Positions 1-64,000 of a DNA stretch of 64,000 nt are shown here, piece by piece. The stretch comes from Okamejei kenojei (Eukaryota): the NCBI GenBank assembly GCA_035221665.1, contig CM069162.1, positions 8,432,001-8,496,000 of the forward strand, in the 5' to 3' direction. The first letter of the stretch is position 1. Every line of letters starts with the position of its first letter. The notes under the pieces are model-generated. The model made no database searches. It was not told the DNA's origin and saw only the letters and a list, made by a program, of their open reading frames with translations. The translations under genes and the position numbers were made by a program.

Positions 1-12379: not shown

Positions 12380-12460
12380 GTGTGTATGTATGTGTCTGTA
12401 TGTATGTGTGTTTGTATGTATGTGTGTGTTTGTATGTAAGACGTATGATGCGTGTATGTA
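12380..12460. repeat. Degenerate (TG)n/(TGTA)n microsatellite
   Basis: Directly visible. Confidence 0.85.
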
Positions 12461-13224
12461 TGGTTTATTTACTGTTCCCTTTTTCACTGTAAGGTTGACG
12501 TGTGTCCGGGGTCTACACCCCCCCCCCCCCCCCAACTCTCCCACATTACTGTGGACACTGTTTCGAGCGAGGCCGACCCAGGTGCAGGGTACAGAGACCC
12601 CCACCCCCTGGACTCGGCCTGTGGTCCCAGGGCCGGCGCTGGAGCCAGGTGGGAGCCGGGCCGGCGAGTGGTGCCCCAGAAAGGCGGTGGGCAGACCAGT
12701 GGGGGAAGGAGGAGTGGATGGTGTGGAGGAGAGAACGAGGGGGTGCGAGCTGCAGGAGAATGTGAGACCACAGGAAACGGCAGAGTGAAGAATGGTCCCG
12801 ACCCGAAACATTGCCCAACCAGTCCCTCCACAGATGCTGCCTGGCGCCCAGATCACCTTGTGTATTGAGAGAATATGTTGGCAGGAGGGTTACAGGAGCC
12901 GGGAAACTGCGAGGGTACCAAATGAGGACGGGTTGGAGAGTGGGGAAGGGTTGGGTCTGGTAGGGGCGTGTGAAGGCTGAACAGGTGGAAGAAAGCAAGT
13001 GAGGCAAGTCTTGCCGATTCTGAGCAGATCTGGGTCCGTATAGCGGAGCGAAACCTTCCTTCACCTTGGCTGTTAAACACTACAACCTCCAAATAGGATC
13101 TGAACTACATGGACCCGGAGGCATTGGCTTTCTCGTTTTGCACTATTATTTTTTGTTTTGTATGCGTGTTATATACGTATGCATTTTGTTATATATGTAT
13201 GCGTGCGTGCGTGTGTAAGCATTT

Positions 13225-13400
13225 ATGCGAAGGAACTGCATGTGCTGGTTTACACCGAAGATAAACACAAAATACCGGAGTAACTCAGCGGGTCAGGCAG
13301 CATCGCTGGAGAACAGGAATAGGGAAGGGTCTCGATTTGAAACATCACCTATTCCTTTTCTCCAGAGATGCTGCCTGGCCCGCTGATTGACTCTAGCTGA
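13225..13400. mobile_element. Penelope-derived hairpin element
   Basis: Inverted arms of the same family. Confidence 0.7.
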
Positions 13401-13719
13401 GTGTGTGCGTTTGTGATACTGTTCGCAATGTACTGTGTTTACATAGCCTGTTCTGCTGCTGCAAGTAGTAAGAACGTCATTGATCTGTTTGGGCCATATG
13501 ACATGAACCCCCCTGGACTATTGACCACCTTTGCCACTGGGCCAGACCATGGAGTTGTTGGTGTGCAATGGGCGCCACGGGTGGAATTAAAAAAAGCCAC
13601 TGAGCAAGAACTATTGCATCCACCTCCAGTCACTCCATCACCAAAGACATTGGTTTCGCGCTTCCATTGGAAGGTCCGGCCATCTCGATGATGCCCCCAT
13701 GCCGTATAACCATATAACA

Positions 13720-14190
13720 ACGACAGCACGGAAACAGGCCCTCTCGGCCCTTCTAGTCCGTGCCGAACACTTACTCTCCCCTAGTCCCATCTACCTGCAC
13801 TCAGACCACAACCCTCCATTCCTCTCCCGTCCATATACCTATCTAATTCATTTTTAAATGATAAAGTCGAACCTGCCTGCACCGCTTCCACTGGAAGCTC
13901 ATTCCACCCAGCTACCACTCTCTGAGTAAAGAAGTTCCCCCTCATGTTACCCCTAAACTTCTGTCCCTTAATTCTCAAATCATGTCCTCTTGTTTGAATC
14001 TTCCCTACTCTCAATGGAAAAAGCTTATCCACGTCAACTCTGTCTATCCCTCTCATCATTTTAAAGACCTCAATCAAGTCCCCCCTTAACCTTCTGCGCT
14101 CCAAAGAATAAAGATCTAACTTGTTCAACCTTTCTCTGTAACCCAGTTGCTGAAACCCAGGCAACATTCTAGTAAATCTCCTCTGTACTC
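13720..14190 (-). mobile_element. CR1-type LINE 3' fragment (ORF2 C-terminus and 3' UTR)
   Basis: ORF 13781-14167: YRERLNKLDLYSLERRRLRGDLIEVFK...TRGH...FFTQRVV..WNELP, typical of the CR1 ORF2 end. Confidence 0.92.
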
Positions 14191-15264
14191 GCCGTGCATG
14201 GGGAGAAGGGGTGGCCAGAAGTCATCGGATCTGCGCATTCGGATGGATGCATGGGACCCTGGGTGGAAAGTTCGCAGAGGTTTGCAGTCAACTTTGAATT
14301 CCTTTAAAGAGCAAGCGACGTCAGCTGGGAGTGTTGTTTTGAGGGACTGCAGTTTGCGTGTGACTTCACAGCCATGACTGCAGAAGAACTCCCGCAGAGG
14401 CGAGCTGGTGAGCCGCTGGTTCAGGCGTTAAGCCTCTAACTGTGGTGGATGTGGAGGCGGCATCACGACAAGGACTGGCGGGCGTTAACGCTGCCCCCGC
14501 CGGATATTAGGACGAGAACTGTAGCCCGTCCATCGCTCGGTGGCCGTTTGTAAATTCAGCAAAGTTCATTGCTACTTATTGAGTAAATAGTCGCATGTCT
14601 CCAGAAGGCGCGACTGCACCTGCAGATAATTACAGCGCGATAGAATCTAATTAATAGGCTTTCTCTCTCCGCCCTCACTAATCTTGGCTTCAGTGCTTGA
14701 TATCAACTTCCTGGAATCCCCGATGATTAACATATATGGAATAATATCACTTTTAAATTCCCAAGCTGTCAACTCCAGAACCAAATTACAAAGTATACAT
14801 AATACTCACATACCTTTATGCGCACAGACGCACACATGTACACAAACATATCATTTGAGCTGCAGCTAAAGCAACAAATAAACTGGGTCGGGGTGTTAAA
14901 ATAGTCTGCATCTCAATCAGTTTCAAGTGCAGTTACCAGCAAACTACTTCAGCGCTGAATAATGAAACCGCAAGGTGCTAATACGTACTGCACTCTTGAC
15001 ATCATTCTGAGTAACAAACTTGAATGTTTACAGCTGAGAGAGAGACTTGGAATGAATGTGATCCAAAATGTGCAATGTCAATGTGTAGACATCTACTGCT
15101 AAACATAAACGTCACATTCCTTTTCTCCGGAGACGCTGCCTGACCCCCTGAGTTACTCCAGCATTTTCGCGTCCATCTTCGGTGTAAACCAGCATCTGTA
15201 GTTCCTTCCTACACCTAATGTGTAGAGGAAGTCGAGCAGACTCTTCTATTTAGATATGGAATTT

Positions 15265-15440
15265 CGGGCAGTCACGGTGGCGCCGCCGGAGACCCGGGTT
15301 CAATCCCGACTACGGGCGCTGTCTGTATGGAGTTTGCACGTTCTCCCCGTGATCCGCGTGGGGGTTTTCTCCGAGATCTCCGGTTTCCTCCCACACTCCA
15401 AAGACGTACAGGTTTGTAGGTTAGTTGGCTCGGTACAAAG
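15265..15440 (+). mobile_element. V-SINE/HE1-like SINE (partial)
   Basis: ACGGTGGCGC...GGGTTCAATCCCGACT B-box-like head and central domain. Confidence 0.7.
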
Positions 15441-15769
15441 TGTAAAACATTTCCAAGTTGGCGATATGCAGAGTACTGCCCTGCCGACTACAACACTCAG
15501 AAGGAGAAGACAGAAAGTGCTGGAGTAACTCCGCGGGCCAGGCAGCATCTGTGGAGAACTTGGATAGGTGACGTTTCAGGTTGGAACCATGCAGGTGAGT
15601 GGATGTTTGATAGGCTTTGGCCTGCCCCTCCTCTCTTCCAGCTTTCTCCACCCCCACCCCCCCACCCTCCCCACAATCAGTCTGACCAAGGGTCCAAACA
15701 TGAAACGTTACCTATCTTTCGGCACACAACAAAGCATCTTTAACCCCCCCCCCCCCCCCCCATTCCCAC

Positions 15770-16100
15770 ACTGACCTTTCTGTCCTGGGCCGCCTCTATT
15801 GTCAGAGTGAAGCCCAACGCAAATTGGAAGAACACCACCTCATATTTCGCTTGGGTAGCTTGAACCCCAGCGGTGTGAACATTACCTCAAACTTCAAGTA
15901 ACTCTTGCTTTCCCACTCTCTCCATCCTTCCCAGTTCTACCACCAGTCTTACTGTCTCGGACTACAATTATGAAGAAGGGTTTTGGCCCGAAACGTTGCC
16001 TATTTCCTTCGCTCCATAGATGCTGCTGCACCCGCTGAGTTTCTCCAGCACGTTTGTCTACCTTTGATTTTCCAGCATCTGCAGTTCCTTCTTAAACATT
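15770..16100 (+). mobile_element. Penelope-like element 3' fragment (end of GIY-YIG ORF plus terminal repeat)
   Basis: Encodes ..RKLEEHHLIFRLGSL.PSGVNI, homologous to 19870-20000, followed by TGAAGAAGGGTTTTGGCCCGAAACGTTG and the repeat arm. Confidence 0.75.
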
Positions 16101-16212
16101 TTATCTCTGTTTGCTTTGTTGTCACCTTCTCCCAACTAACCATGATCTATTCTACATTTTCTTTGAACTTCGTCCCCTTTGTCCTGTTTTCACACCTTAC
16201 ACTTCCTTATCT

Positions 16213-16520
16213 ATGTGTAGGAAAGAACTGTAGATGCTGGTTTAAATCGAATGTAGGCATAACATGCTGGCGTAACTCAGGGGCACAGGCAGCATCTTTG
16301 GCGAGAAGGAATGGGCGACATTTCGGGTCGAGACCCTTCTTCAGACTTCTTCCCTTCCTCCTTATCTATGTACCTCCCTCTTCACATCAACCTGAAGAAG
16401 GGTCTCGACCCGAAACGTCACCCATTCCTTCTCTCCAGAGATGCTGCCTGTCCCGCTGAGTTACTCCAGCATTTTGTGTCTATCTTCGATTAAAACCAAC
16501 ATCTGCAGTTCCTTCCTACA
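16213..16520. mobile_element. Penelope-derived hairpin element retaining a hammerhead-like core on each strand
   Basis: Minus-strand core at 16317-16344 and plus-strand core at 16392-16419 between inverted arms. Confidence 0.8.
16392..16419 (+). ncRNA. Minimal type-I hammerhead ribozyme-like motif
   Basis: CTGAAGA A GGGT-CTCG-ACCC GAAAC GTC: CUGANGA box, helix II, GAAA box, palindromic ACGU helix III, GUC triplet; helix I weak. Confidence 0.6.
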
Positions 16521-16769
16521 CATAAAGCATTTTGTAAGCTGCAAGGTACAAACCAGGAGACTGATAATAACATTGACAGACACAAAATGCTGGAGTAACT
16601 CAACAGGTCAGGCTGGAGAACATGGATGGGTGACGTTTTGGTTCGGGACCTATCTTCAGTCTGAATGAGGAAATAATTTCACCTAGAGGAAAGGAAGCAA
16701 CCACCTTCAAGGGACTAACCATGGAAGAACAGGGAACTCACAATCTAGAACAAGATAACTGTCTACAAA

Positions 16770-17690
16770 GAATGTAGATCTTGAGCACGTTACTGTACAG
16801 CGGTGAAGCTTGGACAACTTGCCGACATCAGGAAGGGAAATCGGATAATTTTCATTACCGCTGTCTGTCACATCCTGGGAGTTTCTTGGCAGGGCAACCT
16901 CACCAATGAATCTGCCCTCTCCATGACCAATGTGCCTGGTTTCTCTGCGATCCCCAAGCAGAAGCACCTTCACTGCCTTGGACATGTACACAGGATGGAA
17001 AATGGACGCATCCCCAAAGGTAGACAGACAGACACAAAATGCTGGAGTAACTCAGCGAGACAGGCAGCATCTCAGGAGACAAGGCATGGGTGATGTTTCA
17101 GGTCAAGACCCTTCTTCAGACTGGGTCTCGACCTGAAACGCCTCCCATACCTTCTATTCGGAGATGCTGCCTGTCCCGCTGAGTTACTCCAGCATGTTGT
17201 GTCTATCTTCAGTGTAAACCAGCTTCTGCAGTTCCTGCCTATGCATCCCCAAATATGTGCTACATGTGGAGAGGGCACCAATGCACAGAGGCCAAGTTGA
17301 AGACCAAACATTGCTGCATGGATACCATTAAAAGAGGTATGACAAATGTTAACACTGGCATTGACTACTGGGACACAGCTGCTGAGAACTGGGGGAGGGA
17401 GAGAAGGGACCTCCAGGTGAGAGTGAAGCACCAGGACTGAATGTGGTTCAAGACCCTGGAGGGCATGCGCCAACACCACAAAATGGTCAACGGCAAGAGC
17501 AACACACTCCCCAATCCAACGGCCAGAGACAACTTCACCTGTGGGAGCTGTGGGAAGATCTGCCTGTCGAGGATAGACCTGGTCACCCACAGCGGGAAAT
17601 GTAACCACACATGAAACGTTCCCCTCGCCAAGCCGGGCAATGTCAAAGTCACATCACCATCTCCCACAGATGGACGGATGCCAACCGACC
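16770..17690 (+). mobile_element. Degenerate RTE-clade LINE 3' fragment, interrupted by a hairpin element at 17027-17241
   Basis: ILGVSWQ..LTNE.....LGHVHRMENGRIPK, then a C-terminal FTCGSCGKICLSRIDLVTH..C zinc-finger-like motif. Confidence 0.75.
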
Positions 17691-18071
17691 AGCACCCTGG
17701 AACTCCAGAGTCTCCTTCAGTTTCAGTTTCAATAGTTTATTGTCAGGTGTTCTGAGATACACCAGACAACCAGACAATTGAAGAAGGGTCTCGACCCAAA
17801 ACGTCACCCATTCCTTATCCCCAGAGGTGCTGCCTGTCCCGCTGAGTTACTCCGGCATTTTGTATCTATATAGCAAAAAGACAATACATGATTACAATCG
17901 AGCCATTTACAGTGAGAACCGTGGAGCGATTGTTAGATGTAGATCTGCTTCTGTGGTTAGCATGCAAATGGTTGCCAGGGTTGGGCACCTTCTTGGAAGT
18001 GCAGTGAGAGTTAAGGATGGGCAACAAATAGTGGCCTTGCCAAAGATTCCAACAGAGAAGAAAAATTAATA

Positions 18072-18499
18072 CAGTAACCCTTGTTTTAATGGACCTCCTT
18101 ATAATGGCTCACGCCGCTTACAAGCCAGACCTTCTGCCAGCACCGCCAACCCTCACCTGGTCTTCGGTCATTGACTCCGCCGATCGTCGCCCCACGCCTT
18201 GCCGTCAGCAGGCCAGGGCTGTCAACTCGCCTGGATTCCAACCCCAGTTCCAGACTGAGAGTCTGAAGAAGGGTCTCGACCCGAAACATCACCTCTCCAT
18301 GTTCTCCACAGATGCTACCTGACCCGCTGAGTTACTCCAGCACTTTGCGTCTTTTTGAGTATTAACCAGCAACTGTAGTTGTTTCTACTACTTATACAAT
18401 ATACAACCTATACTTATACTTCCTCGGTTATAGCTGACAAATGGTTATAACAGACACCATCCCCACCCCCACATAGTCTGTTAGAACAAGGGTTTGCTG
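18072..18499. mobile_element. Tc1/mariner (pogo/Tigger-like) MITE with a nested Penelope-derived insert
   Basis: TA-CAGTAACCCTTGTTTTAA at left; TTAGAACAAGGGTTTGCTG at right (imperfect inverted repeat). Confidence 0.55.
18263..18290 (+). ncRNA. Hammerhead-like motif (AUC triplet variant)
   Basis: CTGAAGA AGGGTCTCGACCC GAAAC ATC. Confidence 0.45.
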
Positions 18500-18894
18500 T
18501 CCACTTAACAAAAACTGTGCCAGCTAATACTTAACACAATTCTGTTGGATTTAGTCCCAAATTGGTTGCGATCAGCACTATGAACAAGCTGAGGTTAAGA
18601 CAAGATCAAACTATCTGCAAATGAAAACTAATGAGGTGTAATTCTAACCCTGTAGAATAGGAATCCTGTTTTTAATTGCATTGAAATAAAGAAAAAGCAG
18701 TCACATCAATTCCGTACAAAATAATTATCATTTGCAAAATTTAAATATCTGATCTGGAAAGAAGTTAACTATAATAAAATAAATATCAAAAATAGCTTAA
18801 TGTGAGTGATGCATGAAGGATACAAAGCTGGTTGGTTTGGTTGACAATGCAAATGGTGCCATTCTCTCTTTCTTTCTAATAGTGCAAAGAGTTA

Positions 18895-19390
18895 TGTTTT
18901 AGCTTTTGGTCCCAGCAGCGGGTACAACGCTGAAGGCTGCAGACTCATGAGTTCCACACAGGCTGCTTAAAGTGGAAGAGGAAGTTGAGAAGGTGGTTAT
19001 GGAAAAGGAAAAAGCAGACAGGATCATTGGGTTTCCTCTCGGTCGGAGCTCCTGCGATGCTCTTGAGATGTGCTGCAGAGCCGGAGAACCCGGCAGGCAG
19101 GCAGCCGCGAGTGAGCGGGGGCCACCGGGAGGACCCGGCGGCGGGGCCCACCGAGAACGAAGCGGGACCCGGCTGCTTGCGGCCGCGTGCTGTGGCAGGC
19201 CTGAATCGCCGCTGCAAGAAGATAAGACTGTTCCGTGAACTTTTGCAGCTTTGGCGGCACCAGACACGTGGCAACTCATTTGTGCACTGCCTAGGTGAGG
19301 TCAGCTGTGTGATTTTACTGGATTGTATGCAAAAACATAACGAATTTCACTGCGTCAAGATATATGAGACAATAAAATATGATTGAATGA
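18895..19390 (+). mobile_element. GC-rich non-autonomous retroelement with LINE-like 3' tail
   Basis: CpG-rich body ending in AATTTCACTG...GACAATAAA plus a short tandem tail; same architecture at 51575 and 59120. Confidence 0.5.
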
Positions 19391-19727
19391 TTGGATGCTG
19401 GGAATACAGTTTCAGTTCAGCTTATTGTCACGGGTACGGAGAAAAGCTTTTGTTGCTTGGTAACCAGTCAGCAGAAAGACAATACATGATTACAATCAAT
19501 CCATTGACAGTGTATAGATACATGATAAGGGAATAATGTTCAGTGCAAAGTTAAGCCAGCGAAGAGGAATTGTTGCTGACAGAATACAGATTGATGAGTG
19601 TGGAGCAATTGTAACGTGAGCTTGTAGATCTGCTTCTGAGGGTAGCATGCAAATAGTTGCCTGGGTTGGGCACCATCTTGGAAACAACGGCAAGGAAGTT
19701 GAACTGAGCGTTTATAATTCACCGACA

Positions 19728-20580
19728 GACAAAAGTGCTGGAGAAACTCAGCGGGTGCAGCAGCATCTATGGAGCGAAGGAAATGGGCAACGTTTCGAGC
19801 CGAAACCCTTCTTCAGACTGATGTGGGGTGGGGGGCGGGAAGAAGAAAGGAAGAGGGAGGGCTGAGAAGGGGAGGAGACAGTAAGGACTACCTGAAATTA
19901 GAGAAGTCAATGTTTATGCCGCTAGGGTGCAGACTGCCTAGTGCTGGAGGTGCTGCTCCTCCAATTTACGGTGGTCCTCACTCTGGCCATGGAGGAGGCC
20001 GAGGACAGAAAAGTCGGATTCGGAATGGGAGGGGGAGATGAAGTGCTGAGCCACCAGGAGATCAGGTTGGTTATTGCGAACTAAGTGGAGGTGTTCGGCG
20101 AAGCGATCGCCAAGCCTACACTTGGTCTCACCGATGTAGATTAGCTGACATCTAGAGCAGCTGATGCAGTAGATGAGGTTGGAGGAGGTGCAGGTGAACC
20201 TCTGCCACAACTGGAAAGACTGCTTGGGTCCTTGAATGGAGTCAAGGGGGGAGGTAAAGCGACAAGTGTAGCATTTCTTGCAGTTGCAAGGGAAAGTGCC
20301 CAGAGAGGGGATGGTTCTGGTGGGAAGGGATGAATTGACCAGGGAGTTACGGAGGGAGCGGTCTCTGCGGAAAGCAGACAGGGGAGGAGATGAAGATGTG
20401 GCAAGTGGTGGGATCATTTTGGAGGTGGCGAGAATGACTGAGGATTATTTGTTGTACGTGACGGCCGGTAGGGTGGAAGGTGAGAACAAGGGGGACTCTG
20501 CCCTTGTTATGAGTGGGGGTATGGGGAGTGAGAGTAGAGTCATGGGGTATAGAAGAGACCCTGGTGAGAGCCTCACCTGT
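19728..20580 (-). mobile_element. Penelope-like retroelement fragment: GIY-YIG endonuclease end, 3' region and terminal repeat
   Basis: PLVLTFHP motif, Cys-rich FPCNCKKCYTC, then FTCTSSNLIYCISCSRCQLIYIGETK.RL.DRFAEH (GIY-YIG; the Cys-rich segment suggests the Neptune group); frameshifted. Confidence 0.92.
19789..19816 (-). ncRNA. Hammerhead-like motif in the Penelope terminal repeat
   Basis: Reverse complement CTGAAGA A GGGT-TTCG-GCTC GAAAC GTT, same strand as and directly 3' of the GIY-YIG ORF. Confidence 0.6.
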
Positions 20581-20829
20581 TAGCCTCAGCTGAAGGACTA
20601 TATCCAATTCTGGACATTGTGGTTTAGAACTAGTCAACCATACAATAGGATTGACGCTGAATTGTGGAATAGGCTGGATGGGCTGAATGGCCTACACTAT
20701 TTTCACTTTATGTTCTGGAGCTGATGTCCCCTTGGTTGCCAACTATCCCATGACGGGACGCAGTTTCTCTTTATTATATCTATCATTCCCCCTCATAATT
20801 TAAACATTTTGACAACATATTTTTAGTTT

Positions 20830-21120
20830 GTTTACTTTGGAGAAATAGAGCCTTCAGCCCGCCGGGTCTGCACCGACCAGCGATCTCCGCACACTAACTC
20901 TATCCCCCACACACTAGGGAAAATTTACAATTATACATAAGGCAATTAGCCCACAAATCTGTACACCTTTGGAATATGGGATGAAACTAGAGCTCCTGGA
21001 GAAAACCCACACGGTCTGAGGAAGAACGTACGAACTCCGTACAGACAGCACATATAGTCAGGGTCGAACCTGGGTCTCTGGTGCTGTAAAGAAGCAACTC
21101 TACCACTGCATCACCCTGCT
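20830..21120 (-). mobile_element. V-SINE/HE1-like SINE
   Basis: Family similarity to the copy at 37913. Confidence 0.75.
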
Positions 21121-21819
21121 TGAATTTTGAATCTGAAAAAGAGTCCAACCTGAATTTTGAATCTGGAGAGAAGGCAGGTACGGGATAAGATGTCCATGAT
21201 CAGGCTGGCGAATGGCCTACTCCTGCACCTAATTTCTATGTTTCTATGTTTCTATGTTTCTAACGCCTAACCTCTATCTCCGGAGATGCTGCCTAACCTG
21301 CTGAGTCACTCCAGCACTTTGTGTCGGTCTGCAGTTCCTTGCTTCTGCAATGAAAGGAACGAGTTGGATAATTCTTTCATAGAGTTGGCAAAACAACAAG
21401 GGAGTGAAGAGCCTCTCTCTATGTTGTATCATTCTGTACATCTATGCTCATTGGTGACACAAAGATTCATGACACTCTGCCTCAAATAAGTTGTCCAGTA
21501 ACATCACAGCCAACAATGACCTGTTTCCTTGATCATCGTTACTGTTTTGTATATCTTTCATTCATTTGTTCAATATCTCTCTATATCACCGTCTACATCT
21601 CTCCTTTCCCCTGACTCTCAGTCTGAAGAAGGGTCTCAAATTTCACTGTACCTTAATTGGTACGTGCGACAAAAAACTGACCTTGAAACCTTGAGACCTT
21701 GATCCAGAACGCCACCTATTCCTTTTCTCCAGTGATGCTGCCTGACTCGCCGAGTTACTCCAGCTTTTTGTGTCTATGTCCAGGAACTTTATCTTGGATT
21801 CAAATTCAATATTTGATGA

Positions 21820-22050
21820 ATTTCTTTAGTCATTGGGTGGTGAACCTGCGGATTTTTTTTGCCACAGAAGGCCGTGGAGGCCAAGCCAATGGATATTTTT
21901 AAGGCGGAGATAGATAGATTCTTGATTAGTACGGATGTCAGAGGTTCTGGGGAGAAGGCAGGAGAATGGGATTAGGAGGGAGCGATAGATCAGCCTTGAT
22001 TGAATGGCGGAGTAGACTTGATGGACCAAATGGCCTAATGCTGCTCCTAT
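21820..22050 (+). mobile_element. CR1 3' end
   Basis: GGGAGAAGGCAGGAGAATGGG...GAATGGCGGAGTAGACTTGATGG 3' UTR. Confidence 0.8.
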
Positions 22051-22569
22051 CACATATGACTTTAATATTCATTGGTTAAAAAATTGTTTAATATGGCGTG
22101 CAAAAGAAAAATTATATTGGTGTGAAACATCAGGATATTCAATATGTTTCACTATAATCAGAACAAATTGAGTCATATTAATGCTACACTTTTGGAAATC
22201 GATAGCTCGTATGAATATTAAAGTCAGTAAGCAGTAAAAAAAATGCCCCCATTGCGTCTCTGTCCACTTTGCTGTTTGGAGGTGAGCAAGGAAAACAACA
22301 GGTTCCAAATTATATAATTATTGGTGTATGAATTATATATTCCACTGATGATACTGTGCTGAACTAAAGAATGAAAGTGGTAACTTTGAACTGTTGTTTT
22401 GGGAAAATGAGGGCAATGTTGCACAACTGTGACAGGGACAATGAACAGGAAATACCACGTGTGGGTGTGAAAGACGATACAGAATCAGACTTATTTTTCC
22501 ATTCACTTGCATGATGTGGGCAAATCAGCCAAACCAACATTTACTGTACACTATATATATATGTAGATA

Positions 22570-22740
22570 GAGGACTCCTATATATCGGCGAGACCAAGCG
22601 CAGACACCTCTGCCCAGTCCCCCTAAACCTACATGATTTTCCCGTTGCTAAACACTTCGACACCCTCCCATTCCCACACTGAACTTTCTGTCCTGGACCT
22701 CTTCCACTGTCAGAGTGAGGCCACATACAAATTGGAGGGA
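22570..22740 (+). mobile_element. Penelope-like GIY-YIG fragment
   Basis: TATATCGGCGAGACCAAGCGCAGA encodes YIGETKRR; homologous to 19950-20140. Confidence 0.7.
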
Positions 22741-22741
22741 C

Positions 22742-25440
22742 AATAGGTGCAGGAGTAGGCCATTCGGCCCTTCAAGCCAGCACCGCCATTAATGTGATCA
22801 TGGCTGATCATCCACAATCAGTACCCCGTTCCTGCCTTCTCCCCATATCCCCTGACTGCGCTATCTTTAAGAGCCCTATCAAGCGATCTCTTGAAAGTAT
22901 CCAGAGAACCGGCCTCCACCACCTCCACAGACTCACAACTCTCTGTGTGAAAAAGTGTTTCCTCATCTCCATTCTAAATGCCTTACCCCTTATTCTTAAA
23001 CTGTGCCCCTGGTTCTGGACTCCCCCAACATCGGGAACATGTTTCCTGCCTCCAGCCGCTCTATTCTCTCAGCATATCACAATCCCGCCATCGCGGGAAT
23101 TAGCCTTGTGAACGCTGAATACGCTGCACTCCCTCAATAGCAAGAATGTCCTTCCTCAAATTAGGGGACCAAAACTGCACAACAATACTCCAGGTGTGGT
23201 CTCACTAGGGCCCTGTACAACTGCAGAAGGACCTCTTTGCTCCTATACTCAACTCCTTTTGTTATGAAGGCCAACATGCCAGTCACTTTCTTCACTGCCT
23301 GCTGTAACTGCATGCTTACTTTCATTGTCTGATGAACAAGGACCCCCAGATCCCATTGTACTTCCCCTTTTCGCAACTGGACACCATTTAGATAATAATC
23401 TGCCTTCCTGTTTTTGCTACCAAAATGGATAACCTCACATTTATCCTCATTGAACTGCATCTGCCATGCATCTGCCCACTCACCCAACCTGTCCAAGTCA
23501 CCCTGTATTCTCATAGCATCCTCCTCACAGTTCACACTGCCACCCAGCTTTGTGTCATCTGCAAATGTGCTAATGTTACTTTGAATCACTTCATCTAAAT
23601 CATTGATGTATATTGTAAATAGCTGCAGGTCCCAGCACTGCCTGGCATTCTGAAAGTAAGTAAGTAAGTTTATTGGCCAAGTATTCACATACAAGGAATT
23701 TGCCTTGGTGCTCCGCCCACAAGTAACATCATGGCATACAGTAACAGTTATGAATGACTCAGAAAACACTGAACATTAATAATAATAAAACATTAATGAT
23801 AAAACACCATTGATCAAGCATGTGAACCAACAAAATACCAGATCAAAGGGAGGCTACAGATTTTTGGCTGTTGAGTAGAGCAACTACTCATGGATAATAA
23901 CTGTTTTTATGTCTGGCTGTGGCAGCTTTGACAGTCCGGAGTCGCCTTCCAGAGGGAAGTGATTCAAAGAGTTTGTGGCCAGGGTGAGAGGGGTCAGAGA
24001 TGATCTTGCCCGCTCGCTTCCTGGCCCTCGCAGTGTACGGTTCATCAATGGAGGGAAGGTTGCAGACAATAACCTTCTCTGCTGATCGGACGATTCGCTG
24101 CAGCCTCCAGGTGTCGTGCTTGGTGGCTGAGCCAAACCAGACCACGATGGAGAAGGTGAGAACAGACTCTACGATGGCCGTGTAGAATTGGACCATCATT
24201 ACCTGTGGCAGATTGTACTTCCTCAGCTGCCGTAGGAAGTACATCCTCTGTTATGCCTTTATGACTGCGGAGTCGAAAGGGACCCGTTAACTCCTACTCT
24301 TTGTTTCCTGTCTGCCAACCAATTTTCTATTCATGTCAGCACTCTACCCGCAATACCATGTGCCCTAATTTTGCCCACTAATCTCCTATGTGGGACCTTA
24401 TCAAATGCTTTCTGAAAGTCCAGGTACACTACATCCACTGCCTCTCCCTTGTCCATTTTCCTAGTCATATCCTCAAAAAATTCCAGAAGATTAGTCAAGC
24501 ATGATTTTCCCTTCGTAAATCCATGCTGATTCGGACCGATCCTGTTACTGCTATCCAAATTGGCCGCTATTTCATCTTTTATGATTGACTCCAGCATCTT
24601 CCTCACCACCGACGTCAGGCTAACTGGTCTATAATCCCTGTTTTCTCTCTCCTGCCTTTCTTAAAAAAGTGGGATAACATTAGCTACCCTCCAATCCACA
24701 GGAACTGAACCTGAATCTGTAGAACATTGGAAAATTAACACCAATGCGTTCACGATTTATAGAGCCACTTCCTTAAGTACCCTGGGATGCAGACCATCAG
24801 GCCCTGGGGATTTATCAGCCTTCAGTCCCATCAGTCTCCCCGACACCATTTCCTGCCTAATGTGGATTTCCTTCAGTTCCTCCGTCACCCCAGATCCTCT
24901 GGCCACTAGTACATCAGGAAGATTGTTTGTGTCCTCCTTAGTGAAGACGGATCCAAAGTACCTGTTCAACTCATCTGCCATTTCCTTGTTCCCCATAATA
25001 AATTCACTTTTTTCAGTCTTCAAGGGTCCAACTTTGGTCTTAACTAATTTTTTCCTCTTCACATACCTGAAGAAGCTTTCATTATTCTCAGTTATATCTT
25101 TGGCTAGCTTACCTTCGTACATCATCTTTTCTCCCCGTATTGCCTCTTTAGTTATCTTCCGTTGATCCTGAAACATTACGCAATCCTCTTGCTTCCCGCT
25201 CATCTTTGCTACGTTGTACTTCTCTTTTATTTTTATACTGTCACTGACGTCCCTTGTCAGCCACGGTCGCCCCTTACTCCCCTTGGAATCTTTCTTCCTC
25301 TTTGGAATGAACTGATCCTGCACCTTCTGTATTATTCCTAGAAATACCTGCTATTATTGTTCCACTGTCCTCTCCTGCTGGGGTATCTTTCCAGTCAACT
25401 TTGGCCAGCTCCTCCCTCATGGCTCCATAGTCCCTTTTGT
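22742..25440 (-). mobile_element. 5'-truncated CR1 LINE (ORF2 reverse transcriptase), broken, with a nested Rex1 insertion
   Basis: KSPGPDGLHPRVLKE, NQHGFTKGKSCLTNLLEFFE, VYLDFQKAFDKVPH, LFTIYINDL, FADDTKL, LYRALVRPHLEYC. Confidence 0.95.
23655..24275 (-). mobile_element. Rex1/Babar-type LINE 3' fragment nested in the CR1
   Basis: YFLRQLRK...FYTAIVESVLTFSIVVWFGS...DPSHPGHKLFESLPSGRRLR; AATAAA and (CTTA)n tail; GAAAG on both flanks. Confidence 0.88.
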
Positions 25441-25554
25441 CAAATCATGTGATTTTTTTCTATTACAAATTTCAAATCTCTAGTTTCCGGCGTGGCGTAC
25501 AGAGGCAAATAAATAAATGATGGGTCTTTGGCCCAAGTATTATGGAGGGCACTG
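25441..25554. mobile_element. Tc1-like transposon terminus fragment
   Basis: Ends ATTATGGAGGGCACTG-TA (reverse complement TA-CAGTGCCCTCCATAAT). Confidence 0.55.
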
Positions 25555-26026
25555 TATGTGCAGGAGTAGGCCATTCGGCCCTTTGAGCCAGCAGCGCCAT
25601 TCAATATGATCATGGGCGATCATCCACAATCAGTACATTGTTCCTGCTTTCTCCCCTTATCCCTTGATTCTGTTAGCCCTAAGAGCTATATCCAACTCTC
25701 TCTTATGCCCCCCGGTTAAGTTAAGACCCGCGGTCAAGGCCCCCGGTTCTTATTACCGCCCGTTTGTCCAGCGACCACCACTGTCCCTAACTCCCACACC
25801 CTCGTCTCCGGTTTTCAGTTCACGGGGATGAGCAGAAGACGAGCCTCGGACGAGGCGCCCACTCCAGGCAGGGTTCCCGGTTCCACAGCTGGCGAGCCAG
25901 ACCTGGTGCCGATGTTTGGTCAAGGCCCTTCCAGGAGCTCTCCTGCCGTGCATTCGGGAGTCGGGAGTTTCACACTAGACCGTTCTGCATCCGCTGCCAG
26001 CAGAGTTACAGGCTAATTTATTTCAA

Positions 26027-26340
26027 GTGTGTAGGAAGGAACTGCAGATGCTGGTTTACACTGAAGTAGGACACAAAATGCTGGAGTAACTCAGCGGGTC
26101 AGACAGCATCTCTGGAGAGAAGGAATAGTGACGTTTCTGGTCGAGACCCTTCTTCAGAGTGAGAGTCGGGGGGAGAGGACGGAAGCTAGAGGTATGAAAA
26201 GGTACAGAACAAACCAGAGCTGGCACCCTGACCAATGACCAAGGAACGGCAGAGCCCACAATGCTCCATTGTTGGTTGTGGAAGAGGTGATGATGAATTG
26301 CCACAGGGATGCGAACAGTGAAACTAGCAGGATGGCCAGG
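26027..26340 (-). mobile_element. Penelope-derived terminal repeat (single arm) with hammerhead-like core at 26130-26157
   Basis: Reverse complement CTGAAGAAGGGTCTCGACCAGAAACGTC plus arm. Confidence 0.7.
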
Positions 26341-26949
26341 GTGGGGGCGGGGGGAGGTTCAACATATACTTTCTGTCCTTTGTTTGGTAGATTTATGAAA
26401 GGTGAAGGAAAGGCCTTGTTATTTTATCCCCTTGTTTTAAACAACCTAACTTTTTTTCATAAGAGTGCAACCCGCTAATTAGACAGGATGATCAAAGAAA
26501 TAAAGAACCAAGCTGTCTCAGAGTGTGCGTTCTTTAGTAACCCACATCTAAAATCAAAACAAAGTGATCTGAGTGCACCTTACAACAGCCATAATCACAA
26601 ATTAAAAGCAGTTCAAGCCTTAATGCTCGCATTCCAGTAAACTTAGCACTCACAACTTCTCTCTTTGAACAGGGGATGAGCAGTAATGTTAAATTAAAGG
26701 GCATTGAATTAAATGTAATCCTGCACAAGACAGCCAACTTCTTTCGGAACAGACAAGCAACGCTTTAACTGGAGAGGCCGGGATTAGATATACATCGTGC
26801 ATTCACTGCACTGCATTGAATTTCACATATTCCTATCGTAGGTTATTGGGAATAACAAGGCAAGTTAGGTTGGCAAGTCAGGAAACTAGGAACACAAAGT
26901 ATATACAGAAGATGCTGGAAATCCTCAATGCGCAAGGCAACATCTCATA

Positions 26950-27270
26950 GTCATGGAATCACACAGCATTGAAACAGGCCCTTTGGCCCAACTTGACCAT
27001 GCCGCCCAACATGCCCCATCTACAGTACATCCACCCGCCCACATTTGGCCCATATCCCTCTAAACCTTTCCCATCCATGTACCAGTCCGAGTATCTTTTA
27101 GATGTAGTTATAGTACCTGCGTCAACTACCTCCTCTGGCAGTTTGTTCCATGTGCCCGGCCGTGTGAGAAAGTTGCCCCACAGGTTCCTATTAAACCTTT
27201 CTCCTTTCACCTTAAGACTATGTCCCGTTGTGCTTGATTCCTCTATTCTGGCTAAAAGTCTCTGTGCATT
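26950..27270 (-). mobile_element. CR1 3' fragment
   Basis: TGHSLKVKGERF...WNKLPEEVV. Confidence 0.85.
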
Positions 27271-28461
27271 TTCCATGGAAACAGAACTGAGGGCGTCAAC
27301 TGTTTCTCCCCCTGCAGATGCTGCCCGACCTGCTGAGTATTTCTGGCAATTTATGCTTTATTTCAGATTTGCAGTATCTACAGATGTCTTTTTTTGCTTT
27401 TTGATAATTACCAGGAATACAAAGTACAAGATGCTAGAGGTAATCAGGTGGTCGGGCAACATCTGTGAGCCTGGAAACATCTCCAATACAGATCTGCATC
27501 TCTCTAATGGCCAATCTTCCAAAAAGCAGCATGAAACACACATCTACGGAATTGCAATGAGTATATAACATAATTTACACTGTTTACATCCTTGTATCCC
27601 TCTTGTTCTCACATCTACCCAGCCAACAATGGACCATTGTGGGCTCCACTCATTCCGAGGTCGTCTGTTGCTGGCCCTGATCTGTTCTGGACATTTTTCT
27701 CCTCCAGTTTCTCTCCCCCTCCCCCCCCCCCCCCCCCCCTCACACCTCTACTTTCAGTCTGAAGAAAGGGTCCGATCCGAAAATGTCATTTTTCCTTTCT
27801 TCCAGAGACGCTGCTTGACCTGCTGAGTTACTCCAGCATTTTGTGTCTATCTCTGGCAGAAACCGGCATCTGCAGTTCCTTCCGACATATCATTTGCGTT
27901 GTTGAAAAAATCCCACCACGGCATGAAATCTAAGTGGTTTAAGACTTCATTGCAAAGTTAATGGAGGGAGGGGTAAAGAGTCAATGTATGTCCGAGGCAG
28001 CACAGAGGTGCAGCTGGTAGAGCTCCTGACCTCGGGTGCTGTCTGTGTGGAGTTTGCACTTTCTCCCTATGGGTTTCCACTGGGGTGCTCCGGATTCCTC
28101 CCACATGCCAAAGACATGCCTAGTATGTAGCGAGTGGGTGAGAAAGTGGGAAAACATATGTGGACTCGGTGGGCTGAAGGCCCTGTTTCCACGCTGTATT
28201 TCTAAAGTAAACTAAACTTACATTAATATTTATTCATACTTGAATTAATCACCCCCGTTTATCAATTTTATTGCTGGTGCTTCCTTGTTCATTCGACCCG
28301 TTTAAAAATTACTTTTCACTCTCACATTTTCATTGACTCTTTCAGTATTTATAGGCAGTGCTACGCGCTCTGTGGGCATGGAGGGGGCTCTCACAGTGAG
28401 AGGCAGAGAGAGGAGTCACCGCAGGCCAGAAGGAAACGGACTCACTTTCCTGGAAGACTAA

Positions 28462-28533
28462 CCTGTTCAGTGCCACTCCCGAGTCTACTCGGGTCGTGGC
28501 CAATAATGAAAATAAAACTTGGCGGTGAACAGG
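28462..28533. mobile_element. 72-bp piggyBac-like MITE
   Basis: CTAA|CCTGTTCAGTGCCA...TGGCGGTGAACAGG|TTAA; second copy at 56408-56478. Confidence 0.7.
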
Positions 28534-28784
28534 TTAACGATTCACTTGAGACAACATTTACTAAATTTCATGCTGGCCCATCGACTGAGAGATTTATTGA
28601 ATCCAATTCCACACTTTACTATGGTCGATCAAACTTTACTCTGCTCCAGAATTAGTGTCAGATCTGAACCAAAATATTAACCGTTTCCCTTTCTGCTGAC
28701 TAGATGTATTTCCACTATTTTGTGTTTCTGTGGAATGTTGGTATTACTGCCCAGGCCAACATTTAATGCTCAAACCTTGTTATC

Positions 28785-29745
28785 ATAGAGTGATACAGTA
28801 TGGAAACAGGCCCTTCGGCCCAACTTGCCCACACCGGCCAACATGCCCCAGGTACTCCAGTCCCACCTGCCAGTATTTGGTCCATATCCCTGCAAACCTG
28901 TCCTGTCCATGTACCTGTCTAACTGCTTCTTAAACGTTGCGATAGCCCCTGCCTCAACTACCTCCTCTGGCAGCTCGTTCCATACATCCACCACCCTTTA
29001 TGTGAAAATGTTACCCCTCAGATTCCTATTAAATCTTTTCCCCTTCACCTTGAACCTATGCCCTCTGTTCCTCAATTCACTTAATCTGGGCAAGAGACTC
29101 TACCCGATCTATTCCTCTCATGATCTTATACACCTTATAAGAGGGATGATCTTATAAGATCAGCCCTCATCCTCCTGCACTCCAGGGAATAGAGTCTCAG
29201 TCTACTCAACCTCTGCCTATAGCTCAGACCCCCTTGTCCTGGCAACATCCTCTTCTCTGCACCCTTTCCAGCTTGACAACATCTTTCCGTGAAACACGGT
29301 GCCCAGAACGGAACACAGTACTCTAAATGTGGCCTCACCAACGTCTTATACAACATCAACTGCAACACGACCTCCCATCTTCTATACTCAATACTCTGAC
29401 TGATGAAGGCCAATGTGCCAAATGTCTTTTTGACCATCCTATCGACCTGCAACTCCACCTTCTGGGAACTATACACCTGCACTCCTGGATCCCTCTGCTC
29501 GACCACACTACCCAGAGCCCTACCATTCACCGCGTAGGTATTGCCCATGATAGACTTCCCAAAAAGCAACTTCTCACGTTTCTCTTAAATGAAATTCCAT
29601 CAACCATTCCTCAGCCCACCTGGCCAATCGATCAGGATCACGTTGCCATTTTTCACAACCATCTTCACTATCTGCAAAACCACCCAATTGTGCATCATCT
29701 GCACACTTGCTAATCTTACCATGTATGTTCTCATCCAAATCGGTT
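28785..29745 (-). mobile_element. CR1 LINE 3' fragment
   Basis: KISKCADD, LYKTLVRPHLEYC, WNELPEEVV. Confidence 0.92.
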
Positions 29746-29909
29746 ATTTCTCTCAAAAATATACCTTATTCACCAAATTAAGGAAATAGATAACAGCACA
29801 CTCTGACATCATTTTCAGAGTACCTGTATACAAAAACCAGAGAAATGGTAGCAGTACTAGGCCATTCGGCCCTTCAAGCCCGTTCAGCCATCCATCAAGA
29901 TCATGCTGC

Positions 29910-30140
29910 TGTCTCACAGCGCCAGAAATCCGAGTTCAATCCTGACCTTGGGTGCTGTCTGTGTGGGGTTTGCACGTTCTCCCTGTGACCGCATGGGTTC
30001 CTCTAGGTTTGTAGGTTAATTGGCCTCTGTAAATTGTCCCAAATATGTAGTGACTGGACGAGAAAGTTGGATAACAGAACTGGTGTGAACGGGAAATCGA
30101 TGGTCGGAATGGACTCGATGGGCTGAAGGGCCTGTATCCA
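29910..30140 (+). mobile_element. V-SINE/HE1-like SINE
   Basis: Family similarity. Confidence 0.7.
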
Positions 30141-30779
30141 TTCAATCCAATAAATCAATTAATTAATCAATAGTTCAAAGGTTTCTTTATTTTCACGTGC
30201 ACCAAAGTACAATGAAATACTTTTGCATGCAGATCAGCAAGATTCTCCCCGTATATATTAGTACAATCCCACAGTGAGTACAGGATGTACAAACCCAGCT
30301 GCAGCTGGCCACGAAGGCCCGTTGCAGCCGTCGCCTCCATTTTGATCATCCCGTGGACCGATATCTCTCTCCTTGCCCGGCCTTCTTTAGCGCTTGTTGC
30401 CCGAGGGTCACTGATGTAATTGCAGCAACACATCTTTACGCCTGGACTCGGATCCCCTCATAATAGAGGCCTTGATTCTGTTTAGCTTCCTAATCTAAAT
30501 AACCCACCCCTCCGCCATTTTCCTGTGCTGGCCTTTTTATCCAGAAACGCATCGATCTTTGCCTGAGCATCCTCAGATATCCAGCGTGTAGCATTCCAAA
30601 CATTTGCCACTTTCTCAGCGAGGAGCGTTCCCCTCATGGTTTACCCCTTATCCTGAGACCACACGTCTTGATTTCACCCTCCTGAGCCAGGCAAAATACT
30701 CTTCCACCATCCAACGTTCAGCCCCTTCAGAGTTTTGTAAGCTTAGATGAGATCATCTCATGTTAATAGGTTCATACTG

Positions 30780-31300
30780 TAGGTCATAGGAGCAGCGTTA
30801 GGCCATTCAAACATGGCTTATCTATGTTTTCCTCTGAACCCCATTCTCCTGCCTTCTCCCCATAACCCCTGACACCGTTACTAATCAAGAGTTGGTCAAT
30901 CTCCGCTTTACTAAAATACCCAATGACCTGGCCTTCACAGTCATCTGTGGCAAATTAATTCTGAGATTCACCAACCTCTGACTAAAGAAATTCCTCCTCA
31001 TCTCCTTTCTTAAGGATATGAGGAGGAATAAGGAGGACCTTTTATTCCTCTGGTCCTAAACCCACCCACTAGTGGAAACATCGTTTTAGCATCCACTTTA
31101 TCCAGACCTTTCATAATTCGCTAAGTTTCAATGAGGTCCTCCTCATCCTTCTAAACTCCAGTGAGTCCAGACACAGTGCTGACAAACACTCATCATATTT
31201 AACCCAATCATCCCCGGGATCATTTTCGTAAACCTCCTCTGGACCCTCTCCAACGCCAGCACATCCCTCCTCAGATATGGGGCCCAAAACTGCACTCAAT
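30780..31300 (-). mobile_element. CR1 3' fragment
   Basis: L.SLEFRRMR motif and CR1 3' UTR. Confidence 0.8.
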
Positions 31301-31311
31301 AACCCAAAGAT

Positions 31312-31860
31312 AGTCACAAAATGCTGGAGTAACTCTGCGGGACAGGCAGGATCTCTGGAGACAAGGATGGGGTGACGGTTCAGGCCGAGACCTTTCTTCA
31401 GACCCCGTGGTCATTTTGCCCTGAAATCAGGTCTGAAGAAGGGACTTAACCCGAAATGTCACCCATACCTTCTCTCCAGAGATGCTGCCTGTCCCGCTGA
31501 GTTGTTCCAGCTTTGTGTATCTATTAGTCTTAGTTTGGTTTGGTTTACAGATACAACGCAGAAACAGGCCCTTGTCCCACCAAGTGTGCACCGACCAGCG
31601 ATCCCCGCATACTGACTCTGGGGACAATTTACATTTATACCAAGCCAATTAACCTACAAACCTGTACGTCCTTTGGAGTGTGGGAGGAAACCGAAGATCT
31701 GCAGAAACTCCCCGCATGCCAACATAAAACTCCAAACAGACAAAACCTGTAGTCAGGATTGAACCCAGGTCTCTGGCTCTATAATGCAGTACCTTTATTG
31801 CTACGCCACCATGCCGCCCTCTATCTTCGATGTAAACCAGCATCTGCAGTTGCTTCCTAC
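31312..31860. mobile_element. Penelope-derived hairpin with a V-SINE (31530-31818, minus strand) inserted in its right arm
   Basis: Arm resumes after the SINE with CTATCTTCGATGTAAACCAGCATCTGCAG. Confidence 0.7.
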
Positions 31861-33074
31861 GTAAGACTCCAAATGCGGTCTGACCAGTGCTCATCCTTTT
31901 AAATTCTGGAGAATGTACCTGATCTTCCCAATCTCTCCAGGCACACAATCTCTGGAACCAGTCGCGTGTGTTTTCACTGTCCTCCCACTGTGTCACGTAT
32001 ATCCTCTTCTCACTAGGGATTATGTTCAAATATTCCAGATGTTGTCTCACTGGCGTAATTGCAACGACACATCTTGACGCCTGCACTCAGATCCTCTCAT
32101 CATCAAGGCCATGATGCCATTTAGCTTCCTAATCCTTCGCTGTACCTGCCTGTCTCCCTTCACTGACCTGGGGCTCTTCAAACATCAACATGATCCAATC
32201 ACTCACCATTTAAAGGAGATTCTGCGGTTCAGTTTTGGGCACAAAAGCAGATAATTTCACATTCTTCCACGTAATACTGCATCTGCAAAGGTGGAGCATT
32301 TCAGTGGCAGAGAAGATTAACATAATTTAATTACAGTAATGTCTCTTTCTCATGCATCACAAGAGCACAATGTCCAAGGGGTCTTTGCACGGATTCCAGC
32401 CCCCCAGCATGCATTGTCAACTAGCTGGTAAACTGTACCCTTTCCTCACACAATCTCATACACCAAACCTCAGTGCGTCCGACAGGTGAAGTCTTGGATC
32501 TAGGAATGTGCCTTTAGCCTTTTGAGATGCAGAGCAGAAACAAACCCATGCTGACCAGCGATCACCGCATGCACTAACCACTAATTTTACAAGTTACCGA
32601 AGACAATTAACCTACAAATCTGTATGTCTTTGGAGTGTGGGAGGAAACCGGAGGATCCAGAGAAAACCTATGCGGCCACAGGGAGAATGTACAAACTCCG
32701 TACTGACAGCACCTGTAGTCAGGATCGAACCCAGGTCCCTGGCGCAGTGAGGCAGCAACTCTACCCTGGTGCCACCCTGCCGCCTGGCAATAATTGGCCA
32801 GACCGTTCCAGACCAGAAATGTTTGGACAGAGCAGCAGGTGTCTTTCAATGAGTTGGTGATGTCCCAGACATAAATGTTTTCCAAAACTATATTATATTC
32901 ATGATATATAATATAAGTGCAATTGGGAATTGTCTTTTCCTATTTTCTTTTGGTGTTATGCACCAGTATTATGGTTTTTAATGTATTGAATTTGAAAGAA
33001 TATTCTATATTATCTGTGTATATTGCATTAGGCTGTATTTTATATTCAGGGCCTTCCACTGTGTCATGTATACC

Positions 33075-33380
33075 ATCTTCACCTTCTTCTCTTCTTAAGC
33101 CCTTTGCTCCTCTAGGGAGCATAAGCCGTTGACAAATGTCCTCCACCTCACTCAGTTATTGGCAGTTCTTTCGAGATCTCCCCAGTTGAGCCCACTCTCA
33201 GCCGTTTCTGTCTGGACACCTCATCTCCAGCTGTTCCTGGGGCGATCGCTTTTCCTTTTTCCTTTTTCCTTGGGGGTTCCGTTTCAGGGCTTGCCGGGCG
33301 ATGTTTGTGGCAGGTTTCCTCTTCTCGGTAAGGATGATGTTGAAATATTCCAGATGTTGTCTCACTGATGTAATTGCAGC
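33075..33380 (-). mobile_element. RTE-like LINE 3' relic (related relic at 31870-32090)
   Basis: IARQALKRNPQGKRK resembles the RTE WNPQGKRKRGRP motif; (AGAAG)-type tail. Confidence 0.6.
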
Positions 33381-33739
33381 ATTTATTGACCTGTTAAGCT
33401 GCTGCAAGTAAGAATTTCATTGTTCTGTTTTTGGTACATCTGAGAATTAAACACTTGCTTCTGGGCTCTGTTCGCTGTACCATCAAATCAATACATTCTC
33501 CAGTGCCAATGCTTCATGAAGTGTTTGAAGTGCTACTACACGGAGGCAGACCATCGATGCTGGAATCGTAGATAGTGGCTAGAGCCTTTGCCACTAGCCT
33601 GTGATGGAATGCATCTCTCATCTTATGCTCCAGCACCTTGAAATGTGCCAGTCCACTGTGTTCACTAGCGGACATCTCCTTGCACAGGACAACAAGTTTC
33701 AGGCAGTCCCAGTGTGTCTTTTACCATGTTAGACCTTAA

Positions 33740-34022
33740 ACTTTAGAGGTACAGAGTGGAAACAGGCCCAAATGCCAACTGAGTCCGCACCGACCAGCGT
33801 CACCCCATACACTAATCTACACACACTAGGGACGATTTAAAAACTACCAAAGCAAATTAACCTGCAAAACTGTACGTCTTTGGAGTGTGGGAGGAAACTG
33901 GAGCACCCGGAGAAAACCCACGTGGTCATGGGGAGAACGTACAAACTGCGTACAGACAGCACCCGTAGTCAGGATGGAACCCGGGTCTCTGCAGTTGCAA
34001 GGCTGCAACTCTACCGCTGCCC
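33740..34022 (-). mobile_element. V-SINE/HE1-like SINE
   Basis: Family similarity. Confidence 0.8.
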
Positions 34023-34639
34023 AGCGAGCCTCCATGTCCCTGAACACAATCACGTCGGGTGATTTCAGCGAACAGCCTAAGAAACAACCACTATGCTCTG
34101 ATCTGCAATCACGTTTAGGACCAGAGAAGGACAACAGATTTCTTCCCCGAAAGACAGTAGTGAAGCAGATGGGATTTTAAATACAATTTAATAGTTTCAA
34201 AGTCACCATTATTGAAATTAGCTTTTTGTTCCGTATTTAATTGCAGTCTGGGTCTTGGAGATAAACGGAGAGATTAATGGATGCAGGTCGTACTGCTTGG
34301 AAGATCTTCCCGCATCCAGTCAGCAAATTACTCAGCTAAAGAGCATTTGTACAGACAGGCCTGATATTGAGACATAGAGGCAAACAGCTCAGACGCAGGC
34401 TCTTTGACCCACTGAGTCCGTGCCAACTATTAAGCAACCATTTACACTAATACCATGTAATTCCTCTAATTCCCAGCAACTCTACCTAACTCTACCACTC
34501 ATCCACAGACCAGAGGCAACTTAGTGGCCAGTTAACGTACAAACTTACATATCCTTATGGGATGTGGGAGGAAACCAGAGCATCGAGCCGAAACCCCACG
34601 TAGTTACAAGGAGAACATGCAAACTCCACATGGACAACA

Positions 34640-35520
34640 CCTGTGAGCAGTTTTGGATCCCATATCTGAGGAGGGATATGCTGGCATTGGAGAGGGTCAA
34701 GAGGAAGTTTACCAGAATGATCCAAGGGATAATTACGTTAACATATGATGAGCATGTGATGGTTCTGGGCCTGTACTCACTGGATTTTAGAAGGGTGAGG
34801 GGGGCCTCCTTGAAACTTAATGAAATGTCTGGACAGAGTGAATGTGGAGAGGATGTTTCCACTAGTCTAGGACCAGAGACCACAGCCTCTAAGACCACTA
34901 GTCTTGGACCAGAGACCATAGCCTCAGAATAAAAGGACGTACCTTTAGAAAGGAGATGAGAAAGGATTTATTTCGTCATTAGGTGGTGAATCTGTGGAGT
35001 TCTGCCACAGAAGGCTGTGGAGGCCACATCAATGGGTACTTTTAAAGTGGAGATTGACAGATTTTTGGTTAGTAAGTGCGTCAAAGGTCATGGGGAGAAG
35101 GCAACAGAATGGGATTGAGACTGAACGATAGATCAGCCATGATTGAATGGCGGATTAGACTCAATAGGCTCAATAGCCTAATCCTGCTCCTATAGAAACA
35201 GTACATAGGTGCAGGAGTAGGTCATTCAACCCTTTGAGCCTGCACCACCATTCAATATGATCATGGCTGATCATCCAACTCAGTATCCTGTACCTGCCTT
35301 CTCTCCATACCCCCTGATACCTTTAGCCACAAGGGCCACATCTAACTCCCTCTTAAATATAGCCAATGAACTGGCCTCAACTACCTTCTGTGGCAGAGAA
35401 TTCCAGAGATTCACCACTCTCTGTGTGAAAAATGTTTTTCTCATCTCTGTCCTAGAAGATTTTCCCCTTATCCTTAAACTGTGACCCCTTGTCCTGGACT
35501 TCCGCAACATCGGGAACAAA
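34640..35520. mobile_element. Two CR1 3' fragments tail-to-tail (+ 34640-35190, - 35200-35520)
   Basis: LERVKRKFTRMI..LGLYSL; TRGHSLRIRG..FFTQRVVNLWNSLP. Confidence 0.88.
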
Positions 35521-36074
35521 GACCTATGAGCACCGGAGGTGAGAATTGAACCTGGGTCAGTGGAGCCATGAGGGAGTGGCTTTACCAGCTTTGCTACTGG
35601 ATCTGACCTGGGTCCACCCCATTTAGTGAATTGGTAATGCCACATGATGTAAGGTTCCTCAGTGTGAAGATGGGAGGCTGTCCACTCAAGGGCTGTGCGG
35701 TGGCCAAGGCTGTCTGTAAAGTCTACCCCTCATGGCTGGCTCACTCACTACGTGCCGCAGACCCAAGCTGCCCGATATGAACCGGTGTCAGTGTCAGTAT
35801 CCACCATCAAACTAGCTCGATGCACCCGGCAACAACCAACATGGTCGGAGTTGGATGCTGATGGTGCTCTGCCTCGTGCCACTCCCCCGTGGTTGGTGCT
35901 GAGTCCACCATGCCCAACTCGGTGGTGAATATTGGACCCCCCATTCTGATGCCATTCTGTGCTCTTGCAAATTTCAACGTGTCGATTCACCTGCTGTGGG
36001 GGAGGGGGGGACAGGAGAGAGAATCAGGAGGACGTTTCCTTGCCCGTGCTCGACCTGAAGCCATTAGATCACAG

Positions 36075-36363
36075 GTTTAGTTTAGAGATACAGCGCGGAA
36101 ACCGGCCGACTGAGTCCGCGCCGACCAGCGATCCGCGCACACCAACACTATCCTGCCCACACTAGGGACAATTTACAATTATACCAAGCCAAATAGCGTA
36201 CAAACCTGTATGTCTTTGCAATGTGGAGGAAACCGGAGCACCCGGAGAAAACCCACGCCGGTCACGAGTAGAACGTACAAACTCTGCACAGACAGCACCC
36301 CTAGTCAGGATCGAACCCGGGTCTCTGGCGCTGTGAGGCAGCAACTCCACTGCTGTGCTGCCC
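36075..36363 (-). mobile_element. V-SINE/HE1-like SINE
   Basis: Family similarity. Confidence 0.8.
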
Positions 36364-37189
36364 TCTGCTCTGGGGTCAGTGCTGGGGACATCAGCGGCTC
36401 ATCTCTTCCCCACCTGTCTACCAGGTATCACCTTACCTGGTAGGTCTGTCTGCCCACAGGGCCAGATGTAGTGATGGTGGAGTCTGGCTCGCTGTGAGAT
36501 ATGGTGGCATGACCAACATACTACTGTACTCGTATTGTCTCCTAAGAACATACATTCAAAGAAATCAGGTCTGAAATCTCCCTCATCTCTCCACTGCATA
36601 TTTTGCTGGGAACCTGTCCAACTCGTCCCATGAATGTTTTCGATAGGATCAGCTTCCACTGCGTCCTTTAGCGTTTCCTTTCTACATACATTCACCACTG
36701 TCGACATAAAGTGGCTTAAATTTATCTTTCCAGAAACTCTCTTCAAATCCCTGTTGTTGCATCTGATATTATATTGCCAGCATTCAGCGGTTCATCTGCA
36801 GGGTCCCAGATCCCGTGGTGCGACTAAGTGCTTCACTCCATGGGCCTACTTTAGGCTGTGCACGCCATACGCAAGATGACTCCATGGCCTGAAGTAACAC
36901 TGTGATTCAGGCCTGAGTGTGGCCCCTGCCCATTTTATACTGCTCATTCATCCCCCCACCGTCATTTGTAGAATCGTCAAAATACATCTTCAATTTGGTT
37001 CAGAAATGTAATCCTGAAACTCTGACTTACTATTTATATCCATTGTTTTTCTCATAAAGAAGGTTCATATCGATATCGTAACTGCAAGACTGAAACAAAA
37101 TGCATCCACAGTGAAAGTCTATTAAATGTGGAATGCGAGAGTGCTTTGGGAATGCCTAAAAGATGACCGCAAGCAACACTGCTTTAATT

Positions 37190-37490
37190 TAGATTCGAGA
37201 TGCAATGCGGAAACAGGCCCTTCGGCCCACCGAGTCCGCGCCAACCAGCGACCGGCCCGTACACTAGCACTATCCTGCACACACTATGGACAATCTACAA
37301 TGATACCAAGCCAATTAACCTACAAACCCGTACGTCTTTGGAGTGTGGGAGGAAACCGGAGCACCCATGACAAAACCCACGAGGTCACGGGGAGAACATG
37401 CAAACTCCGGACAGACAGCACCTGTAGTCATGATCAAACCCAGGTCTCTGGTGCTGTAAGGCAGCAACTCTATCGCTGCGCCACTGGGCC
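37190..37490 (-). mobile_element. V-SINE/HE1-like SINE
   Basis: Family similarity. Confidence 0.8.
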
Positions 37491-37912
37491 ACTCTGCTCT
37501 CGAGTCCCATGAAGATTTCAATACTTTTTACTTTTAACATTTTCAACACTGGTTATTTTATAAAAATCCTTTATGTTGGTGAGAAAAACATTCAGAGTAA
37601 TGGCCTGGTGTGTCAGGGTCCAAGCCGGAAGTGCAAGCAATGGTGTGTGGATTCCCAGCTGAGATCCTCTCCTCATTGATGGTTCCAGAAGTGGTTCATT
37701 GTAATTGGGATCCACTTCACAGCAAAGGTGCAGGAAGGATCTGCAGATGCTGGTTTACCAGGAAGATAGACACGAAATGCTGGAGTAGCACAGCGGGACA
37801 GGCAGCACCTCTGGAGAAAAGGAATAGGTGACATTTCATGTCGAGACCATTCTTCAGGCAGGTGAGTTCCTGGTTGCGGCTGCACACCTCCTAGTGAACG
37901 GGTCAAACAAAA

Positions 37913-38215
37913 GGGGCGGCACGGTGGCGCAGTGGTAGAGTTGCTGCCATACAGGGCCAGAGACCCAGGTTCGATCCTGATTACAGGTGCCGTCGGTACG
38001 GAGTTTGTACGTTCTCCCTGTGAACAGCGTGGGTTTTCTCCGGGCGCTCCGGTTTCCTCCCACACTCCAAAGGCACAGGTTTGAGGTTGATTGACTTCAG
38101 TAAAGATTGTAAATTGTCCCCAGTGTGTAGGATAAGTGTTAATGTACAGTGATAGCTGGTTGGTGCGGACTTGGTGGGGCAAAGGGCCTGTTTCTGCGCC
38201 GTATCTTTAAACTAA
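37913..38215 (+). mobile_element. Full-length V-SINE/HE1-like tRNA SINE
   Basis: A-box-like GGTGGCGCAGTGG, B-box GGTTCGATCC, central GGAGTTTGTACGTTCTCCC...CCGGTTTCCTCCCACA, CR1-like tail AAGGGCCTGTTTC and (TAAAC)-type end. Confidence 0.85.
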
Positions 38216-39116
38216 AATAAAGTTAAATAGATAAAAAATATATATATTGCAAAAACAAACCAGGGACAATTGACAATTATATCAAAGCATTTTAACCCAC
38301 AAATACAGACATCTTTGGAGTGTGGGAGGAACTAAAATTGTCTCTGGTGTGTGTAGGATAGTGTTAGTGCGCGGGGATCGATGCTCGTCTCGGACTCGAT
38401 GGGCTGAAGGGCCTGTTTCCGCGCTAAACTAAAGGAAACTAAAGTTTCCGCGTATAAACTAAAGGCAACAAAAACATAGTGGACATTAGATGGGGACTGG
38501 CTGCAGAAATGGTTAATGTTTTGTAAAAAAGGAGAAAAATTGGGATTTCAGCAACATTCGATACTAAAATGGTTAAGTATTTACACATCGTTATCCAAGT
38601 TCCGCCACCCACATACTGAGATAGAAACCAAACCTTTGGCAGCTCCTAACGCTGAGATAGATAATCATCAAAGCTTGGAGTCAGGTTGTCTCCCTCTATC
38701 AACGATAAAATAACAAAGGCCTGTTGCAAATAATTAATTACAATATAACCGCTTATTTTACTACACATTTATGACATGCATTGAATGATTCACACCTTTG
38801 GATTGCCTAATGAAGTTAATCTAAATGTGCCTCTGGATGCTTCTGCTAATTTTATCCTTGTTAATTAAAGGAACCATTTCTCGAATACTTTTAGCAAGTG
38901 AAGCTCAAAATGATAAACAATCAATTCTGAGAAAGGTAGACAGAAAGGTAGAAAGGTAATGTACCAGTACCTCACCATACTGACCGATGATGTACGATGA
39001 CTGACAATATACTCAACTTTCAAGACAGATAGTAAAACATCAACAGTCTGGCATCTTCAGGGGTCCAGATTGTCGGATCGGGGTCTATTGGATGTTATTT
39101 CGATAAATACCCAACG

Positions 39117-39530
39117 TACTCGCTAGAATTTAGAAGACTGAGGGGGGATCTTATAGAAACTTACAAAATTCTTAAGGGGTTGGACAGGCTAGATGCAGGA
39201 AGATTTTTCCCGATGTTGGAGAGGTCCAGAACAAGGGGTCACAGTTTCAGAATTCCTTTAGGACCGAGATGAGGAAAACATTTTTCACACAGAGAGTGGT
39301 GAGTCTCTGGAATTCTCTGCCACAGAAGGTAGTTGAGGCCAGTTCATTAGCTATATTTAAGAGGGAGTTAGATGTGGTCCTTGTGGCTAAAGGGATCAGG
39401 GGGTATGGGGAGAATGCAGGTACAGGATACTGAGTTGGATGATCAGTCATGATCATATTGAATGGCGGTGCAGGCTCAAAGGGTCGAATGGCCTACTCCT
39501 GCACCTATTTTCTATGTTTCTAAGTTTCTA
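39117..39530 (+). mobile_element. CR1 3' fragment with (TTTCTATG)n-type tail
   Basis: SLEFRRLRGDLIETYKIL coding and CR1 3' UTR. Confidence 0.9.
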
Positions 39531-39539
39531 TATATATAT

Positions 39540-41361
39540 GGGTGATTCAAAGGTGCCTACTTTTAAGTTTCTGGAAAACCGATTATAAAACTTACATTTT
39601 TGCAACTTTGAATGTTGTTTCACATAGATTAAAATTACTAATCTCTATGGGAAAATCACTATGGAAAAATATGTTTGGCGCAATTGTTGAGAAAATTTAA
39701 TTTTTTTTCCTCTTCTTTTTCCAGGTTGGCCATTGCATTCAGTCATATCCGTCGCATTTTTATGATGAACAACACTAAAATATAACTGATTTAAGAACAT
39801 TAAATCAAATTTTTGTCCCAGTCTTTCAAGTTATTGAGTATCTTCCTCAAATAAACCACCAAAAAAGTACTTTTTCATTCTAACGCATTGATTTTAAACC
39901 TTCATAACAGTTTACTGCCAACAAAAATGGTGATTTTCAGCAAAAATGCTGCCAAAGAAAATGGTGATTTTCAGCAAAAACATAACTTTTCACTAACTTC
40001 ATCTAAAACAATATTAACTTCATATGAATAGGAAAAATCATATTCATTTATCAATTACAATTGATAATTATGGTCAATGTTGAATTATTTTACACATTAT
40101 GAGCATAAAATACTCATGTGGAGGATGTGACTCAGCATGATGGAGATGATCAAGTTCGGGAGATGGAGATAGAGCTACATCTAGAGATAGAGATAGAGAT
40201 ACAGCTGAAGATGGAGCTGGAGCTGAATGTGGAGATGGAGATGGAGCTGGACCTGGAGATTGAGCTGGAGATGGAGCTGGAGATAGAGCTAGAGCTGTAG
40301 CCGCAGATGGAGATGGAGCTGGAGCTAGAGCTGGAGGAGCTGGAGATGGAGCTTAAGCTGGAGCTGAAGCTAGAGCTGGAGATGGAGCGAGAGCGGTAGC
40401 TGGAGCTGGAGCTGGAAGAGCTGGAGATGGAGCTAGAGCTAGACCTAGAGCTGGAGATGGAGCTGGAGATGGATCTGGAGCTGGATTTAGAGATGGAGCT
40501 ATAAAACAAATAAACAAAAAAAAGATATTCCTGGTCTGGTTCTGACCAAACTTTAAGGGACCGTTACCCGGGAGATTGGGGGTTAAGTGACGGAGATGAG
40601 TCTTACGGATATGATGGTCCAAACCTTTAGCCCAGCATGGCTTCGCCGGAAGGCAATGCCTGGCGATATTGTTTGGATGTATCACATACGGCATGAACCT
40701 ATCTGCACTACAAATCAAAAATTAACTAAAATTTTGATTTTCTATGGGTTCTATAGCACTCGGATATGATGCTGATTCCAGGTACTCACCCGTTATGTTG
40801 CAAAAACCAGAGTTTTGGCACACTCCTTGTCCCGCAAATCAGGAGAAACTCACACGGTAGGTGACTTTTGAATTCCGCGGTCTTTGAAGACCGGAAGTGC
40901 GCGTCCATTCCATTCATATCCATGAGGGATGGCGCAACACAGGTGCGTGACGGCATCTGACTCAAATCGTCCGGACAAGAAATTTTCGAAAAGAAATACT
41001 GTAAGATTTATAATTTTATCAAGAATAAAGGCATATTTTGAAGGGTGAAAAATATGTAAGTGATTAATACCTACCATTTAAGGGAATTTACAATTTAGAT
41101 TGGTTCCCCATCAAATAAATTGATGACTGGAATTTTTACCAGTAACCAGCAGGACATGGGGTTTTCCGGGGGTAGGCATCGAACATCGGGAAACAAATTA
41201 CAATATAACACCTTATTCCTCGAAGGTTTAATCTTTATTTGTCAGGATTATGTTTATTAACAATATAGAAAAAGAAGAAATGGTATAGAATTACGGATTT
41301 TCCGTCTAAACGGCACCAACATATCGGGACACCAAAGTAGACACTTACTTAAGAATCACTC
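39540..41361. mobile_element. Non-autonomous DNA transposon with GRG...CYC termini (Sola2-like)
   Basis: Left GGGTGATTC..GTGCCTACTTT; right AAAGTAGACAC..GAATCACTC; no intact transposase seen. Confidence 0.5.
40160..40500. repeat. Hexamer microsatellite (GAGCTG/GAGATG)n
   Basis: Directly visible. Confidence 0.92.
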
Positions 41362-41362
41362 A

Positions 41363-42043
41363 TCTATATAATTCAAAGTCTCATCTTGACCACTTCCTGT
41401 CTGTGCTGTATATTGATTTTAGAAAAAACGCTACCATATATCGCTATGACTTTTGGCCATCTTACTCACAGTCCTCCTCCGCTGAGCAGGCCCCGAGTAT
41501 TTTTCCCATCGATGGAAAATAAAAAAGTTATGAGTTATGAGCCTGTCAATCACCGCGATGAAGGTAACGGCCCTTCCGTGGGGGGGGGGGTGGGGGGTGG
41601 CAGGACTCTAAACCCCGGATGTCTGGATTTGACTCAGTCACTCTGCAAGATCGTGAGGGAGAGGCCACGACTCTTATTCTAAGCTGTGAATCAACTGAAC
41701 TGTCTGCTATGTACTTGCGATAACTAATTTGTTAGCCCTTAATGTCAATGCCATGAGATGTTTGGCCTGCTGCCCTGCCTGTGCTTGAAGCTTCAATGCT
41801 TTATTAGGTCTGACTGTGTTTGGAAGGAATAAATACTTTATTAGGTCCAACTGTGTTTGGTTCAAAGGTCCCGCTCTTTTTTGACTTCCGCTCAGTGGAC
41901 AGATCATGCTGATTGCGTAATTTCCAGTAAGTGCAGAGGTCGCGCTGATGCACAAGTGCCCCGGACTGCGGAAGCCCCAAAGTGGAGAGGTCGCGCTCAG
42001 CCGTGTGAATATTCAAGAAGGTTTATTGCCATATATATGGTGT
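41363..42043 (+). mobile_element. Possible non-autonomous Helitron-like element, 5' part (runs into the gap)
   Basis: Begins A|TCTATATAAT; the diagnostic 3' hairpin-CTRR end is not visible. Confidence 0.3.
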
Positions 42044-42351
42044 NNNNNNNNNNNNNNNNNNNNNNNNNNNNNNNNNNNNNNNNNNNNNNNNNNNNNNNNN
42101 NNNNNNNNNNNNNNNNNNNNNNNNNNNNNNNNNNNNNNNNNNNNNNNNNNNNNNNNNNNNNNNNNNNNNNNNNNNNNNNNNNNNNNNNNNNNNNNNNNNN
42201 NNNNNNNNNNNNNNNNNNNNNNNNNNNNNNNNNNNNNNNNNNNNNNNNNNNNNNNNNNNNNNNNNNNNNNNNNNNNNNNNNNNNNNNNNNNNNNNNNNNN
42301 NNNNNNNNNNNNNNNNNNNNNNNNNNNNNNNNNNNNNNNNNNNNNNNNNNN
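42044..42351. other. Assembly gap (N run)
   Basis: N bases. Confidence 1.
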
Positions 42352-42629
42352 CAAGAATCCATTCAGCCCGCAATGTCCATACTAGCCCTCTGGAACCAGT
42401 CCCTTTGGCCCACAACACCATGCTAGCGCACCATTAACTGATTTATTTTTCAGCTCTGCAATATTCACTGGTTTGTCAGCAACATAAGATTACATTCCCA
42501 TTCCAGGTAACAGCGCAAAGTCCATCAACCCCGGATAAACACAGTAGTGTTAAATAGCAGGATTTGTTTCCAGAGAGCTGGACATTTGATCCACAGGCAG
42601 GAGTTGGTCGATGGGTGCAAGAGGTCTTT

Positions 42630-42945
42630 ACTTTAGACTTTAGAGATACAGCGTGGAAACAGGCCACTCGGTCCACCAAGTCCACACAGACCAGTGATCA
42701 CTCCATACACTTAACACTATCCAACACACTTGGGACAATTTTATATTTTTGTTTTAACCAAAGCCAATTAACCTACAAATCTTTACATCTTTGGAGTGTG
42801 GGTGGAAACTGGAGCACCCGGAGAAAGCCCACGCGGTCACAGAGAGAAGGTACAAACTCTGTACAGACAGCACCTGGAGTCAGGATCGAACCCGGGTCTC
42901 TGGTGCTGTGAGGCAGCACCTCTACCGCTGCAACACTGTGCTGCC
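42630..42945 (-). mobile_element. V-SINE/HE1-like SINE
   Basis: Family similarity. Confidence 0.8.
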
Positions 42946-44259
42946 CTCGGCTGTAATATTTTGCAATGTGAATTGGTTGTCAGTAAATGAGAGACTTCTA
43001 ATTTCAAGCAATTGCATAAACCTGGAAATAATAACACATTAGTATCGTTATTGGTAACACAAAGCTTTGGAATTATCATTAAAATCTATGCTCATGTCCT
43101 TCAGGAAGAGATCAATCGTCTTTACCCTAGCAAGCTCATGTGCTCTCAGACTTATTGCAGTGAGGCTATTAACTGCCTCATCCGTTCAGGGGCTGTGTGG
43201 GACAAGCAATATATCACCCTGCCCTGCATAGTGCAAATAAAACAACATTTAAACATCCTGGAAATGGACACAAAATGCTGGAGTAACTCAGAGGGACAGG
43301 CAGCATCTCTGGAGAGAAGGAATGGGTGATGTTTCGGGTTGAGACCCTTCTTCTGACTAATAAATTAAACTGATATCAGTCTGAAGAAGGGTCTCGGCCC
43401 ACTGATTTATCCAGCATTTTCTGTGTATCTTCGGTTTACACCAGTGTCTGTAGTTCCTTCCTACACAATGCTGTCGGGCAGACCAGGGAAATGCAGCACA
43501 CTTCCTCTGTCGGAGGGCATTAGCGACACAGAATTCGTTGACAATAAGCCTGGAATTATAAAGTTACTTGATGCTTTTTTACAATTCCAGTTTATCAGTT
43601 CATAAGTGATAGGAGCAAAATTGGGCCATTCGGCCCATCAAGTCTACTCTGCCATTCAATCATGGCTGATCTATCACTCCTAACCCAATTCTCCTGCCTT
43701 CTCCCCAGAACCCCTGACACCCATACAAATCACAAATCTATCTCTCTATCTGTGCCTTAAAAATATCAATTGACTTGGCCTCCACAGCCTACTCACTTCA
43801 GTTCAAATTCTCCAGGTACCACAATGGGATTTAATGTTAGTTTAAGCCCCTGGATTACTACTTGATTAATATAACCACTGTACAATTGTAATCAAGGGTG
43901 TAGGTTGTTCAAACAGCAGATAGGATCAATGATGGGATAATTTGCCTTTTGGGCATCATTCAGGTGTGTAACAAGAACTGTATTTGCATTTATTAAAACA
44001 TCTCTTGTACATGTCAATATAAACTTGTATTGTAGAAGTATTTGGGAGAAAGAATATTATTTTCTAGGCTTTACTAATGAAAACAAATGGAGAATTTGTC
44101 TTTGTGCCAACTGGGCACTGAGTTAAAGTCTGAGGGTGAATAGTTCCCCTGAGATTGCTCTCCTTGCTGCAACTGCAGCTGAAAATCCACAGCTGGATGG
44201 AGCCAGGAGTCTATGTGAGCGCTGGGAATCGTGCAACTCCGACGTGAAGGAACTAGAGT

Positions 44260-44490
44260 GTGTGTCACGTCCGTCATCACTGCGTGTCACCTCCCTCACT
44301 ATTGTGTGTCAACTCCCTCACCACTGTGTCATCTCTGTCTCTATTGTGTGTTACCTCCCGCACTACTGTCACCTCCCTCTCTATTGTGTGTTACCTCCCG
44401 CACTACTGTCACCTCCCTCTCTATTGTGTGTTACCTCCCGCACCACTGTGTGTCACCTCCGTCACTACTATGTGTCAAGCTTGTCACTAC
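44260..44490. repeat. Minisatellite, 40-bp unit CTATTGTGTGTTACCTCCCGCACTACTGTCACCTCCCTCT
   Basis: Units start at 44341, 44381 and 44421, with degenerate flanking copies. Confidence 0.9.
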
Positions 44491-44492
44491 TG

Positions 44493-45518
44493 TAGCAATG
44501 TTACAAAATTTTGAGATTTTAAAAATCAAGTCTGCAATTTATCCCATCAGATAAAGCATAAAAAGAAGTTTAATTTGACACATAATTCACTTTCATATCA
44601 TCAGTATGAAAAAAGTTATGGCCATTTTCATACTCGGAAATTGGCATCTTGTTCCCTATTACTTTTCCATTGACTTAACACAAAAGTTGTGATCGAGGAC
44701 AGTCAAAAGCCCATAACTTTCTTAAAAATTAAGAGAACTGAAAGAAATTTTCAGTTATTATAGACTGAAGCATTCTGAAACAAATATGAAACAATCTTAC
44801 TTTGATGACCTGAAATTAAAGCATATAATTAGTTAGTTACCCAATTGTAGCTAATTACAAAATTCAATTACTAGATCTAAACATCTATCAATTTCTTAAG
44901 AAAAAATTAACTTTTTTTTTAAAGCCTAAGGGTCCAAATAACATTCACACAATAATTCACAATATAACATGATTTTTAAATCTAACTGTCATTAATTTAT
45001 AGGCCAAATTGAAGGAATTTAGCGTTTAATGCCTGTAAAGTAATGGCCAGTGGGATTTTCTGGAACGCGATGGATTGGAACGTTGCGGTTGCGGTGAATT
45101 TAAACCCCATATCGGCAGGAAAAATTCTGCCGGTTCGTATGGGGAATAAATCACGTTTCGCAACATGAAATGTTGATTAAGGTCGTCTAAACAAACAAGT
45201 TTATATGAAAAAATAAACAGCTTTCACTTACCTGTCCCCTACGTAAAATCCGTCCCCGTTGTCGGCGTCCATGGCATTAGGAGCTAAGTTTTATTTTACT
45301 GCAGCGCTGAAATAGTCTGGCGATTAAATTTTTTTTTTTAACTTACCGGCAGTCGGAATGAATCTTTAGAAAAACCTTGCACTCCGAGAAAATAAAGCTC
45401 CGAATGGCAAGGGGAAACCGCATTTTAACCCCGCCCCCTCCTCAAAGGCGCCAAAGTCGCGCACACGGCCAGTGACAGAACTGCAGCACCGCTAAAGGTA
45501 AGTTTTGTAACATACCTA
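44493..45518. mobile_element. 1026-bp non-autonomous TIR DNA transposon (unclassified)
   Basis: TAGCAATGTTACAAAA ... TTTTGTAACATACCTA; ACTACTG duplicated at 44486-44492 and 45519-45525. Confidence 0.7.
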
Positions 45519-46154
45519 ACTACTGTGTGTTACTACGTACATCCCTGTACTACAGGGCGAACAGATGGGCTGCATCAAGGGCATTGAGACCTCCAATTCT
45601 ACATCAGTGGAGCCAATGAACAACGTATTGAATAGTGAAAGGCCTGGACGTGAATGTGGGAGAGTCGCGTACTCAGAAAAAAAGGACAATGCTTTAGAAA
45701 GGAGATGAGGAGGAATTTCTTTAGTCAGAGGTAGTGAATCTGTGGAATTCATTGCCGTAGACGGCTGCGGAGGCCAAGTCGATGGATATTTGAAAAGCGG
45801 AGATTGACAGATTATTGATTAGTACAGGTGTCAGGGTTTATGGAGAGAAGGCAGGAGAATGGGATTGAGAGGGACGTAGTAGACTTCATCCAAAAGACCT
45901 AATTCTGTCCTATGACATGACCTTATGAAGGTTAGGTCATAAGAAACCAGCCCCAAAACACTGGAACCAGCCCCAAAACTCACGGCTGCGAATTATACAG
46001 CAGAATAACGGCTGTATAATAAAATATGCTACAAGATGAATTATATTCATGCCACGCTTTAGGCAATGATATATCAGGTTATATGATGCAGCAACAGCAG
46101 GAAAGCCAGCTAATGGTTGCTATTCTAGGATATATCAACATTAAACTGTATAAG

Positions 46155-46440
46155 GTAGTAACAAGGAACTGCAGATGCAGTTAAATACGAAAGATAGACA
46201 CAAAGTGCTGGAGTAACACAGCAGGTCCGGCAGCATCTCTGGAGAAAATGGATGGGTGACATTTCGGGTCGAGACCCTTCTTCAGACTGAAGGGAAGGAG
46301 GTGGTGGGGTGTTGGGGGTGAAGGAAAGACCAGGACCGATCAAGGCCAGCCACAAATGGCCTCAGGCAGGGCACTGTTGGCCAGGGATGGTGTGAATCAA
46401 GAGAAACAATGTGGAGAACTGTGGAACTGGTAAAACGACT
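46155..46440 (-). mobile_element. Penelope-derived terminal repeat with hammerhead-like core at 46258-46285
   Basis: Reverse complement CTGAAGAAGGGTCTCGACCCGAAATGTC. Confidence 0.7.
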
Positions 46441-46682
46441 AGGGTGGAGGGTGGAGGGTGGAGGAAAGGGGCAAGGGGGGAGGGGGGAGGATGGAGGGTG
46501 GAGGAAGGGGGCAAGGGGGGAGGGTGGAGGAAGGGGCAAGGGGGGAAGGTGGAGGAAAGGGGGCAAGGGGGGAGGGTGGAGGGTGGAGGAAGGGGCAAGG
46601 GAGGAGGGGGGAGGGTGGAGGAAGGGGGCAAGGGAGGGGGGGAGGGTGGAGGAAGGGGGCAAGGGGGGAGGGTGGAGGGGGG
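46441..46682 (+). repeat. G-rich purine minisatellite (~26-bp GGAGGGTGGAGGAAGGGGGCAAGGGG), G-quadruplex-prone
   Basis: Directly visible G-tracts. Confidence 0.9.
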
Positions 46683-47079
46683 TTTAGTTGCTCTTTGCCC
46701 TGTTCCCTCACCCCCCCTCCCTCTCCCGCCCCCCTTGCTCCTTCCTCCAGGTGAGTGAGTGAGAATGGCGGTCGCTGGCATTCCCAACCAACGGCAGCTG
46801 AGGTGATACTCAGTGCAGCCTGACAGATTGTGGGATTTCCAGGGAATGAAGGGATTTGTAAAAGAACATTGGCGAGTGAAGGGTGGTGGTGCTGAGATGA
46901 AGCTCACCGCCATGAATTGGTGGAACAGGCATCAAGGAACTAATGGCCGACTCCTATCCCTTGCTTTTTTGTTCCTGGAAGCTCTTCACACTCAGCTTGG
47001 AGAAGTGCCAGATGTCTGAGATACAAGCAGAGGCACAACTGGGTCACCAACATTCTATCGCTCGTCCTGCAACGTATGA

Positions 47080-47390
47080 CAGGCACAGTGGTGCCTCACA
47101 GCTGCTACCCCGCAGCACCCGAGACCCGGGTTAGATCCTGACCGCGGGTGCTGTCTGTGTGGAGTTTGCACGTTCTCCCTGTGACCTCGTGGGTTTCCCC
47201 CGGGTGCTCCGGTTTCCTCCCACATGCTAAAGACGTTGCGGGTTTACAGGTTAATTGGCCCTCTATAAGCTGTGTAGGTAGTGGATGGGAAAGTGGGATG
47301 ACACAGACCTAGTGTGAACAAGTGATCGATGGTCGCTGTGGACATGGTGGGCCAAAGGGCCTGTCTCCCTGCTGTTTCTCTGAGCTAAAC
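47080..47390 (+). mobile_element. V-SINE/HE1-like SINE
   Basis: Family similarity. Confidence 0.8.
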
Positions 47391-47879
47391 TGAACAAGTT
47401 GGGTTGTCGATGCCTAGTTACAAGGGAATTGGGAACTCCCATCACGTTCAGGGGTTAGCAGGTAGTCATTAGTGAATCACAAAGCCCGACAAAAGGTAAC
47501 CTCAACGACTGATGAAGCTGACTGCAGCGTTTGATCTGTCTGTATGTAATATGTATGGAGTCAGGAACTCACAGGTACAGGCTATTGCAATGGAATTCCT
47601 ATTTATTTTCTGTGGGAATCCCTTCTTTCGTCTCCTAATGTAAAGACTGCCATTTATGACAAGGAATTCTAGTGTCAATTGGAAATATGTCAAATATTAA
47701 CCATTGCCTCTTGCAGCCTTAACATCCTCAACTTATTGAGAAACTATTAGATATTATACCACGTGATTATGCTTGAAACACCGATCAAGAAGATTCCATA
47801 AATTGTTGTCTACTTTCCATTTAACCCTTTGAGGCATTCACACTGAGAAATTCCCGTTGCACAGTGAAATCACTTTCCT

Positions 47880-48178
47880 CTTAGTTTAGTTTGGCTTAGA
47901 GATGCAACATGGAAGCGGGCCCAGCGTCCACCAAGTCCGCACACCAGCACTATCCCACTGTACACACCAAGAACAGTTTACAATTATACAAAGGCAATTA
48001 ACCTACAAGCCTGCACGTCTTCTGAGTGTGGGAGGAAACTGGAGCACCCGGAGAAAACCCACGCAGGTCACGGGGAGAGCGTGCAAACCCCGTACCGACA
48101 GCACCCGTAGTCAGGATCAAACCTGGGTCCCTACCGCTGTAAGGTAGCAACTCTACTGCTGCGCCACCGTGCCGCCCG
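47880..48178 (-). mobile_element. V-SINE/HE1-like SINE
   Basis: Family similarity. Confidence 0.8.
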
Positions 48179-48704
48179 TTAAAGTAAGTTTTAAAGTTGT
48201 AGAGGTATTAAAGTAAGCTTTGTAGATATCATGCAGAATTGTGGAGCGGGTGGGAGAGAGTTAATCCCAGGGCTGAAGTTGGCACCAAATGTCTCCACAA
48301 TCCAGCGCTCGAATGCACTGGGTGAGCACTTGGATTGCGAATTGGCAGGTTTTACGCCAAGTATTTCTGTTCGTGTTTTAGTCTCCTGTGTAGGATAAGA
48401 CTTTTAAAAGCCCCTGATTGTGCCCGGCCGGTTGTGTAGAAAGCATTAGGCGCCAGTAATCAACAATCAGCCCTCAGTTCTGGTGCACAAAGCTTCGACC
48501 AACAGCCTAAAAGCTTTTTTTTTTCTGGAGAACTTTAGCTTCCTTGCTTCAACCGTAAGGATCGTTTTGATGTTTTCCAGTAGATGCCTTTGTGTGCAGT
48601 GTTCTGAAATATCCCCTGCAAACGTACCAATGCAGCCCAAACTAAAACAACAGACGCCGGCAAACACCATCGTGACCTCCTAGCCAGCGAGGCTACTCTG
48701 ATCA

Positions 48705-49390
48705 TATCTCCATGTTCAGCGACCGTTTCATCAAACATTTGCTCTCAGTCCGCCAAGGCCGGCTGGATCACCCGGTTACCAACCATTTTAACTTCTCTTC
48801 CCATTCCCACACCGACCTCTCTGTCCTGGGCCTCCTCCATTGCCAGAGTGAGGCCACACACAAACTGGAGGAACAGCACCTCGTATTCCACTTGGGTAGC
48901 TCACAACCTAACGGTATGAATATTGAATTCTAAATTTTAGCTAACCTCTAACAATCCCCCACCCCCTCCCCTTTCCCCCGCCATTTCCCTTTCTCCCCCC
49001 ACCTCATTCCCCTGTGCCGTTCCTGGATTTACACCTATTTCTCCCCTCCCCCCACCTACATTCCTTCACAATTTCCAGCTTTCCATCTTTTGTCTCACAC
49101 CTTGTGCTTTTTTTCATCTCCAGTATCTGTCCAACCATCTATCTATTTAAAGAAAACATTGCCTGCGTTCACCTACTACCTGCCAGGCTTCATCCTGCAT
49201 CTCCCCTTCTACTTTTGTTTCTCCCCCCCCCCCCCCCCCCTCCAAAAATCAGTCTGAGGAAGGGTCCCAACCCAAAATGTCACCTCTCCGTTCTCCAGAG
49301 ATGCTGCCTGAGCCGTTGAGTTACTCCAGCACTTTGTGTCTTTTTTTTTGTGCAAACCTGCATCTGCAGTTCAGTTCCTTGTTTCTAACA
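48705..49390 (+). mobile_element. Penelope-like element 3' fragment with terminal repeat
   Basis: DRFIKHLLSVR...PVTNHFN..SHSHTDLSVLGLLHCQSEATHKLEEQHLVFHLGS.QPNGMNIEF, then degenerate CTGAGGAAGGGTCCCAACCCAAAATGTC and arm. Confidence 0.85.
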
Positions 49391-49589
49391 TATCTCCAGT
49401 CTCTGGACTTCCCTGCGATTTATTTTTTTTACAGATATAATTGTTTCCAAACTTGACGCCCGTCCACCAACACCTGGGATTGTTAGTTTCGAATGCGTTT
49501 CCTTTGTACTTTTGTATTCCCTCATCGAGCAGTAGAACACAAAGTGCTGGAGTATCCCAGCATGTCAGGCAGCATATCTGGAGGACCCA

Positions 49590-49990
49590 GGAATGAGTGG
49601 GTGAACATATGATGCGTGTCCGACGACACTGTGCCTGTACTCACTGGAGTTTAGAAGAGTTAGGGGGACGTCGTAGAAATTTACCGAATAGCGAAAGGCC
49701 TTGATAGAGTGGATGTGGAGAGGATGTTTCCACTAGTCTAGGGCCAGAGGCCATAGCCTCAGAATAAAAGGACATACTTTTAGAAACGAGATGAGGAGGA
49801 ATATCTTTAGTCAGAGGGTGGTCAATCTGTGGTGAATTTTTAAGGCAGATTCTTGATTAGTACGGGAGTCAGGGGTTATGGGGAGAAGGCAGGGGAGAGA
49901 GAATGGGGCAGAGAGAGGAAAATAGATCAGCCATGACTGAATGGCATAGACTAGATGGCTGAATGGCCTAATTCTGCTCCTATGGACATG
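49590..49990 (+). mobile_element. CR1 3' fragment
   Basis: LYSLEFRR coding and CR1 3' UTR. Confidence 0.8.
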
Positions 49991-50102
49991 ATACGGACAG
50001 GCATCGTTTCGGGTCCTTCTATCCATGACTTCCACAGATACTGCCTGACTCGCAGAGTTATTCCAGTACTCTTTGTGTTTCGTACGTGATTCTTCCAACG
50101 AG

Positions 50103-50312
50103 GTGTGTGGGAAGGAACTGCAGATGCCGGTTTAAACCGAAGATAGACACAAAATGCTGGAGTAACTCAGCGGGACAGGCAGCATCTCTGGAGAGAAGGA
50201 ATGGGTGACGTTTCGGGTCTGAGGAAGGGTCTCGACCCAAAACATCGCCCTTTCCTTCTCTCCAGAGATGCTGCCTGTCCCGCTGAGTTACTCCAGCATT
50301 TTGGGTCTATCT
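50103..50312. mobile_element. Penelope-derived hairpin element
   Basis: Inverted arms; degenerate duplication TCTTCCAACGAGGTGT / TCTCCCATCAAGGTGT. Confidence 0.75.
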
Positions 50313-50469
50313 CCCATCAAGGTGTCAGTCTGATCATGAGTCGCTTAACAGACTCCTCCAAGTAACTCGATGGTTAATTGACTGCGTGAGGAATCACAGG
50401 TTCTTTGTCCTCCCAAAACTGTCTGATTCCAAATGCACTCAAAGACAACTGGCCTTGTCCTCGCCAATT

Positions 50470-50670
50470 GGTGGGTATATGGAACGAGCTGCCAGAGGAG
50501 CTTGTTGAGGCAGGTACTATCATAACATTTAAAAGACATTCGAACAGATAGGATAGTTTTAGAAGGATATGGGCCAAAGCTGAAAGATGGGATTAGTGTC
50601 GATGGGGCATCTTGGTCAGTGTGGCCAAGTTGGGCTGAAGGGCTTATTTCCACGCTGTGTGACTCTATGA
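50470..50670 (+). mobile_element. CR1 3' fragment
   Basis: WNELPEE coding and CR1 tail. Confidence 0.8.
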
Positions 50671-51574
50671 CCCAGAACGTTACCTTCATTACTCTCCCCA
50701 CAGATGCCGCCTGACCTGCGGAATTTTTGGAGTGTTGCTTGCTTTTATTTCAGCATTTTATGGATCTGCGGTATTTTATCCTTGGGGATCACCAATGTTG
50801 TAAAATCTGAGGCAACAATTGCATTCTGTCTATCTTTGACACTTGGGGAGGGGGGGGGAGCCAACCGCAGCCTGCAAATGTTAGAGTGCCCATTAACAAT
50901 TTCATTATACATACATCAAAAGCGTATTTAATTTTAAAATAGCAAACTGAATAAACAGAAAACAAATCTTTTGTGCAAACGTGCTGTCTGGGTCTTTGAT
51001 ATTATCCTTTGCATTACAGACCCCCAGGGTGTATAACAATTGTACTGTTAAAAATATTTCAGCTTCTGTTAGTGTTATGTCTGTGTTCAGCTTAGCCCCG
51101 CACTTTCCATTGTAAATGTGTTTCCCCCACTGAATATGTTACTGTGTAAACCACGAGCATAAATGAATGACCAATTTTAAAGATTCACCCGCTCATAAAA
51201 TTCAGGAATAACATAGCTGGATTTGATTCGTACTTCGTAAGTTGGCACTTACTGTTGGCGCCCGACAGTTTAACAAACTGCGTGGCTCCAAACGTGCCGC
51301 ATTATAAGCATGTGGATAATTCATGCAAGATTTCCGAGCTCCCTCGCAACCATATCGTGGTCTGTAGAGCAGTCTACTCTTAAGTCGGACACAAAATGCT
51401 GGAGTAACTCAGCGGGACGAGCGGCATCTGCCCCAGTCACTTTGGTTTAGTTTACTTTAGAGACACAGCACGGAAACAGACCATTCGGCCCACCAAGTCC
51501 GCACTGACCATCGATCTCTGCACATTAACACTACCCTACACACATACACTACATCACATTTCAGTTTATTAGGC

Positions 51575-52448
51575 TGCGTATGTGCGGAGGGGAGGGTGGG
51601 AGAATCAAGGTTTTAGTCTCTCCCTTCGGGGGGGATGCGACTTTTCTTGTCGTGTCCCCCGTCTCCGTCTGTGCTGAGGCCTAATGGCGGAGCTGGCGGA
51701 CTCGGAGCTGTGGCGGCGTTCCAGTGGCGACCCGACTTCAAAGCTGTGGTGTTCCAGCGTTCCAGTGGCGACCCGGCTTCAGAGCTGTGGTGTTCCAGCG
51801 TTCCAGCGGCGACCCGGCTTCAGAGCTGTGGTGTTCCAGCGTTCCAGCGGCGGACCCGGCTTCAGAGCTGTGGTGTTCCAGCGTTCCAGTGGCGACCCGG
51901 CTTCAGAGCTGTGGTGTTCCAGCGTTCCAGTGGCGACCCGACTTCAGAGCTGTGGTGTTCCAGCGTTCCAGTGGCGTTCCAGCGGCGAGCCCGGTTTCAG
52001 AGCTGTGGCGTTCCAGTGTTCCAGCAGCGACTCGGCTTCAGAGCTGTGGGTGTGGCGTTCCGGCAGCGGGCCCGGTTTCAGAGCTGTGGCGTTCCAGCGT
52101 TCCAGCAGAGACCCGGCTTCAGAGCTGTGGGAGTGGCGGGGTTCCAGTGTTCCGGCGACGGCGGTGGCGGCAGCCCGGCATCGGAGGCTCGGCCGCAGGC
52201 CTAGTGGACGACAACATCGGAGGTCTGGATCACCTCAGCGCAGAGGGAGATCAAGGAGGGAAGAAGACAAAGACTTTAAGACTTTTGCCTTCCATCACAG
52301 TGAGGAGGTGCCTGGTGAACTCACTGTGGTGGATGTTAATATGTCTTTATTGTGTGTTTTGTTTTTTATTGTATGTATGACTGCAAGGCAACGAAATTTT
52401 GTTCCATCCGAAAGGTCTGAATGACAATAAAGGAGACTTTACTTTGAC
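51575..52448 (+). mobile_element. GC-rich non-autonomous retroelement inserted inside a minus-strand V-SINE (51445-51545 and 52450-52650)
   Basis: SINE halves on both sides; element ends GACAATAAAGGA(GACTTT)n. Confidence 0.6.
51700..52150. repeat. GC-rich minisatellite, 41-bp unit TTCAGAGCTGTGGTGTTCCAGCGTTCCAGTGGCGACCCGGC, ~10 copies
   Basis: Units start near 51737, 51778, 51819, 51861, 51902 and 51943. Confidence 0.93.
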
Positions 52449-52999
52449 AGGGACCATTCACATGTACACCGAGCCAATTAACCTACAAAACTGTACGTCT
52501 TTGGAGTGTGGGAGGAAACCGAAGATCCTGGAGAAAACCCACTCGGTCAGTGAGAACATATAAACTCCGTACAGACAGCACCCGTAGTCGGGATCGAACC
52601 CGGGTCTCTGGCGCTGTAAGACAGCCACTCAACTGCTGCCCCACCTTGCCGCAATTCCCCAAACCTGCCAACTATTGCATACAGACTCAGTGGGCGGTCG
52701 CTATGCATTATGTACTTAACTGGGGATTGTACATATGTATGGTACTAATAATCTTCCTGTTCTGTATGCAAATAAATATCGCTGTACCTTGGTACACATG
52801 ACAATAAAGGAACCATTGAACCATTCCCGAGCCTCAGATGAATATTGGGGATTATTTTGCTTGACTTTGAAGAGCAAAGGGTGTTCTCACCAGTTTGATG
52901 ATCGATTATATAACTTGATTACTATCACTTAAGACTAACTACCTGGTCATTGTCACATTGCTGTTACTGTGGCATTTTACTGCACCCAATCTGGCCAGC

Positions 53000-53300
53000 A
53001 GGGTGGCGCAGTGGCAGAGTTGCTGCCTTACAGCACCAAAGCCCCGGGTCCTGGGTTCGATCCTGACTAAGGGCGCTTGTCCGTACTGAGTTTCTACGTT
53101 GTCCACGTGGGCTTTCTCCGAGATCGTTGGTTACCTCCCACACTCTGAACAATGCACTTACAGGTTTGTAGGTGCATTCACTTGGTATAAATGTAAATTG
53201 TCCTTAGTGTGTGTAGATAGTGTTAGTGTGCGGGGATCGCTGGTCGCTGCGGACTCGGTGGGCCAAAGGGCTGTATCACCATGCTGTATCTCTAAACTAA
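53000..53300 (+). mobile_element. V-SINE/HE1-like SINE
   Basis: Family similarity. Confidence 0.8.
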
Positions 53301-53679
53301 ATTTGACTGATAGATTCCTGTGTTTAACTTTGCTAAAGTGCTTCAACTTGCTCAGGGCTATCCTTTACCATGCAGTTTGTTGAAAGCTATTTTGGATAAC
53401 CAGAGGAGTTAAATACTCAGTTTACTAAGACGTTACAACTTCTCTACATCAACACCTTTCATGATGTATTTATCTTGCCAGTTCCCTGTTACAATATTTT
53501 GCATTTGTTTGCCTGACTTTGCATTCCATCTGCTATTCTGCCTCATATACTGCATTTTGAAACATGAACATATTCTCTGTAAACGCAGGTGTTCCTGTTC
53601 AGCTCCAAACTGGACAGGAGAATCAATGCTGTGCCTATCTCAACCATGTAACATTGTTACAAAGTCTGAAGGAGGAGAG

Positions 53680-54450
53680 GATATCCTATATAGAAACATA
53701 TACAATTCTTAAGGGATTGGACAAGCTAGATGTAGGAAAACTGTTTCCGATGTTGGCGGAGTCACAGTTTAAGAATAACGGGCAGGCCATTTAGGACTGA
53801 GATGAGGAAAAACGTTTTCACCCAGGAAGTTGTGAATCTGTGAAATTCTCTGGCACAGAAGGCAATGGAGGCCAATTCGCGGGATGTTATCAAGAGCGAG
53901 TTAGATTTAGCTCTTTGGGCTGAAGGAATCAAGGGATATGGGGGAAAAAGTAGGAACGGGGTACTGATTCTGGAGATCAGCCATGATCATATTGATTGGC
54001 AGTGCTGGCTCGAAGGGCCGAATGGCTTACTCCTGCACATATTTTCTATTTCTTAACCATGTAACAATGTCATAAAGTCTGTCACCTTAAAGTCTCAACG
54101 TAAATAGTTGACAAATAATCGCTCCTTGTTTGCTTGCACCTCTTCCAACATCACATTGCATTTGGTGTTCGTGATGTTCCACCTTTACATTGGGCAGATC
54201 AAGTGCATCCTTCCAAACCTGTCCAAATACCTTTTAAAGGTTGTCACTGCACCTGCCTCAGCTAACTCCATGTACCAGATACCCACCGTTATATGTGCAA
54301 AAAAGTTGCCCCTCAGGTTTCTATTAAATCTTCCCCCACTCACTATACATCTATAACCTAAAGATCTTGAAACCCCTCGCATGGCAAAAAAGATGCAATC
54401 TATTCCTCTCATGGTTTTATACACCTCTATAAGATCAACGCGCTCCAAGA
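53680..54450. mobile_element. CR1 3' fragments (+ 53680-54050, - 54200-54450)
   Basis: IETYTILKGLDKLD; DLIEVYKTMRGID. Confidence 0.8.
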
Positions 54451-54842
54451 AATAACAACCTAGCCTTTTAATGTCGCCTGCCTATTCCCTCCGCAGATAT
54501 TGCCTGGCCTGCTGAGTTACTCCAGTATTTGGTGTTTTGCTGCAGATTCCAGCATCTCTTGTGTTTCCATGTGGATCACGTCTACAGCCCCGGCTTCATC
54601 AATCTTCTTGGTTACTTCTTTAATCAAGTTTGTGAGGCACTATCCATAATCAACTTGTCCCTTCAATTAAATGTATATCTTATTCCTCAGAGACCTTAGA
54701 GTATCTTTCCTACTGTAGATGTTAGGCTTCCTGGTCTATAGTTCCCAGGTTTGACCACAAGCGTACTCAGTAATCTAAACATGGCCTTACCAACATCTTA
54801 CAAAGCTGTAACTTGACATCCCAACAACTGTACTCAATGGAA

Positions 54843-55015
54843 AATAGACACAAAATGCTGGAGTAACTCAGCGGGACAGGCAGTCTCTGGATAGAAGGAA
54901 TGGATGTCGTTTCGGGTCGAAACCCTTCTTCAGACAGGTGCTGCCTGTCCTACTGAGTTACTCCTGCATTTTGTGTCTATCTTCGGTGTAAACCAGCATC
55001 TGCAGTTCCTTCCTG
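54843..55015. mobile_element. Penelope-derived hairpin element
   Basis: Inverted arms. Confidence 0.7.
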
Positions 55016-55637
55016 TACCCTGAATCTGTGGAATTCATTGCCGCAGAAGGCTGAAGAGGCCAAGTTGTGGATATTTTTTAAGGCAGAGATAGATAGATTC
55101 TCCATTAGTACAGGTGTCCAAGGTTATGGGGAGAAGGCAGGAGAATGGGGCTAGGAGGGAGAGATAGATCAACCATGATTGAATGGCGGAGTAGGCTTGA
55201 TGGGCCCAATGGCCTAATTCCACTCCTATCACTTACAAACTGATGAAACTGGGTGAAGACTGTAAGGAAGTTGAAAACACTGGAGTCGGTCCAGGCATCA
55301 ACATAGCAGCGATAGTAGGAGGGAGCAACCAGACATAAGGTTGAAACAAAGAACATTTTACATATCACACAAAGAGACATGCATGGATTGGATTTAAAGC
55401 AGATTCCCATTGCAACATCTTTTATTTGCATCTCAGTTCACCCAAAGTTCAAGCAACATGGATATTTAAAAAGCAAATTTTTATTTTATTCACAAACTTC
55501 TTCCAGACAGAGGAATGTAGCACCTTCACATCATATTCAGATAGGCCGGGAAAAGACAAGAGTGGCGATGTTCGCTGCCCACGATTGCAAAACCCCAAGG
55601 CGATTTCAAGAGATTGTTTTATTTTCACTTGACAGAA

Positions 55638-56175
55638 GGGCCCACGGTGGCGCATCGGTAGAGTTGCTGCCTTACAGCGCCAGTGGCTGGGTTCGATCCC
55701 GACTGCGGGTGCTGTCTGTACGGAGTTTGTACATTCTCCCTGGGTTTTCTCCAGGTATTCTGGTTTCCTCCCACACTCCAAAGACGTACAGGGTTGCAGG
55801 TTAATTGGCTTTGGTAAAGATTGTAAATTGTCCCTAGTGTGTAGGTACCTCTAGCGTGCAGAGATCGCTGGTCAGTGTGGACTCGCTGGACCCGTTTCTG
55901 CACTGAATCTCTAAACTAAACTGGACCTGGGTTCAATCCTGACCACAGATGCTGTCTGTACATTTGTACATTTTCCAGGTGACTGCGTGGGTTTTCTCCG
56001 GATGCTCTGGTCCTCCCACATTCCAAAGACATGCAGGTTTGTAGGTTAAATAGCTTCTGTTAATTCCCTATCCTACCCTAGTGTGTAGGATAGGGAATGG
56101 GTGATCGTTGGTCAGCACAGACTTGGTGGGCCAAATGGCCTGCTTCCATGCTGTTTCGCTAAACTAAACTCTAAA
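55638..56175 (+). mobile_element. Two tandem V-SINE/HE1-like SINEs
   Basis: Family similarity. Confidence 0.8.
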
Positions 56176-56407
56176 CTGAGAAACAAATACATGCAACATC
56201 ATTAGGCTTGCTTCTCTTTTAGCGATGAATGTAGAAGGCCTCACAGCATTACTTCTCAGAAGTCCACCACCGTTCTCTCCAGCATCCTGGCAAATACTTT
56301 TTTCATAATTGGCATCACTATCTGGTCAATGGCACAATGCTGTTCGGGGAGGATGGCTGAGTGTAAATAGTATACGATTAATACAGCGACTATACCTCTT
56401 TAGTTAA

Positions 56408-56478
56408 CCTGTTCACTGCCAAGTTTATTTCCACTATTGGCCATGACCCGCGCATACTCGGGTGTGGCACTGAACAGG
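56408..56478. mobile_element. 71-bp piggyBac-like MITE
   Basis: TTAA|CCTGTTCACTGCCA...TGGCACTGAACAGG|TTAA. Confidence 0.75.
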
Positions 56479-56794
56479 TTAAATGGTTCGGGACATTCTG
56501 AAGCAGCCGGTCATTCTCACCACAGTCTCCTTGCACAGCCTAATCCAAATAGCACGCCTGTGACATGCCTTGCCACGTACAACCAACCCCACAACCCGAC
56601 ATTCCTTCCTCTGGCTTCACAATTCACAACTCTTCACACCGTCTGTCTCACACCTTCTGCTTCTATCTCTAGCCTTTGTTCCATCCATCTGCCTATCAAA
56701 ACCCCGCCTCGCACGTGTCGATCTATAACCTGCACACTTTGCCCTGCCTCTGGTCACGTTTTTTCCAGCTTTCTTCCCGCCCCTTACAATCAAT

Positions 56795-56822
56795 CTGAAG
56801 AAGGGTCCCGACCCGAAACGTC
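56795..56822 (+). ncRNA. Hammerhead-like motif
   Basis: CTGAAGA A GGGT-CCCG-ACCC GAAAC GTC at the end of a Penelope-type 3' region. Confidence 0.55.
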
Positions 56823-59119
56823 ACCTACCCATGTTCTCAGTGATGCTGCACGACCTGCTGAGTTACTCCATCACTTTGTGACTTTGTGATACGGTTTTGC
56901 TATGTTAAACGTGTTGCATGAGCAGAAGCTGTGGTCAAGAAAGGTTTTTGGGCCTGAAACGTCGCCTATCTCCTTCGTTCCATAGATGCTGCTGCACCCG
57001 CTGAGTTTTTCCAGCATTTTGGTGTATCGTCACCTTACATATTGGTCAGCCTAGGTATCAGCTTTCAAAAGGGGACTTCTTGCAGTTTTCAGGAACTAGA
57101 CGATACAACTAAAGGTGGCTCAGGAACAATGACGTGAATGGCCACTATTAGTGCTCTATGGCTCTGCAGTGTTACCTGCATGCAGATGCATTTGGCAGCC
57201 TTGTACTGACGATGACCTGTTATCAACCTGGCAAGGCTGTTTCTTGTCCTGATATTACCCCCCCAACTACACGCATGCTTTCTGTGGCTGAGACACAGAT
57301 AAGACGAAAATGCAAGGCAAGCACGGGCAGGACTCTGATTAAGGATTCAGGCGAACCGCACCTTATTGAGTAAAATAATGACATATGTTAAGCCAAACAG
57401 GAAATTATATGGTTACAGTGATAATTGGACCACCGAGACATTATGGGAAAACCTTTTGTGCTTCAGAATCATATCCATGTTAAACGTCTTAATTTTTTTT
57501 TAAAGTGTCTTTTCACTCTTGTGACTCACTCAGGTAAGGTGCCATGTTCCTGTGCTAGGGCAATGCTGTAATTAGTCCAACTGCAGCTGCACGTCATCAC
57601 AAACTCCAAAGTCACGTTAAACTGTTGACCTGGAATATTCAAAGTAGCTTGGAAATCCTTGCAGCTTTTCTTGCCCCTTCACCTTTTCCCGCCTCTACGA
57701 CTTAACATGTAGGAAGGAACGGTAGATGCTGGTTTAAACCAAAGATAGACACAAAAAAGCTGCAGTAACTCAGCAGGTCAGACAGCATCTCTGGAGAATA
57801 GGAATAGGTGACATCTCGGGTCGAGACCCTACTTCAGACTCCACGATTTAAATCTACGATTCAATATGTGGGTTTCTATCCTTTGATCGGTTTCTCACTT
57901 CTCTCTGCATCAGCCGGGAATGAAAGCGATGGACAGAGTGTAAGAGCAAATTAGTGTCTGATAAGCTCCAGGCTCCAGCGAGATTCTGTCAGTCATCCGA
58001 GAGGAAGAAATCCTCGCCCAAGGGGGAAAGCGATTTAAAGGCTTCCCGTCGAGTTCCCACATCCTGACTGACTGTCAGTAAGTTGTCAAAGGAGATCAGA
58101 CAAATGAGATGTTACCAGTACAGGACACCAGTTGCCTGAACAACAAAGCCCATCTCTTTCCCAGTTCTTTTAAATCCGAAGATTCCATGCCGATCTTCAC
58201 AAAAATTATACAACCACCTACTGAATATGGATAACCACTCCTTGAAATCCAACTCCAAGGGTGGAATGTTTGCCGAACATCTCACTGGTTGCGTTCCTCA
58301 GCCAGGGCATTGAGTATAAGAATCAAAAAGTAATGTTTCAGCTTTATTGACATTTGGTCAAGCCGCGTTGAGTATTGTATTAGGGGGTGGAAAGGAGCAG
58401 CAGATGCTAGTTTATACCAAAGATAGGCACAAAGTGCTGGTCAGGCAGCGGGGTCCTGAGAAAAAGGATGGGCGAAGTTTTGGGTCGGGACCTTGCTTCA
58501 GTCTGGAAGTAGAGGGTGCAGGGAATTGGAGGTAAGAAAAGAACAGAACAAAGCCGGACCAGCAACAGATGACCAAGGAAGGGTGGAGCCCATAACAAAG
58601 GGATGACAAACTGTTCGCATCCTCGTATTGCTTTAGTATCACCTCTTCCCCCAGCCAACAATGGGCCACAGATGCCAATGGGAGCTTGCTGGGCAAAAAT
58701 TGCTTGTCGAGTTTCCTACATTATAACAATCACTACATGAATACAGCTTGATGATCCAATAGCTTATAATCTGGAGACACGAGGGACTGCAGATACTGTA
58801 AATAGACAATAAATACAAAGTGCTGGAAGACCTCAATCGGTCAGAAGGCATCTGTGGAGGGAACGGACAAGCGACATTTCAGGTTGGGACCCTTTTCCAA
58901 TCTCCTAATCAGAAACCTTCCAACAGTGTGCCATCCTTCAGTGACTGGCTCTTCATCAGGGCTCGCTGGCAAGCAACTTTTCTATCCTGTTGTGAGTATA
59001 ACACTGTAGGCACCTTGTTCCCAGTAGCACAACTGGTGGTCCCGAGTTTCCACAAGGCTAGACGTCCTACTGTTCCTGCTATATAATCTGTTTTTAATCA
59101 CTCACTACAAGAGTGAGGA

Positions 59120-59925
59120 GCGTTTCTGAGTGGTGGCGCCATCGAGTGTGGCAGTCTCGCCAGCAGCTGCCTGTCCTTTCATCCTATTTTGTTATTTTTA
59201 GTCTGTCTAAAAGTTTGTTTTTGGAGGTCTTTTTTATGTGGGGGGTGAGGGAGTAGAAGGAAACTGTTTTACTCAGTCACTACCTGGTCGAGGATGCGTC
59301 CTTCCCCCTAGCTCCCTCCTTGCGGCCTACCATCTGGATCAGCGCGGCCTTTCCTGCCGGAGACCGGCCAGAGCTTCAGCCTCAGCAGCGGCTCAGCGGG
59401 GCGATGCCTTACCGGGATCGTTGCGTTGGAGCTCCGGAGTGCTGGGCCTGCCGACCTGAGCACTGTGGAGCTGTGGTCCGCGGGCGGCGCTGACTTTAAA
59501 CATCGCGGAGGCCTGGGGTCTTTTGCCGAGGATCGCCAGTGTTGGAGCTCCGCCCAGCTCGGCCTGTGGACTTCGGGAGCCGCCGTCTCCGGTAGGAAGC
59601 AGCCGATTTGGAACTCCAGGCCGCTGAGAGTGTTCTTCCGCGCCGGGGCACCGATCATCACGGCGAGAGGGCCTGAAACGTTGGGCAGCCTTTGCGGCGA
59701 CAGCGGAGGCCTCAATAGACCCCGACCACGGGTGAACAATGAGGAAGTGGACTGAACTTTGTTGCCTTCCCTCTCAGTGGGAAACGTTGGTTCCACGGTG
59801 GGGGATGTTTTATGTTTTATGTTAAATTCTATAGTGTTGTGTTTATGTTATTTGTGTGCTGCATGGTAACTCAAATTTCACTGCACCAATTGGTGTATGT
59901 GACAATAAATGTCCTTTGTCCTTTT
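59120..59925 (+). mobile_element. GC-rich non-autonomous retroelement with LINE-like 3' tail
   Basis: CpG-rich body; shares TTGCCTTCC..CAGTG and AAATTTCACTG..GTGACAATAAA plus a tandem tail with 51575-52448. Confidence 0.55.
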
Positions 59926-60848
59926 GGCTATGTTATATATCATTGGATAACATGACCCTTGATTAACTGGCATAGGCTGAATAACAGAACTTCTACCGTA
60001 ACTTGGCTGTGTGCTGCATCATGTGGTGAAAGGTGCTACACTAATGCAAACCTCCCACGTTTTGAAGGCAAGATGTTTCTGTCAGCGCACACGCACACCT
60101 ATTGGTTTAGTTCTCTGCAGCTTGGCTGAGGTATTTACAGTAGATATTTGTAACACCCATAGTTACACCAGAGACCTGATTAGCACCAAATCTGGATTTG
60201 GAACCCTTACCCACTCAAAGCAGTAAAACTGTATGTGTCAAAACCATTCACTTGGAACTTATTGGAAGTTTGGCGCCTGCAGTTCAAAGGAAGGCACTCA
60301 GGGGGCAGGTAAAGAGGGGAGGGGGAGACGCACGCAAACATTAGACCAAGCTTTTCACCAATTTGAAAATTGCTCAGCATCTTGCAATAGTTTATTACAG
60401 GTTATTGTAATTACAGAGCAATTTTCATTGGACGAACATTTATGATATAGAAGGCCATTTTGCCCATGGCATCTAAACTGGTTGAAAAGGAACGAATCCC
60501 TCCTTGCAGTGCCCGCTCCCAGGCTTACTGGCACAGCTCATCGAGTACATATCCTCGTACTTTATTAAATACGTGGAGAGTTTGTCACTCTACCTCCCAT
60601 CCAAACATTATACCAAAATTCATGTAAATATTTCAAGAATAGTTTGAGGGCAGCACTGTGGTAGTGTTGGTGCCTTACAGCACCAGAGATCTGGGTTCGA
60701 TCCTGGCCAAGGGTGTTGTCTGTACAGAGTTCGTACGTTCTCCCTGTGACCGTGTGGGTTTTTCTCCGGGTGCTCCGGTTTCCTCAAGGACAATTTTCAG
60801 GGAGAATTTCTTCCCAGCTGTTATCAGACAACTGAACAGTCTTCTCAT

Positions 60849-61830
60849 CAGCCGGCCTTAAGCCGATTGGACCGATTGCTCCCAATTGGGCCCCATGAGT
60901 AAGGGGGCCCCGCGCCAGAGTTATCTACTCTCGGCTTGGGTAGATCTCCCCTGGGTGGAGGGGGAGAGAGAGTAGAGGGGTGGAGGGGGAAGAAAGGGGT
61001 AGACGGGGAAGGGGGTGTGAGGGGGCATGGGAAAAGGGGAGAGGGGGAGGTGGGTCGTTCGCTCACGGCAGCGCTCCCGCCCCTCCAGTCGCCACGCTTC
61101 ACGCACACAGCCCCGGCTCCACCCCTCTCTCCCTGGGGAGACGCGGTGAACAATACAGGGAGGGCCGGGCCGTGGGTTGGGGCAACGTTTACAAACATCG
61201 GCCTCAGTTCACACCCGCCCTCCCGGACCCCGGCATCCGCTCCTGCCGCTGGCCCTCTCCCTCCCTTCTCTCCTTCCCTCCTCCCTCCCTTCCCTTCCTC
61301 CATCCTCTCTCTTGTCTCTTCTCTCATTCGTTCCATCCCTCTCTTCTCCACCTCCCTACCTCATCTCTCTCCCTCCCTACCTCATCTCTCTCCCTCCCAC
61401 ACACACATCATGCACAGACAACTAACACACACAACTAAGTAAGGATGGGGCTGAAGCCCAAAATGTAATGACTGGACTGGTTTCTCACCAATGGTTAATG
61501 GTTTTCCAGGATCCATTTAATTAAATTACTTTTTTTTTTCATTTCACAGTCACTAAAACAAGTGATATTGTAACTACGTACTTTTCAGAGGTGATCTACA
61601 CATTTTGTTTGTTACTTGTAGGCATACATGTATGCAATGTTATATTAAAATGTAGCTCAGATCTGTTTGGTCCATTAAGTCGCAAGCACTTTTTACTTTC
61701 CATTCTACCATAGAGATATAAAGTCTATAATAGACTTTAATTATATTTCTATGAATCTACAGACCTTGGCTGGGAACCTGGGGCTCACCAAAATTGTTCC
61801 CAATTGAGCCTCGCACCTCCTAAGGCCCTG
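60849..61830. mobile_element. Possible degenerate hAT-like non-autonomous element
   Basis: CAGCCGGCCTTA left, TAAGGCCCTG right, subterminal CCCAATTG(G/A)GCC at both ends. Confidence 0.35.
61709..61753. mobile_element. 45-bp palindromic micro-MITE (CA...TG, P-element-like)
   Basis: CATAGAGATATAAAGTCTAT-A-ATAGACTTTAATTATATTTCTATG flanked by ATTCTAC / AATCTAC. Confidence 0.5.
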
Positions 61831-61914
61831 AGCTAGAGTGTGGTCCTGACCTCCCATCTACCTCATTGGAGACCTCTGCACTATCTTTAATTGGACTTTA
61901 CCATTCTTCTTTGT

Positions 61915-62240
61915 TATAGACAATAGACAATAGGTGCAGGAGTAGGCCATTCGGCCCTTCGAGCCAGCACCATCATTCAATGTGATCATGGCTGATCATC
62001 CCCAATCAGTACCCCGTTCCTGCCTTCTCCCCATATCCCCTGACTCCGCTCTCTTTAAGAGCCCTATCTAGCTCTCTCTTGAAAGCATCCAGAGAACCCG
62101 CCTCCACCGCCCTCTGAGGCAGAGAATTCCATAGATTCACAACTCTCTGTGTGAAAAACTCCAGAGTGTACAAGCCCAGCCGCTCCATTCTTCCCGCCAT
62201 CCCGGGAATTAACGTTGTAAACCTACGCTGCACTCCCTCT
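61915..62240 (-). mobile_element. CR1 3' fragment, internally deleted
   Basis: QRRFTTLIPGM..ERLGLYTLE|FFTQRVVNLWNSLP. Confidence 0.88.
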
Positions 62241-62269
62241 ATATCTTGCTCTGAATATCGTACCTTTTA

Positions 62270-62665
62270 TCCATCCACAGCCTTGGAGGGCATCTACCAC
62301 ACACGGTGCCTCAGGAAGGCCGTCAGCATACATACAGACTCCTCTCACCCTTGTAATGGACTGTTCGAACTACTCCCTTCCGGCAGACTTCTACGCCCGC
62401 ACCTCCAGACTCAGGAACAGCTTCATTCCCAGAGCTATAGTGGCTCTGAACCGGCCCTGCTGAGTGCCCCCCACCCCATCCCCATGGACTGTCTCCCCCG
62501 GCCTCGCACTTTAGTCTGTGTTGATTTTACTGGTCTAATGTTCGTTTTTACAAACCTTGTTCTCGGGGTATCTAAACCTAAATTTTATTTATGACATCAG
62601 ATGGAAGTTGCAAACCAAATCTCGTTGCACTTGTGTGTAATGACAATAAAATATATTATTATTAT
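62270..62665 (+). mobile_element. Rex1/Babar-type LINE 3' fragment
   Basis: LEGIYHTRCLRKAVSIHTDSSHPCNGLFELLPSGR; ends TGACAATAAA and (TAT)n. Confidence 0.82.
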
Positions 62666-63564
62666 TTTTATCATGTAGAGCCTTTTTGCTGTCTGGATGA
62701 CACACAAACAAAAGCTTTATACAGTACCTCAGTGCAAATGGCAATAATAAACTAAACTATGTCTGATTACTCAAATTCCTTTCAAAACACAAAGGAGGTG
62801 AGATAATTATTGTCTTTCCCCACTGCACAGAGGTCCCCTCTCCCCCTATTATCATTATTTCCCTTTTTAAACATGTTTGGTTTATTATTGCCTCGCACCC
62901 CTGCAGCCCACGTGCACAACCCCACATAGGTCCCCTCATGCAGAGCTGACAGTGTGCCCACGATTCATATCACTGGTGTGACAATAAGTGAGCATCCAAG
63001 CTGGGAATCAAATCAGGATAGATTCTCATTCAGTTTGAGTTTAGTTTATTGTCAGTGAAAAGCTTTTGTGTGCTAACCAGTCAGCGAAAAGACAATACGT
63101 GATTACAAATGAGCCATCCACAGTGTCGATACATGATAAAGGGAATAACGTTTTGTGCAAGGTAAAGTTATTAAAGTCCAATGAGTTCAGTGTTGCGCTC
63201 TAGTTGTGGTAGGATAGTACACTTGCCTGATAACAACTTTAACAATCCTACTTACTATTGTAGCTACTATGCTGTCAATGATACAGATTGTAAACTTTGT
63301 TTGGAAGTTTAAATAATAATTATAAATGACTCTTATGGGGCAGTGTTGAATTCAACATGCCGTCCTTTCACTTGTGGGCCTCATGAACACTGATTCCCTC
63401 TCTGGACTAAAAATCTCCCTCACCGAACAGTGTTTAGGATGAAAGCGTTTGGTGAGAATCTGGCCAAATCTGTTGAAAATGAGGATAAAATTTCAAAGCG
63501 ATTTACCGTAAAATTTGCTCTGGAGACGATGTCAAAAATTCACCCAAAAAGTTGCGAGAAATTA

Positions 63565-63700
63565 TGTCATAAGTGATAGGAGTAAAATTAGGCCATTTGG
63601 CCCATCAAGTCTACTTCTACATGGCTGATCTATCTCTCCCTCCTAACCCCATTCTCCAGCCTTCTCCCCATAACCTCTGACACCCGTACTAATCAATTAA
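63565..63700 (-). mobile_element. CR1 3' UTR fragment
   Basis: Matches the other CR1 3' ends in the window. Confidence 0.7.
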
Positions 63701-64000
63701 CACGTTTAAAAACGTCTACAAGATTGAATGCAAACGCAAATCAAATACAACCCAAAAAGAAGTTAACAAATGAACTTAGATTTTACTTACTTTGGCCAAA
63801 TTAATGCACTTTATCATTAATCTGCTTTCTCTGATGTGATACCATTTTCCCCTTTTGTTGTATATATCATCCTTTGTACCTGCACAAATAACTACAGCAA
63901 GGCAGAAATTAAGCCCAATCATTTTGAAATGTTAACCAAGATATTAAGATAACTCTCCGGGTTCTCAGAATATTGCTTTGGAAACTTGTCATCCCAACTG

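Follow-up and report, generated by a model that had tools for sequence, protein, structure and literature searches.

The window, i.e., the 64,000-nt stretch of Okamejei kenojei DNA analyzed here, contains many copies of a short motif that resembles the core of a hammerhead ribozyme, which raises the question of what element carries this motif, how its copies were inserted, and whether they act on RNA. An earlier note, made from the sequence of the window, had reported about 20 copies on both strands. Indeed, 20 matches with at most three mismatches are found, among them every position cited, and a chance match was rejected, since 100 shuffles of the window contain none. The hammerhead core heads a unit of 95-135 nt, and a profile search for this whole unit detects 58 copies in the window and 281 copies in 580 kb of the genome, taken as 58 evenly spaced 10-kb samples. 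The resulting density of 4.8 copies per 10 kb agrees with the several copies per 10 kb proposed before; scaled arithmetically, it corresponds to a genome total of about 1 to 1.3 million unit copies. In the genome of 2.76 Gb, 48,215 exact copies of the 28-mer are present (reversed control: 0), exceeding the 4,000-9,000 copies of coelacanth and Xenopus (Cervera and De la Pena, 2014; PMC4209133).

The proposed minimal type-I layout is recovered: the motif combines the CUGANGA and GAAA boxes and UH with helix II, has an extra base after A9, and carries the G10.1-C11.1 pair as well as a palindromic helix III (15.2-16.2). The minimal hammerheads in the pseudo-LTRs (pLTRs) of metazoan Penelope-like elements (PLEs) share these core boxes, the pLTR location, the base between positions 9 and 10.1, the G10.1-C11.1 pair and the palindromic 15.2-16.2, and a D. 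virilis variant likewise has a helix I of 2 bp (PMC4209133). Unlike in those hammerheads, helix II comprises 4 bp only, and the motif is nearly uniform across subfamilies. Helix I is as short as stated before, with 2 bp in 44 of the 57 copies that keep a 3′ UTR, and is absent from the otherwise perfect copy at 16392, where AAC stands in place of AGT in front of the core. The palindromic ACGU of helix III holds for the family, but has been lost by CpG decay of ACGT at 16317, 46258, and 18263, three of the positions previously listed.

Helix II had been said to keep its pairing across two subfamilies with different loops. Both forms exist, along with a third loop variant, CCCG, but the change from U-A to U-G is one-sided. 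Among the descriptor matches, the differences in helix II amount to this change plus loop letters, the subfamilies being very close, and no double compensatory change is present. The descriptor search of 664 kb returned 25 matches (versus 1-3 in shuffles), of which 24 are this motif, and no second PLE hammerhead family usable for covariation was found in it. A scan against Rfam gave no hammerhead family among 67 matches at E-values up to 5, presumably because the minimal form lacks the helices that those models expect; the matches are hairpin look-alikes arising from inverted pairs.

The suggested origin in a Penelope-like element is borne out, the traits of the motif being those of known PLE hammerheads (PMC4209133). 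Very probably, the motif is a minimal hammerhead that belongs to the pLTR of a Penelope-like retrotransposon of Neptune type, from whose ends the short, now decaying copies derive (Table 1). The full element reads 3′ UTR, hammerhead, tail, ATG, reverse transcriptase (RT), linker, GIY-YIG, 3′ UTR, hammerhead, and tail. Two full-length partial tandems (L066 and L077) contain UTR, hammerhead, tail, ATG, and ORF; their long frame has its first ATG about 160 nt behind C3, whereas the ORF of the Poseidon element PAc of the green anole starts inside the hammerhead (Frangieh et al., 2024; PMC11167929). [quoted passage not shown] A first-look search of the genome with the window fragment 19941-20444 gave 123,855 candidates, and 150 of them were scored; a PDB sequence search with the element ORF gave no matches. 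The previously noted association with GIY-YIG fragments holds, though not the placement directly 3′ of them, as the core lies 75-330 nt behind the ORF end.

Table 1. Positions of hammerhead units and associated features in the 64-kb window.
Feature	Position	Strand	Remarks
Minimal hammerhead core, perfect	16392..16419	+	C3-A9, extra A, GAAA, palindromic ACGU, GUC; 4-bp helix II, CUCG loop; predicted cut after 16419; helix I absent
A-subfamily pLTR end unit	16392..16522	+	Core, conserved stem region, long tail end (T2)
3′ UTR (pLTR) of the 16392 A-subfamily copy, left part	16098..16216	+	Aligns to UTRs of L128, L109, L138
3′ UTR of the 16392 copy, rest	16360..16391	+	Right of nested insertion
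Nested short unit	16212..16347	-	From AGT (three bases before C3) to long tail end
Hammerhead core of nested unit	16317..16344	-	Palindrome broken by CpG decay (ATGT)
Target-site duplication, left copy	16205..16216	+	12 identical bases, of which the last 4 also belong to the tail end of the unit
Target-site duplication, right copy	16360..16371	+	
B-subfamily copy	15761..16098	+	GIY-YIG ORF end 15761-15883, short UTR, core 15970 (C3 lost), long tail
B-subfamily copy, 5′-truncated	19724..20574	-	RT-thumb/linker/GIY-YIG fragment 19894-20574 (CX4CxxC), UTR, intact core 19789-19816, short tail end (T1)
C-subfamily copy	48721..49372	+	GIY-YIG end 48721-48930, 320-nt UTR, decayed core at 49254
Head-to-head pair	17026..17241		Short + long tail, 11-bp duplication (typical single insertion)
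Head-to-head pair, B subfamily	8728..8971		Long + short tail, 10-bp duplication
Head-to-head pair	50104..50320		Long + short tail, junction inside helix II
Further such head-to-head pairs	413-595, 2895-3100, 4661-4863, 6400-6586, 43264-43467, 54836-55014		

[quoted passage not shown] The linker reads C-x4-C-x2-C both in the window fragment 19894-20574 and in L021; this motif is the basis of the putative assignment to Neptune, and Nematis also has a linker motif (PMC8557442). The family further displays the marks of a pLTR, namely partial tandems, head-to-head pairs, and two 3′ ends about 35 nt apart, and members linked to an ORF exist in every subfamily checked (N1, A, B, and C in the labels of this analysis). 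As with the minimal hammerheads of other metazoans, most copies are single and truncated, and some form close pairs on opposite strands (PMC4209133). In contrast to the description of Neptune (PMC8557442), a microsatellite target bias is not evident among the duplications listed. This kind of motif and its host elements have been known since 2014; cartilaginous fish are not named in the portion of that account considered here, though its supplements may list a motif from them (PMC4209133). Our literature search, of partial coverage and at the level of listings, returned no description of the family in cartilaginous fish and none of a start site at the hammerhead's edge. As a ribozyme discovery, the motif carries little weight, its class and host elements having been described before; its value lies in a very large natural record of Penelope-type transposition.

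The family had also been called retrozyme-like, a label that does not hold: the copies are dispersed or head-to-head, contain the cut site, and are end-pieces of ORF-bearing elements. Non-LTR retrozymes do share the type-I hammerhead, the non-coding nature, and a relation to PLE pLTRs, and are defined as tandem repeats with canonical hammerheads, in which units of 150-450 bp are cut to monomers and circles (PMC7229834; bioRxiv 10.64898/2026.07.22.740005). Here, in contrast, stubs of 95-135 nt enclose the cut site. It nevertheless deserves consideration that the short unit might be a separate, non-autonomous SINE- or retrozyme-like element, moving via self-cleaved or circular RNA, as it has fixed boundaries, clean duplications, and a very high copy number, and would carry its own start site. 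Moreover, retrozymes at PLE ends have been described, including one from a cartilaginous fish (bioRxiv 10.64898/2026.07.22.740005), and a few short tandem duplications occur (L068, L094, and L104). However, the short copies of each subfamily match an ORF-bearing partner, only 4 of 178 anchored copies are directly tandem, and no tandem arrays were seen in 664 kb. Nor do the copies from the profile search have unit boundaries at the cleavage site: their DNA ends fall elsewhere, and the 2-3 ends per position at model positions 31-37 equal those at other positions. We regard a separate element as unlikely, and the absence of an excess of ends at the cleavage site suggests that the RNA that was copied was uncut.

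The end-pieces thus attributed to a Penelope-like element hint, by their fixed ends, at its likely mode of copying. The 3′ ends of the copies starting with AGT are bimodal, lying at +93-99 and +128-135 from AGT, in agreement with the anole element, whose tail is flanked by two internal sites of RT initiation (PMC11167929). Short copies represent independent insertions with target-site duplications, whose length peaks at 14 bp. Among 100 adjacent pairs, 66 are head-to-head and 24 lie on the same strand. In the young family, 24 of the 26 classifiable pairs (3 of 29 had an unclassifiable end) combine one short and one long tail; after duplicates were merged by hand, this holds for 20 of 21 pairs (p ~1e-7 against the 0.39 from single copies, ~1e-5 against 0.5). 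The same combination is found in 54 of 63 pairs of the older subfamilies (25 of 88 being unclassifiable) and in 22/22 where a duplication is visible. That the tail is often present at one end only was known qualitatively (PMC8557442; PMC3846280). A DNA transposon or MITE was rejected as the source, since the arms of the inverted pairs are unequal and their junctions vary.

By these counts, a single staggered cut seems to have been primed on both strands, once per site. The endonuclease would nick both target strands about 14 bp apart, and each nick could then serve as a primer at either of the two internal start sites, yielding either single stubs or head-to-head pairs; judging from the genomic copies, we consider nicking and priming of this kind probable. 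Likewise, PAc uses two internal RT start sites around the tail, extends both strands, and takes uncleaved RNA as template (PMC11167929), features that here would follow from the genomic copies. However, the genomic pairs use one site each, whereas the anole protein in vitro makes no difference between the strands in its start sites (PMC11167929), and 8 of the 63 older pairs are short plus short, which speaks against a strict coupling.

Among these 63 older pairs, 16317/16392 is the sole one with two long tails. It is a nested event, in which the plus-strand copy received a minus-strand short unit within its 3′ UTR, as evidenced by the 12 bases at 16205-16216 that are repeated at 16360-16371. 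A transcript across 16317 and 16392 would be predicted to fold into a long hairpin, which would mask the ribozyme structure.

The 5′ ends are fixed as well. Of 178 copies anchored at C3 (classed automatically, a few being misplaced), 119 lack the upstream UTR, and their sequence is random from about -4. Fifty young N1 copies were taken as an unselected series, from which 13 of 63 had been excluded as belonging to other subfamilies. Of these 50, 23 stop no more than 9 nt from C3, five stop within the following 300 nt, and 22 continue beyond; the young ends range from 0 to -9 and are most frequent at -2 rather than at the initiator A (-3). Contigs of four runs from two studies also have loose ends there, the evidence from the 24 runs consisting of assembled contigs, most of them only guessed to be RNA. 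The short copies were likely made by the element's own enzyme, which would start RT inside the element RNA and stop at a fixed point just before the hammerhead, and this stop is probably the 5′ end of the RNA.

From the pattern of ends, we lean towards a capped transcription start at an initiator-like TCAGT as the nature of this point. TCAGT is common to most subfamilies although their UTRs otherwise differ, and matches an initiator. A start at this site would explain why helix I is limited to 2 bp. A similar TCACT was noted in a rotifer pLTR (PMC3846280), and Penelope of D. virilis has an internal promoter (PMC2377424); its start is located farther upstream, and helix I marks the end of an intron (PMC2377424; PMC4209133), so that the arrangement would differ here.

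The capped start is the simplest reading. A close rival, to which we give a somewhat lower probability, is that the end is made at the level of DNA or RNP, either by trimming of the cDNA by the endonuclease or by an RT that stalls or jumps, just past the hammerhead. This would fit the scatter of the 5′ ends across some 10 nt, most often at -2, the many inversion junctions in the self-complementary helix II, and the attribution of the tail to endonuclease resolution (PMC8557442). Added bases, which are frequent and mixed, point in the same direction: among 110 non-redundant loci starting with AGT (20 of 130 were dropped as duplicates), a clean duplication is seen in 32 (9-25 bp, mode 14), of which 23 carry added bases. 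By contrast, the conserved TCAGT, its initiator match, the rotifer TCACT, and the internal promoter of Penelope speak for a start defined in the RNA, as does a G directly before AGT in 44 of 110 copies, compared to 14 of 110 two bases further out. This G signal is weak, however, when the added bases themselves serve as control: 11 of 23 added stretches end in G, compared to 26 of 84 other added bases, which is not significant (p = 0.15). Clean single added bases are G in 4/4 cases, with an A in one further case beside an inversion.

A further reading takes the AG before the core as a splice acceptor, as in D. virilis, so that splicing would give a longer helix I. In line with this, a pyrimidine-rich UTR followed by CAG precedes the core in 86% of the UTR-bearing copies, and there is the precedent of Penelope in D. 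virilis (PMC4209133). However, the short copies keep AG or G and have no common exon ahead of them, and GT..AG is found in none of the best 15 of 70 joints in assembled contigs, making a splice acceptor quite improbable.

With regard to the capped start, one further observation concerns the sequence downstream. Counted with the A of AGT as +1, the unit has a G at +24 and G-T-Y-R at +29 to +32. These letters agree with four of the five in a downstream promoter element and are correctly spaced, a weak resemblance that would arise by chance about once in 20 cases.

Whether the copies still function as ribozymes can be judged from their decay. Copies were chosen by their downstream part to avoid selecting for the core. 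Of 170 randomly sampled copies, the catalytic letters are retained in 37, and in 18 (~11% of the 170) helix II and the palindrome are preserved as well. In 50 copies of subfamily A, non-CpG catalytic sites differ at 34 of 471 positions (7.2%), compared to 146 of 2069 (7.1%) in the downstream control (p = 0.92; four polymorphic columns were left out of the control, which with them reads 212/2266). The catalytic G12, which is part of a CpG, differs in 10 of 45 copies, like other CpG sites at 22%. In a test of pooled subfamilies, the values are 6.8% versus 8.8% (p = 0.03), with a control that is mixed with differences between subfamilies. As the catalytic sites decay at the control rate, the dispersed copies are neutral fossils, and any conservation would be confined to the replicating lineage. 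Moreover, in all six contexts folded, the predicted probability of helix II is at most 0.01, because GAAGAAGG is predicted to pair with downstream pyrimidines.

Minimal hammerheads show no cleavage as monomers and low activity as dimers (PMC4209133), the hammerhead of the anole PLE is cleaved with assistance by the protein (PMC11167929), and of nine Xenopus dimers, one was cleaved and eight were not (bioRxiv 10.64898/2026.07.22.740005). By analogy, we tend to think that cleavage by the ribozyme is weak and depends on a dimer or on the protein of the element, and that the copied template is uncleaved RNA. The earlier note had raised the possibility that intact copies cut read-through transcripts of the host. 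In favor of such cutting being frequent enough to matter, and to come under selection for or against it, the ~11% of intact copies scale to some 100,000 sites. However, the catalytic positions decay neutrally, helix II is predicted to be out-competed, and same-strand partners for a dimer are rare; the inactivity of monomers and of most Xenopus dimers and the absence of RNA-seq ends at the anole site (PMC11167929) argue in the same direction. Host read-through cleavage looks unlikely for most copies, and an effect large enough to matter is very improbable.

Taken together with the preferred capped start, these observations permit a tentative and rather speculative model: the hammerhead would form the first 31 bases of a capped transcript, and its cleavage would decap the RNA and thereby switch it between template and message. 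The ~1 million stubs would then be strong-stop-like cDNAs, and double-primed insertions would use the two RT start sites, one each, on a 14-bp staggered cut. If true, the stubs would provide a genome-scale readout of a PLE transposition intermediate. The fixed 5′ point and the rule of one short and one long tail lead to two sharp predictions, which concern the start of the RNA and the sharing of start sites between the strands.

Several minor observations concern the surroundings of the copies. Two head-to-head insertions recur with identical flanks (L153, L155, L158, and L163-L165; L141, L143, and L144), accounting for 26 (TGA) and 6 (GAA) of the first 100 matches listed, as these two insertions landed in other repeats that then multiplied. 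Three differently built insertions (L100, L205, and L301) share the same duplicated target (CAGGTTTGTAG...) in a common short repeat, possibly a preferred target site. One Penelope-like copy (L062) lies within sequence that by eye resembles the pol/env region of an endogenous retrovirus. At 16389-16459 of the window and in other copies, the AG and a pyrimidine tract could serve as a cryptic splice acceptor for host transcripts, and short open frames follow the AG of the unit. LINE ORF2 fragments, recognized by eye from translations at 23161-25350 and 13781-14221, are presumably of CR1/L2 type. Lastly, the minus strand at 9992-10956 contains a single-exon forkhead gene (Pfam Forkhead, E = 1e-39), which we take to be of FoxL2/FoxL3 appearance; its frame shifts near 10,390, behind the domain, reflecting either an assembly error or a pseudogene.
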